DNA of 64,000 bases from Callorhinchus milii (GCF_018977255.1 NW_024704742.1:109494001-109558000); one strand, 5' to 3'; shown: positions 1-64,000, counted from the stretch's first letter. Notes: generated by a model from the letters alone, not told the origin. A program made the numbers and translations.

Positions 1-3000
1 TTGTTGTCGGTTTTTCTCTCATCTCCTGGAGATATTCTTGTAACCTCAAAGCTATTCCTCTGTTTAACATCCTGTCCCTATCATTATGATCTCTTGGTTC
101 TTCCTTCTGTGAATATGGCTCTACTCGACGTCAATTTTAACCTTTACTTGTAATGGTGCTATATTAGATATAAATGTGAATTGAATAATTTGGCAGGAAA
201 AATCTGATTTTTCGTTAATTACTGTGAGGCAAGCTCATTAAAACATTCGTGAAATTTTTTTTTCGCAAATCTTTTCCTTCGGTAGTTATCAAACATACAA
301 CATAGTGATATAAATCGCATTGAAACCCCTTATATCACTTGCATGGGATGTCCTCAGGATAGAATACCTCTTTGTGAAGGATTCAAACAAGTAATTAGGA
401 GTAAGGGTAGTAAGTTGGAACTTTTTACATGTAGGTTAATATACTTGTGTAATAAATCAACAGGAAGGTCCATTGAAGCAGAGAAGATAAATGGATTCAA
501 GAGGGAATATAATGTGTATCTGAACCGTTTAATAGATGGTGAGAAGCCAGGCAACTGCAGTTGTGTACATCAAAAAGGTCCTTGTGGCCCATCCATGCAT
601 CAGAAATTCCTGTTCTTTTTGTTCATCGTTTTCTCACCTCCTCTCCTGGGAGTTCACTGACTCTGACGCAGGCTATGATTCCAGAGGCTCAAAATATTAT
701 CCATTTGACCATTCTTCATGCCCAGCCTGATTATGTTCCCTGTTCTTACACACTCTCTATGCACATGCACCATTTACAAGTGCAAACGAGAACTTTCATT
801 TTTATCGAAACTTTTCACATGTAAATGTCTTAAGAGTGCGTTCATTGTGTAAAATGACTATTTTTGTAGGCAACATGGCAGCGATTCTGTACACAACAGC
901 TTTTGCACAAAGCTATGGTAGGCAGGAAACAATAATTTTAGCATAGGATTTAACTATGATATACTGGGTGGCCTTTCTTTAGCTCAGCCCTATCTTGTTT
1001 CATCAACAACTGACACACCTAAGCAGCTCTTTTTCTATGAAAATGGTTATCTTTAATTTGACATCTCAGTAGTGTTTGACATGATAAGACTGTTATCTAG
1101 GTTTGATGCTGCTGTAAATGTAACTTGAACAGAAAAGGCACATTAGCAGAAAATCTTCAGCACAGTAGTCATGATTGTACCATTAGTACTGTACACATCA
1201 GCTGTCTGCTTCAAAGGAGCATAAATATGATGTGTAGTATTAAAGTTTTGTCTCAATCATAGTATTTTACCTCATTCTGCAGCAAGTAGGACTAAGGCAA
1301 CAGCTCAGAAACCCTTCCGAGCTAATGAGTGTCATTTTACAGCTTGACTGGTGGGAGGTTTGTTACCATGGAGCAAGTCAAATAATGGACTGCTCTTTTT
1401 TACAATTATTTTCTTTGTTGTGAAGGTACCCAATATCCAGCTGTTTAACTCATCACAATAGTAATCTGTGGGTAATCAGGTCTGAGACCAAATTGACCAT
1501 CATTCATAGGACATCGTGGCTGGTCATTCATTCTCAATCAGCTTCAATGGGCCTCTCACAGAGCTGAAAAGATCATGGTCTTTTTTTGCCAAACTGAAGT
1601 ATCAGGTGATCCCAACAATACTGCAATTGTTCTTAATCGTTTTAGAAGATTGCGGCAGCATTTATGCATCACAATTAGAAATATATATATTTTTTAAAAG
1701 ATTAGGGTAAAATATCCAACACACAAATGTATTTCTATCCAAATTTATCCCCAAATTCAAATTCATTGGCTGCTAATCTTTCTTACAGGACCTGTTGGCA
1801 CAGATTAGCTGCTGATTTGCCTGTTTCACTTCCTAATCAATTATACTTCATAAAGCACTTTGCAATGATTATTTATGCAAAAGATACTAAATAGTTATTA
1901 TTAATACATGAGGCTCCACCTCACCCTTTCTGGTTATCCCAGTGATAATAATACTAAATAATAATAATTCTTGCATTTGATATAGCGCCTTATCACATCG
2001 TTGTGACGTCTCAAAGCGCTTCACAGAACATACTGTAAAGTGAATTGACTGTATATGCTGTTTTGCTGGTAGGTTATTTCCATTCCCGTATTGCAATTTA
2101 AACCAACCAAACATTGAATTGCTTTAATATACATTCTTTAAATGTTTCAACTTTCTGAAATATCCCTTCAGGACATTGCAACAGCCAGTTAAAAGTGAAA
2201 GATAGCAGTATTAGGAGTGTGGTTTCTCTATTGAGTCTTAGTTTAAATGTTTACATTTTTGACATACTGCACAGTTAAAAGGATAGTTTTGTTATGATGT
2301 CAACTTTCAAAAGCAGGCTTGAACAGTATATCGTATTAACTGAATGCAGTGCATTGATTCTGTGGTGCACTAAGGCGTGGAGTAGCTGTGGTTAATATAT
2401 TTAAAGCTATAAAAGGAACAAAAGGCTGTCACAATTCCCGACATGATGCATTACTGCTTCAGGAACATTTTCATTGGAGTGCACTGAGCCCCAATCAGAA
2501 AAATCTTCACCGAGGCCTAGACACCTCAGGCCTTTCCTTGCTCGCAGCCAATTGATCCAACACAGCATTGGCTAAGGGATAGAGAGCAGCTTACCTTTCC
2601 ATCCTCTTAGCTGGGGAGTATTGCATGGTGCAGAGAGACATAATGAGGGTAGATATACCCTAAATAATTAACAATATTTTATAATATATATAATAAAAGT
2701 TACATTTTGATTACCCACACTAATAACTTGAATGCCATTTGGCCATGATATTGCAACATTGTTTCAGAGGGTGTGGTTGATACCTGATAGGCATGTGAAA
2801 TTAGATTTTCTCAAATACATCACATCTGTTGGATTACAGAACAGTACCAGGGACTGTCGCTATGTGCTTTGTCTGTCACTATGTGTTTCTCTAGTGTTAG
2901 TAGGTTTTAGCTGTAAGAGGAACAAAAGTCAAGAGTCAGACTCGGTCAGCATAAGGTACGAGATCCTGTTGGCAAGTGTCACAGCTTCAACTAAAAATAA

Positions 3001-3286
3001 CTATATCACGTTTAAAATGCAAATTGTTTCTTAGAGTGGTCTGATATGTGAAGCATTTGACTCCTCGCTCAGCATGGAACGTTGGTACAGGAAAATGTGT
3101 AAGGGCAGGTAAACAGCTGCCCTGCTTGTATACATATTCATGGTAGTTTTTAACACGTTGTTAGAATAATCTGTCTGAATGAGATTGCTCATTTTAAGGT
3201 ACTGCTTGCTACTTAATGTTAAGTCAGTCTTTGTCCTGCTCAAAGAAAATTGATAAAAGACTGACATCCTCTAACATTTTTCACAG

Positions 3287-3384
3287 GTATCCACAAATTC
3301 ACAAAGAAACTTCGCAATCCATATCTCATTGATAACAACGAGCTGTTGGACTTTCTCTCCAGAGTTCACTCCGATGTGCAAGTG
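3287..3384 (+). CDS. MCTP1: MCTP1 penultimate coding exon (multiple C2 and transmembrane domain protein 1, C-terminal region)
   Basis: tttttcacAG|...|GTatgt splice sites. Translates (G)[32 protein letters not shown], matching the recalled MCTP C-terminus [27 protein letters not shown]. Tail-to-tail with SLF1 as in human. Confidence 0.93.
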
Positions 3385-6300
3385 GTATGTTCTATTTCCA
3401 TCTATCTCGATTACTGTTTTCTTTCACTAACAAGGATCCCAAACAGTGCCTTAGCAGTATCTTGCTTGAGGGCTGCTCAGTACTATTGTAACATGCTGTA
3501 CCAGAGTGATGCCATGTGGATTTGAGTCTCTGGTTTCAAATGTTTCATGGGCACTTGCTAAGCAGAAGCCAGTCACTTCTACACAGGAAGTGGAACTCCC
3601 CTCCCCCACATCAAAGATCAATAGTTCCATTAAAATGATAGTGGAAGCAATCCAGAGCTGCCAATCACACCAGATCAGCTCTCAACTTGGTCCAAAGTGT
3701 TCATCTCTGCTGAACGTAATGCAGACAGTGCAGGAAATCACCAATAAGTCTTATCAGGGTACCACATATGCAACAAAGCATCTGTTATTGCCACTTGAAA
3801 AAGTATTAAGTTATGAGATTTTTCTTTTTCTATTAAAAGTGGAAAGTGTCTTAAATAAATGTCCTCCCTTCAGATCTCAATTCCTCCTTTATGTAGATTT
3901 TCTTTAGAATAAGACCAACTGAATTTTTATTTAGTTTTGCTAAATGGTGAATTTTTTTTAATATATTGGTCACTCAATCCATGACTTGTTTGTTGGACAT
4001 TGCTGTCCACAATTGGCTGCCACATTTCTCCAATAAAATGCAGTCAATCCACTTTACAATATATTCTGTGAAGCGCTTTGAGACGTTTCAATGATGTGAT
4101 ATGGAGCTATATCAAATGCAACAGTTTATTACAAAAAAGTTTCCAAAATAAAATCTGTGGTCTTGGATCTATAAGAATGTGATGCCCAATCAAAAAAATC
4201 ATAGTTTTCAGTAATAGTCAAGAAAAATCAACAGAGATTGTAGCAATAATTGTAAAAAGTATTACTAATATATAAACCCCGACTAGGAATGATCCAACAT
4301 AAAATGAATAAAACAATACAAAATACAATACAAAATTACAGTTGCAAAGCGCCTTTCACTTCGGAGGATGTCCCAAGGCGCTGAGCCTTGGAACGTCGAA
4401 AGGCTGCAGGTATCTCCCAAAAAGGAAAAAAAATCATTGCTTCCAAATCTATTCAGGTGCCACAAAAATCAGCAGAAACTCAGGTTCAGAATTACAGCAA
4501 TGATCTGCTTGGAGAGAGATATTTTAGTAAATTAGATGATTCTCAACAAAATCGGACATTAGGGCAGAAGCAGTAAATGTTCCAAAATATAATTTACATG
4601 ATGTCAGTTCGATGCTGAACGTCTCTGATTTTTATATTCACTTATGTTAAAAAAATGAATAAAAATGTAATTATCGCAGTGTTCATTTTTAAAAGTGTTG
4701 GAAAGACACTAATGATACATCATACACATTCTGATAGAAATTACAAGTGGTTTATGTTAAAGTCAACTGATTTTATGAGGTCTTTATCAGGCATTATTTT
4801 TTCTGTCATTTTTATGGACAGTGCAATTAGAACATTATGCCTTTTAAACCAATCATAAAATTTACACACCTTTCTGTTTTTAAGCAATGTATTGTGTCTG
4901 GGATCAGATGGCTTTTATTTAAAGTTTAAGATAATATAAAATACTTGCTTTGTTAAAGACATTTGATTGAACGCTAATGGTTCATAACCTAAATGTTTAG
5001 AATTTTAAAGGTTCCAGATAAAGAAAGAACTTGCATTTATGGCACCTTATCACTTTGAAACTTCTCAAAGTGCTTAAGATTAATTACTGTCAAGTATAGT
5101 GACTGGTTTTGTAGGCAAATGTGACAGCAATTTTGCACAGAACAAGGACCCACAAACAGCCATGAGACAAATAGCAAACTAATCTGAAGGATTGCTGTTC
5201 AGGACACCAAGAGAAACGTTCTTCTCTTTTTGAGTAGTACCATGGCAACTTTTAACATTCACCTGAAGAATCTTCAATTTCAAATCCATGCAAGATTGTG
5301 CATGATAAGACATATGCATGAAAAATCTTTATGCATCACTAATGACCTTATCTCATTTTGAGTTGAGAGTTCAAGTTACAGACTGGATGACTTTTTAAAA
5401 AGTATACTGATTCAATATATGTAGAAAACCTTTGTTTTACGTTCAGAACATTTCACCCCCAAAATATACAGTCAATCCACTTTACAGTATATCCTGTGAA
5501 GCACTTTGAACTGTCTTGATGACATGATGGCGCTATATCAAATGCAAGGATTATTATTAAGGTTGGTTCAATCCTTTGTCTATTTTAGAATGGTGAATCG
5601 AAAGGCATCTATCTATTCTGCAAATGTTGTATCATTCTAGGTACAGTGTAGTTAAAAAGGCAACCAGTCACACATAATTAAACCCATTACATACTTTTAC
5701 TGTCAAGTGTAGTGACTGATTCTGTTGGCAAATGTGGGCATACTTTTACAGACTGTTGCACTTTTACGTAGAATGTACATTTCGAAGCACTTAACAAATA
5801 TGATAGGGAAAAGGAAGAACTAAGGATGTAAACAAAAGCACAATCAAATATGTGTTTTTAGGTGGGTTTTGAAGGCAGGAAAAAGGGAGACAAGGAAAAG
5901 AGGTTTTGGAAGACAGTTGCAGAGGACAGGGGCATATTGACTAACAGCTCAGTGGTTCAGTACTTTACAAAGCATTAATTAAATCACGCATTAATTATAT
6001 AAAAGTTAAATAAGGAAATTGAAGCCAGAAGTTCTAATTCTTTTAGAGAGATAGCTTTGATCTAAAGTGTTGTACTATATTTTGCAACTAAATAAAATGT
6101 TTATTCTTTGGTTACATAAGTACTTGTTAGGCATCTGCAGAACATTATAGGACATTTGTGCAGATTGAAGGCTGGGCTGAGATGAAGTAATGGTTAATTG
6201 CTCTAAGTACACAGAGACAGTGCCACGAAAGACAGTCCAACTCTGAGATCTTGAGTTCTATAAACTCACAAGCACAACTAGAATGGAAATAATCATTCAC

Positions 6301-6624
6301 TGGGCTTAAGATCCTTAGTTTAAAAACAGCCTTTTGAACAGATTATGTTTGTTTTCTCTGTTCTATTTTCTCAGGAACACACACACAGTCTTAATGTTGC
6401 ATACATACGACACTGTGTTTCCTGGCAGAAGTTTCCTCAGTGCTGTTTTTTTCCCTTTCCACTATTTCTTTCACCCTATTGTCTTCAGTCCAGCTGTGCT
6501 ACTGACACAGCCTTCAAGGGACTGCTTTCTTTTTCCCATCTACAATTCCAATCCTTCACGGTCTTTTTCCTGCCAGTAAAAGGCCACCTAACTGATTGGT
6601 TTCTCAAAATGTATGTTTAAACAG

Positions 6625-6708
6625 GTGCAGTATCAGGAGCTGCAAGAAGATTCAAGTCAGACTTCCAGCTACCACCTGATTTCAAAGAAGAAAAACAACT
6701 CAACCTAG
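6625..6708 (+). CDS. MCTP1: MCTP1 terminal coding exon
   Basis: aaacAG acceptor in phase 0. Translates VQYQELQEDSSQTSSYHLISKKKNNST* (TAG 6706-6708). VQVVQYQEL and KKNN fit MCTP1 rather than MCTP2. Confidence 0.9.
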   Translation: MQYQELQEDSSQTSSYHLISKKKNNST

Positions 6709-8445
6709 CCATCCCCCTCAACCACAGCTAAGCATCTGCTTTCTGAAGATTAGAAAGGGATCAGCCACGAGAGCGCCATTTCCTTTCGTTACTTGGTTAT
6801 TTATTTTGATTTTTCTAATTCAATACAGCATCTGTAAATGTTGTACAATATTGCATTCTCTACATTGTTTGAAAATGTACACACTGCTTATTGTTGTATA
6901 AAGCATTTTTGTTACTTTTTTAAAATTATGTTCTCATGATATTAAAGCTGTGCAGAACTTGCCTAATGCCTGGATCTTCATGAAATATAAATCATAGATG
7001 GCAAATATTCACAAACTGTCCATTGAAAAATACTCCAGTGCAAGAAACACAGTGTGCCATCACAAATTTTGAGATTTTTATTCAAAACAAAGTATTTAAT
7101 CCATTAGTAAAGGGTTCAATGTTAAATAATAAGATTTAACTGCAATACATATGAACAATATCTGAATTGAGTTTCTTTCTCCTTTTGCTTAACACAAATC
7201 CTTTATTTATATGTCCATCTGCAAAGTTAACATTTTTCTAATGGCACTACAGATGAAAAGTACAATTTTATTTTTTAAAGGTATTTGTGGAATTCTGGCA
7301 CTACATAAGTGACATTTTTCGTATTGTATGTGTAAGGAATAGTGCAGAGTCAAGATAAGTGGTCGTTCTTTCTACAAATATTGCTGTGTTTAGGCTGCTG
7401 GAAGCAAAGTAACGTTGCTTCCAGCAGTACAGCCATGTGAAATTTGGGAAGCCTAATTTATACCTATCACTCTTATTAGGGCTGTGATCACATGCACGGA
7501 ACTATGCAGTTGATTGTTCATTTTCTGCTGTTATTAAAGAGCTGGTTGTCTGAAATATGGGAAAGGATATCTGATATTGGATTGAACCTGCTGTCTTTAT
7601 ACCACAGTGGTCCACTTCTACAACTCAGATATTTCAGGTAACACCCGGAACAGGGTTCCAACATGTTTCCCACTGGATCAACTTTGATTTATAACTATGC
7701 ATTACACAACAATTCTTTACCAAAATCACACCAATTGTCCAAACGTGTATGGTATAAATGCACCATTATGTTAATCTGGGTTTGAATTGAGACATTTGTT
7801 TTTCATTTACATCATAAAATATGTGTGGCACACAGATCAGCCGATCTTTTTGCTTGCATATAAAGTATGATTTTTTTAGGCAAAAGAGAGAATTGGCTTA
7901 CTTTCTGGAATTTTATCCAGCCTAACTATTCCAGTGCAAGAGGCATCTCTTTGGCAAAACATATAACGGCAACTGAATTCACCTCACTTGAGTGCTCATG
8001 GCATGCAATCTAGACAAACTCTAACCATTGTGTTTGAAAAGAAATTATTTTTAAATTGTTAAAATTCCAATTGCAGCTTTGATGTTGGTTAAATCTATAA
8101 AAATCTTGTAGTATGTGAATATATGCTGCATATTGCAATATGCATTTTGGACTAAATTTAATATTGCGTCTATCCCAGGATATGGTTGTGTGTCTTGAAC
8201 TTAATCTGCAAAAATGAGCTAAGCACTATAATGAGTGTTTCATGGCAAATCATCAAAAGAGAATTGCATCTATGTGAAGCATGATGATAGTTTTGCAAAA
8301 CATTTGTAATTTATCTTTTGTCTTAAAGATATTCTGCTGCCAAATATATTTACAGACACTACACCGTTTCTGATTCTGGTTTCTCTGAAAACAACAATAT
8401 TCCAATCATTAAGATAATAATTCATCTGAAAACCACTGGTCATTT

Positions 8446-9365
8446 CAACAACAACAACAAATTACATTCGTATAGCGCCTTTCACATCAGGAGGATGTCC
8501 CATGGCATTGGACAGACAGGGATCCGTACCCGAGGGGTGGAAGGTGGGGAGGGTAGAAGTAGGATGGTGACTGATGGCACGGTCGAAGAGGAGGGTCTTG
8601 AGATGGGTCTTGCAAGAGGCAAGGGAGGGGGGCCATGTACCGTAGAAATAATAAGGTTAAAATATTCTCTTACACATAGGAATTAGCAACTTTTATTGAT
8701 ATAGTGTTCACACAGCCACATCACTGATCTTCAGAACCATTTGTGGTTATTTTTGAATGTGAATGTTAGTTTACAATTTACATTTATACAGCACCGTTCA
8801 CATTGGGAGGACGTCTCAAAGCACTTATTTGTTGCTTATCTGAGATTTATGTATCCTACCATTTTGCATTTGCTATCTCTTCACGGATTGACTGTAAGAT
8901 CCATGTGCTTTGGAGGATTACTGCGATCTCACTCCCTGACCACTCCCTACTCTCCTCCAACTCTGCCTGCTTCATGCCCCCACCTGCTCTACCCTACTAT
9001 TTACAGCCAAGCTTTCAGTCATTTTGCTCCTGTCTTCTACAACTCTTTCCTGACATTCCTCCGCTCCCCTCTTTGCTTTCAAAACTCAAGGCCTTCAGCT
9101 GTCTCTCCTCTACTCCTCTATCTCCATCCAACTCGAGGTCCCACATGTCTTCTATACATCCTTTGTCCCCTCCCCTCCACCATCCGCAGCCGTGCTTTCA
9201 GCCACTATGCCCTGATTTTCCGCAACTCCCTGCCTTAATCTCTCAGTTTTGACTTTACTCTTCGACCATGCCTTCGGACACCTCCCCTCTCTTTCTAGTT
9301 CGGTATTAAACCACACCACTCTAAGTTGTTACTTGCGTGTAGGATGCTATATAAAGCTAGTTGTT
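8446..9365. mobile_element. Short L2 3' fragments (minus 8446-8632; plus about 8915-9365)
   Basis: L2 tail (caa)n-attacattcgtatagcgcc, and RAFSHYA..RNSLP remnants. Confidence 0.7.
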
Positions 9366-12221
9366 ATCTTTCCCCTCCCCACTCAGCTCCCACTCTCAGC
9401 TCGGCTGCCAAGCCAGGACTGTCGAGCACCTTTGAATGTCTGCCCCAAATTTATATAAATTTACAACAACTACTTGCATTTATCTAGCGCCCTTCACCGG
9501 GGTAGGGTCCCAGAGCACAAATTTATATTGTGTAGGATAGATTTTGCACATTGCTAAGGGGTCACTGGTATAGTTGTAGTGTGTATCGCCAGAAAAGCAA
9601 GAGGAAACATCACCAGTGACGTGGAGAAATATATAGACTCCCAAGATATTTTTCATTAAAACCTTAAATGAATTTTGATGCTCACCTACAGAATATACAG
9701 CTAATGCACTGTACAATAAATTCTGTGAAGCACTTTGAGACATCCTCTACACATGAAAGACACAATATCAAATGCAAGGATTATTTTATAAAATATGCTT
9801 GCTGGATGAAAACTCCAGAAATATTGTTAGAAATACAAATGTTCATGGATTTAAAAGCAGGCTACAGGACAATGGCCTTCCATACTGCAAACATCCTTGG
9901 ATTTTAACTATTTAAATGTGTTTGAATGTTTTGTACTTGCAAAGAGATCCTGTGCACCTAAAAGATCTGATGCAACATTAGAATTTTGTAACAACCAGAA
10001 TAGAAACTGAATGAATATGACACACATTGCAGAATGAAGGTCAGTTGCTAAAATTAATACATTCCTTCAGGCACCATCCTTTTTTGATAAGACAAGTCAT
10101 AACATGGCAGGTAAAGAGACATGGGACCAGAAAGGGGTACATACCTCCAAACCAGAATGTTAAATATGATTACCAGAATTCAAAGCACAGTTTAATAGAA
10201 TCAAATTGTTTAATAACCACACATTGCATTGTATTCACGTATTTAGAATAACAGATCCAATAGTTCTTTGTTCTGAAAAATTTGCACTCCTCAAAAAGAG
10301 CCCCAGTAAATTACAATTTAGTTGTGGTCATAATTCATGCATTAAGTTTTGACGTATTTAAGGGCTAATCGGTGTGACTAGAACATGCCTGGAAAGTTGT
10401 CAAAATTGCATAAATCTATCATTTTTTTCACCTGGGATTTTTTTTTAGCAGGACCGTTTCAAACCAACCAGTATAATTTAATCTGAATGGGTAAAACTTA
10501 CATTAATTAGATTTAGTTATGGACTCTCCAGCAGGAGCATAGTGCATTTTAATAAGATTAATGTCAGAAGGCAGTTTGTATGATCAATCAACCAGCTACT
10601 CAGTCAATGTACTTGTCAGTTGATAAATATATGGATTATATCTTAATAATGCCATGACAGTCTGAAGTCTGTTCATTTGATAGCACCGGTTGGAATATTC
10701 AACTAAACACTAAGAATCAAATAGCCTGCAACCTGGTAGAGTATTTTGAATCTTGAAGGGAGGTCTGTCTCTATCTGTCTGTCTATGCTATCAGGAGATT
10801 ACAAAATACCTTTTCTGTTGAATGGAGAGGAAACAAACTACCTCCCTAACTACCTACAAGGTTTGAGTCATCACACTTTGAGATCATTCGAAATTCTTGA
10901 AGCCAAAACAGACGTCTAAAGTATATATCTGTTTTGAAGTGCCTTATTTTCACTCTTCTTTTGAAGTTTGTGGCTCATGGTAAGTTTCATGGGATCCCAT
11001 ATCTTATGCAAGTGATCATTCTCGATGTGTGAGTGTTAAAACTGTAGGAACTGAATAGATGCACTAACAGAGGAGCACCGAGGCCCCTTATACTGTATTG
11101 CTTACTACTTCCGATGAGATCAGCTAACTAGAATGGACATATTGGGCAGTACTTTTTCTTCCTGAGCTAGTCTAACTTTAGATTTAAATCCTGTTATATT
11201 TACTACAATGGTGAAGTATGAACTGCAAATGTTCTTTTGAAAACCAACCAGAACTTTCCTTTCCCATATGTCTGTTCATAGGCGAAAAATCATTAGGGTA
11301 GAAATTAGCAAAAACAACTTGCATTTATATAGCGTCCCTCACAGGATAGCATCCCAGAGCCCTTGAGAAAAAGTGTAAGGAAAAAGGATACAAAACTTGC
11401 TGAAAACAGAGAACAATATTTTGGGATCTTATATGACAACGTAATATCACAACACGTTTGCTAAAGATCATTTAAAAATAGTCTATTCAAATCAAAATGC
11501 TTTATGCTCGGTTTTACAGTAAAATAGATGAGCATTCTACATTGAGCCCAAGCTTGGAATTCTACTGTGATGTTCAGAAAAAGGGCTGTTATGTTTAACT
11601 TTAAAAACGTGCTGTTGATTAAAAGTGATTGAAGTAATAATTCAGCAGAGAATAGCAAGAAACTTGAACACAAGTAGATATTGGCATCATCTTCTTGCTA
11701 TCCTGCCTTTAAAAACTTTCCAGTATGAAATGAGGGGAAAGAAACCTCACACTGAACTTGAACTTTAGTTCTGCCATTTCACAACTGCTCTGCAGAGATA
11801 GAGTACAATGAAAGGTCCGCCTTCATCCGAATATTTCTATATGTTGAATCATGCAAAACTGAGCAATATGTTTTCAGAGAATGATATAGGAAGACATAAA
11901 TAAGAAGTTCAATCCATGTACCACAGAGTTGTTAGTCATTGTGCAGCTGTACTTGATAGGACCACCATGCAAGCTAACCAAGGTGGTGGTAGGAACAGCT
12001 GTGATTACAGTACTCATTTAATGAAATACTAATTTTGGAGTTTCTCTTTGCCCCTCCCTTCCAAGCAGCCCTTCACCTCCAGATGTCTGTTCTCAGGACA
12101 GAGCAGAACATGGAACTCTGACGATTTCACTTCTCAATATTTATATTGAGCAAGATTGGACTTTGTTGTGAAAACCTCCACCTAAAGATTTAGCACAACG
12201 AACATAAATCTCAACAGTAAC

Positions 12222-12392
12222 AATAATAATCCTTGCATTTGATATAGCGCCTTATCATGTCTTCGAGTCGTCTCAAAGAGCTTCACAGAATATACTGTAA
12301 AGTAAATTGACTGTATATTTTGGGGCTGAAATGCGGCAGCCAATTATGCACAGCAGTGTCCCACAAACAGTCATGGATTCAATGACCAAATT
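12222..12392 (-). mobile_element. 5'-truncated SINE copy (similar tails at about 1958-2062, 3960-4120, 5450-5560, 9680-9790, 27430-27535, 30240-30355, 48960-49065, 55905-56072)
   Basis: Shared tail motif aataatccttgcatttgatatagcgcc...cttcacagaatatactgtaaagt. Confidence 0.8.
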
Positions 12393-12927
12393 ATTATTTA
12401 TTATTATATATTATTTTGTATGACATTTTGTGAAACACAATAGTTCAACAACAAGATTACATTTGTATAGCGCCTTTCACATCAGGAGGACGTCCCAAGG
12501 CGCTGGACAGTACAGAATTTCAGACCCGACCTGGGGTCAGCGAGGGGAGAAGGGAGGGGAGGGGGAAAAAAAAGTTCAAACTTTTCTGGCTAAGTAACAA
12601 AGGTATTACATCTGAAATTCTGCCTTTGATAGCCATCCCAGAAGGAGTTTATGTCCACTTGTGTTGGGTTACAAAAACATCCACACCCACACAAAGATTT
12701 TGGTTCCAACAGTTTGGATCTTTTCGGATCATCCACTTTGTTAAGACCATCTAATTTGTGTCTCATATAATGAGTCTCAATAAAAGACTCATCTCTTTTT
12801 TAAAAAAAATTATCCCTTCTTGCAATCAAAAGTCAAAGCCACACACCATACTTCAGTCTTAAATAACATAGCTCATTTACATCTTCCATTAGCTACCTCC
12901 AGTAAAGAAAACACTTGTAACATGAAA

Positions 12928-13490
12928 CATAGAATCAAAGAATTACACAGCACAGAAAGAGGCCATTCGTACCATTATGTCTGCCGGCTCTTTGAGAGCT
13001 ATCCAAATAATTCCCTCTCCCCTACTCTCTCCCCGTAGCCCTACAAACTTGTCCTCCCAAAATAATTATCTACATCTCTCTTAAAAGTTGTTATTGAATC
13101 AGCTTCCACCACCCTTTCAGGCAATGCATTCCAGATCTGAACTCAATGTGTGAAAAAAATTCTCACCTCGTTTCTTTTAACAACTATTTTAAATTGGTGC
13201 TCTTGGGTTATCAACCGACCTGCCAGTGGAAATAGTTTCTCCTTGTTCACCCTATTGAATCCCCTCATAATTTTGAACACTTCGATTAAATCTCCTTTTA
13301 ACTTTCTCTGCTCCAAGGAGAATAATCCTAGCTTCTCTAGCCACTCCTCATAACTGAAGTCCCTCATTCCTGGTAAATCTTCTTTGCACCCTCTCCAAGG
13401 CCTTGACATCATTCCTAAAGTGTGGTGCCCAGAACTGAACACAGTACTCTAGCTGAGGCCTAACCAGTATTTTATAAAAGTTCATCGTAA
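12928..13490 (-). mobile_element. CR1-clade LINE 3' fragment
   Basis: [32 protein letters not shown] is the typical CR1 ORF2 C-terminus. ATTCTATG-type 3' end. Confidence 0.9.
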
Positions 13491-15399
13491 TATATATCAA
13501 ACATATACTACTCAACCGTAAAAAGCCAATTAAAACACTCAGTTCAGATCTTTCTTATCCCCTAAAAAGTGAAGCACAATAATACCAACCATGAAGCCTT
13601 TCAGGTCAACAATGAGCCCCGAACTTACTATACACCCTCTAGTACTAGGTGTCACCCTGGCTCAGTTAGTAGCATTCCAGTCTCTCGAGTCAGAAGGTTC
13701 TGGGTTCAAACTCCATTTCGGGACACTGAATTCAGTCCAGTGTAGTTCTGAAAGATTGCTGCATTGTCTGAGGTCCCATCCGTTTCTTCAGGTTGATGTT
13801 AAAGATCCCATGGTTTTATTTGAAGAGAGAAAGGAGTTTCTACCCAGTGAAACTGGTGAACATTCCCCCAGGTAAAATTGGTCCTACACTAAATGGTTAA
13901 TTGTGGAACATTCCAAAAGTTGCTGCCATGTTCACCTGCAAAAAAATTACAGATCAAGTTACTAGACATCTGTGCTTTCCATTGAACTTTACCCAAATCA
14001 CTTTTTTGAGAAAGAAAGAGAATTATGAACACCTAAAACACTGACACCTCCTGTGCCTTCTTGGCCCATGGGTGTTGGCTTTACCTATAAATTCATAATC
14101 ACTTTGAGACATTGGCACTATATCAAAGTGCAAGGGTTATTATAATGATCAGGATTTCTCTTTTTGAATTATATTTGTATTCTTTGCATTGCTACTGTAC
14201 AAGAAATGGTTGTACTGTAGACTGACATTTTTGCTGAGTGTTACACTATGAATGTTTGCAAAAGGGCTTCTTAGATGCGTTCAGTTCTGTTACATGGGAT
14301 GAGGTAGTTTTGCCTAAGGGACCTTGTCCACCTACACAGCAGTCCTGCAGCTTAGCTGATGAACCGTGTATTGACTCTTCCAGTTTTACTTCTGACTGAG
14401 ATCATCCAATAAGGAAAGCCTTGGATTTGACATTTATACAAACTGTGATTCAAACTGGCTGTGTTCAAAGACAAACACTTTGGTGCTGGGAAGGATTAAT
14501 TTCTTTGATTTTGAATGATACAATTTTCATAAAAGCATTCAAACTCTAGTCAAATCCCACAGGAAAGGAAGGCCATTTACCACAAATACATTAAACCCTC
14601 CTCTGATGGGTCTCCACACACCAAGAATCTTCAAAGCAGTTTAGTTCAGCCCACAGGGGAAAGACTGCTTACATTTTTACCACTGACCATTAAGTTGCAC
14701 TCATTGCAAGAGACACGCAACAAACATCAGCACCTTGCATAACTACAATTCATGCTATCCTACTTCAAAGTCAGTCAATGTATGCTTTTTAAAAGGTGAA
14801 AGAACAGAACAGGTCAGTAGCTATCAATATCCCGAGATCATTAATAACAGCAGGTTCTAAAAGCAGCAAGGTTACAAACACCAGAGTGCCTGTTATTTTC
14901 TGAATCAGTTCTTATGTTCACAGGAAGAAATTAGAACTAAGCATGGAATGAGAAAAAGGTCACGAGGCATTCTTTCCAGAGCCACACGAAAGTAATCGAT
15001 CATAACTCCCATCACCTCTGCATCTCCTGAAGTAGCAGAAACCATCCGATGGAGTACTGTATTTTGTTCTTTACACTCTATATCTTGTATCAGCAAATTC
15101 AAGAGTGAATTAGATATTTGCCAAATAAATTGAGGGACAGGAGAGGTTTTAAAATTATATATTTGAGATCTGCCTGATATACATATATGTTACCATCCTA
15201 TACATTCCCATATATGATAATTTCCAATGAAGAAATCAAGCAAATATCTCATTTTGCGGATGTCCTAGTAATTACGGTAAATCATAATTCTAGAAAATGC
15301 AGTGTGATTTAATTTCATAAATTCCAAAAACTATTCCTATTTAAGTTCTTTTTATTTTAAACTTAGCTTCTAGTTCTCTCCGGTTCTAAACAACCTTTA

Positions 15400-16325
15400 A
15401 TCTACTTCTCCAGCTGTGACTCAAGGTCCTCTGATGTTCTGTCAACTTGTTTGGCAGACATCGGGGCCTGGATGAGCACAAACTTCCTGCAGATGAATGT
15501 TGACCAGACGGAAGCCATACTCCTTGTCTCCTGTCAACATCTACTCTCCTGCTGCTCTGTCCTCCTCAACCTCCCCGATCTATTTCCAAGACTCAGTGAC
15601 CTAATGGACAACTTAGGTGTCAACTGACCTTCCTTACCCCTCATCTGATCCCTGGCTAGGACTGCTTTCCTTCACCTCCCATACTGCCTGGCTCCGACCG
15701 TATTTACCCCAAACACAGCTGAAACCCTCTTCAATGTGTTCTCCCTCCTCACCACTCCACAATCCACAAACTCAGTTAATCCAAAATTCTGCCATCTGCA
15801 TCCTCACCTGCACTAAACTCCATATGCCCATCACACTAGATCTTACCAGTGGCTCCCTATCACCGAACAGATTGATTGCAAGATCCTCACACACTTCTTC
15901 AAAATCCCTTCATGCCCTGGTACCTCTCCAACTCTCTGACTTGTTTACTCCCCAATCGACTACCCATCACCTCCACTTGACTGGCTCCAGCCTCTTGCTT
16001 GCCCCTTGTGCCCTCCGTTCCACCATCAGCAGCCGCTTTTTCAGCCACTACGCCCCCAAACACTGGAACACTCTCCCTCAATTCCTCCGTCTTGTCTCCT
16101 CCTTCCCCATCTCAGGTCGAACCTGAAGACTAAACTCTTCAACTGTGCTTGCAGTCATATACCCACCCCTGGCTCGGTGTCAGGTTCCGCTACTTTCAAG
16201 AGCTCTGAGATGCTTTATTTCTTCAGGGGAAATCAGTCATACATAGGAATGTACAGGATGATAAAATATACATATAGTATATTTGGCAGACCCTGCATGA
16301 GGGGCACTTTATAAATGCTGTTGCT
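15400..16325 (+). mobile_element. Degenerate L2 fragment
   Basis: WMSTNFLQMN, LIQNSA and FSHYAPKHWN remnants in shifting frames. Confidence 0.8.
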
Positions 16326-18233
16326 GTTTAATCCGCATAATTCATATCTTCCACAAATTTAAAAACCTGGAACGTATTTCCTGCATTTAAAAAAAAAACT
16401 CAGCTAACATCTTCATCTCCTGAGTCATTTTCACGCCTCTTCTCCAAACTCTTTCCAATGCTTCATCATCGCACTTCTGAACATAGGGTAGTGCGAAATG
16501 ACCACATTAGATCCCAAATGCAACCTCACCAATGATCTCAATGCGTTTGTAACCTCTATGATCTATTAATTTACAGGTAAAGCTTTATAGATTAAATGTA
16601 ATATCAATCAACTTCTTTGACAGCAGCTTCCCTTTGACTGAAAATCTTCAGTGAATCATACTGCCCAAAATTTCTAAATAGTTATTTATTTTAGACACAA
16701 TTTTTTGTTACAAGATTACTTTACCTCCATTTGGTCAAGAAGTTCACATTGCTATACATAATCACATTATTCATCTACCCTAGTGTCATTAAATATATAG
16801 TAAAAACAGCTATAGAATACCACTATCAGCACATTCGGCATTATTTTTCCACCATGGTGTCATTAGTTGAGGTTACACAAGCTTTGTCCTGTTTTCCCTC
16901 GGTTTATATTTGATTATCAAACTATTGTTCAGTTGAAATATTGATTAGCAAAGGTTTAATTTTTTGGTTGAAAGAAATACAGCTGATTTTAATTTCTGCA
17001 TTGATTACCCAAATTAAAACTGGACAAAGCAATCTGAAGACTGCCATAATCTCAGCAATTCTTCACCTTCAACATATAAACTCCTTAGATTCTCCAAATC
17101 ACTTTCCTGAGCATGTTCCAGTTAATGGTATTAATGGCACATCAACCTCAAAAATCATGCACACTTGACCTGGAAACCATAAGGGAGTGTTTAATTTCAA
17201 AGTGGCCTGGAGCAGAGGGAAACGTGAGGCTCACATGAGGATGTCTACTTTAATATTTTTGGTTAAATAGATGCCACTAATAGCAATGTTTAAATGGATT
17301 ATATTCACTCCTAGAGGAAAGTGGGGGGCGGGAAGAGACCTTTTTCCCATGAACACATTTTACCCTTGAAGGAATCAGATGACTGTCCATAGATTTGTCT
17401 GCACTGCACTTTTTGTCTACACTTCATTGTCTGCATTTCACAAGGGGATGGCCTGTTCTCTTAGCAAAAAAAATTCTAGGCAATTGCTCATACACATCAG
17501 TAACTATTTGATATAACATCTTTTATTGGAACCTTTGATGTAAAAATCTCAAGACCAAAGTTAAGTTTCATTGAGAATCAGCTGCAGTTGCACTGCATCT
17601 AGATCTAATAAAAAAATTCTCCATTCTCTACAGTGCAGCTATCTCTCATTCTCTATTATATAATATATAATATATACATACAAATTCAGAACAATTTCAA
17701 AACATTTAACAACAATATTGTGATTGGCTTGTCTTCATTTTTTAAGATTTTACAATTTTGCAAAATAAAGATGAAATTAAATTCACCCTTGTATCAGTAC
17801 TATAAACATACAAACTAGAAGTTTTCCAATGTGGCATGGAGTCTAGAGCAAGAGAAACAAAAGTTAAATATAAATGAAATGGTTTTTAACCATGCTTTTC
17901 ACAAAGCAAATACTGTGCAACTTAAACGTAACACTTCCCACAATAGAAAAAGTATTATGATTTTTTGTCTCTGCTTCCCAATGTCACATTTTCCCAAGCA
18001 TGGATACAGAAACAGTCTTGGATCTTTCCAAATGAATATCTTTTAATTTTGCAAATTTGTAGAAAATATACTAATTGTAACTAAAACATTAAAAGCAATC
18101 CCAAATCCACTTTTAACTTGTACCTTCCAATTCTATTCATGTTAGTCCTTATTCAGAGAATATTTCCACCGTAGATCAAATATTCTTTATCGGTAGTTTT
18201 ACAGTAGCTCAAAATAGTCTTCTTGTTTCAGAA

Positions 18234-18721
18234 TTAAAATTTAACGACCATGGACTCCATATGCAATAACAGGAACTCTGTCTGTGTTCCAAGTACCACA
18301 GAAGTGTTCCTCAGATTATCTAGCACCTGCTGGATATACTTTGGAAGTTCCTCGTAGACTTTAATATCTTCAATATACTGCACCATCAGCTTGCCGGGAA
18401 AGCATTTGGAGAGATTCTCAAACCCATCCTTCCCTGCAAATGAAACTCGATTCAAAGTTGAATTTTCATCATTCAACTCGTGCCAAATTAAAGATAAGTT
18501 ATGATTATCAATGTAGTTCTTCAGAAGTATCGACCACAGATAAGTACTAGGCTCAGTTTGAGGAGGATTAATGTCTGTATTCACATTTCCAAATTTGCTT
18601 TCAGCAGCTTCCACTATTCCAACTTCACTAATAGCAGAGTGATTGTTCTTTAGCTGTGGACAATCAATATGTTCTCGGGGTGTTTTTCCTAGGCGGTCTT
18701 GTTGCTGTGGCAAAACAGATC
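18234..18721 (-). CDS. SLF1: SLF1 terminal coding exon
   Basis: cctacAG acceptor in phase 1. (G)SVLPQQQDRLGKTPREHIDCPQLK...YIEDIKVYEELPKYIQQVLDNL..GTQTEFLLLHMESMVVKF* resembles human GPVLLQQRNAKGELPLDYV...GVHTEALMITLEMM. TAA at 18234-18236. Confidence 0.9.
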
Positions 18722-21700
18722 CTGTAGGAACAATGACATGTATTAATACTTATGGCATTTACACATGAGTGAAAAGAAAACACTGTTTTAGTCACTTCGG
18801 GCTCATTTGTAACCACTTTAGGCAGTAACTAACGCTGACACAATTAACTTGTTATAGTGTATTCTGGCTGCCGAGGGAAAGTGTTTTAAAACTGATTTAG
18901 TCTACAGTAAATACCTAGGTGAATCACCGATCATAACAGTGAGCAAATCAGTGACAGAAAATTCCAGTGCCTGATTTCCCATATTCTATTGCCTTCCTCA
19001 CTTCATTTAATTATTTTTTAAAATTTCTTTTTATTAAGAATAATCAGTAAATAGAGAGCATAGGCAATTAAGGTAATTACCAGGGGTAGGCATTACATTT
19101 TTTTGTTATTTATTTATCAACCATAGTGCAATCTATTAACTGAACAACATTTCATTTCTTATATTGATGCATGTTATGTGTTATTCATACCATGTTACAG
19201 AAAGGATGATAATTGAAACATTGCAAAGTGTTGCAGCATCACAGACAAATGCCACATATAGTATCACAGGTGCAGCAAAAAGTTTTGATCCATGTGTACT
19301 TATGCCAAGGCGTATAACATAAGAAATGATAGATGAAAAAAAGACCAAGGGTCCATCTAGTTCGCCTTCCACCTTCCTGGCGGTCGCATGGACATGTCCT
19401 GAACCACCTATGTACTATATCTCATAATGTTATTTCCTAACCTGTTCCACAGGTTTAAAAACTAAATGCAAGTTTAAAAACTAAACACAGCAAAACCATA
19501 CATGTCTAGTCTAACCATTAGTTTTGTAAAATACAAAATTCTACTTTTATTTTTTCAATTGGTATAGTGTAAATTTGTTGAATAAATCAAGTGATGCATA
19601 ATGGACAATGGGTTTAATATCTACCATCCCAGTGATCAGTAAACTAATGAACTCAGAATTTTCAGGTTACATTATTTAACGAACTAACTTTGAATAGATC
19701 GGGATTGCATGACAAAATAGGTCAGAAAACTCTTCCACAATCTCTGCGAAAGGCAGAGGTTGCATACATCCCTGCTTAGAAATAAGTGAGATCAATTTGG
19801 TCAGCTTTAATCCAACTCCTAGTGGGTATGAATAAAAAGCACAGTGCCAACAAAGATGACCACAAAACAATGGCCTACTGGAATAGTAGAAGCATTCTTA
19901 AATCAGGGTTTGCAATGGAAGTGCAGAGAATGCTTTATCTGGCATCAAACTTCTGAAAATAATCGATGAAAATAGACCTCCAGCAATTTCCCTTTCGGAA
20001 GCATAAATGTTAAGGAAACTTACACATCGCCCATACCAGAAATACTCCCGAATGCACAGCATTACCAACTATTAATGATTTTTCCTTTTTGGACACCTGT
20101 AATCAGCCCTCAGAATGATCTGAAGTGATGCCTCTGATGGAAATGAACAATATTACTTTGAGATGGTGAACCAAACTGAACCCAATCCCCAAACCATTGG
20201 AATGACTTCACAAGTGAGAAACTGAAAAAGACCAATGCATAAAGAATGCAGAAAAAGTTTAACAGAAGTATCTGAGCTGGTAATATTTCAAAACAGTTTA
20301 CAATGTATCTGGGAGGGGGAGATGAATAATAATAATCCATATACTTGGTATAACACCTTTCATGTCCCAAAGTGCTGTAAAGAATATGCTGTAGGGTGTT
20401 GCGACTGTGTGTTTTGTGAATGAACGAGACAGCAAAATTGTGCATAGCAATGTCCCACAAACAGCCAATTCATATTCATATTAAATGACCAATTTTAGTT
20501 GGGGCATTGTTGGGCAGGACATTGGGATAAACTCTTCTCTTTTCTAATAGCGCCATAGGATCTTTAAAGTCCATTTGAACAGGCATATGGGCCTTGGTTT
20601 AATGTATCATCTGAAGGACAGCATCTCCAACAATGCAGCACTCCCCTAGCACTACACTCTAGTGCCAGTTTAGACTATATGAGTTACAAGCCCTGGTGAG
20701 TGCCTAAACCCATAACCTTCTAACTCAGAGGCGAGAATTTGATACATCTTATACAATATTTTATCATGCAGAAGGTAGCAGCCTCTGATAAGCAGAACAC
20801 AGAATAACCAAACTGAAAATCTGAACAAAGTGATCCTGGCTTGACAAGCCAAAACCGAGATTGCGACAAAAATATGACTGTGGATAAGCCTTCACACACA
20901 TTTTACAATTCCCAGCAGATCAAGCGCTTGCAGATCTCTTATCACATGACAATAAATGCCAGCCCTTCCTATTCTTTTCAATGCCCTGGAACATATACAT
21001 GTCAGCAGTCTGCCATTGCCCATTGAGGAACAGGACATGATATGATATTGGCTTTCATATCACCGAGTCCAAATATTGGCTTGGCATGTCAACTGCCTAG
21101 CATCCACATAAATTAGATACTTGTGGGCTTAAACCTCCTCCATGACTAAAGAGTAAATGAACAATACCGGCAACGGGGGATGAGCAAAGGAAATCAGGTT
21201 TGCATCAACAATACTCTAAGTTAAAAAGAACCATTAGGGGGCAGGAGAGAACTTCAGAATTGACAACTTAAAAATCAGGCTTGATGCAACAGTCTCACTA
21301 TATTGAGGTTTTAATAAAGGCCAAGAAATGTGAGAAAAACAAAATAGTGGTAAAATGTTATTCACTTCTAACTTTGTTCAGTAGATCTGCATTTGTATCA
21401 TTTACCAAATATATTTTTCTGTGCCTTATACTGCATTTCAAATAAAGAAAATGTAATGCCTTTATATTCCTTAGCAAAATAGAGTTCATAAAATTATTCA
21501 GAATTATATTCTGGATTCTTGCACCACATCACACAAAACTAAAAAGATTAAATTAACTATTAATCTCTTAAATTAACTACAAATTTGCAGTAAGGAAGTA
21601 AAAGTTTGTAAGATCTCCCTTAAAAGCATCATCTTTCAGCTTACGTTTTACAAATTAACATTCACTATTAAACCTTTGTAGAAATTAGTGTAATAAAGCA

Positions 21701-22759
21701 AATGCTTAATCTAAGGGTTTACCCAGAACAGGGTCAGTATATTTGACACATTTCTATTTACTAGTTTGCCACTTTTTGTGGTGCCTTTTCAAGCTCTTTC
21801 AATTTAAAACAAAAAAACTAGTTTTTTTTAATGTCACCCAGCTCATTTCTCATATTATCCATTTTCAAATTATTTTCAGTTATGTAACACGTTTCACGTT
21901 CCTTTCCATTCAATGTTTGAACTGCATCAAACACACAAAAAATGCGACATGAATGGTTGATCAGTCAGACAACAGCAATCTCCAGCATTTGTTTTCATTT
22001 ATATCAGGAAACAATCAAATTTTGGAACATCCTGTAATTGCCGATTTTGATTGAATTAATCTCAATTAGAGTAATTTCCTGCTGGATTAGTCATCCACCT
22101 GCAATAGTGTTTTTTTTTCAGCTTTAAAGTATTTACAGTCTGAATCGCATTTAAAAAGTAAATTGAAGTAATTTTATTGTTCTTTCCCTTATTTTCATGT
22201 CATAGCCTCATTTTGCAGAAGGTGTGCATGTGCCGTTTCCAAAGGTCTGTCTGCACTTAATCATAAAGAGTACAAAACACGGGACCTAGTTACATTTAGA
22301 CTCCTTTTCCAAGTGCATAGCTTTTATTTTGCACGGTATTCCCTCCCTCCATGGGATGGCAACGTATGGAGTTACATTTCACACTCCGAAGTCTTGAGCA
22401 ATAGAATGCAACTCAACATTTTTAAATATTAGGCAAAGTGCTGATTTTCCTAAGCAAATTGAGGCGACATCTATTAATTGGAACAGAAAATCTTATCTTA
22501 AGAAGCAAATAAATTGTCGACTGTTTTTTGCAAATAAAACAGAATCCTGTTAATAACATGCGTTCATTATAAGGCAGGTTCCCTTACAGCCTGTGATTGG
22601 GGTGTGGACCCTGACACACATCAGAACAAAAAAAAATGCTTGCAGAAAGTCACCACGCTTGCTTCAAATCGCATTATTTTGCTTCAAAATATCAGCCGCC
22701 TTCACTGCACAAAAGAACAAGTCTGGCCCCTGGATTGTTAGGTCTCCAATGTCGCTTCC

Positions 22760-22952
22760 TGTGCAGTGCCGTAGGAAGAGCCGTTGGCGACGATCTGACA
22801 ATCTGGAACTCTGCCATTTTTTAAGCATTGGAAGCCAGCTGGCTTTCTGCAGTAATGTGAAGTGAATGTGGAAGCAACAACCAGTGATTTCACGAATACA
22901 CCCTATGCAGCCATGGTTATGGCTCCATGCAGTGGCGACCAGCCAGTAAGGA
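22760..22952 (-). pseudogene. SLF1: Decayed SLF1 exon for ankyrin repeats 2-3 (pseudo-exon)
   Basis: The AG acceptor (22953-22954) leads into (V)LTGWSPLHGA, then a 1-nt shift. The spliced frame hits TAG at 22903-22905. The shifted frame continues HNHGCIGCIREI (human DNAGWTPLHEACNYGNTVCVQEI). CLKNGRV and RLFLRHC remnants lie in alternating frames. No GT donor at the expected end. Confidence 0.8.
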
Positions 22953-23255
22953 CTACAAGTACATACGACACTATAATATGGGTTTACATTAAAAGTGGTA
23001 AAATTCTTCTAAACCCACAGTTTTAATAATAGGGTGGAGGGGAAATAGAATTTTTCAAAATTGTTCCCCCCAAATAACTGATATGAACTGACTCAACTCA
23101 CATGCCTGCCATAATATTCAATGAATTTATACAGAAAAATGCTATTGGATCTCAAAGTCATTCATCAACAAGGTACACCTATTTGAGGATCCTCCTTTTG
23201 CAATTAAGTTGTAAGTCAATTTATACATATGGGTACAGATTTTCAGGGTGCATAC

Positions 23256-23348
23256 CTTTGAGATTGATGTCAGTATCAGTCACTGATTGAAGTTTGCTGA
23301 CCTTTTCCATTTTATGCTGTACACAGTCATTGTGCAGGTGTATTTCTC
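23256..23348 (-). CDS. SLF1: SLF1 coding exon 15 (divergent first ankyrin repeat)
   Basis: (G)EIHLHNDCVQHKMEKVSKLQSVTDTDINLK resembles human GETALHRACINNQVEKL..GIDINVK. ccAG/GTATG, phase 1-1, open but with an eroded ankyrin consensus. Confidence 0.78.
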
Positions 23349-24912
23349 CTGGCAGTGGGAAGAAAGGAATACATTTCAACAGGCAAGATTTCAAACCAGT
23401 CAAATAAGCAAATCACTGAAGGATTCTTTAATATGCTGGCAATTGGCCAAGATATCCACACTCTAATTTCAAGCCAAGCTGTTTTTTTCTGATGTCAGCA
23501 CATACTAGTTTGTTCCCATCAGTTTCACAGTAACTATCATGTGGTCGAGAGTGACTGCAGTCAAGAAGTTACGCTACGTGGATTTAGTACAATGTTTTCA
23601 AAAGATTTTCTGCAGGAACAAGACTTCAGATAATTCCAGTCACATATCCTCAAACAATCCAAAACAGCTGGCAGTACCAGAGAGAAATGCTCTCTGGTTA
23701 ACATGGTCACCTGATTTCCCAGATTCATTTGTTAATCCAATGCATTTATTAAACAAACGTCTGTATTTCAGAATGCATGTGAAAGTGTGGGTATTAAAGA
23801 ATTTAGTTCGTCAAGCACGAGTGCCGCCAAGCTTGCCAGTATTGTGTTGGAAATTCAGGTCAACTAATAACATGGTTTAGTAATCCACTGTGGGAGTCCT
23901 GACCAGATAAACTCTGCATTAAAGCATGCCACAAACTGAAAGGGGAAAAAGGTCAATGTTAAACAAGAATTGATGAAGATTTATCAGGACTTGTGCAATT
24001 TATGTGCAAGTTAGAACAGATGTCCAATTCTGCTACAGATAAAAAGGAGTCTTTTCAAAGCACATTTAAAAAGGTACAAATTTTGAGAGTCTAATTTTAT
24101 AGCTCAGTAGATATCCTGAATGCAGAAGGAGGAGTTCATGGGCTGTTACCGTGAAGGTGGAAGCAAAGTCTCTACATTAAAGTGAAGTTCTTTGTACGCT
24201 TGGTGGTCATTGGGAAGAGGTGGAGGGGGGGCGGGAAGAGAGAAAGAGAAGAGGAGAAAGAAAGAGGTTAGTACCCAAATGCACAATAACCAGAAAAGTT
24301 CAACCACAATTGTAGTGCAAGTTCAGATTTTTTAATAGTGAATGAAATCATGTACAAGATTAAATTGTCTGTGTATATATGATTTCTTCTTAGGAAGGTG
24401 GCAAAACAACAGAATTGCATTAGTTTTGCATGGTTACATATGCCACAAACAAAAAGTCAATCACTTGATATTCACTGTGCCATTCTTGACAGCCCACATA
24501 TGCATGGATTCAGAGAAAATAGACAAAATATGTAAGCTGCCAAGGGATCTTCTGACAGATAATATAGAGAGGGTAACTGTTGGGAGTTTAATAACAATAT
24601 TTTACTTCAAAAGTTTCTAAGAATCACTTTCACAAGTTGAATGAACCAGGATTAAGCACAATATTTGACTCACACTTTGTTTTGCTATCAAATATTGTAC
24701 ATTTTCATTATACACAAGGACCAATTTTTGCAGTGCAAATTCTAACATTACAGATTATCGATATTCTGCTTTTTAATACTTGGTAAGTAGCAATATGATT
24801 TTATTGTAGTTTATTATGTATTAAAACTATAATTTTTTTAGGGAAGGGTGATCAACACCCATTTCTAATATTCAGTTAGACATAGAGGAGTCCTGTATGT
24901 GTATGTAGACAT

Positions 24913-25243
24913 GTGGAGTCCTGTAGCTCAGTGGTTAGAACACTCGCTTTGCAAGCGAGAGACCTGTGTTCAATTCCAGGCAGAGGGCGAAACCTTGGGC
25001 AAGTTTCCTTACTCCACACAGAGCCTAATAATAATCCCTCCAAAACCAAAAACAATAATAAATTGGTCATTTTCAATCTACAACTGTTTGTGGGACATTG
25101 CTGTGCGCAATTGGCTGCCGCGTTCGCCCACAAATATACAGTCAATTCACTTTACAGTGTGTTCTGTGAAGCGCTTTGGGACGTCCTCCCGACGTGAAAA
25201 GTGCTATATCAAATGCAAGGATTATTATTATTATTATTATTAT
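24913..25243 (+). mobile_element. Full-length tRNA-Ala-derived SINE, young subfamily
   Basis: A-box TAGCTCAGTGG, TGC anticodon stem-loop, B-box-like GTTCAATTCC, Deu-type body (ttgctgtgcgcaattggctgccgcg), L2-like tail and (ATT)n end. Confidence 0.9.
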
Positions 25244-26154
25244 AGAGGCATTTGAAAGTGAGGATGAGAATCTCGAATTCAACCTGCTGCGGAATAGGGA
25301 GCTGGCAGAGCTGAGTGAGGATTATGGAGTCTGATGCAGAAGATGGTACAGGCTATAGATCTGGTCAGTCTGCAATTTATGTAGGGAAGCCTGGGGAGGG
25401 AATCAAGTAATGGACCCTGGAGGCTGGTGATGAAGGTATGACTGAGGGTGTCAGCAGCTCAGATTCATATTGAAATCATTGGAATTCAGAAGTAATTTTT
25501 TTAAACTTTTTTTAGTCCAGATCAAAAATCTCTCCAAAAAATCTTTTAAAATCAATATTGTTATTCAGTGACCCAAAGTGCTGCATAAATTTATCATCTA
25601 GCAAACACCTCAGCGGAAATTGACCCTTTAATAATTCCAAATATGTTGATTCTGGAATGGTTGGGTCTATCACGTCCTTCATTAGTTCTTTATCCTGAAA
25701 AGATCTTAAAAAAGTATTCGCCAAAACTTTTTGATACTGTGCATAATCACATGGTTTCCTCTAATACTTTCCCGGCAACATCCACCTTCAGGTTTATAAA
25801 GATTGCCATTTCAAACATGAATTAGGGATGGCAGATAATCTTCAATACAAGGATAGTGCCTTGAGCAAGTTCCTTCTCAATGTGATAGACACCATTCAGA
25901 TAGTCAGTTACTTTGTGGGCTACCGTTTGTTTTGTTTGGTTTCAGAGGAGCTCCTTGAACCTCTATGAGTAAATATTATATTTAACCAATTTACAGACTT
26001 AATAATCTTATAATAATCCTTGCATTTTGTATAGCGTCTTTCACATTGAGAGGACGTCTCAAATCACAGGATTACTGCCAACTGTAGTGACCATGTATTT
26101 TATAGACTTATCTGTTTAAAAATCTGAGGAACTGGAAGGAAAGAAGATTCTGAG

Positions 26155-26585
26155 ATAATAATAATATTCCTTGCATTTGATATAGCATCTAATCTCGTCT
26201 TCGGACATCTCAAAGCACTTCACAGAATATAATGTAAAGTGAATTGACTGCATATTTTGTGGGCGAAATGCGGTAGCCAATTGGGCACAGCAGTGTCCCA
26301 CAAACAGTCATAGATTGAGTGACCAAATTACAATACAAAATTACATTTGCAAAGGGCCTTTCACATCGGGAGGACGTCTCAAGGTGCTGAAATTATTATT
26401 ATTTTTTTTTGTAGGGATTATTATCCCCAGAAAAGTGATCGACTAACAACTGGGTTCCTACTTACTGCTAAACAGAGGCATGTGGATGAAGGAAAGTTGC
26501 CCGACGTTTCGCCCTGCCCGGGAATCAAACCCAGATCCTCTCGCTTGCGAGGCGAGTGCCTAACTACTAAGCTACAGGACTCCAC
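26155..26585 (-). mobile_element. tRNA-Ala SINE, longer/older subfamily, with a nested L2 3' tail
   Basis: Head gtggagtcctgtagc with CGC anticodon loop. Extra block gcctctgttt..agcagtaagtagg. L2 tail inserted at 26331-26389 between aaatta repeats. Confidence 0.85.
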
Positions 26586-28612
26586 AGAGATGCCTTTTCT
26601 ATCAGAGTATATTCAGTTTAAGAGTTTTAATCCTTATCTAAAGTGAAATAGGAAAGGATTTCAACAAGGATTCCCTTCAGTTACATCATTAAAGTATAAG
26701 ATTTAAACCTAGAATAGAGTTCATGTCAGAAATGAACTTTACACTCAGCTATTTCATAACATTAAGGAGCCATCTGAAAAGAAAGGTCAACCAAACACCC
26801 AGGAGAAAGCAATAAATTCAGAATTGGACCAAATAATAGAGTAGTAGAAACTGCATCAAATAATCTATCGAGTTAAGTATATTATTGATAGAATTTGGGC
26901 AAAGGAAGTATCATTCAATTTTTTATATTCAGACCAGAGTCTAATTTATATAGAAACATGGCACAGAGCTCATGGTTTCAGATTATGTCCATAAGACACT
27001 GAAGTGTCACATAAATTTACATCATCATGTGAACTCCGATTAAGTCATAAGCTTTATTACTTGCTTCTAATCACCAATAATTTTAAATGTTAGAATTTAG
27101 TGAACTTGTGAAATCAAAATATTGCTACGCTACTAATGTTAAAAACAACAAGATTACATTTGTATAGCGCCTTTCATGTCGGGAGGACGTCCCAATGTTA
27201 AATCGGTTTGTTAATTCTTACATTCATTTTTATTTGGGCTGTGAAGAGAGGCATAATCAAACTGGAAGTAGATGGTGACAAATGCACAGTATTTAATGCT
27301 TGGTTTATAATGCTGGCGATGATGTCCCACAATTTTTTTTAAAACAGTAGAAATATTTGGAGCAGAGAACTGATTTAGATTTCTCAGTCTCAACTACACT
27401 TACAGCCTAAAGAGTTGATTGGCTGTACAATCACCTTCAAAATACAGTCAATCCATTTTACAATGTATACTATGAAGCGCTTTGAGACATCTTAACGACC
27501 TGATAAGGTGCTATATCAAATGCAAGAATTATTATAAGAACATTAAAAATGCACTTTTAAAATTTCTTAGTTGTCCATTGGGCCAAATTGAAAGCAAATA
27601 TTATTTATATTTGACCACGGACATAGAAAACATTGATCCATATATTTTTATTTAAAGCAGAATTTTTGCCATTTGTGACACTGAATTGGTTAATTAAAAC
27701 TTATTTGAAATGAAATGCACCTAATTCAACCAAGACATTAATTTATAATTATTAAATCCAAATGTCTTGCTCATATCTCATTTGTGTGTTAATTCTTTGG
27801 ATTTTCCAATGCACAAAATCCAGGAGCATTGCTGAATTTACCGAAATGCAATACAATTTCTGTTTCAGTGACAATCCAAACTTAAAACAGGTCTCTTGAA
27901 AGCTATTTCTAATGCTGAAGCTGACCAGTTAGCAGAAAGGCACCATATCAAATTAAGTACAGAAAGCACAGAAATTAAGTACAGCCAGTGGTAAATGAAT
28001 TCTGATTTGAGAATCATACTGCTATATATTTACTATTTTCAACATTGTGCTTAGAAATCATATATTTTGGTAAAGAGAGGCATTCAGCCTATCGAGCCAT
28101 TTCATGCTAGTTCTCCACTATGGCTCTCAATTGTAATCCCATTTCCTTGCTCTTCCTTTTATATATTTAATCTTCATGCATTAATCTAATTGCCTTTTGG
28201 ATGTCATAACTGACTTAACTTCAATAGCCGCGTGTAATAATTTGCTCCACATCCAATAATTTAACATTTGCACTATTCAGACTTTCATTGAACTCATAGT
28301 AAAAGTCAGTGCACACTAATATCAAATTACCAGGTCAACTGTAATACGTTGTAAAAGATTAGTGAAAGTTCATTCTTCAGACAAGTATTACTGCCACGTG
28401 CATTTGCTGAAAAGCAACTTCTTCGTTTTTGGTCAATTGCAGTTAAGTGCAAGAAAATGCATTGTTTCTTGTGGAATAAACTCTTACGGAATAAAAGTAC
28501 ATGGTGGTAAAGAACATTTAGAGTAAACTACACACAAAACTATAGGAACAATATTGAATCAAAACTAGTACTGCTTAAGCCCCACTTGTAATCAAATAAA
28601 TTAAGCCTTTAC

Positions 28613-28719
28613 CTTTCAAATTTACTTTACACACATCTGTTTGGCTATATTGAATATCATTTGTGCTGTCGGATTCCAGAAAAGAATACTTCTTGGTTAC
28701 TAATGGGCAATTCTGTTTC
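28613..28719 (-). CDS. SLF1: SLF1 coding exon 14 (pre-ankyrin)
   Basis: KQNCPLVTKKYSFLESDSTNDIQYSQTDVCKVNLK(G) resembles human KENCPSVVKK..KTNLKG. Phase 2 to 1. Confidence 0.88.
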
Positions 28720-28756
28720 CTATGGATAAAAAGCAGAAACATTATCTCTCAGTGAT

Positions 28757-29160
28757 AACAACAACAACTTGGATTTATATAGCACCCTCCATGACGGACG
28801 GTGTCTCAGAGCGCTTCACAGTAATGGATCCCGGGACCGAGCCAGGGGGAGGGGAAGGAAGGTGACTGACGGCACGGTCGAAAAGAAAGGTCTTCAGCAG
28901 AGACCTGAAAATAAGAAGGGAGGGAGCGAGGCGAAGGGAGTGAGGAAGGCAGTTCCAGAGCCTCGGGGCATAGTGGCTGAAGGCACAGCTGCCGAGGGTG
29001 GAGTGGAGGACTCGGGGGACGAGGAGGAGGCCAGACCCGGAGGAACGAAGGCAACGGGTACTGTTTTGAGGAGAGAGGTCAGAGAGGTAGGAGGGTGCAG
29101 AGGATTGCAGGGACTTGAATACAAGGGTGAGGATCTTGAAATCGATCCTCTCTGGGATGA
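28757..29160 (-). mobile_element. L2 3' fragment
   Basis: IPERIDFKILTLVFKSL..AFSHYAPRLWN..LKTFLF with a (TTG)n tail. Near-identical to the 54147-54638 copy. Confidence 0.88.
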
Positions 29161-31408
29161 TGAACCTTCTAAACATAATTTGCAACACTGACATATAAAA
29201 AGTTAAATTAATCTGAAGCACTATTGAGATCAAAGCAGCAAAACTCACTTGAGTATATTAATAATACTTCCATTTGATATAGCGCCTTTCATGTCAGGAA
29301 AATGTCTCAAAAGTGCTTCCTAGCATTTACTGTAAAGTGTACTGACAATATTTTGTAGGTCAACACGGCAGCCATTAGCACACAGCAAGGTCTCACAAAT
29401 AGCCGTTAAGTGAATGACCAATTTTATTTGGGGGACTGTTGGCCAGGGCATCAGGAGAAATCTATTTGAACAGTGGGATCATTAATGTCCACATAAACAG
29501 GCAAACCTCCAACAATCTTTGCATTTTTTTTGATCCTTGCTTTATTTTTGATATAGCATCTTATCATGCCTTTGAGATGTCTCAAAGCGCTTCGCAGAAT
29601 ATACTGCAGAGTGAATTGACTGTATATTTTGAGGGCGAGTGTTAAGCCGAGGCTACGAGTTTAAAGTCCCAACATGAGGCTTTTACCTACAACCTTCTGA
29701 CTCACAGGCAGGAGGGCTACTAGCTAAGCCGGACTGACACTACGAAGAGTATGTTAAATGGATTCCTAAACATATTGAATAGGAGTATATTTAACAGATG
29801 TACTAGAGACTAAACATACTTTTGTAATCAACAAAACGTGTTCCTTCAATGTAGAACAGCTAAAGAATTTTGAGATGTAGCCGTTTAGTTCATTTATTAG
29901 TCAGATTGTCTCAGTTGATAACATTCTTGCCTCCAAGTCAAAAAGTCGAGGTTAAGACTTACGTTGGTATTTGAATTTCAACTTAACCTATGAGCTCAAG
30001 TGCAGTGCTGGAGGAGTGCTGCATTGTCAGGTATGCCATTCTTCAGAAGTGGCTTTAAACTGAGATTCTGTCTGCACATCATGGATGTTAAACATCGACA
30101 ACATTACTCCATGTCAATAAAATGGAGGTCTCCTGCTGAGCTCCACTCAATGCACCCTGATCACAGGCACTGACCATATTGAACTTGGATCAATTAAGTG
30201 CCTTATCTTCAAATGTCTCCAATGACCTTGTGCCACACTATTTCACCCACAAAGTACAGTCAATTCCCTTTACAGTATATTTTGTGAAGTGCTTTGAGAC
30301 GTCTCGAAGACGTGATAAGGCGCAATATCAAACACAAGAATTATTATTATTATCTCTGTAGTCTCCTCCAGTCACTCCCCATGCTCTGCTAACTATAGCT
30401 TAACTTCATGCTTCCGACCTGCTTTTTCCTCATCATCAGGTTAGTTTTCAGCCACCTTACCTCTTCCCTTTCACTCTGTCTGCCAACATCTCTCCACCTC
30501 AGCCCTTTCCTCTATGATTTCAAATTGCACCTGAAGACCCACCACTTTGACTACCCATTTAACCACCTCAATCAACGTCAGGCAATCACCCCGAGGTCTT
30601 TCAGGAAACAGTTTGCAGCAATGCAATACTATTTTGTGAGAATGCCTGCACTATGGCCTGAACTACCTCCATTTATTCAGTTGACTCCTGTTAACACTCA
30701 TAGATCAGAAGTGACTGCTCCACAGTAACCTGCCACTTTGGTCACTCAAACAAAGCAACAGTGAACAACAGACTAGAAACTTATCTTACAGGGTGAGCAA
30801 TCTTGTGTTTGATGGTAGAGTGGCATAAACCCGAAAACCGGATGCTTTTCCTCAAGCAGTTGAGGTAACAAATCATAAAATTCAATCACTCATATTTCAG
30901 GAAATGTAAATTTTCCCTGTCTATGCAAACCAACTTCTGTGCTGAGCGAGACTCCAGGAGTCTCCATTCACCATTACTGCAGTCAGGACTGACTTTCAGT
31001 GAATGAGTCATTCATAGCAAGTTTAGTGTTGTGTCTACCTAGAGTATAGTAATTGCTGGAAAGAATCAGAGGTCCTCACTACATTTTAAAATTAGGAACT
31101 GGCATCTGGAATAGTGCGAAATTCAGCATTGCCAGTCTGACTGACGGAGTCCATAGTGGGCTGATTCTTAGGATTGTGTTCGTGGAAACACTGTACATGA
31201 ACTTAGAAAGTATAACATCTTAAATGAACTTCCTTTCTAAAAGGTAGAAATGGTATGCCATTTCAAATAAAACAAAATGTTGGCTTCCTGCCACAGACTG
31301 CGATTGGTGAGCAGCAAAATACAGGTCACCTAAAGGCTATGAACCATTTCAGTTCAACAGCCCACACACAAGTCACTTTAAAGTAGCGTTGTTGTAAGAA
31401 TTACTTAC

Positions 31409-31578
31409 GCTAGAATGCCCAGCATTTCCACTTGCTTCTGCCTGTCACCAGTTAGAGTAAGTGACGGCCTCAAAGGTTCAGGCCAAGGCCAGTGCCCCAT
31501 CTTCTTTCCCTTGGGGTCCTTCACCACCACTTGCCTACAACCGCCCAGCCTCCCCAGGGCCATTAAATATGAAGAGAT
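31409..31578 (-). CDS. SLF1: SLF1 coding exon 13
   Basis: ISSYLMALGRLGGCRQVVVKDPKGKKMGHWPWPEPLRPSLTLTGDRQKQVEMLGIL resembles human YSYLPALGK..KKIGQRPC..NGTKQKQVE. AG/GTAAGT. Confidence 0.9.
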
Positions 31579-33191
31579 CTATCAGGACAGAAAAATTCAT
31601 TCGATGAGGTTCACAGTCGACTAGCCTCAGTGGGACTTGAATGGCATCTGCTCTGAAACTCAGTCACTACTGATCTAATATAAGGTCATGCCCTGAGGTA
31701 CTTTTTCCCTCCTGGTTTGTCACCTCTGTCTGCATATCTAACTATGGACATTTCAAATGCACAGCTACTGTTTAAGTACCAGAGACAATAATGTAACAGT
31801 ATTTCACTTTCCTCAACCCCTCTTAGAATGTCAAAGGTCAGCAAAACTGATTTATTGTTTAAAACATAATAATCGTAACTAATACCAATGAGACAACTCT
31901 TAAATACTGAGTTACCATGTTTCATTTTTATGAGGTTAAACAATCACACTTATTTATGTTTTTGATAGTCAAAATACAGTTGATTCAATAATTGGACATA
32001 CCATGCGATTTAATTTTTTTTAAAAGACACACACTCCTATTAATTTCACAATTTAAAACTTAAACCATTTCTCTAGTCAGACTAAGATTCTGGGCAACAA
32101 AAAAGTCTGCAAAATTCTCTTTCTGTTGATAAGAAATAAAATGTGTTGGTTTGATGAAAATTGACATAATGCCTAATATCCCCAGAAGATAGATCCTAAA
32201 GGCAGGGAGATGGAACAAACACCACAAAAGATGAATGACACTATGTTATTTATAAAGCACTTGTATAAATTGACCAATTTCTGCAAATTGATTAGGGTTG
32301 CTAACATCAACATTCATTATTTCTTAAGAGTACTGGCTGACATGCATACATGTTCTTAAATGCAAATGGGGTAAAAAAAACTCACTAATTAATCTTTAAT
32401 ATTTTATCTTTTAATACATGAATATCACCTTTTTCCTACCTAGTCAACTCTGCTTAACGAGTCATTTGCTCACAGGGTTGACGACCAGTCTGTTTGATGC
32501 GCCAGATGCACATCAAAAACTTGGATTCTGTAGACTTGTCTGGATTAGCCATTTACATCTAGGAACCAGTTCAACTCGGGAGATTTCGCTTGGGTCCCCA
32601 GAAATTATAATTTTCTGCCAACACGGCACATATTTTATTAAACTTGAAAGGGTGAAGGGCTGCGTGAAGGATTCAAAACCTAGAACTACATTTGGTGCTC
32701 AAATTGGATGTTTGAACAACACATTCCTTAATTCTTATTAAGCCTGGTTGGATATTATAACAAAAACATATGGTGTACAGTTTACTGTAGTTGTCAGGAG
32801 CACTAAATGCCATTAATATCACTTGATTTACTTCAGTTAAACATTAACTTGAGTTCCATACTTCCATGCTGCCAAATAAGTTACTCCCTTGAACTGAATG
32901 CTTCACGGGATGAATGTGACCATGACTGGGATCAGGTTTTGGATATTCCAAATTCTGGACCACAAAGCTAAGCAATAGTTTCACTTGTATTTGCAGCAAT
33001 TCCCATGCTCTCAATCAACAATTCTACTAAAAGAACCTTCATCAAAGATCCACCAACAAAGCCACATAATACAGTATTGGAGGAAGAACAATACATATAT
33101 ATTAATATATGCACACACACCGTACAATTTCTCTCCCCCCACCCCAAGAATGACAAATCTCAACTAATTAGTCTGCTACAGGAATACTCAC

Positions 33192-33337
33192 AATTTGTTT
33201 AAGTGAGAAGGATTTCTCAGAGAATTCAATTCCATTGTGGCAACACAGCTGCCTATAAATGGCTTGTGTGACAAACAGTTGAAGCCAGGGCGATGGAGTT
33301 AGTTTAATCAACATCTCGATCTCCTTTTGACTCAAAT
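33192..33337 (-). CDS. SLF1: SLF1 coding exon 12
   Basis: DLSQKEIEMLIKLTPSPWLQLFVTQAIYRQLC..SFSLKQI resembles human SSWLQMFVAEAVFKKLC..PLSLQKM. ctccAG/GTGAGT. Confidence 0.92.
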
Positions 33338-33599
33338 CTGGAGGAGAGAAGAAACCCCCCAAATTTATATTAATATTGCTAAACAGTTTTTTTAATATAG
33401 GGCACAAGGGTTCAAATAGTAACCTACCAATGACAAATACAAAAGAGTCCAATACACTGGTACAAATTGTCAGTAATTACCTAGCAAGTCTGTACGTCTC
33501 CAGCATAACTATCATGATGTAATAGGCATACAGAAAAACTACTTTAAATAGTCTAGTTCACAATATCAATTTACCTTTGAAGAATTCAGTTATAATTGC

Positions 33600-34490
33600 A
33601 TTACATGATTGTATTGAGACCTGATTGATGATCTTTAAAGCTAAATGTATCTACATTGGGTAGTCATGCACTATGACACTTGCCCAATCTTTATTTGTTT
33701 AGACGTTGTCGAGCAAGGACATATCTACCTCTCAAAGTCTGACTAAGATCAGTTGGTTGTCTTTGCAAGATGAGTCTTCTCAGAGCAGTTCAGTCCCATG
33801 AAGATCCCACTTACATCCCTTCAGATAGATTACAAGAACTGGGCCATTTGATCTCAGTCCTATTTCCAAACTGAAGACTCCAAATATGTCTAATCATTGT
33901 TCATTCCTCTAAAACTGGGGATTATCCATGTGGCTCTAGTTTACACTGCCTTAGGGTCTGGGCAGCTCCTTTACGTTGTGGCAACCATATGCAATAATCT
34001 AGGTGCAGCCTGAAGCTCAGAATAGCTCGACTATGACTTCTGGAGATCTCAAGTTAACTGAATTGGCAATTTAACTCATTATCTCATTCGCCTCATTTAT
34101 TATTGCTGTCTCGTACTGCTTTGGCATGGCAATTGAGGAGTCAACTAACATATCGAGATCTCTTCAAGCATCCTCCTTGAGCACCGTTCTATCCTGAGCA
34201 CTGTTCTATCCGTACAGCCCATGTGCCTCCTATTCTTGCTTCTTATAAGCAGTACCTTTCTTTTATCTGTATTGAACTTTGTCAGACACCAGTCCATCTG
34301 AATACCCTATCAAAGTTTCTTTCTATGATATTGCTGCTTCCCGATTCCAAAGATGTCGCCTCCGCAACTGCCCCCCCACACACACCTTCTGGATCGGCAA
34401 AGGTAATGTATACAAGGAACACGTGTTTCAGTGCAGATAGTACAGAACTTAAGGCAGCTTGCTTAATAAATCCCTCCTTTCCCTAGCAAA
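33600..34490 (-). mobile_element. Old degenerate CR1 fragment
   Basis: Reverse-strand remnants resembling CR1 RT motifs (ERDLG..VDS, RLHLDYC), heavily mutated. Confidence 0.55.
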
Positions 34491-34632
34491 GGACTTTTTG
34501 AATCTTTCAGGACTAAGTTCGGTGCTCAGCCAACTGAACTACCTGGGATATTTTTTTAGAATAGACATAAAAGATGAAAGTTCTAAACAAACAGAAGATT
34601 GAATAAAGGAAATGTTTGAAACTTGTGTTCAC

Positions 34633-34780
34633 CTTGACAACATACATGAATGTAGAACATTAAATCGTCCCAAGTTTGGCCAGGAAAATATTTCCCACGT
34701 AACCTGTTTACCAAAAGTCGATATTCCACAACAACTCCCAATATACCATGTAACACATAGGCAGTTTCGTATGTAGTTTT
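34633..34780 (-). CDS. SLF1: SLF1 coding exon 11
   Basis: KTTYETAYVLHGILGVVVEYRLL..WDDLMFYIHVCCQ resembles human HELAYLLAGILGAAIDYW..DDLGSYVSLSC. AG/GT. Confidence 0.9.
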
Positions 34781-34838
34781 CTAGAAAAGGAAAAGGGGAG
34801 AATTACATGTAAACATGTAATATATAGTGATATATAGT

Positions 34839-35160
34839 GTGGAGTCCTGTAGCTCAGTGGTTAGAGCACTCGCTTTGCAAGCGAGAGACCTGAGTTCAAT
34901 TCCAGGCAGGGCGAAACCTTGGGCAAGTTTCCTTACTCCACACAGAGCCTAATAATAATCACTCCAAAACCAAAAACAATAAATAAATTGGTCATTTTCA
35001 ATCTACGACTGTTTGTGGGACATTGCTGTGCGCAATTGGCTGCCGCGTTCGCCCACAAATATACAGTCAATTCACTTTACAGTGTGTTCTGTGAAGCGCT
35101 TTGGGATGTCCTCCCGACGTGAAAAGCGCTATATCAAATGCAAGGATTATTATTATTATT
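34839..35160 (+). mobile_element. Full-length tRNA-Ala-derived SINE, young subfamily
   Basis: Near-identical to the copies at 24913 and 50460. Lies about 57 nt from the SLF1 coding exon 11 acceptor. Confidence 0.9.
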
Positions 35161-36063
35161 ATATAGATAAATATATAGTGATTATTGATGGATAAGGTTC
35201 AAATTCAAAAACTAATAATGCCAAAGATCCATACCTGTCTCATCAGATTTATGTAATTAACACAATGCCTTCCCTAACTCAGTCTCCACCTATACCCACA
35301 AAGTTTTCAATCTACCGTTATACCGAAGATGAGAAAACCTTGTGTTATTGAATAATATTTCATAATTGCTTTTGATGAAGCATGTTAAGCATCTCAAAAT
35401 CCTTCATACAAATGAATTATTTAAGTATAAGGATAAAAAAATAAACTGCATTCCATATCCCACCTTATTACATGAAAATCTCTCAAAATCTTTCACATGC
35501 TTTGAAGTGAAGTGAATGACGCAGGTAAATAAAGTAACCAATTTGCACCAGTAACAACTCACAAGCAACAATGTTTCACAAGAAAGAATATTTATCATAA
35601 GTTTGAATGGGGGTATAAGAGAGAAAAAAATATAGGTCAGGATGCTTCTGATAACTTTGTTTGTCTTGGTATTGCACGATGGAAGCTGTAAATGCTCACT
35701 GAACTATTGTAGCGCAGTTCAATGTCTCATTCAAGATCTTGGCTATAATTTGTTGGTGCAAATTGCAATTTTTTTTACATTTCTAATCAACTTGCAAACT
35801 TACAATGATCATCCAGATTTTATTTGAATATAATGAAATAATGAACTGATAAGTGTTGGTAGCACTCTCGCTTCTGGATTAGAAAGTTGTAGGTACAAGC
35901 TCCATATCAGAACCCTAACCTCATACTCCAGGCTGGCACTCCAGTCCAGTTTTGGGGGAAGACCTGTATGACAGAGGTGACATCTCTCAGATGTGATGTT
36001 ACACTTTCATCTGCCGATTCAGATGGATGATAAAGACCCCATGAAACTATTGTTTTTTGTCAT

Positions 36064-36221
36064 GTTCCACATGTGGAAACCCATCATCGTGTTCCACATG
36101 TGGAAACCCATCATCGTGTTCCACATGTGGAAACCCATCATCGTGTTCCACATGTGGAAACCCATCATCGTGTTCCACACGTGGAAACCCATCATCGTGT
36201 TCCACATGTGGAAACCCATCA
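36064..36221. repeat. 27-bp minisatellite, about 5.9 copies
   Basis: Unit gttccacatgtggaaacccatcatcgt; one copy has a single t>c change. Confidence 0.97.
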
Positions 36222-36844
36222 CTATTATCAAAACCAGACAGTTCCGTGCATTCCATCTACAAATGAAATTCACACACCTGCAAGTAGGTCACCATGGAAA
36301 CAGTTCAACTCCAAGGAAACACTGCTTACCTATATCCACCTCAATACAAAAAATAGATCCTGGATATTAACTTGCAAATAAAAGTAATATAATTAATAAA
36401 TAATGTTTGCATTGGATCTAGTTCCTATCATGCATCATGAAAAACAGTCTTGTGGCCAACAATCCTCCAAATACATTGGCCATTTACCTCTTGGCTGTTT
36501 GTTGAAAATTGTTGTGGGAAACTGGCTGCTGCTTTCATCTCTGAATAGAGTTACTACACTTAAAGGTAATTACTTTAAAGCACGCACTTTAATAATAATT
36601 CCTACATCTGATATAGCACCTTTCATGTCAGGAGGAAATCTCAAAGCACTTCACAGGATATATTGTAAAGAGTAATGACTGGAGACGTTGACACACTATA
36701 GGTACTATAACAAATACAAGAATTCCAATTATTATTTATATCATTAGTTGCAAGGTAATATCCGGGATCCATATCTTGCATACAATCAATAGTTACCATT
36801 ATGGAAAGGATCTGCACTTTGCAATCATAGATAATTTTACTCAC

Positions 36845-37004
36845 GTCATTTGGTTTCCTAACTACTGCTCTTGTTGCTTGAAGAACACACTCCAATAAAA
36901 CAGCTAAAGATTTGGTCATCACATCCATGTATTCCAACAACAGTTGTCCGAGAACAGAATGAGGTATAAAATCAGAACACCCAGGAATTAGGTTTTCAAA
37001 ACAG
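36845..37004 (-). CDS. SLF1: SLF1 coding exon 10
   Basis: CFENLIPGCSDFIPHSVLGQLLLEYMDVMTKSLAVLLECVLQATRAVVRKPND. Poly-T acceptor tract, GTGAGT donor, phase 2 to 0. Confidence 0.85.
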
Positions 37005-37214
37005 CTATCATGCAAGAATAAAAAAAATCAAGTTAGTTACAGTATGTGTAGAGTTACGTGTACAGTTATGTGTGTAGTTATGTGAGTATCAATAAAGCAG
37101 TAGAAAGAGGTTAAAAATAATTATCAACTAAACCCACCCATCTTATTAAAAGAAAATCCCTTAGTGTTCCCAGCTAACAGACCAGTGCTGCATATTGGCA
37201 AGTTTACCTGACAG

Positions 37215-38280
37215 AATTTTACATTTGTGTAGCACCTTTCATGTCGGGACGATATCCCAAGGCACTGGACAGTCAGGGATTTGGACCTAAGCTGTGGGTT
37301 GAGATCAGAGACGTTGGAGGGCAGAAGGGTAGCTAAAGGCTTGGTTAAAGAGGAGGGTTTTGAGACTCACCTTGAAGGAGGCGAGGGAGAGAGCGAGGTG
37401 AAGGGAAGGTGGGATGTAGTTCCATAGGGTGGGGGCAGAAAGGCTGAAGACCCGGTCGCCAATAGTGGAGCCGGGCGGGGGACGTGGAGCAGGCCACAGC
37501 CTGAAGGGAGTGAGCGGACTGGTTAGTATGGCGTCAACAGACCACAGAGGTAGGCAGCGGCAAGGCCGTGGAGGGCCTTGAACAACAACAAAATTACATT
37601 TGTATAGCGCCTTTCACCTCCGGAGGACGTCCCAAGGTGCTGGACAGACAAGAGTTACGGACCAAAGCTGGGGGTTGGAGTGGGGGAGGGTGGAGGGCAG
37701 GAGGGGGAAGCAGGGAGATCGAAAGCACAGTCGAAGAGGGTCTTGAAGGTGGCAAGAGAGGGGGCGAGACGGAGGGACTGCAGGATGGGAGTTCCAGAGG
37801 GTGGGGGCAGAGTGACATGAAGGCATGCCCGACAATAGTGAGGCGAGCAAAGTGGGGCACATGAAGCAGGCCGGAACCCACTGAGCGGAGGGAGCGAACA
37901 GGATGGTAGGGGTTAGGATGTCAGAGAGGTAGGGGGCAGCAAGACCGTGGAGGGCTTTAAAGGTGAGGACCAGGATCTTGAACTGTATCCTCTGTGTAAT
38001 GGGAAGCCAGTGGAGTTGGGCAAGGATGGGGGTGATAGGGTTGCGGAGCCTACTGCGGGAGAGGACACAGGCTGCAGAGTTCTGGATGATCTGCAGCCTT
38101 TGGAGGGAGGAGTTGGGGAGGCCGACAAGCAATGAGTTTGCATAGTCAAGCCTTGATGTAATGAACGCATGTATGAAGGAGAGGACAAGGATTTTGAACT
38201 CTATCCTCTGGGGGATGGGGAACCAATAGAGAGAGTGGGGGTGATGAGAGCCTGGTGTGGGAGAGGACATAAGCTGCATA
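37215..38280 (-). mobile_element. Two nested L2 fragments (younger 37581-38178 inside an older copy)
   Basis: HAFITSRLDYANSLL..IQNSAA..LHWLPITQRIQFKIL ORF remnant. Two 3' tails. The older copy resumes at 38179. Confidence 0.85.
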
Positions 38281-38311
38281 CTTCTATTATTTATTGTTGA
38301 ACTTCAATTAC

Positions 38312-38452
38312 CTCTTATTTAATGTTTCGAATTCAGCTTCAAACAAGTCAAAGTAGTACTTCAATAGCAGCCTATAAAACGGTTTCAGTTCTGAAAGGCT
38401 GAGGTCTTGATTGGAGAGACAATGACAAGGTCCTTCATCATAAACACAGGAC
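38312..38452 (-). CDS. SLF1: SLF1 coding exon 9
   Basis: SCVYDEGPCHCLSNQDLSLSELKPFYRLLLKYYFDLFEAEFETLNK resembles human RSCLFNESFCH..LLKFFFNLIESE. Phase 2-2. Confidence 0.9.
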
Positions 38453-39694
38453 CTAAAGTTTCAAATAAAAAGTACATTTGTGATTAGTCAATTAATTAAT
38501 AACTGCACTTGGTTTCTTACTGCAGTGACGCTCCCGAGGTATTTTGATGGCTAGAGAATTTTTATTTATTTTAGTTTTCTATCCCTAAAGTCTTTGCAAT
38601 GATAAACCACACATTCTGACTTTTTGCCTGGCTGGTTGACTCCTCCACCGCTACTTTGAGACTTCGCACTGCTACTTGAGTACCTGTATCCACAAGGATA
38701 CCCTTGATTTCTACTAGCATTCCGGGCCGACTGGCAAACTTCACTTCTAGCGAGTGATTGCCCCTGTCCAAGCACTTAGTTATATTGGTACGGGAATTAC
38801 CGGCCTGCTCAGTACTTTTCTCAGCCCCTTTTGTTCTGGGGATATTTTATGGACAACTGTCCTCCGTAGGGAAGCCACATGGCCGTATCCCCGTGCCATT
38901 TTCTTTAGATTTAATTCCTTGCATGCGCATGGGAGGTGGTCACATGGTGTTAAATCCACAAAAGTAATTATTGTTAACTATCAAAGCCATCTATCTGTCA
39001 GTTCAAGATTTATTTTGGTATACTCTGCCTTCAAACATACACTTCATGCTATCTTCTGTGTATCACTCCCTGTAAGCCACACAATGTTTTTTTTTAAAAA
39101 TCTGAATCTGATAGAGATCCTACAAGAAACTCTTTGAGAGATTCACATACTGAAGCACAAAGAGAAACCAATGGTTTCTAAACCTTCCAATAAAGGAAGA
39201 TCCATCCCAAGATGCTAGATTTGGCACTATAATAATAATACTGAAGTAAATATATGAATTGGGGTAAACCACTTCATCAAAGAGGAAATGTAACAATTAG
39301 TGTGCCGTTAGAATATCTGATTGAACTGTAACATAATAGCTTTGCCTCTTATTTTTTGTGTCCTTTTAGAGAACTTATTAAACCAATCTCTGAAGCTAGC
39401 GGAAAACAGAGTTGAAATGAGAAAAGATTACCAAATAAAATTTTAGACAAACACATCTGATAAAAATAAACCATCCAAGAACATTGGATCACCAACATTA
39501 CTGTGAAGATAACACCAGTATTTCCATACTGAATAAATCCTCAATATTACAGATTCAGAAGCTTATCAGCTTTCATTTTTCTGTATGGAATTTGCTAACA
39601 AAGCTAAAGGTTACAGCATTCATCAGAACAATAAACGCACTTTATAATATTCCACAAATTTGTGAAAAATATTTTATCTTTTCACTTTTCTTAC

Positions 39695-39861
39695 CTTACA
39701 ATTGATTCCAATAGAAATGAGCTTCCTTTTTTACAGCTTGAACACTGAAGAATATCCATGTAGTAACTAACCATTGATGACTGTTTCCAGGGAGGGTGAT
39801 TAAGAACAAGATCTTGCAGAATGCTGATAAACTCATGCAAAAAATGTAAATCTGCATTACC
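39695..39861 (-). CDS. SLF1: SLF1 coding exon 8
   Basis: GNADLHFLHEFISILQDLVLNHPPWKQSSMVSYYMDILQCSSCKKGSSFLLESIV(R) resembles human HPPWKSPAMSRYYLELFQCPTC. AG/GTAAG. Confidence 0.93.
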
Positions 39862-40639
39862 CTATAATGAAAAAAGCTTTATTTCAAAGCCAACATTTTA
39901 CAATAAAGTACAATTTCATGTTAAGTGATTTTATTCTCCCATGTTTTAAACTTTCAGTTTTAAAATTATATATGGCCTTGGTGAAACTACATGGATCCAT
40001 TACAAGGATAATGATCCATAGCCTTAAAATCAGAACCAATGGAAATGCAGTTAGAACTGATGTCAGGAATTATTTGTTTACCCAGAGTTGTGATGTTGTG
40101 AAATTCTCTACATCTGAAAGCTGTAGGGCAGAATAAAATAATAATCCTTGCAATTGGTATAGTGCCTCTCACGTCATATAAATTGCAAAGCCAACATGGC
40201 AGCCAATGTTCTCATAGAAATATTCCACAAACAGCCATGATTGAATGATGAGAATAAAACCTCAATATTACAGATTCAGAAACTCAGATTTCACTTTTCT
40301 TGCATGGAATTTTTATTCTGGGGATTGTTGGCAACGGTTTGTCATGTTATCACTGATCAATCCATACATTGATGATGTAACTTTTCCATGAATTCATTTA
40401 CTAGTGGTGAATGTTTCAGTTGGTGCTTTAATGTACTTTTATCAAGATGGTTAAATTAATGATATTAGACACAAACACACAATTTCCATTTTTGAACTAC
40501 TACCTTGTGCCTGGTTTTTAAAAAATCCATCCTGGAAGCACCTTGAGGTGCTTGGAACAAAATTGACATTTCTTTGCTTCTCCTCAAAAACTGAAATTAT
40601 TGAAGAAATAGTTTTCAGTGCTGAAGTGTTCTCACTTAC

Positions 40640-40801
40640 CTCCAGAACCTGCTGTAGAAGAGATTGCAGAAGATATGAAGGTGGAAAGAACTTGGACGAC
40701 AAATGGAAGCGGATCTCTTTCAATGCTTCCATATAGAAATGTCCCTCCAAAATACCTTCTATTCTATCAATTGTAACTCCAGAGAACTTCAAAGATTGAA
40801 T
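40640..40801 (-). CDS. SLF1: SLF1 coding exon 7
   Basis: IQSLKFSGVTIDRIEGILEGHFYMEALKEI..FPPSYLLQSLLQQVLE resembles human LIESLIEGHFFKEAIEEL..PPVCVLHALLENVLQ. AG/GTAAGT. Confidence 0.92.
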
Positions 40802-41459
40802 CTAGAAGCAAAGATTTGATCATTCAAACCCAAACATCAAATGAATCCTTTCAGTCAAAAAAGTGTAACCCATTTCATTTTCTCGAATATCCCAAAGAAG
40901 TAGAGTTGATAAAATGTTAAGCTCAACCAAAGATTTGTGTGACCACTGAACTCAAATTTATAATTATCTGATTGGGAAGCTCCTGCTATTACTAGACTAT
41001 GTATATGGCTGTGTACCAACATGCCTTTTAAAGTTTTCATATTATCAATAGCACTCACTTTCAGAATTGTTCAAATATTCCTTACCAACAATAGACAAGT
41101 TAAGAGTATCTGGTGCACATCTCAAAGACTACTTCAGTTTGCAAAGTATTGGAAATTTCATAACACTCAAGCTTATTTACTTGATAGTTACTGTTTGAAC
41201 CATCAGATTTTACTCAAACAGTCAACTAAATTGACAAAACAGACAAATGTCTGGAATGCCTCACAAAGCAGAATAACGTATCATACTTTGAAAGAAAACT
41301 CAATGTAATTTATTTATTCATTCTGCATATTGTAGAATGCTTTAGCAGTAAGCATTTTCTGCACCTTTATTCATAAGTGTGGCAGGCATGACCATGAAAT
41401 TGAATTGCTCGCCAGTGAACTGCAGAAATTGAAAAAGAACACAATATTCATCAGCATAC

Positions 41460-41531
41460 CTGATGGTTGCTGGGAGTTGAGGTACGCAAACAGCATCCGA
41501 TACCTGACGGTATATATTTGCTTCGTATTGC
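41460..41531 (-). CDS. SLF1: SLF1 coding exon 6
   Basis: ttttctAG / GTATGC, 72 nt, phase 0-0. AIRSKYIPSGIGCCLRTSTPSNHQ; the recalled human exon begins AVRY. Confidence 0.7.
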
Positions 41532-41629
41532 CTAGAAAAGAAAACAATTTTAGAAACTACAGTATGGGAGAAGGCCTAAACTGATACAAGAATACCAACT
41601 GGAGAGCTACTCCAATCTCAGCCTGCTCT

Positions 41630-42145
41630 TTTGACAATACTTGTATTTGATATAGTTCCTGTAGCATTCAGAATGCCTCAAGGAACTTCAATGAGTTTTG
41701 ATGAAGTATGGAGACTGTTTATTTGTAGGCAAGTGTGGCAGATAATATGCAATGTTGTTCATGCAATCATGTTGCTGGGATGTCTCAAAGTACCTCGCAA
41801 GATTTATTGTAAAGATTAGTGACTATTTTATAGGTAAATGCACACCACAGCAATGTCCTTTAAACAGCCATGAAGGTTTTGGAGGATTTTTGGCCAGGAC
41901 ACCAGGAGAAACTCCCTTATCTTTTCAAATAGTCCCATGGGAAATTTATATCTACTTGAAAAGGCAAACAAGATCTCGGTTTAATGTCTCACCTGAAGGA
42001 TGGCACTTCCAACAATGCAGTACTCCCTCAGCAATAAACTGGAGTACTACCTTAGATTGTGAGCTTAAAGTCCCGACTGTGTGACTTGAACCCACAACCT
42101 CTGATTCAGGAGCAAGACACCTAACTAAATGTGTAAACTGACACC
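41630..42145 (-). mobile_element. Old Deu-domain SINE, SacSINE1/AmnSINE-like (related copies at about 13650-13950 +, 20320-20735 -, 29900-30110 +, 35850-36050 +, 49860-50140 -)
   Basis: tRNA-like head (tcagaggttgtgggttcaagtc) followed by Deu-type segments (gtactgcattgttggaagtgccatccttcaggtgagacattaaaccgag...cccatgggactatttgaa). Confidence 0.7.
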
Positions 42146-42243
42146 CTCTACTTTCTGATGCTTTAGCGCAGCTCACAAATTATTTTCCTTTGCTAAGTAT
42201 TAAAGGAAAGACATTATCAAGTATTTTATTTGGGTTTCCCTAC

Positions 42244-42483
42244 CTCTGGTGAAGTAAGGAACACCTGCAGTCTTTGCTTTAAGGCGGCATTCTGGGTTTT
42301 TGACTCATTGCAGTCAGGTGATTCCTTTTGATTAGTTTCCTGGAAGGAAAATGAGGTTGATTGCAGCCCTCCTGTAGCATCTAGTATGGAGTCTTTAAAC
42401 GAGGTTGACATGAGATCAAAGTCCTGCTTATTCAGATACGATGCCTTAATACCCTCATTAGATAATTGAGAACCAACAGAAGC
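42244..42483 (-). CDS. SLF1: SLF1 coding exon 5 (poorly conserved linker)
   Basis: Open 240-nt phase 0-0 exon, tttgcAG / GTAGGG. ASVGSQLSNEG...NAALKQRLQVFLTSPE. Position fits the post-BRCT linker. Confidence 0.75.
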
Positions 42484-44259
42484 CTGCAAATAGAAATTCA
42501 AATTTATATATGGATTTGAAAAGACAACTGCAGCTAAAGCTTAAGACAATTTTCATTTGTGAATTGAACCTTTTTATTTTCTTCCTGCAGCGAGCCGCTC
42601 ACCATCTTCAGAATTCAATTAGCCAATAATGTGTTATTGGAGTCAATTTGGTTGTACATTCAATATCATATTGAATGTAATCTATATGTGCTAAAGGTAG
42701 ACCCTCTACCCCCATCCTCTCAATGCTGGGGTCATTGAAAACAAGGCTACAGCACTGGACTTCAGACTTGTGGATCGTGTGGCTTTCAAATACCAATTAG
42801 AGACAGTTAACAAGCTTTTAACTTAATAAAGTGGTCGAATAGCGCAATCCACAAGTCCAATGTTTCGGGTCTGTCTCCACAGACGACACCATTGAGGACG
42901 ATGTCGGGGTCCCACCTTGGTGCCTCCAACGTGATAAATAATGAATCTCCAAATATTCCAATGTTGGGGGTTTTCAACTCAATAGCAATCAATGCTGATC
43001 ATGTCTCATTTCTACACTGTATTCCAATTAGCAGCCTCCTCATCAACTTAAAAGCAAAGCATATACAGAAAAGGAGGACAAATTGCTAAAAATCCAAGTA
43101 CAAATTGCTCCAAGAAGACTATAGTAGGTTGTGATCTGGGATGTTTTGGAAACAAAGTTCAACTGGTAGAAACCATGCATAAAATTCCATTGTTATATTT
43201 ATATAGATTCCATACAACCATCCACTACTGGTTGCTTCTACTTTCTTTCAAAATAGCTCTCATTCTACCATTCATTTGGCGGACTCCAGTGTGAAGGTAG
43301 AATTGATGATAATATGGCAGAGGTGCAGTCTTGGTCAGGGACAGAATAGCTCCTGCTATTACTGCTTGGAAAATCAGCGCACCAGCAAAACAAAATCTGT
43401 TCATGCTGAGAGCACAGGCATTTTAAATTAAAAGTGAGAATCTGTAGCAGCAAAAAGACTGCAAGGGAACATGAAACATAAAAAAAATAATCTTTACATC
43501 TGATATAGCATCTTGGGAGGATGTCTCAAAAGTTCTTCACATGATATACAGTAAAATTTAGTAAATGTGCAAAACACGTAGCCAATTTGCAAATAACAAC
43601 ATCTCACATCTATTTGAATAGTCCCCTAGGATCTTACACCGTAACAGACAGATGGCACTTCAATTTAAATCCTCATCTCCAAAAAAATGCTGCATCCCCT
43701 CTGCATTGTATTAACTTATCAGGCTAGACTGTTTTACAGGTCTGTCTGCGGTGGCTGACGAAGGGGTTGGCATAGGAGTAGGGTAAGAGTAGATCTGAGA
43801 GGTATGGAGGTGCTAGGGCATTATAGGATTTCTATGGGACCGTGAGAACCTTGGGATGTACTTCCGACATCAAAGGTGCTATATCAATGTAATTTTGTTG
43901 TTGAAGACCTTGAAGTCGATGCTTTCAGAGAGGCAGCCAGTGGAGCCTAAATTGGGTTTGCGAAATTTGATGTAAGTGGGTATGGGTGGTGGAATTTTGC
44001 ATTAGGTGGACCATGTGGATGGTGGAATAAGGGAGACTAGAAAGAAGTGCGTTTAAGAAACAGAATCAAGTCAGGAGTTGACAAAAGTTAGGATGAGGAT
44101 TTTGGCAGACTCCAGTGTGAAGGTAGAATTGATGATATGGCAGAGGTGCAGTCTTGGTCAGGGACAGAATGTGGGGGAGGAAGGACAACTGTGGAACAAA
44201 TTCAAGATGGTCATCCTCACACTCAAATCTCCTATACCAACCAACAGTTGCTTATTTAC

Positions 44260-44422
44260 CCGCATAATAAACTGTCCAATGTACTCGACTGGAAAGTAAG
44301 GTGCCTTGTATGAATTTTGTTGTTTCTCCACAAAATAATTCTTGTGTTCTGTTAAGACATGTGTAATTTCATAACTTTTTCTTGGTCGCTGATACACAAT
44401 TGCTTTTCCAGCAAGTAGGACC
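44260..44422 (-). CDS. SLF1: SLF1 coding exon 4 (BRCT2)
   Basis: RVLLAGKAIVYQRPRKSYEITHVLTE...SYKAPYFPVEYIGQFIMR resembles human RVLEAGKA..ITHV..KAPFYPIQYLGDFLL. AG/GT sites. Confidence 0.93.
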
Positions 44423-45056
44423 CTAGCAAAAGAAAGAACACAGGAAATGCATCTCACTTTTTCTCTCCCGTCTCATTACTCAAAGACTACAGTACAACTA
44501 ACACCTACTCAGAAAAAAGGTAGATACTAATTAGAACAGTGGTGTTTAGCATAACTTCCATCTTGGACTTACATAAGGAACAATACATAAACAAATAGTG
44601 TAAAACTCAGATAAGTCTTACCTTTATAAATCGTAAAACCGCCTAAATCGTACACGCACCTGAGGCCTATTCAGTTTCCTATCCAATCAAATGTATTTAT
44701 GCTAGTTGCATTAATCATCCTCTTAACACGTAAAGCTGTTCCCCTACCCTCCAGGAATAAAATTTCACGCATTCTTCCTTACAAGCAGTGAGTGTAGCAC
44801 AAATTCTCTGAAAATTTGGGAACCCCAATTGTTTGAACAACTTGCATTTATATAGTACCTTTCATATGGGCAGCGTCTGAGTGCTTAACAGTGGTGGAGC
44901 TTGACACGGAACTAGGGAGAGAGGGAAGTGACCATAGGCTTAGATGAAGAAAAAGGTCTACAGGTGGGATCTGAAATACGGTGGGTGCAAGCATAAAGCC
45001 AACCTACAGTAATTTACACTGCATCGGAGGAAGAAATAAGGAAACATTACAAATAC

Positions 45057-45300
45057 CTTCTAAAGATAGCTCTTCTTGCATCATCATGAATCAGAAGCAC
45101 TACTCTCCAGTTGTGAAATGCTCCTGGAATACCAGACTTGGACAGTTCTTCTCGCCATATCTTTGGTACAGATCCCATTTTAATAGGATATTGTTGTGAA
45201 TTATCCTGGATTTTATATCCCCATTCATACTGAGTTTCATTGAGCCACCTTGAACTTGTGGCACTATCAATGATATAGTCTTTAGTTAAAATCCATTTTC
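45057..45300 (-). CDS. SLF1: SLF1 coding exon 3 (BRCT1 end, BRCT2 start)
   Basis: GKWILTKDYIIDSATSSRWLNETQYEWGYKI...PKIWREELSKSGIPGAFHNWRVVLL. Canonical splice sites, phase 1 to 2. Confidence 0.95.
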
Positions 45301-45856
45301 CTAAGGGAAGCAGAAGGAAAATAAAATGAACTGTTAGTTTTTCATACTGGATTCACAGAAATCTCACAATTTATTGCCAACACTCCACCCATTCTGTTGT
45401 CTATCCACGCTTGTTAATTTCTTCTAATAAAAAAATTGGTCTCTTTTAATTAAACTATACTTTTAACTATACACTAGTTGGTCATTTGACATCTGAAAAG
45501 CTTGGGTTTGAGCCCTCGCCAGAGGAATAATAAAGAACGGCAGATGCTACAAACATGATATTAAACGCTGAAATCTATAACAGGCCAATCAGCATCGAAA
45601 GGCAAATAAGATTTTTCAAACGTATCCCTTTACTAGAAGGGCTGATTTTCAAAATGTTTCCAACATGAAATTTACTTTGTTCCTTTGTAGCTTAACCTGA
45701 TTTAATTTAATTACGTTAAACAAACTAGATTTTGATATTTTAGCTTTGTTTGCATCTCTGTAACTAACAAAGAATAGATTTACAATAAGTATGTTTACCT
45801 GAGGCAAACCACTTACTTTACTTTAAGCAGGATAAATATGTAATGTCTTTACTTAC

Positions 45857-45935
45857 CTGCAGCACAAGCTGCTAAATATTTTTCACTTCGACTTGGTTGA
45901 CTTGCTACAACATGAGTGCATTGTTCCCTATATTC
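45857..45935 (-). CDS. SLF1: SLF1 coding exon 2 (BRCT1)
   Basis: EYREQCTHVVASQPSRSEKYLAACAA carries the BRCT THL/SEK-LAA motif. AG/GTAAGT sites, phase 0 to 1. Confidence 0.93.
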
Positions 45936-46094
45936 CTAGTGGAAATAATTGGCAACTTTTAGTGGAGCATTCACTATTCATCATGATAGCAATTGGCCAC
46001 AATTTTCAACAGTTCCTTCAGGATTTCTCCCAACACTCCTCACAAAGCTATTAAAAAATCTACTTCACACAGAGGGTAGTGAGATTGTGGAACT

Positions 46095-47455
46095 TATACT
46101 CGTGTGGAGTATAAAGACCAACACGTACGGGTCGGGTTGAGTAGCCTGTTTCCCTCCTCGAGCCCTTGTAATCTGGTTTTCGCCCTGCCCACAGCAGAGA
46201 GACGACGCTTGTCAAAGTCACAAATGACATCCTCTCTCTCTGTGACCAGGGCTCCCTCTGCCTCCTTGTCCTCCTGGATCTCTCTGCCATGTTCAACACA
46301 GTCGACACCGCCATCCTCTTCCACCGCCTCTCCTCCCTCATCCACCTTATTGGGTCACATTCACATGGTTCGAGTTTTACTTAATCAACCTCCTCCATTT
46401 CATCTCGGCAAATGGTTTCTCTTCCCGCCCCAGCCCGGTGCAGGGTATCCCAGGGCTCCATCCTTAGCCCTCTTTTCCTCATCTGTATGCTCCCATTTGG
46501 AGTTGTCATCCGCAGAGGTAAAATTCCACGTGTATGCGGATGACACACAAATCTACTTTGCCTCCTCCAGTACCAATTCTAGGTCCGCCGATGTTCTATC
46601 AGCTTGTCTGGAAGACATCAAGGCCTGGATAAGTGCAAACTTCCTGCAGCTGAATATGGACAAGATGGAAGCTGTATTCCTGACTCCTGTCAACGTCTTC
46701 ACTCCTGCAGATCTAAACTCCTCAACCTCCCTGGGCTCTCCCTCAGACTCATTGAACTAGTGCACAATCTAGGCATCCGGTCCGACCCCCAGCTGTCCTT
46801 CCCCCTCCACATCCGGTCACTGACTAGGATTGCCTTCTTCCACCTCTGCTACATTGCCCACCTCCGATCGTACCTTATCCCAAACGCAGCCGAACCCCTC
46901 TTGCATGCGTTTGTCATCTCCCGCTTGGATTACTCAAACACACTCCTCAGTCTCCCCAGCTCCACTATTCCAAAAATCCAGCTCATTCAGAACTCTGCCA
47001 CCCGCCATACTCACCCGAACCAAACTCCATACCCACAACTCACCAGTTCTGACCAGGCTCCACTGGCTTCCCATCACCGATTGGCTTCAAGATTCTCCCA
47101 CTTGTGTCCAAATCCCTTCACTCCTTGGTACCTCACTACTCTCCGACCTCCTCACTCCCCAATCCACCACCTGCCACCTCCGCTCGACTGGCACCGGCCT
47201 CCTGCTTGTCCCTCGCACCTTACACCGCACTATTGGAGGTTGCACTTTCAGCCACTATGCCCTGGAACTCTGGAACACTCTCCATCAATCCCTTCGCCTT
47301 GCCCCCTCTCTCCCCTTTTCCAATCTGAAGACCTTCTTCTTCGACTGTGCTTACGGCCACCTCTCCCCATCTGCCCACCCAACTCCACCACTGTTAAGGG
47401 TTCTGAGACTCTGCCCTGCACGGAGGGAGTTATATAAGTGCAAGTTGTCGTTGTT
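46095..47455 (+). mobile_element. L2-clade LINE fragment (RT to 3' end, frameshifted)
   Basis: RT motifs LDLSAMFNTVD and FHVYADDTQIY, then SRLDYSN..IQNSA..LHWLPI and a (TTG)n-like tail. Confidence 0.9.
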
Positions 47456-47852
47456 GTCACACTGTACATTCTTTGTAAATCTTTGCAAGGATTTCTCAAA
47501 TTAGTTTCAGCGCATACAAATGTAATTTGTTGTTTGGATACTCTGAAGCATACTGATTGGCTTCCGTTGTGCCAGACGCCCGGTTTATCAAAAATAATCC
47601 ACTCAAAAAATAAAATAAGCATCCAGTGAGGGAAACCGTTCTACTTGAGATGAAACAAACTTATATATTCTTTGAATTCCATTCTTCGCTTTCACGAAAG
47701 TTAGAAAGACAAGTTGCTTATGTATAAATTATTACTTTTCACAACTGGACAATACGAAACGTTGAGACGTATGTGCTGGCGTGAACTATCGTCAGGCCTA
47801 GGCACTCAAATGAAAGATACCCAACAATACCAACTTTCTTATTATTGAAGTG

Positions 47853-48350
47853 TACTCTCGCGCACCAGGCTCCGTGACCCCATCACTCCCACCTTCGCCA
47901 GACTCCACTGGCTCCCCATCCCTCAGAGGATCGAATTCAAGATCCTCGTCCTCACTTTCAAGGCCATCCATGGCCTTGCCCCCTCCTACCTCTCTGACTT
48001 GCTGACTCCCTACCAACCTGCCCGCTCTCTCCGTTCAGCGGGCTCCAGCCTGCTCCAGTCTCCTGGCCAACCCACTCTACCATTGGTGGCCGAGTTTTCA
48101 GCCTCTCTGCCCCCACACTCTGGAACTCCATCCCACAGTCCCTTCGCCTCACTTCCTCTCTTGCCTCCTTCAAGGCCAGTCTCAAGACCCTCCTCTTCGA
48201 TTGCTCCTTTGGTCGCCCTTCCACCTCTCTGCCTTCCCTCACCCCTACCCGACCCCTCCCCCATGCTCAGGTCCTGACCCCTGACTGTCCAGCGTCTTGG
48301 GACATCCTTCCTATGTGAAAGGCACTCTATAAATGTAATTTTGTTGTTGT
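47853..48350 (+). mobile_element. L2 3' fragment
   Basis: ITP..LHWLPIPQRIEFKIL..APTLWNS remnant plus the L2 tail. Confidence 0.87.
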
Positions 48351-48493
48351 AAGACTAGAACTTCTGACTCAAGAAGTAAGCGAATAACTAAATAAGCCAA
48401 GCTAACAAAGTATCCCAACTACCATAACTCAATGAAAATTGAAATACTAAGTTGATTCCAAGGAATAGACTTCAATCACTAATTATGACTCAC

Positions 48494-48607
48494 TTGTTCA
48501 TGAAGATAAACACAGTCCATCTGAGAAAGTATCTTGACAATGATCCCCTTTTCAGGATGCTTGAATCCTGTTAATTGTATTATAGGTTTCTGCACCAATC
48601 CAGCCAT
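48494..48607 (-). CDS. SLF1: SLF1 (ANKRD32) coding exon 1, start of BRCT1
   Basis: ATG directly after ttgtAG acceptor. MAGLVQKPIIQLTGFKHPEKGIIVKILSQMDCVYLHEQ resembles recalled human MEDGTPKHIIQMTGFK..LDC. GTGAGT donor. Confidence 0.92.
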
Positions 48608-50459
48608 CTACAACGAAAAAGAAACACTTAGTGCTGATTCTCCTTCATGGATCACTTCAATTCGTGAATAAAGACACCAGGATTTTATTGCAGAACCAAG
48701 AGTAGGGAAAGAAAAAAAAAGACAATAAGAACATGTAAAATTAGTTTAAATCATGCAATACAATGAAAATTAAAGAACTTTTCGACAAATCTACATCAGT
48801 AGAATATTCTGTATTATAAAGTTAGCAAGTCCTGAAAAGAATGATTTCCTAAAAAGAATGAATTCTGAAAAGAATGAAAAGTCCTGTACTGAAAGTGTTT
48901 TAAAAGTTGATATTGCTGTAGAACTATCCCGTCAAACAATGTGCAGGGCATTAACATTTCATAAAATAGTCAATTCACTTGACTGTATATTCTGTGAAGC
49001 GCTTTGAGACGTCTGGAAGACACGATGAAGTGCTATATCAAATGTAAGAATTATTTTTATTATTATAAAGTAGGATTGTTGTAATGGCTCCAGGCTTTGC
49101 GAAAACGAGTTTGATGCACGAGTTGTTCCATCTGCCAATGGGAAAAATTAAGATGAACTCAAACACATATGTTGACTACCTCTTTTGGTGATGCAAAGAG
49201 TGTCTAGGGAACATCATTTTGTTTAAACTTCCAATTATTGTTCACAACAAATAAACAATTTAAATGCAACATAATTAAGCTAGATTTTAAATATTCCAGA
49301 GCAGAGGGTATCATTTCAAATATACAAAAAAACATATTTATTTCACTTTTTCCATTTGAACATGTGCACAAGATGCAGATTCCCAGAAAGGATGGCTAAA
49401 ACATTACATATCTTCAGATTTCCACCAAAATAAGTACATTTTTTACGTTCCTCAAACGCTTCAACAAACATTCAAATTCAGGCAGAATCACTTTGTTATC
49501 ATACAAAAATGAAGTAATTTATTTAGAACTGTACACAAGTTCTGATCTCGCCTGTCTCAGGTGAGTGTTGAAGATCCCTTGCCACTATTTAAAAAGAGAA
49601 GGGAATTTCCCCCATTTCCCCCATTGTCCTGGCCAACAATGCCCCAAATAAAATTGGTCATCCACTTTATGGCTATGTGCAAATTGTCTGCTGCATTCAC
49701 CCACAAAACAATTCGCAATATATTCTAAGAAGTCCTTTGGGACATCCTCCAAAATGTAAATATGGTATATACATATAGAAACTAAAAAAATGCACTTCTC
49801 AAACAGTAACCAATCATATAATCACCATCAGACTTATTAAGTGGGAAACTGCCTCCATTATCATGTTGTCAAGGCTTCTCAAAGCACTGCACAGGATATG
49901 TGACTGTATTTTGTGCGCGAATGCTGCACCCAATCTCTGCGCAGCTTTGGAGTGAGCAACTTTATATTTGGGAGAATGTTTGCCAGAACACTGGGATAAA
50001 CTCCCTTCTCTTTTTCAACAGTACCATGGGATTTTATTTTAATGTCCACTGGACAGGCAGTCCGGACCTTACTTTAACGTCTCTTCCAAAGCACAGCATC
50101 TCCAACAACATTCCCAGTACTGCATCGGAGTGATTTTGCAACCACTACAGTGAACTCAGTTTACTGGGCAGACTCCGGGTATCCAGAATGCCAACCTAGC
50201 ATGACCAGACCCAAAACCCAAAAAATTAATTTTCACAGGCCTATATGGGTAGACTTCCACCAGTCCACCTTTCGTGACAAGCGCCAACACCTCACCGTCC
50301 TCGCTGGCCTTCACAGTGGGCAGGAATAACAATTTTGATTCAGACAGTTTTAATCCCACAAACAGAAAATAGCTTATTCAACAGCAAATTACATTTGTAT
50401 AGTGCCTTCCACATCAACACAACCCATATTCACTGCCTTTTGCTACGGTGTTCAAACAA

Positions 50460-50785
50460 GTGGAGTCCTGTAGCTCAGTGGTTAGAGCACTCGCATTGCA
50501 AGCGAGACACCTGAGTTCAACTCCAGGCAGAGGGCGAAACCTTGGGCAAGTTTCCTTACTCCACACAGAGCCTAATAATAATCCCTCCAAAACCAAAAAC
50601 AATAATAAAATTGGTCATTTTCAATCTACGACTGTTTGTGGGACATTGCTGTGCGCAATTGGCTGTCGCGTTCGCCCACAAATATACAGTCAATTCACTT
50701 TACAGTATATTCTGTGAAGCGCTTTGGGACGTCCTCCCGACATGAAAAGCGCTATATCAAATGCAAGGATTATTATTATTATTAT
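50460..50785 (+). mobile_element. Full-length tRNA-Ala-derived SINE, young subfamily
   Basis: Same head, body and (ATT)n tail as the 24913 and 34839 copies. Confidence 0.9.
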
Positions 50786-51351
50786 AATTACAATGCAGGT
50801 ACTGACATTTTTCAGCATTGTAAAATATCAGTACCGGCAGTATAATTACACTCACTGTACTGGATCTCCCCCATTAGTCTGGTTAGCCAGGATTTAAGTG
50901 TATATAGGTTCCAACCCCGACGAAGGGCTTGAACCCACAATTTTCCAACTTCCCGGCAAGAGTGCGACAATACTGACACACTTAAGACTACGGTCTCAAA
51001 ATTAACCAGGATTTGGGGGCCTTTTCAAATCCAGTCTTAAACTTCGAAGCCCAATTTCTGCAATTCTTAAAATGAAACCCGATTTCCAAATTTAGACCGA
51101 CTGAATTTAAAAATTCTGCACACCTTTACAAGACAGGACAGCAGAGGTACTGGGGCCCTCGCGTAGTTGCTTCCTGGACTGAGTTGACTCTGTACTCCAG
51201 TTATACGCCCAACACGAAAGGCGCTACATAATAAAAACCCTTGCATTTGATATTGCGCCTTATCACACCGTTGAGACGTCCACAAAGCACTTCGCAGAAC
51301 ACAACGGAAAGGTGACTGCGTACTTTGCGACTGAATAATACCGCTTGCATT

Positions 51352-51508
51352 TAATAATAATAATAATAATCCTTGCATTTGATATAGCGCTTTTCACGTC
51401 GGGAGGACGTCCCAAAGCGCTTCACAGAACACACTGTAAAGTGAATTGACTGTATATTTGTGGGCGAACGCGGCAGCCAATTGCGCACAGCAATGTCCCA
51501 CAAACAGT
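51352..51508 (-). mobile_element. 5'-truncated young SINE copy (an older SINE tail adjoins at about 51230-51340)
   Basis: Reverse complement of the 3' half of the 24913/34839/50460 SINE, with CpGs intact. Confidence 0.88.
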
Positions 51509-51816
51509 CTTTTTTGATGTAGCGTCTCACTGTTGAGAAGTCTCAAAGCACTTGATAGGATATGCTGTCAAGTGGATTGACTTGTGCATTTTGTGGACGA
51601 ATGCAACCTACTGGTAAACTAGCCCTGGGTCTCCTGCCCCTATGCCCTGCGTACGCTGAGTGTGGGCGAAAGGGCGAGGTACACGCAGGGCAGCGAGGCT
51701 TGCAATCCCGAGGCGACCTCTCACGCCGCTGACCTGAAAGCTCCCGTGAGGCGTTGGCAGCTCAGAGCACGGCACGGCAAGGCCTCCCTCCCCCTCCCGG
51801 CGCTCGGGTTACTCAC

Positions 51817-51900
51817 CGTGTCACCCGCGCTCTCCGCCGGTGGGGCTTGAACGTTCAAAACCTGCGCTCGCCGGCCGCCGCGAGGCGACTTTCAACCGAA
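51817..51900 (-). other. SLF1: Probable non-coding first exon of SLF1 (5' boundary unknown)
   Basis: Strong donor ACG|GTGAGT on the minus strand (plus actcac 51811-51816) inside the CpG island. The first coding exon starts with ATG directly at an acceptor, so an upstream UTR exon is required. Confidence 0.6.
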
Positions 51901-52559
51901 CAAATTCAAACCCAACCGCCTCGACGCCAAGCACGTCACGCCACCCTCGCGCTGCTCCCCAGCCGCGTCACGGGAGACGCTCCCCTCGCCCCCCCCCCCC
52001 CGCCACACAAACCCCGTCAGTTACTGTAATCCCACAGGACACGAGGAGCGCAAATCTCCCGCGCAGCTTCGTCTTTGGCTTTCAAATCAAACCGCCGCCT
52101 CTCCCTAGTCGGTCGGTCGGTCTCTTTCCCTCCCTCCCTCGCGCTCTGGGCGCGCGCGCCATAACCTTTGCCCTTCCCCCCCGGGAAGTTTTGAAGGCGT
52201 CAGATTGTTGACATACGTCGGCGGTAACCAGACCAACCGAACACCAGCCTCGCCCGGCGTCTGCTGGTGGGGAGCGCCCGGTTTCGGTTTAGCGCTTTTG
52301 AAACCGGGTTAAAAGATGAAAAAAAAAGTCTTATTACACTACACCACCCCTCCCTCCCTCCCCGAAAAAAAAAGGTATCGCTAGTTTAACTGAGAAAAAA
52401 TTAGGCGCCCGCCCCGAAGCCATTTTTTTTCACGCAGTGCAACGAAAACCCACCCAATTGGTCGTTTTGTTTTTGTGTGTGGGTCGCACTCTGCGTGCCG
52501 GGAGCCGTTAGACGGGCATGCGCACTGCACTCTCCCCGCCCCTCCTCGCGCGTCCCCCA

Positions 52560-52768
52560 GCGGGACGCGTCTGGTCTCCGAGCGACGTGTTTGTAAACAA
52601 ACGGCAGCCTCCAGCGAGGAGTGGGGAGGGTGGGGTGCGCAGTTGAGGGGGCGAAGAAGAAGAGGAAGAAACACACTCGCAGGACGGTTCGGGCTGAGTG
52701 AAGGAGTGACATTTTCCCTCTGAAACGCGGGGGAGAGAGTCTGGTGGTGGGGGGGGGGTCAATTCAGC
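52560..52768 (+). other. KIAA0825: Candidate non-coding first exon of KIAA0825 (5' boundary uncertain)
   Basis: Donor AGC|GTAAGT at 52769 near the right end of the CpG island, oriented toward the KIAA0825 coding exon. Confidence 0.45.
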
Positions 52769-53729
52769 GTAAGTTTTAAAGAGCCCCCGAGGGCTGTTGT
52801 ACGTCGCGCGCGTTTACGGTTGGCGGCCTGTGGTCGCGGTGCCTGAGCTGTGATGGTCTGCGGATACCCGGATGTCAACCACCGAGGCATCTTTTCCCTT
52901 CGGATCACGTTTCTGCAGCTGTTCTGTGTTTAATATGTAATAGTATCGGATCGGCGATGCTCGCCTCTCTCTCTCTCTCCCCCCCCCACCCACACACACA
53001 TTGTTTAATCGTGTTTCTGTGTCCCGGACTCATTCCATTTATTTGGTGTTAGGACACCTCTAAATGTTATTGGTGGTACTTTATAGGTTGGGCAGGAGAA
53101 ACTCTCGCCCTTGTCATAACTGGTGTTTTTTCTCGTTTTAGTATGTGATTGAATCGAGCTACAGCTTGTGTGTGTGTAAAAAAAGAAATAAGGTTGCAAT
53201 CGATCACTTGACTGTTATCAAATTTTATCAGTCCCATAAGAAACAAAACCAGATGTATGGAGTGAATGAATGGTGGTGTTTCCTACTATATTACAAATCG
53301 CAGAGATGTCAGCCTTTACGCAGTAGTTATGGTAATGTTTTTATTGGTTTTTATTCCGATCAATTAGTTTTTTTTAAAACTTTCAAATTATTTGGTATGG
53401 AAAAGGTTGTTTATTTTTATAGTATGTGGCCACATCCACCATCATATTAACAATGGAGGCATATTTGCCACAAATTTACAGTAAACATCTGTAATACTCC
53501 TGATTTGGATTTAGGATTGCAGTAAATTGGTGCTCAAATTGCAAAGTTTATTATTATTTTAAATGAAGATAAAAAAATCTCATTTTAATACAAGATCAAA
53601 TAAAAGAAAGTTGCAGTTATTTGAGTATTATATTATGTAACATAATTATTGTTAATTTATTTGGAAGACCTCAAGAATTTCTGTTATTGTAATAACTGCA
53701 TTATTCAAAAAACGTATCTTATTTCAACA

Positions 53730-55040
53730 AAAACTTTTATATAGTGTCCTTCAAGTAGGATAAGATCTTGAAGCATTTAACAGTGGTGGAGCTTGATGTC
53801 AGGAAGAGAGGGCTGGTGATCGTAGTCATGGTTGAAGAGTCAGGTATGCAGGTGTCATGGACAAGGAGGGAGAAGCCAGAGGAATTGAAGCAGAGTTCCA
53901 GAGTCTCAGGGAGTCGTGGCTGAAATCACGGCCACCCACCAATGGTGGAGGGGAAGAGGGACCCTTCACCTAACCTGCACGGAGGTTGTTAGCGATGGAG
54001 GAGGGTAGAGGAGTGAGGAGTAAGCAGATTGGAGAGATCGGCAAGTGCCAAGGCATGAAGTACATGAGTGTGAGAATCTTGAAATGGATCCATTCTGCAA
54101 TAGGGAGTCAGTTGAGTCTGGTAAGGACTGGGGTGATGAGGGCATGTCAAAACAGAGTTCAAAACTCTGCCGCCCGCATTCTCACCCGCACCAAACTCTG
54201 CTCCCCGATCACCCCAGTCCTTGCTAGACTGCACTGGCTGCCTGTCCCAGAGAGGATCAACTTCAAGATCCTCACGCTTGTATTCAAATCCCTCCACTCC
54301 TCTGCATCCCTCTACCTCTCTGACCTCCTCTCTCCTCAAAATAGTACCCGTTGCCTTCGTTCCTCTGGGTCTGGCCTCCTCCTCGTCCCCTGAGTCCTCC
54401 GCTCCACCCTTGGCGGCCGTGCCTTCAGCCACTATGCCCCGAGGCTTTGGAACTTCCTTCCTCACTCCCTTCACTCCCTCCCTATTTTCAGGCCTCTGCT
54501 GAAGACCTTTCTCTTTGACCGCACCTTTGGTCACCTTCCTCCCCATCCCCCTGACTTGGCACCAGAATCCGTTACTGTAAAGCGCTCTGAGACGCCGTCC
54601 GGCATGGAGGGCGCGATATAAATCCAACTTGTTGTTATTTTGTTCAGGTGAGATATGGGTGGTGGTTGTTCTGAATTAATTAGATTTTACGAATAGTGGA
54701 GCTGGGGAGACTGGTGGAGGAGGGCAGTTGGAAAATTGAGGCAGGAGGTGCTGGATGAGGGTTTCAGCTATGTTTGGTGTGAGATATCGTTGGAGGAGGT
54801 CAATGTGGTGGAGGTGGAGTCCTAGTCAGGGACCAGATGTGGGATAGCAAGGACAGCTGGGGATTGAACATGCTGCCTAGGTTGCGCACAGGTTCAATAA
54901 GTCTAAGGAACAAGTCAGGGAGATTGAGGAGGTCGGAGCTGTAGGTGAGAAGCTGTTGAAGGGAGTCAAGAAGTATGACTGCCGTTATGTCGACATTCAG
55001 CTGCAGGAAATTGGCATTCATCCAGGCCTTGATGTTGGAG
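53730..55040. mobile_element. Old minus-strand L2 interrupted by a younger plus-strand L2 (about 54147-54638)
   Basis: The plus copy reads QNSAARILTRTK..LHWLPVPERINFKIL through to its tail. Both flanks are reverse-strand L2 (ANFLQLNVD in the right flank). Confidence 0.85.
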
Positions 55041-55153
55041 AACTAAGCGTACAGAATATTATTGGATAGTATACAACAGTATGTATGGAAATCAGATTAG
55101 TTTGAGCTTGGCATAATACGCCCTTTTAACTCATCCATGGTGTCCTATAGAAT

Positions 55154-55498
55154 ATTGGTTAGAGCACTCGCCTCGCAAGCGACATGACCCGGGCAGAGCG
55201 AAACATTGGGCAAGTTCCCTTACTCCACACGCCTCTGTTTACCTAGCAGTAAGTAGGAATCCGGGTGTTAGTCATTTGGCGGATTGCTTTTCAGGGGCTA
55301 ATAATCCCTTTTAAACAAAATTGGGGTCACTCAATCCACGACTGTGTGGGACACTGCTATTCACAATTGGTTGCCGCGGTTCGCCCACAAAATATATAGT
55401 CAATTCACTTCACAGCATATTCAGTGAAGTGCTTTGAGACGTCCCGAAGATGTGATATCAAATGCAAAGGCATTTTATCAAATGCAAGAATTATTATT
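55154..55498 (+). mobile_element. tRNA-Ala SINE, longer/older subfamily (5' slightly truncated)
   Basis: tggttagagcactcgcctcgcaagcga head, gcctctgtttacctagcagtaagtagg block, Deu-type body and (ATT)n tail. Confidence 0.85.
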
Positions 55499-58176
55499 GT
55501 CCACCTGCAGCTGAACTCCCATCCATGCCTTTCTTACAGGGATAGTTACCTCTTGGCCTAATTCTGTGGAACATCCTTACAAAATCCCTTTCACTATTTA
55601 CAAGGTTCAAATCAAGGAGGGTATACGAATACACACCACTTACCTGGATGCTGTAGCTGCCACAACACAAATCGTCCAATTAATTAGGTCATATATGTTT
55701 TTATCAGAACACTTGAAGGGACATTAAAATAACAATATACATGCTATTTAAAAACAATAAAAAAAATAAGTGTTGTGTAGTAACAATTAGGCATATTCCT
55801 GGCATCTTTGTTAGTTATCTTTACAAAACTTTATTTTTATTTGTTACTGTATTTGTTAGTTTTATTTTACCTTCACTCAGTTCCTTACCTGACAAATGAC
55901 AAAATAATCCTTGCATTTGATATAGCGCTTTTCATCTCTTCTAGAAGTCTCAAAGCACTTCACAGAATATACTGTAAAGTGAATTGACTGTATATTTGTG
56001 GGCAAAAAGCGGGAGCCATTTTAGCACAGCAGTGTCCCACAAACAGTCGGGGATTGAGTGACCACATTATTATTTTGGGGGGAATAGTTCAGGAGTAAAT
56101 ATTTGTTCCAGATTATTTTTGGGAGAGGGCTAGGACGATGCTAGTGCCTCCAGAGGCATCTCAAAATCTTTTTCATGCTTCTGAAGGCACCAAGCTGAAA
56201 AGATTTCTCCTGCTGCCCAGATGATCATCGATTGCTTCTGATCAATTCAAGAGAATGAGTTCTCAGCCTTCTAGTGGCTAAAAATGTGTTTAGCCCTGTC
56301 CTGTACGGTGCTCCTCACGCAGAAGGGAATGTGTTGAGCAGCTAAAGTTGGGAACAGCTATATTTGGTATGTATTATCATAGTTCACCTACAAATAAATA
56401 CTAATTCCACTTCACAGTAAAATCCTATGAAGTTCTTTGAGAAGTCCTCCTGACAGGGAATGTGCTAATACCAAATGGAAGGATAATTATTATTATAATT
56501 ATCCAGCCAAGTGGTTGGCTGCTTTGTCAATTGGGGATGTGGCTTTGGTTTATCAACCCCAATAGGCATTGTAACAGGCCTCTTAGCCACAGCAACCGTG
56601 TAAGATGGAATGGCTTTGACAAGTTAGTAAGTTGAACTATCAAGCAGATGCAGGAATACCCCATTTATGATAGTATGGCATATGCAGTTAGGAGGTGTTT
56701 TTACACTCTCAGATCCCTTGTCTAACTTGGTGCATCATGCAAACCAACTCAACCCCTAGGAAAGCGTGTGCAGCATATGCTGGTTTCCAAAACGGAATAG
56801 TATCTTAACCTAGCATAATAAAGATGATGCAGTTTGGTGCAATGATATTTCATTACAACAGGGTCAAAATAAGTAGATATGGCATCAGTTATTATTGTGC
56901 ACTTTGAGTGTCGAGTGGTTGTAAGTAAAGCTCGAATGCTTAACAGTTCATGAATAGATATGAAAAACTTGGCCATATGGTAAAGCATGTAAGCAAGCAA
57001 AGCACTATAGTTGGAAGTGTATAGAGGCATGATAGATTAAGGGATTTATCCACTATATATACTGAAGTCTAAGCAATATCAGACAAATCCCACTGCAAGC
57101 ATAACAGCATAAATATGTATAAGGGTCACTAATGGGCATTTCTAAAACTTTAATAGCATAAACAAAATACAATGAACGTTTTGCCTTGATTAAAGCACAT
57201 CCAATTGTAGATATGTGTTCTCTGATTATTTCAGTTCCCTGAGCTCAACAAACAACAGCCTGTTTCATGTCCCCACCTAACTTGCCTCACCATTGGTGGG
57301 CAAGCGTTTTGCACCGTTCTCTGGAACTCTATCCCGAATTGGAAGAATCCCTGCTCCCGGTGATCAGTATGCCCCTCCAAGTTGTGCTGGAGAGCCAGAC
57401 TGGCTGGCCTGTCATTAGCAGTGCCCTGGAGGTCTGGGACCTACCCAGGTCAGGATACTACTCTGCTGATACTATCATAGAGGTTTGACTTGCTTCCAAC
57501 ATTCCATTGTCACGTCACCATGGGGCCAGCTCAGCTCCACAGAGATCCCATTGACTTTCCTTTCAAGAATAGTCATAAGTAAGTCATTAGACATCCTCAG
57601 GTTGAGTCCTCACTAATTGGATAGAGGTACCACAAACTCCCTATGAGCTTGGTGAGCTGCATGTGAGAGCATTGCCTCCATCCTCCTGCCCACAGCTCGA
57701 ATGCACATCCCTACCAATTAATAATATGGTTGCTGGCTGTGGATGGCAAACAATGTTAAGATCTGTTAAAGCACTTACCCTGTCATTGAAAACCTACAAT
57801 TCATAGTACTTAATTTTTTCATGGGATGGATTATGTATGCCTCCTGTCATTATTTATTGGATATGTAGATGGACTCCTTATCATTTTGTATGCTGTGAAA
57901 TGTTCTGACTGAATTACTGCTGTTTGAATGAGATATAAACTCTTAACTCTGACTATCTCCATGGCTTAATTTATTTATGAAGTAATGGAGTGTCAAATCT
58001 ATTGTTCATTTTGTTGACTTATTCATAGAATTAATTGGTATATTGAAACGGTTATTGTTCCAAAACTAATGACAAAATTGGGAAATGTCGGAAAACTCCT
58101 AAGACTAACTGATACTTGTGTTGCTAAATATGGCTGCTGTCAGCAAAATGTGGAAATGAGTTACTAATCTAAGTGA

Positions 58177-58394
58177 TACAAAAACAGAAGTCGCTGGGAA
58201 CAATCAGCAGGTCAGGCAGCATCTATGGAGAAAGAAAAGTGACTCAACGTTTCGGGTCCACGACCCTTCGTCAGAATAACTGGACCCGAAACGTTGATTC
58301 ACTTTCTCCATAGATGCTGCCTGACCTGCTGAGTGTTCCCAGCGACTTCTACTTTTGTTTTCAGATATCCAGCATCTGGAGTATTTTGTGTTTT
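58177..58394. mobile_element. Fold-back (inverted-repeat) element, probably a Penelope-like terminal repeat derivative, with a hammerhead-like core
   Basis: Arms of about 70 bp (58186-58260 and 58281-58350) are reverse complements. Flanked by the direct repeat atctaagtga (58167-58176, 58395-58404). CTGACGA..GAAA core on the minus strand. Confidence 0.75.
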
Positions 58395-61300
58395 ATCTAA
58401 GTGACACATTGTTTGTGACAAGCATAAATATTTTTGCGGTGTGCCATGATATTAGCTGACCAGAAATTCCAGAACTAGGCAATGGGGCAGGTCTATCCAT
58501 GCCTAAACATTATGTAAATACAGCTGTATGATTACCACATGGAATTGCATGAAATAGAGGGAATTACGGGTATCTCTAATTAACAACCAATGAAAAATTC
58601 TGAATCTCATTTAAAAAGCTAGTCGTGAGAAAAGAACAATGATAAATATATTCCTTTGAGAATAACTGCATGAATTTAAGCAACATGAATAATTTGGGTA
58701 AACTGGCAGATAGAAAATGATAATTTAGTATTTGTTTAGTTAATATTGTGCCATATTTGGACCAGAATATTGTGGATTCAGACTCCAAAGGATAATATTT
58801 GACCTAATGCTGAGACCACAATGCAGTGTTAAAAGTTAAATGCCTTTTTATCTGTTTGTCTTGGTGAATACTAAAAATCCCATCGCTTTATTCAGAGTAC
58901 CCACTAATCACTTTGTCCCAACTACACATACCTTTAAATGTGCACGTCTATAACCTACTTTTCCAGGACTTCATCAAGTGCATCAGTCTAGTCTAATAAA
59001 GTATCTACTAATAAATAACCTGCAGTTCGCCACTTCAGTACACATGCAGCGCATGTTCATACATCTTTCTAAACTGCCTGGAATTTGCATTGTTGTCCTT
59101 GTACTATGTTTGTACTGTACTACACAACCATAATTACTGCAAATATGTTTGGTGTTTAGTTATTTTTTTAAAATTTATTTTCTGGTATATCCAAAGGTGA
59201 CGTATTGCTTGGTGTAATGCTGGTTCCTTTCAGTTCTTTAAAATCAAAGTTACAATTGTTGGCCAACTAATCCATTGAAGGGATCAGCACTGAACAAGAA
59301 GCTCATATCAAAATGTTGGCAGCTTCAGTTTAAAAAAATACATGGTTAACTGTAGTGCTTGTCAAGTGTGGAAATAATATTTGTCCAGCTAGACAGCTTT
59401 CTTTTGTAGCAGTTAAATGAATGTTGAGCTCCTTTCTCCCTATTGAAGGCTCCAGTGTCAAGAAGGTAATGTGGACTGTTTGCGATTTGACAGGGATTAT
59501 TAAAATCAAGATAGATGGAGGAAACTGAGTGTGTGAAAATGAAATTGATGCTGACACTCTCCATTATCTGCCACTCGAAAAGTGATAACATTCTTGATGT
59601 GTTTGATCCTAAATGCTCAGTAAGAGATTTTTTTGGGGTGATGTTCTTACTGAAATTATTTAGCATAAAGATTAATTAAATAGAAGAATGAAGCAAATGT
59701 AAAGTACTGTATGTCTCTTTTACTGGTTGAGGTGGTGGGGTGGGTGGATGTTTGATTTATTTTTCTAAGTTGCTTTGTCAATTTCATTAAGATACTTACA
59801 ACCTCATAAGATTATTTTTGCCAGTTTTTCCCAAGGTGCTGTGATTTAGCTGTGGTTCAGTTTCATGGGTACCTGTGGCTGAGTGACCATTCTTCATGGG
59901 TGGGCCTGGGTAGTGAATGTCAACAGGTAATTGAATCATTAAGGGCATGAATACCAGGCCCAATCCCGTTCTTACCTGAGGCCATGGAATTTCATTTAAT
60001 CTTAACCCGTAAAATCATTTTGATTACAATTTATATCATGCAAATTGTGGGAAAATCTTGAATTTGTTTTTAATTTGGAAAACAGTTTTCTACAATTTTT
60101 AAAAATAATTGGCTTATAAATTAAGAATTTTTCACAATTCTGTGCGATCTTAAATTTCAAGGTAAAATGTTCTAATGATCTGGGGCTATGTGGAATTTCA
60201 GGCTTCAGATATTCTTACATGCGTACTTTCTAATAGGGATCATTGATTAGTAGCAGACACGGTGTCTGATCTTTACCCCTCCTTCCTCACCCCTAGCCAA
60301 GACTAGCAAATTGAAGTATTCCAACTCCATCCCTTACTGTGATCAACTCAGGAAGGACTGGGAATCAAACCTGCATATGCCTCTGTATATTATATTTAAT
60401 TCTCCTTTTGTAAGTACTGCACCAATCCATATTGTACTTGTGTTCCTCTAACTTATTTAAATTTCCCTTAACAAGAGGCATTCAAACCCTTCAAAAGCTT
60501 ATTTCAGCTTTCAAAACCAGCACATGATTCTACCCTGCCACATTGGTTAAAATTACATTTACATATTTGTCGTGTAGTATTATATAAAAATATGAATTGC
60601 TTTAGTTTCCTTGACCTTGGTATTAATCAGCTGAAAAGAATATAGTTTAATTGGTACAGAACTACTACTTAAATCATTGAAGGTTTAATTGAATAAGTGC
60701 AGTGAGATTATTTGATGCACATTGTGCACTAGAACCAAAGTAGAGGAGCTGTCAATCGTGTCAATACCCCTAAGCTGCGTGCTCTCAGAGCATAAGATGC
60801 AATTTTGATATCAACTCAATTGACAGATGCTCTCTGTTTTGAATCTGGTTTTCAGTGCATATCTAAAACATCACACAGGAGAGATTTAAATTTAAAGGTT
60901 GTGGGTAAATAAATTTAGCACACCATTGATCTCAAAAGGTACCAAAACACTGTAGAACACTGCTGATATAAAATATTGGTGTTAAAAAAAATGGTGAATT
61001 TGGTGTTCAAAATGAGCTAAAGACTAGACTTCTTGGAGACGGTGAAAATTAGTTTCCAAGCATTAAAAATTAGAAGACATTAATGAATCCAGAAACTGCA
61101 GTATTAGAACAGAAGTTACTCTTTTACCTCGCAGTAAGTAGGAACCCGGTCAGTCGATTGGCTGACGCATTTTGCTCGCAAAATATACAGTCAATCAACT
61201 TTACAGTATATTCTGTGAAGCACTTTGAGTTGTCTCTTATTATTATTACTCTCTGGCTTGGAACTCCTAGACTGTAAATGATACTTCTATGAAATTAAAA

Positions 61301-62173
61301 GAAACGTCTCTCATTCCAAGCTGAGCATGGTTCTCTCATTTGTAGCTGGGCATGAGAGCGTGTGTGTGTGAGAGAGAATGAGAGTGGAAGGGAGAGTGTG
61401 TGAGTGTCATGGGTTTTAAGCACTCTTGGTAGAATTGTGAGAATTGTCATGTATTTACACACATGACAATTATCTGTGACGGTTTCACACGATTTCTGTC
61501 ACGAGTGTCTGATCAGGTTTCAGTGACGTTTTGGGTCAACACATTGGCAATTATTTTGTATCTTCCAGCAATCAGTTGTCTAAATCTCTGCTTGTTAATA
61601 TGCTAAACAATGAGTACTATACAGCAATAAGCACTCCGAGATCCTGCCCTGCCTGAAGGGTGCTATATAAATGCAAGTTGTTATTAGCAAGGTTCTGCAC
61701 TGATTGGTTAATGTAACTTCATGAACTGTTTTTTAATAAACTGCTGAGAGGAACCATTTTTACTTAAATGTATAACAGAATTTAGTAAGCTAAACAAAAT
61801 AATATGATATTTCACTACTATTTCTTTTCTTTTCGACCGCGCCTTCCTCACCTTCCTCCCCCTCCCCCTGGCTCAGCCTTGGGATCCGTTACTGTGAAGC
61901 GCTCTGAGATGCCGTCCAACGAGGAGGGCGCTATATAAACCCAAGTTGTTGTTGTTGTATTCTCAAACAATCACTATGAGACAGAGCAACCTTTATGGTG
62001 TTCAAATCCTACTTATTATGATGAATCTAAAATTGGAGACCATTTCATAGGAAATGTTAACTTAGAGATGCAATATGCAATTTCCTGCATTGCCTTTTGT
62101 CAAGATTGTTACTTATTTATTTGTATATCATTGTTAAATCATCACTATGCATTTGTACTTTCAGGTATTGATA

Positions 62174-62298
62174 ATGGAATGGGAAGGTGATTACCTATTG
62201 GATCATTCCTGCTCAGATTGTTTCTTGGACACTTTACCAGGTGACCTGGATTTGGCGCTGGGTGACATTGAAGAGAGGTTGAAGGATAATGCTGCGTG
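62174..62298 (+). CDS. KIAA0825: KIAA0825 first coding exon (exon begins 62165)
   Basis: tttcAG acceptor at 62163-62164, ATG at 62174. MEWEGDYLLDHSCSDCFLDTLPGDLDLALGDIEERLKDNAA resembles recalled human MDWDDEY..CLLNSFPGDLE..SDIDEKIEQNAAS. GTAGGT donor. Head-to-head synteny with SLF1. Confidence 0.9.
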
Positions 62299-62337
62299 GT
62301 AGGTACTCTCTCATATGGAAACTTGTACTCAAATGAT

Positions 62338-62418
62338 TTAGAATCATAGAATCTTACAGCACAGAAGGAGACCATTCGTGCCTGTGCCGGCTCTTTCAAA
62401 GAGCCAGCACAGGCACGA
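62338..62418 (-). mobile_element. Very short CR1 3' end with a fold-back hairpin
   Basis: tagaatcatagaat tail and cagcacagaagga body match the CR1 end at 12928-13000. 21-bp inverted arms at 62376-62396 and 62398-62418. Confidence 0.75.
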
Positions 62419-63162
62419 TCCATGTTTTATTTGCGTTAGAGTAGCAGGTTATATAATTACATGGATAACCAAATTATTTCTTCCTCTTAAAGTAGGAAAT
62501 TGTTCATTACATAATTAAAGGAACCTGCAATTCCCTCTGTACCCATGTATTTTACACATGGTGAATATTACACCAACAACAACAACAAGATTGCATTTAT
62601 AGAGCGCCTTTCACGTCGGGAAGACACCTAGCTTTGCACACGGTTTCCACGTAGTACATAATAATTCAGAGTGTTCTATCCCATTGGTACATTCAAGAAA
62701 ATTCTTTATTGAATATTTAGTACACAAACACCTTAATCATAATAATTACAATTTTGGTATCTGTAAAACATGCATCTTATATAATTTGATGAAGTGTTGA
62801 TTATTTCAAACACAGATTAGATAATTTTCTTTTAGAAAATAACATTATGGGATATAGTACATAGGTAGTTTGGGACATATGTCCATGCAACCGCAAAAGT
62901 GGAAGGTGAAGTAGATGGACCTTGGTCTTTTTTCTTCTAGTATTTCTTATGTTGTTATGATTAAATATATCAAATAGACAATCATTACAAATTTCCACTG
63001 TGAGCATTGATAGAACTCTGAAACTCACAGAAACATCCATTTACACCAAGTGAAAAATTGCATAGTGTCTAACCACCGGCTTTTAAACCAAGGTCTAAAT
63101 AAATTGTGAAAATAGTACAGGTCTTCGTTTAAAAGCAAAGTTCCACCAGAGTAAAATAAAAT

Positions 63163-64000
63163 AACAACAAAATTATATTTGTAAAGCACCTTTCACATCC
63201 GCAGGACGTCCCAAGGTGCTGGACAGTTAGTGTTTCGAACCCGAACTGGGGGTTGGAAATGGGGAGAGTGGAGGGCAGGGGAGGAAGGAGGGTGATCGAA
63301 GGTACGGTCGAAGGAGGGTCTTGAGATGGGTCTTGAAGGCGGAAAGGGAGAGGTGAGGCAAAGGGACTGTGGCATGGAGTTCCAGAGGGTGGGAGCAGAC
63401 TGGCTGAAGGCCCACTCACCAATGGTGGCGTGGGTGAGGCGAACGGGCAGGTTGGTAGGGGTTTCGGAGGTCCCAGAGGTGGGGGTGAGCGAGGCCATGG
63501 AGGGCTTTGAAGGTGAGGACCAGGATCTTGAACTGTATCCTCTGTGTGATGGGAAGTTAGTGGAGTTGGGCGAGGATGGGGGTGATAGTGTCACAGAGCC
63601 TAGTGCGGGAGAGGACACGGGCTACAGAGTTCTGGATGATCTGCAGTTTATGGAGGAAGTGTGCATCCTTGGATGATGATGATGTGGAGGCGATGACAGG
63701 AGCCAATCAGGAGGGCCTCGGTCTTGTTGACGTTCAACTGAAGAAAGTGAGCTCTCTTCCAGGACTTGATGTCTGACAGATATTCTGTCAGGACAGCAGT
63801 GGTCCTGGAGTCAAGGATGGAGGCAGAGAGATACAGTTGGGTGTCATCTGCATACATGTGGAACTTGATCCTACGTCTGCAGATGATGTCACCAAGCGGG
63901 AGCATATAGATGTTGAAGAGGAGGGGACCAAGGACAGAGCCCTGAGGAACGCCGCATGTGATGGTGCAGGAGCAAGAGGAGAAACTGTTTGTGGAGAAGA
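63163..64000 (-). mobile_element. L2-clade LINE 3' part, running off the window
   Basis: [13 protein letters not shown] and LQLNVNKTE motifs. 3' tail gcaccttgggacgtcc..gtgaaaggtgct..aaatataattttgttgtt. Confidence 0.9.

Follow-up and report, generated by a model that had tools for sequence, protein, structure and literature searches.

The present analysis indicates that the single-copy SLF1 gene of the elephant shark (Callorhinchus milii) carries an ankyrin 2-3 exon that died in place, that splicing bypasses its remnant, and that the reading of H4K20me0 has probably been lost with it, an explanation to which we assign a probability of approximately 0.88. The exon is a decayed pseudo-exon bypassed by splicing, as established by its syntenic homology, its disabling lesions and its being skipped in spliced contigs. 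It carries at least two frame-shifting indels and a premature TAG, and its old end has no 5' splice site. Since the exon is symmetric (phase 1 in, phase 1 out), exon 15 joins the last exon directly and the reading frame survives. The resulting 897-aa protein keeps the RAD18-binding tandem BRCT, both SLF2-binding Nse5-like halves, a lone first ankyrin repeat (ANK1) and a remnant of the fourth (ANK4). RAD18-SLF1-SLF2-SMC5/6 would then reach damage without an SLF1-borne mark of newly replicated chromatin. A full-text literature search found no published account of a cartilaginous-fish SLF1 lacking the ankyrin repeat domain (ARD).

The SLF1 gene model, the ankyrin 2-3 relic and its splicing

The window, i.e. 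the whole stretch of 64 kb that was analysed, is part of contig C1 (109,494,001-109,558,000) of the Callorhinchus milii genome (991.5 Mb in 1762 contigs). The features of interest are the following:

48607 to 18234, minus strand: SLF1 (ANKRD32) coding region, 16 coding exons, 897 aa
48607-48494, 45935-45857, 45300-45057 and 44422-44260, minus strand: coding exons 1-4, tandem BRCT domain, aa 1-200
28719-28613, minus strand: coding exon 14, linker preceding the ankyrin region
23348-23256, minus strand: coding exon 15, 93 nt, phase 1 at both ends, retained first ankyrin repeat ANK1 (GEIHLHNDC...DINLK)
22954-22774, minus strand: relic of the ankyrin 2-3 exon, acceptor AG at 22954-22953, homologous part 22947-22774
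22905-22903, minus strand: in-frame TAG, 16 codons past the acceptor of the relic
18721-18234, minus strand: last coding exon, starting in phase 1, stop codon 18236-18234

In the model rebuilt from the window, all coding exons are bordered by AG acceptors and GT donors. On the minus strand, 18719-18237 translates into a peptide that matches the C-terminus of XP_007891259.1 (“ankyrin repeat domain-containing protein 32”, 897 aa) with 100% identity, and the entire rebuilt protein of 897 aa differs from this entry by a single mismatch, H296R. Codon 296, in coding exon 6 (41531-41460), encodes Arg in the window and His in XP_007891259.1, presumably because of a polymorphism or because the assemblies differ. 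The 897-aa ARD-less model is thus the existing RefSeq annotation, as are the ARD-less models of sharks and rays. The SLF1 model of the sawshark Pristiophorus japonicus (940 aa), which has the highest identity of any full-length relative (69% over 826 columns), was used for genome-wide searches. Twelve of its 13 matches fall within C1:109.51-109.54 Mb, i.e. within the window, and the thirteenth is a weak BRCT hit on contig C2; SLF1 is therefore a single locus. The initial annotation had proposed that the exons on either side of the lost one are in phase 1 and that skipping yields a protein of about 897 aa; exons 23348-23256 and 18721-18234 do start in phase 1, and the model has exactly 897 aa.

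The window also contains four tRNA-like heads (Rfam tRNA, 31-53 bits) at 24921-24983 (+), 26510-26580 (-), 34843-34914 (+) and 50468-50530 (+). Each is followed by similar sequence, and these elements are tRNA-derived SINE copies located in the introns of SLF1 and upstream of it. In all runs compared, the bins containing them have word depths between 10^4 and 10^6, which points to a very abundant family, present in the RNA-like runs as well. The intron that separates coding exons 10 and 11 contains a 27-nt tandem repeat (36063-36221, 5.9 copies, 98% match).

With regard to the relic, reading on from the last base of exon 15 past the AG at 22954-22953 gives VLTGWSPLHGAITMAA, followed by the TAG at 22905-22903. 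The homology resumes in a second frame as HNHGCIGCIREI and returns to the first frame as CLKNGRVPDCQIVANG. When the ankyrin 2-3 exon of snake SLF1 was aligned with 23010-22700 by a frameshift-tolerant method, the alignment spanned 22947-22774 with 22 of 61 residues identical and needed two frame changes, near 22919 and 22831. Its score of 71 compares with 26.6 +/- 4.0 (maximum 42) over 100 shuffles (z about 11). The axolotl query scored 62 by the same method, against 25.9 +/- 4.2 for shuffles. The score of the sawshark query (47) merely equalled its best shuffle (47), so that only the tetrapod queries are clearly significant, and plain tblastn of sawshark SLF1 against the window did not detect the relic at E < 1. 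An HMM built from 37 distinct ankyrin 2-3 peptides was scanned against 3838 six-frame pieces of the entire 64 kb, and the two frames of the relic were the top two hits (E 0.4 and 0.6). The positions corresponding to human D838 and E847 are occupied by V and G, respectively, and no GT donor is found between 22790 and 22719, i.e. at or after the homologous exon end.

These observations confirm what had been claimed for the relic beforehand: the AG acceptor, the start of GWSPLHGA type, the frameshift and the TAG at 22903-22905 are all in the sequence, the GT donor is missing, and the D-to-V and E-to-G replacements in the ankyrin motif are present. The claimed continuation of homology in other frames holds in that the alignment passes into a second frame and back, but the peptide RLFLRHC, which had been counted as part of it, lies outside the best alignment.

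One DNA-like run (X1) and three RNA-like runs (X5 and X6, and X7 from another study) were compared with 17900-28800, all as assembled contigs. The kind of runs X5-X7 is a guess; they were treated as RNA on the grounds that their contigs show splicing at GT-AG borders and that no retrocopy exists in the genome. In contig record 16 of X6 (3145 nt), the segments 28612-28719, 23255-23347 and 18720-17900 are adjacent, at record positions 2101-2208, 2209-2301 and 2302-3122. The same three pieces are found at 683-790, 590-682 and 1-589 of contig record 23 of X7 (936 nt). Contig record 10 of X5 (2836 nt) carries 18122-18720 at 1-599 and 28612-28719 at 693-800, and the gap between them is exactly 93 positions, the length of exon 15. 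The one-base offsets of these pieces from the exon borders arise because each intron and the exon following it both start with G. Spliced contigs from three runs and two studies therefore link 28613 to 23348 and 23256 to 18721 and bypass the relic (in X5, by spacing), as had been predicted for the 23256-to-18721 junction. The contig word depth of the bin containing the relic (22632-22995) was 0.3 in X5, 0.58 in X6 and 0 in X7, values that were not counted as evidence. Low-level inclusion of the relic or a tissue-specific isoform is possible, as contigs drop rare forms; if included in an mRNA, the relic would be expected to end the frame at the TAG, 16 codons in. Two variants were seen in the RNA-like runs: X6 and X7 share a synonymous change, 18393 G>A (Gly845), and X6 also has 18170 C>T, past the stop codon.

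Remaining domains and alternative explanations

TONSL, BARD1 and SLF1 share an ARD type with four repeats, an acidic pocket and a Trp (PMC11551741). The reported H4 contacts of human SLF1 are E808, D838, W842, E847, N850, D874 and D881; K20me0 is held by D838, E808 and E847, and W842 stacks on H18 (PMC11551741). We mapped these residues by counting along the 8pef chain in the alignment, which reproduced the human numbering of PMC11551741. D838, W842, E847, N850, D874 and D881 (at least five of the seven contacts) map to the missing exon, and the equivalent of E808 is encoded in exon 15 (GEIHLH). Elephant shark SLF1 lacks the residue set of an H4K20me0-reading ARD (the K20 channel, W842, N850, D874 and D881), and, judging from these residues, it most likely cannot read H4K20me0. 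It also lacks a four-repeat ankyrin domain, making it an orthologue by descent without the usual ARD.

The Pfam profile of XP_007891259.1 agrees with this assignment. Three BRCT families (TopBP1/SLF1 BRCT, RTT107_BRCT_5 and BRCT) together cover residues 10-204, with PF23294 at 9.2e-27 (residues 123-204), PF16770 at 1.1e-06 and PF00533 at 4e-06 (residues 10-89). No ankyrin Pfam family is found in this protein even at E <= 1, whereas sawshark SLF1 matches five of them (residues 727-798). The phosphate-binding residues of BRCT1 in human SLF1 are T13 and K56 (PMC11551741). Among 35 orthologues, T13 is nearly invariant and S55-E56-K57 is invariant, K57 of the elephant shark being human K56 with a one-residue offset in the alignment to the structure; the putative phosphate-binding site is likely retained. 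The sawshark orthologue matches PDB 8ir2 (SLF1 BRCT) at E 8e-69. Both halves of the Nse5-like helical domain are kept by homology, residues 301-660 matching coelacanth at 1.5e-96 and the C-terminal part at 1.9e-12.

What is left of the ankyrin region consists of two pieces. Exon 15 (ANK1) is 51.6% identical to the sawshark ANK1 exon (E 2.4e-07), with 16 of 32 residues identical in the per-exon comparison, and shares 14 of 32 residues with macaque. Residues 736-770 (window 18721-18615) comprise the ANK3 tail and the ANK4 cap (G-x-V-L-x-Q-Q-Q-D-x-L-G-K-T-P...), which are kept in all ARD-less cartilaginous SLF1. The Leu of the ANK4 TPL motif is Arg in Callorhinchus and Heterodontus and Leu in most other sharks.

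These two pieces could fold together into a small module that binds chromatin or serves another role, in which case the reader would have been remodelled rather than lost. We consider this unlikely, but it is the least well excluded of the rival explanations. The exon deletion takes out very nearly two complete repeats and leaves their register undisturbed; ANK1 retains the E808 equivalent, is 44% identical to macaque, which is above many core exons, and is included in the spliced contigs, though elasmobranchs have dropped it. Nevertheless, the contacts that are gone include the H18-stacking Trp and two of the three acids holding K20, the Pfam ankyrin repeat is undetectable at the threshold given above, ANK1 is less conserved than in the sawshark, as the comparison of the two shows, and the Leu of the ANK4 TPL(D/H) motif has been replaced by Arg.

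An ARD-bearing SLF1 could also persist as a minor or tissue-specific isoform with an unrecognised exon, or as a paralogue elsewhere, for which we see only a slim chance. The transcript evidence comprises contigs of just three RNA-like runs, and a genome of 1762 contigs is possibly incomplete, but the searches for such a copy all gave the same answer. No intact SLF1-type ankyrin exon was found in the window by the six-frame HMM scan, which returned just the broken relic, nor in the 991-Mb genome by the searches described here; the initial annotation had likewise reported no intact GWTPLHEA copy nearby. The sawshark ARD (127 aa), used as a genome-wide query, has its best match in the last exon of SLF1 (58% over 38 residues), and the remaining matches are generic ankyrin repeats of 30-43% identity. 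The sawshark SLF1 query, as noted, found the SLF1 locus and one weak BRCT hit. A degenerate GW[TS]PLHEA pattern has six exact sites in the genome and matches the relic itself with one mismatch; in all six, the sequence that follows departs from SLF1.

Some of these loci deserve a brief description. An intact exon at C1365:2535-2557 reads ...DYCGWTPLHEACNHGHLG, and one at C2:120839087-120839109 reads ...DNAGWTPLHEACNHGHIG, both of TONSL/BARD1 type. The GWTPLHEACNHG exons of this type, at C1365:2535 and C2:120839087, end at another exon border than SLF1. Searched against the PDB, the short exon peptides of both loci mainly retrieved designed ankyrin proteins; among natural proteins, TONSL gave the best single match. 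An insect TONSL query matched only generic ankyrin regions in the elephant shark genome.

A similarly slim chance is given to the explanation that the entire SLF1 gene is becoming a pseudogene in the elephant shark lineage, the ankyrin loss being the first visible lesion. A functional domain has been lost, and the terminal branch of Callorhinchus is long (0.30, compared with a shark median of 0.07). Against this, the 897-aa frame is uninterrupted over 16 exons with canonical splice sites, full-length spliced contigs occur in three runs, T13 and K57 have been conserved along with many residues of the core, identity to sharks in the structured exons amounts to 62-86%, and the ARD-less frame is open in 19 named cartilaginous species.

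The initial annotation had asked whether an assembly indel could have created the lesions. Two contigs of the DNA-like run X1, 22524-22931 and 22905-24154, span the relic with 0 differences and 0 gaps, and the indel table for X1 lists none between 22700 and 23000; this check used assembled contigs. X1, which is possibly not fully independent of the source of the assembly, carries C>A at 25290 and G>C at 28203 relative to the window in all depth and is thus not simply the assembled haplotype; a further variant, 23223 A>G, is present in part of the depth. An assembly or annotation artefact, with an exon that is in reality intact and with sequencing errors as the source of the frame shifts and the stop, is the least probable explanation and very unlikely, because the X1 contigs reproduce the relic without an indel and X1 differs elsewhere: although these two contigs meet in a short overlap (22905-22931), with contig ends inside the relic, and contigs lose rare variants, three spliced contigs, drawn from two studies, skip the relic, the older RefSeq model, which derives from another assembly, also has 897 aa and differs only by H296R, and the absent donor and the substituted key residues would not be explained by errors at one or two sites.

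Distribution of the ankyrin domain in cartilaginous fishes and other animals

The set of chondrichthyan SLF1 sequences comprised 61 entries, from 20 named species and from transcript-length Logan ORFs clustering with skates. The site of the ARD is spanned by 47 of them, the other 14 being truncated isoforms or fragments. Apart from the sawshark, all elasmobranch sequences spanning the site (45/45) lack ANK1-3. The number of residues between the flanking anchors is 166 in the sawshark, 111 in Callorhinchus and 62-74 in the 45 elasmobranch sequences, which is too few for ANK1-3. BLAST with the sawshark exons against the 61 sequences detected the ankyrin 2-3 exon in no sequence other than that of the sawshark; the ANK1 exon was detected there and in Callorhinchus, but nowhere else. 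Eleven of the 45 ARD-less sequences are ORFs of at least 856 aa from Logan contigs of 3-5 kb that clustered with skate SLF1, and these are transcript-derived. The loss had been described for the elephant shark lineage, a scope that proves too narrow in view of these 45 sequences.

The elasmobranch proteins (e.g. Heterodontus XP_067885816.1, Carcharodon XP_041043010.1 and Amblyraja XP_032873181.1) are ARD-less and keep the BRCT pair and the helical core. Their junction runs straight into G-A-V-L-L-Q-Q-(Q)-D, the start of the last exon. Unlike Callorhinchus, they also lack the ANK1 exon; the evidence on them consists of protein models and transcript ORFs.

Among 172 proteins with an SLF1 core, 59 lack the ankyrin 2-3 exon, all of them chondrichthyan, and the 113 with the exon consist of 112 tetrapod sequences and the sawshark. 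ARD-bearing SLF1 is found in hagfish, lampreys (GWTPLHDA), gar, sturgeon, paddlefish, bowfin, four teleosts, coelacanth and several invertebrates; limpet SLF1 also bears an ankyrin domain. The wider survey searched 1.84 billion cluster representatives, and names were looked up for 20. As the ARD is present in hagfish, lampreys, bony fishes, tetrapods and invertebrates, the domain is ancestral and its absence is derived. A few short or partial bony-fish SLF1 models have no match to the ankyrin 2-3 profile, namely those of Sardina pilchardus (650/657 aa), Oryzias melastigma (645), Electrophorus voltai (829), Nothobranchius rachovii (509) and Polypterus senegalus (697). These may be truncated models or further losses; several end before the position of the ARD, and none of them was counted as a loss.

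The sawshark occupies a particular place in this distribution. Unlike the Callorhinchus gene, its SLF1 has an open ANK1-3 (ARD residues 688-780). When the ARD columns were left out of the tree, Callorhinchus branched as the sister of the elasmobranchs, with the sawshark placed inside the sharks (support 98). An intact ARD in the sawshark means either several independent losses or a more complicated history. Provided that the sawshark model is genuine and that no lineage regained the domain, it must have been lost three or four times. Its ARD is also unusual. It is the only ARD-bearing SLF1 of the 113 without GW[ST]PLHEA, having SWTLLDDA instead, and it carries Gly and Val at the positions of D874 and D881 and Asp at that of E847. 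These sequence features hint at a relaxation of constraint before the exons were dropped.

On this basis, the cartilaginous fishes as a class could have dispensed with SLF1 as a reader of H4K20me0. The ARD would have come under relaxed constraint early (even the sawshark, which keeps it, has lost two acidic H4 contacts and the GWTPLHEA motif), and the symmetric exons would then have been lost three or four times independently, in chimaeras, rays, galeomorph sharks and cow sharks. We put forward this scenario tentatively, at slightly less than even odds.

Implications and comparison with known systems

If this scenario is true, recruitment by RAD18-SLF1-SLF2-SMC5/6 has been uncoupled from a post-replicative histone mark for hundreds of millions of years, and the cartilaginous fishes constitute a natural separation-of-function experiment on the purpose of the SLF1 ARD. 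Whether or not this scenario holds, the elephant shark retains and expresses SLF1 although the core of the domain is gone, as it is in nearly all cartilaginous fishes sampled, and the reader function is accordingly not indispensable to SLF1 in vertebrates. The chimaera relic, the clean absence in sharks and rays and the altered open domain of the sawshark together form a natural series of delta-ARD alleles, and the question of what, if anything, replaces S-phase targeting of SMC5/6 in cartilaginous fishes becomes testable. A caution also follows for annotation, in that the name “ankyrin repeat domain-containing protein 32” and the H4K20me0 annotation are not transferable to ARD-less orthologues.

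The ankyrin domain of SLF1 has been termed highly conserved and, in human cells, directs RAD18-SLF1 specifically to newly replicated chromatin (PMC11260465, PMC11551741). Once deprived of the ARD, human SLF1 is reported to localise less to EdU-labelled chromatin, to be less efficient in H4K20me0 pulldown and to leave RAD18 foci unsupported (PMC11260465). The “rewired SMC5/6 recruitment” suggested in the initial annotation is an extrapolation from these human delta-ARD experiments (PMC11260465). By analogy with them, elephant shark SLF1 probably continues to link RAD18 with SLF2-SMC5/6 but no longer reads the mark of new chromatin. The human ARD (726-935) is described as an insert within an otherwise Nse5-like solenoid, and human SLF1(410-1058) minus the ARD still binds SLF2 (PMC9708086), which explains why its in-frame excision is tolerated.

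With human SLF1 (PDB 8pef for the ARD, 8ir2 for the tandem BRCT), the elephant shark gene shares its status as a single-locus orthologue, the tandem BRCT, the helical core and the exon phases around the ARD; it differs in that its mRNA has no ankyrin repeats 2-3. Elephant shark SLF1 is a naturally occurring equivalent of the delta-ARD mutants made in the laboratory, in which the formation of S-phase foci fails (PMC11260465). TONSL and BARD1, the other readers of H4K20me0, are different genes, and the ancestral SLF1 exon bore the same DxxGWTPLHEACNHG signature. SIMC1 and yeast Nse5, Nse5-like partners of SLF2/Nse6 that have no ARD, resemble it in that no working ARD breaks up their Nse5-like solenoid (for the ARD of SLF1 as an insert, see PMC9708086). 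Unlike these two, elephant shark SLF1 retains the BRCT pair and, at the old insertion point, a stub consisting of ANK1 and ANK4.
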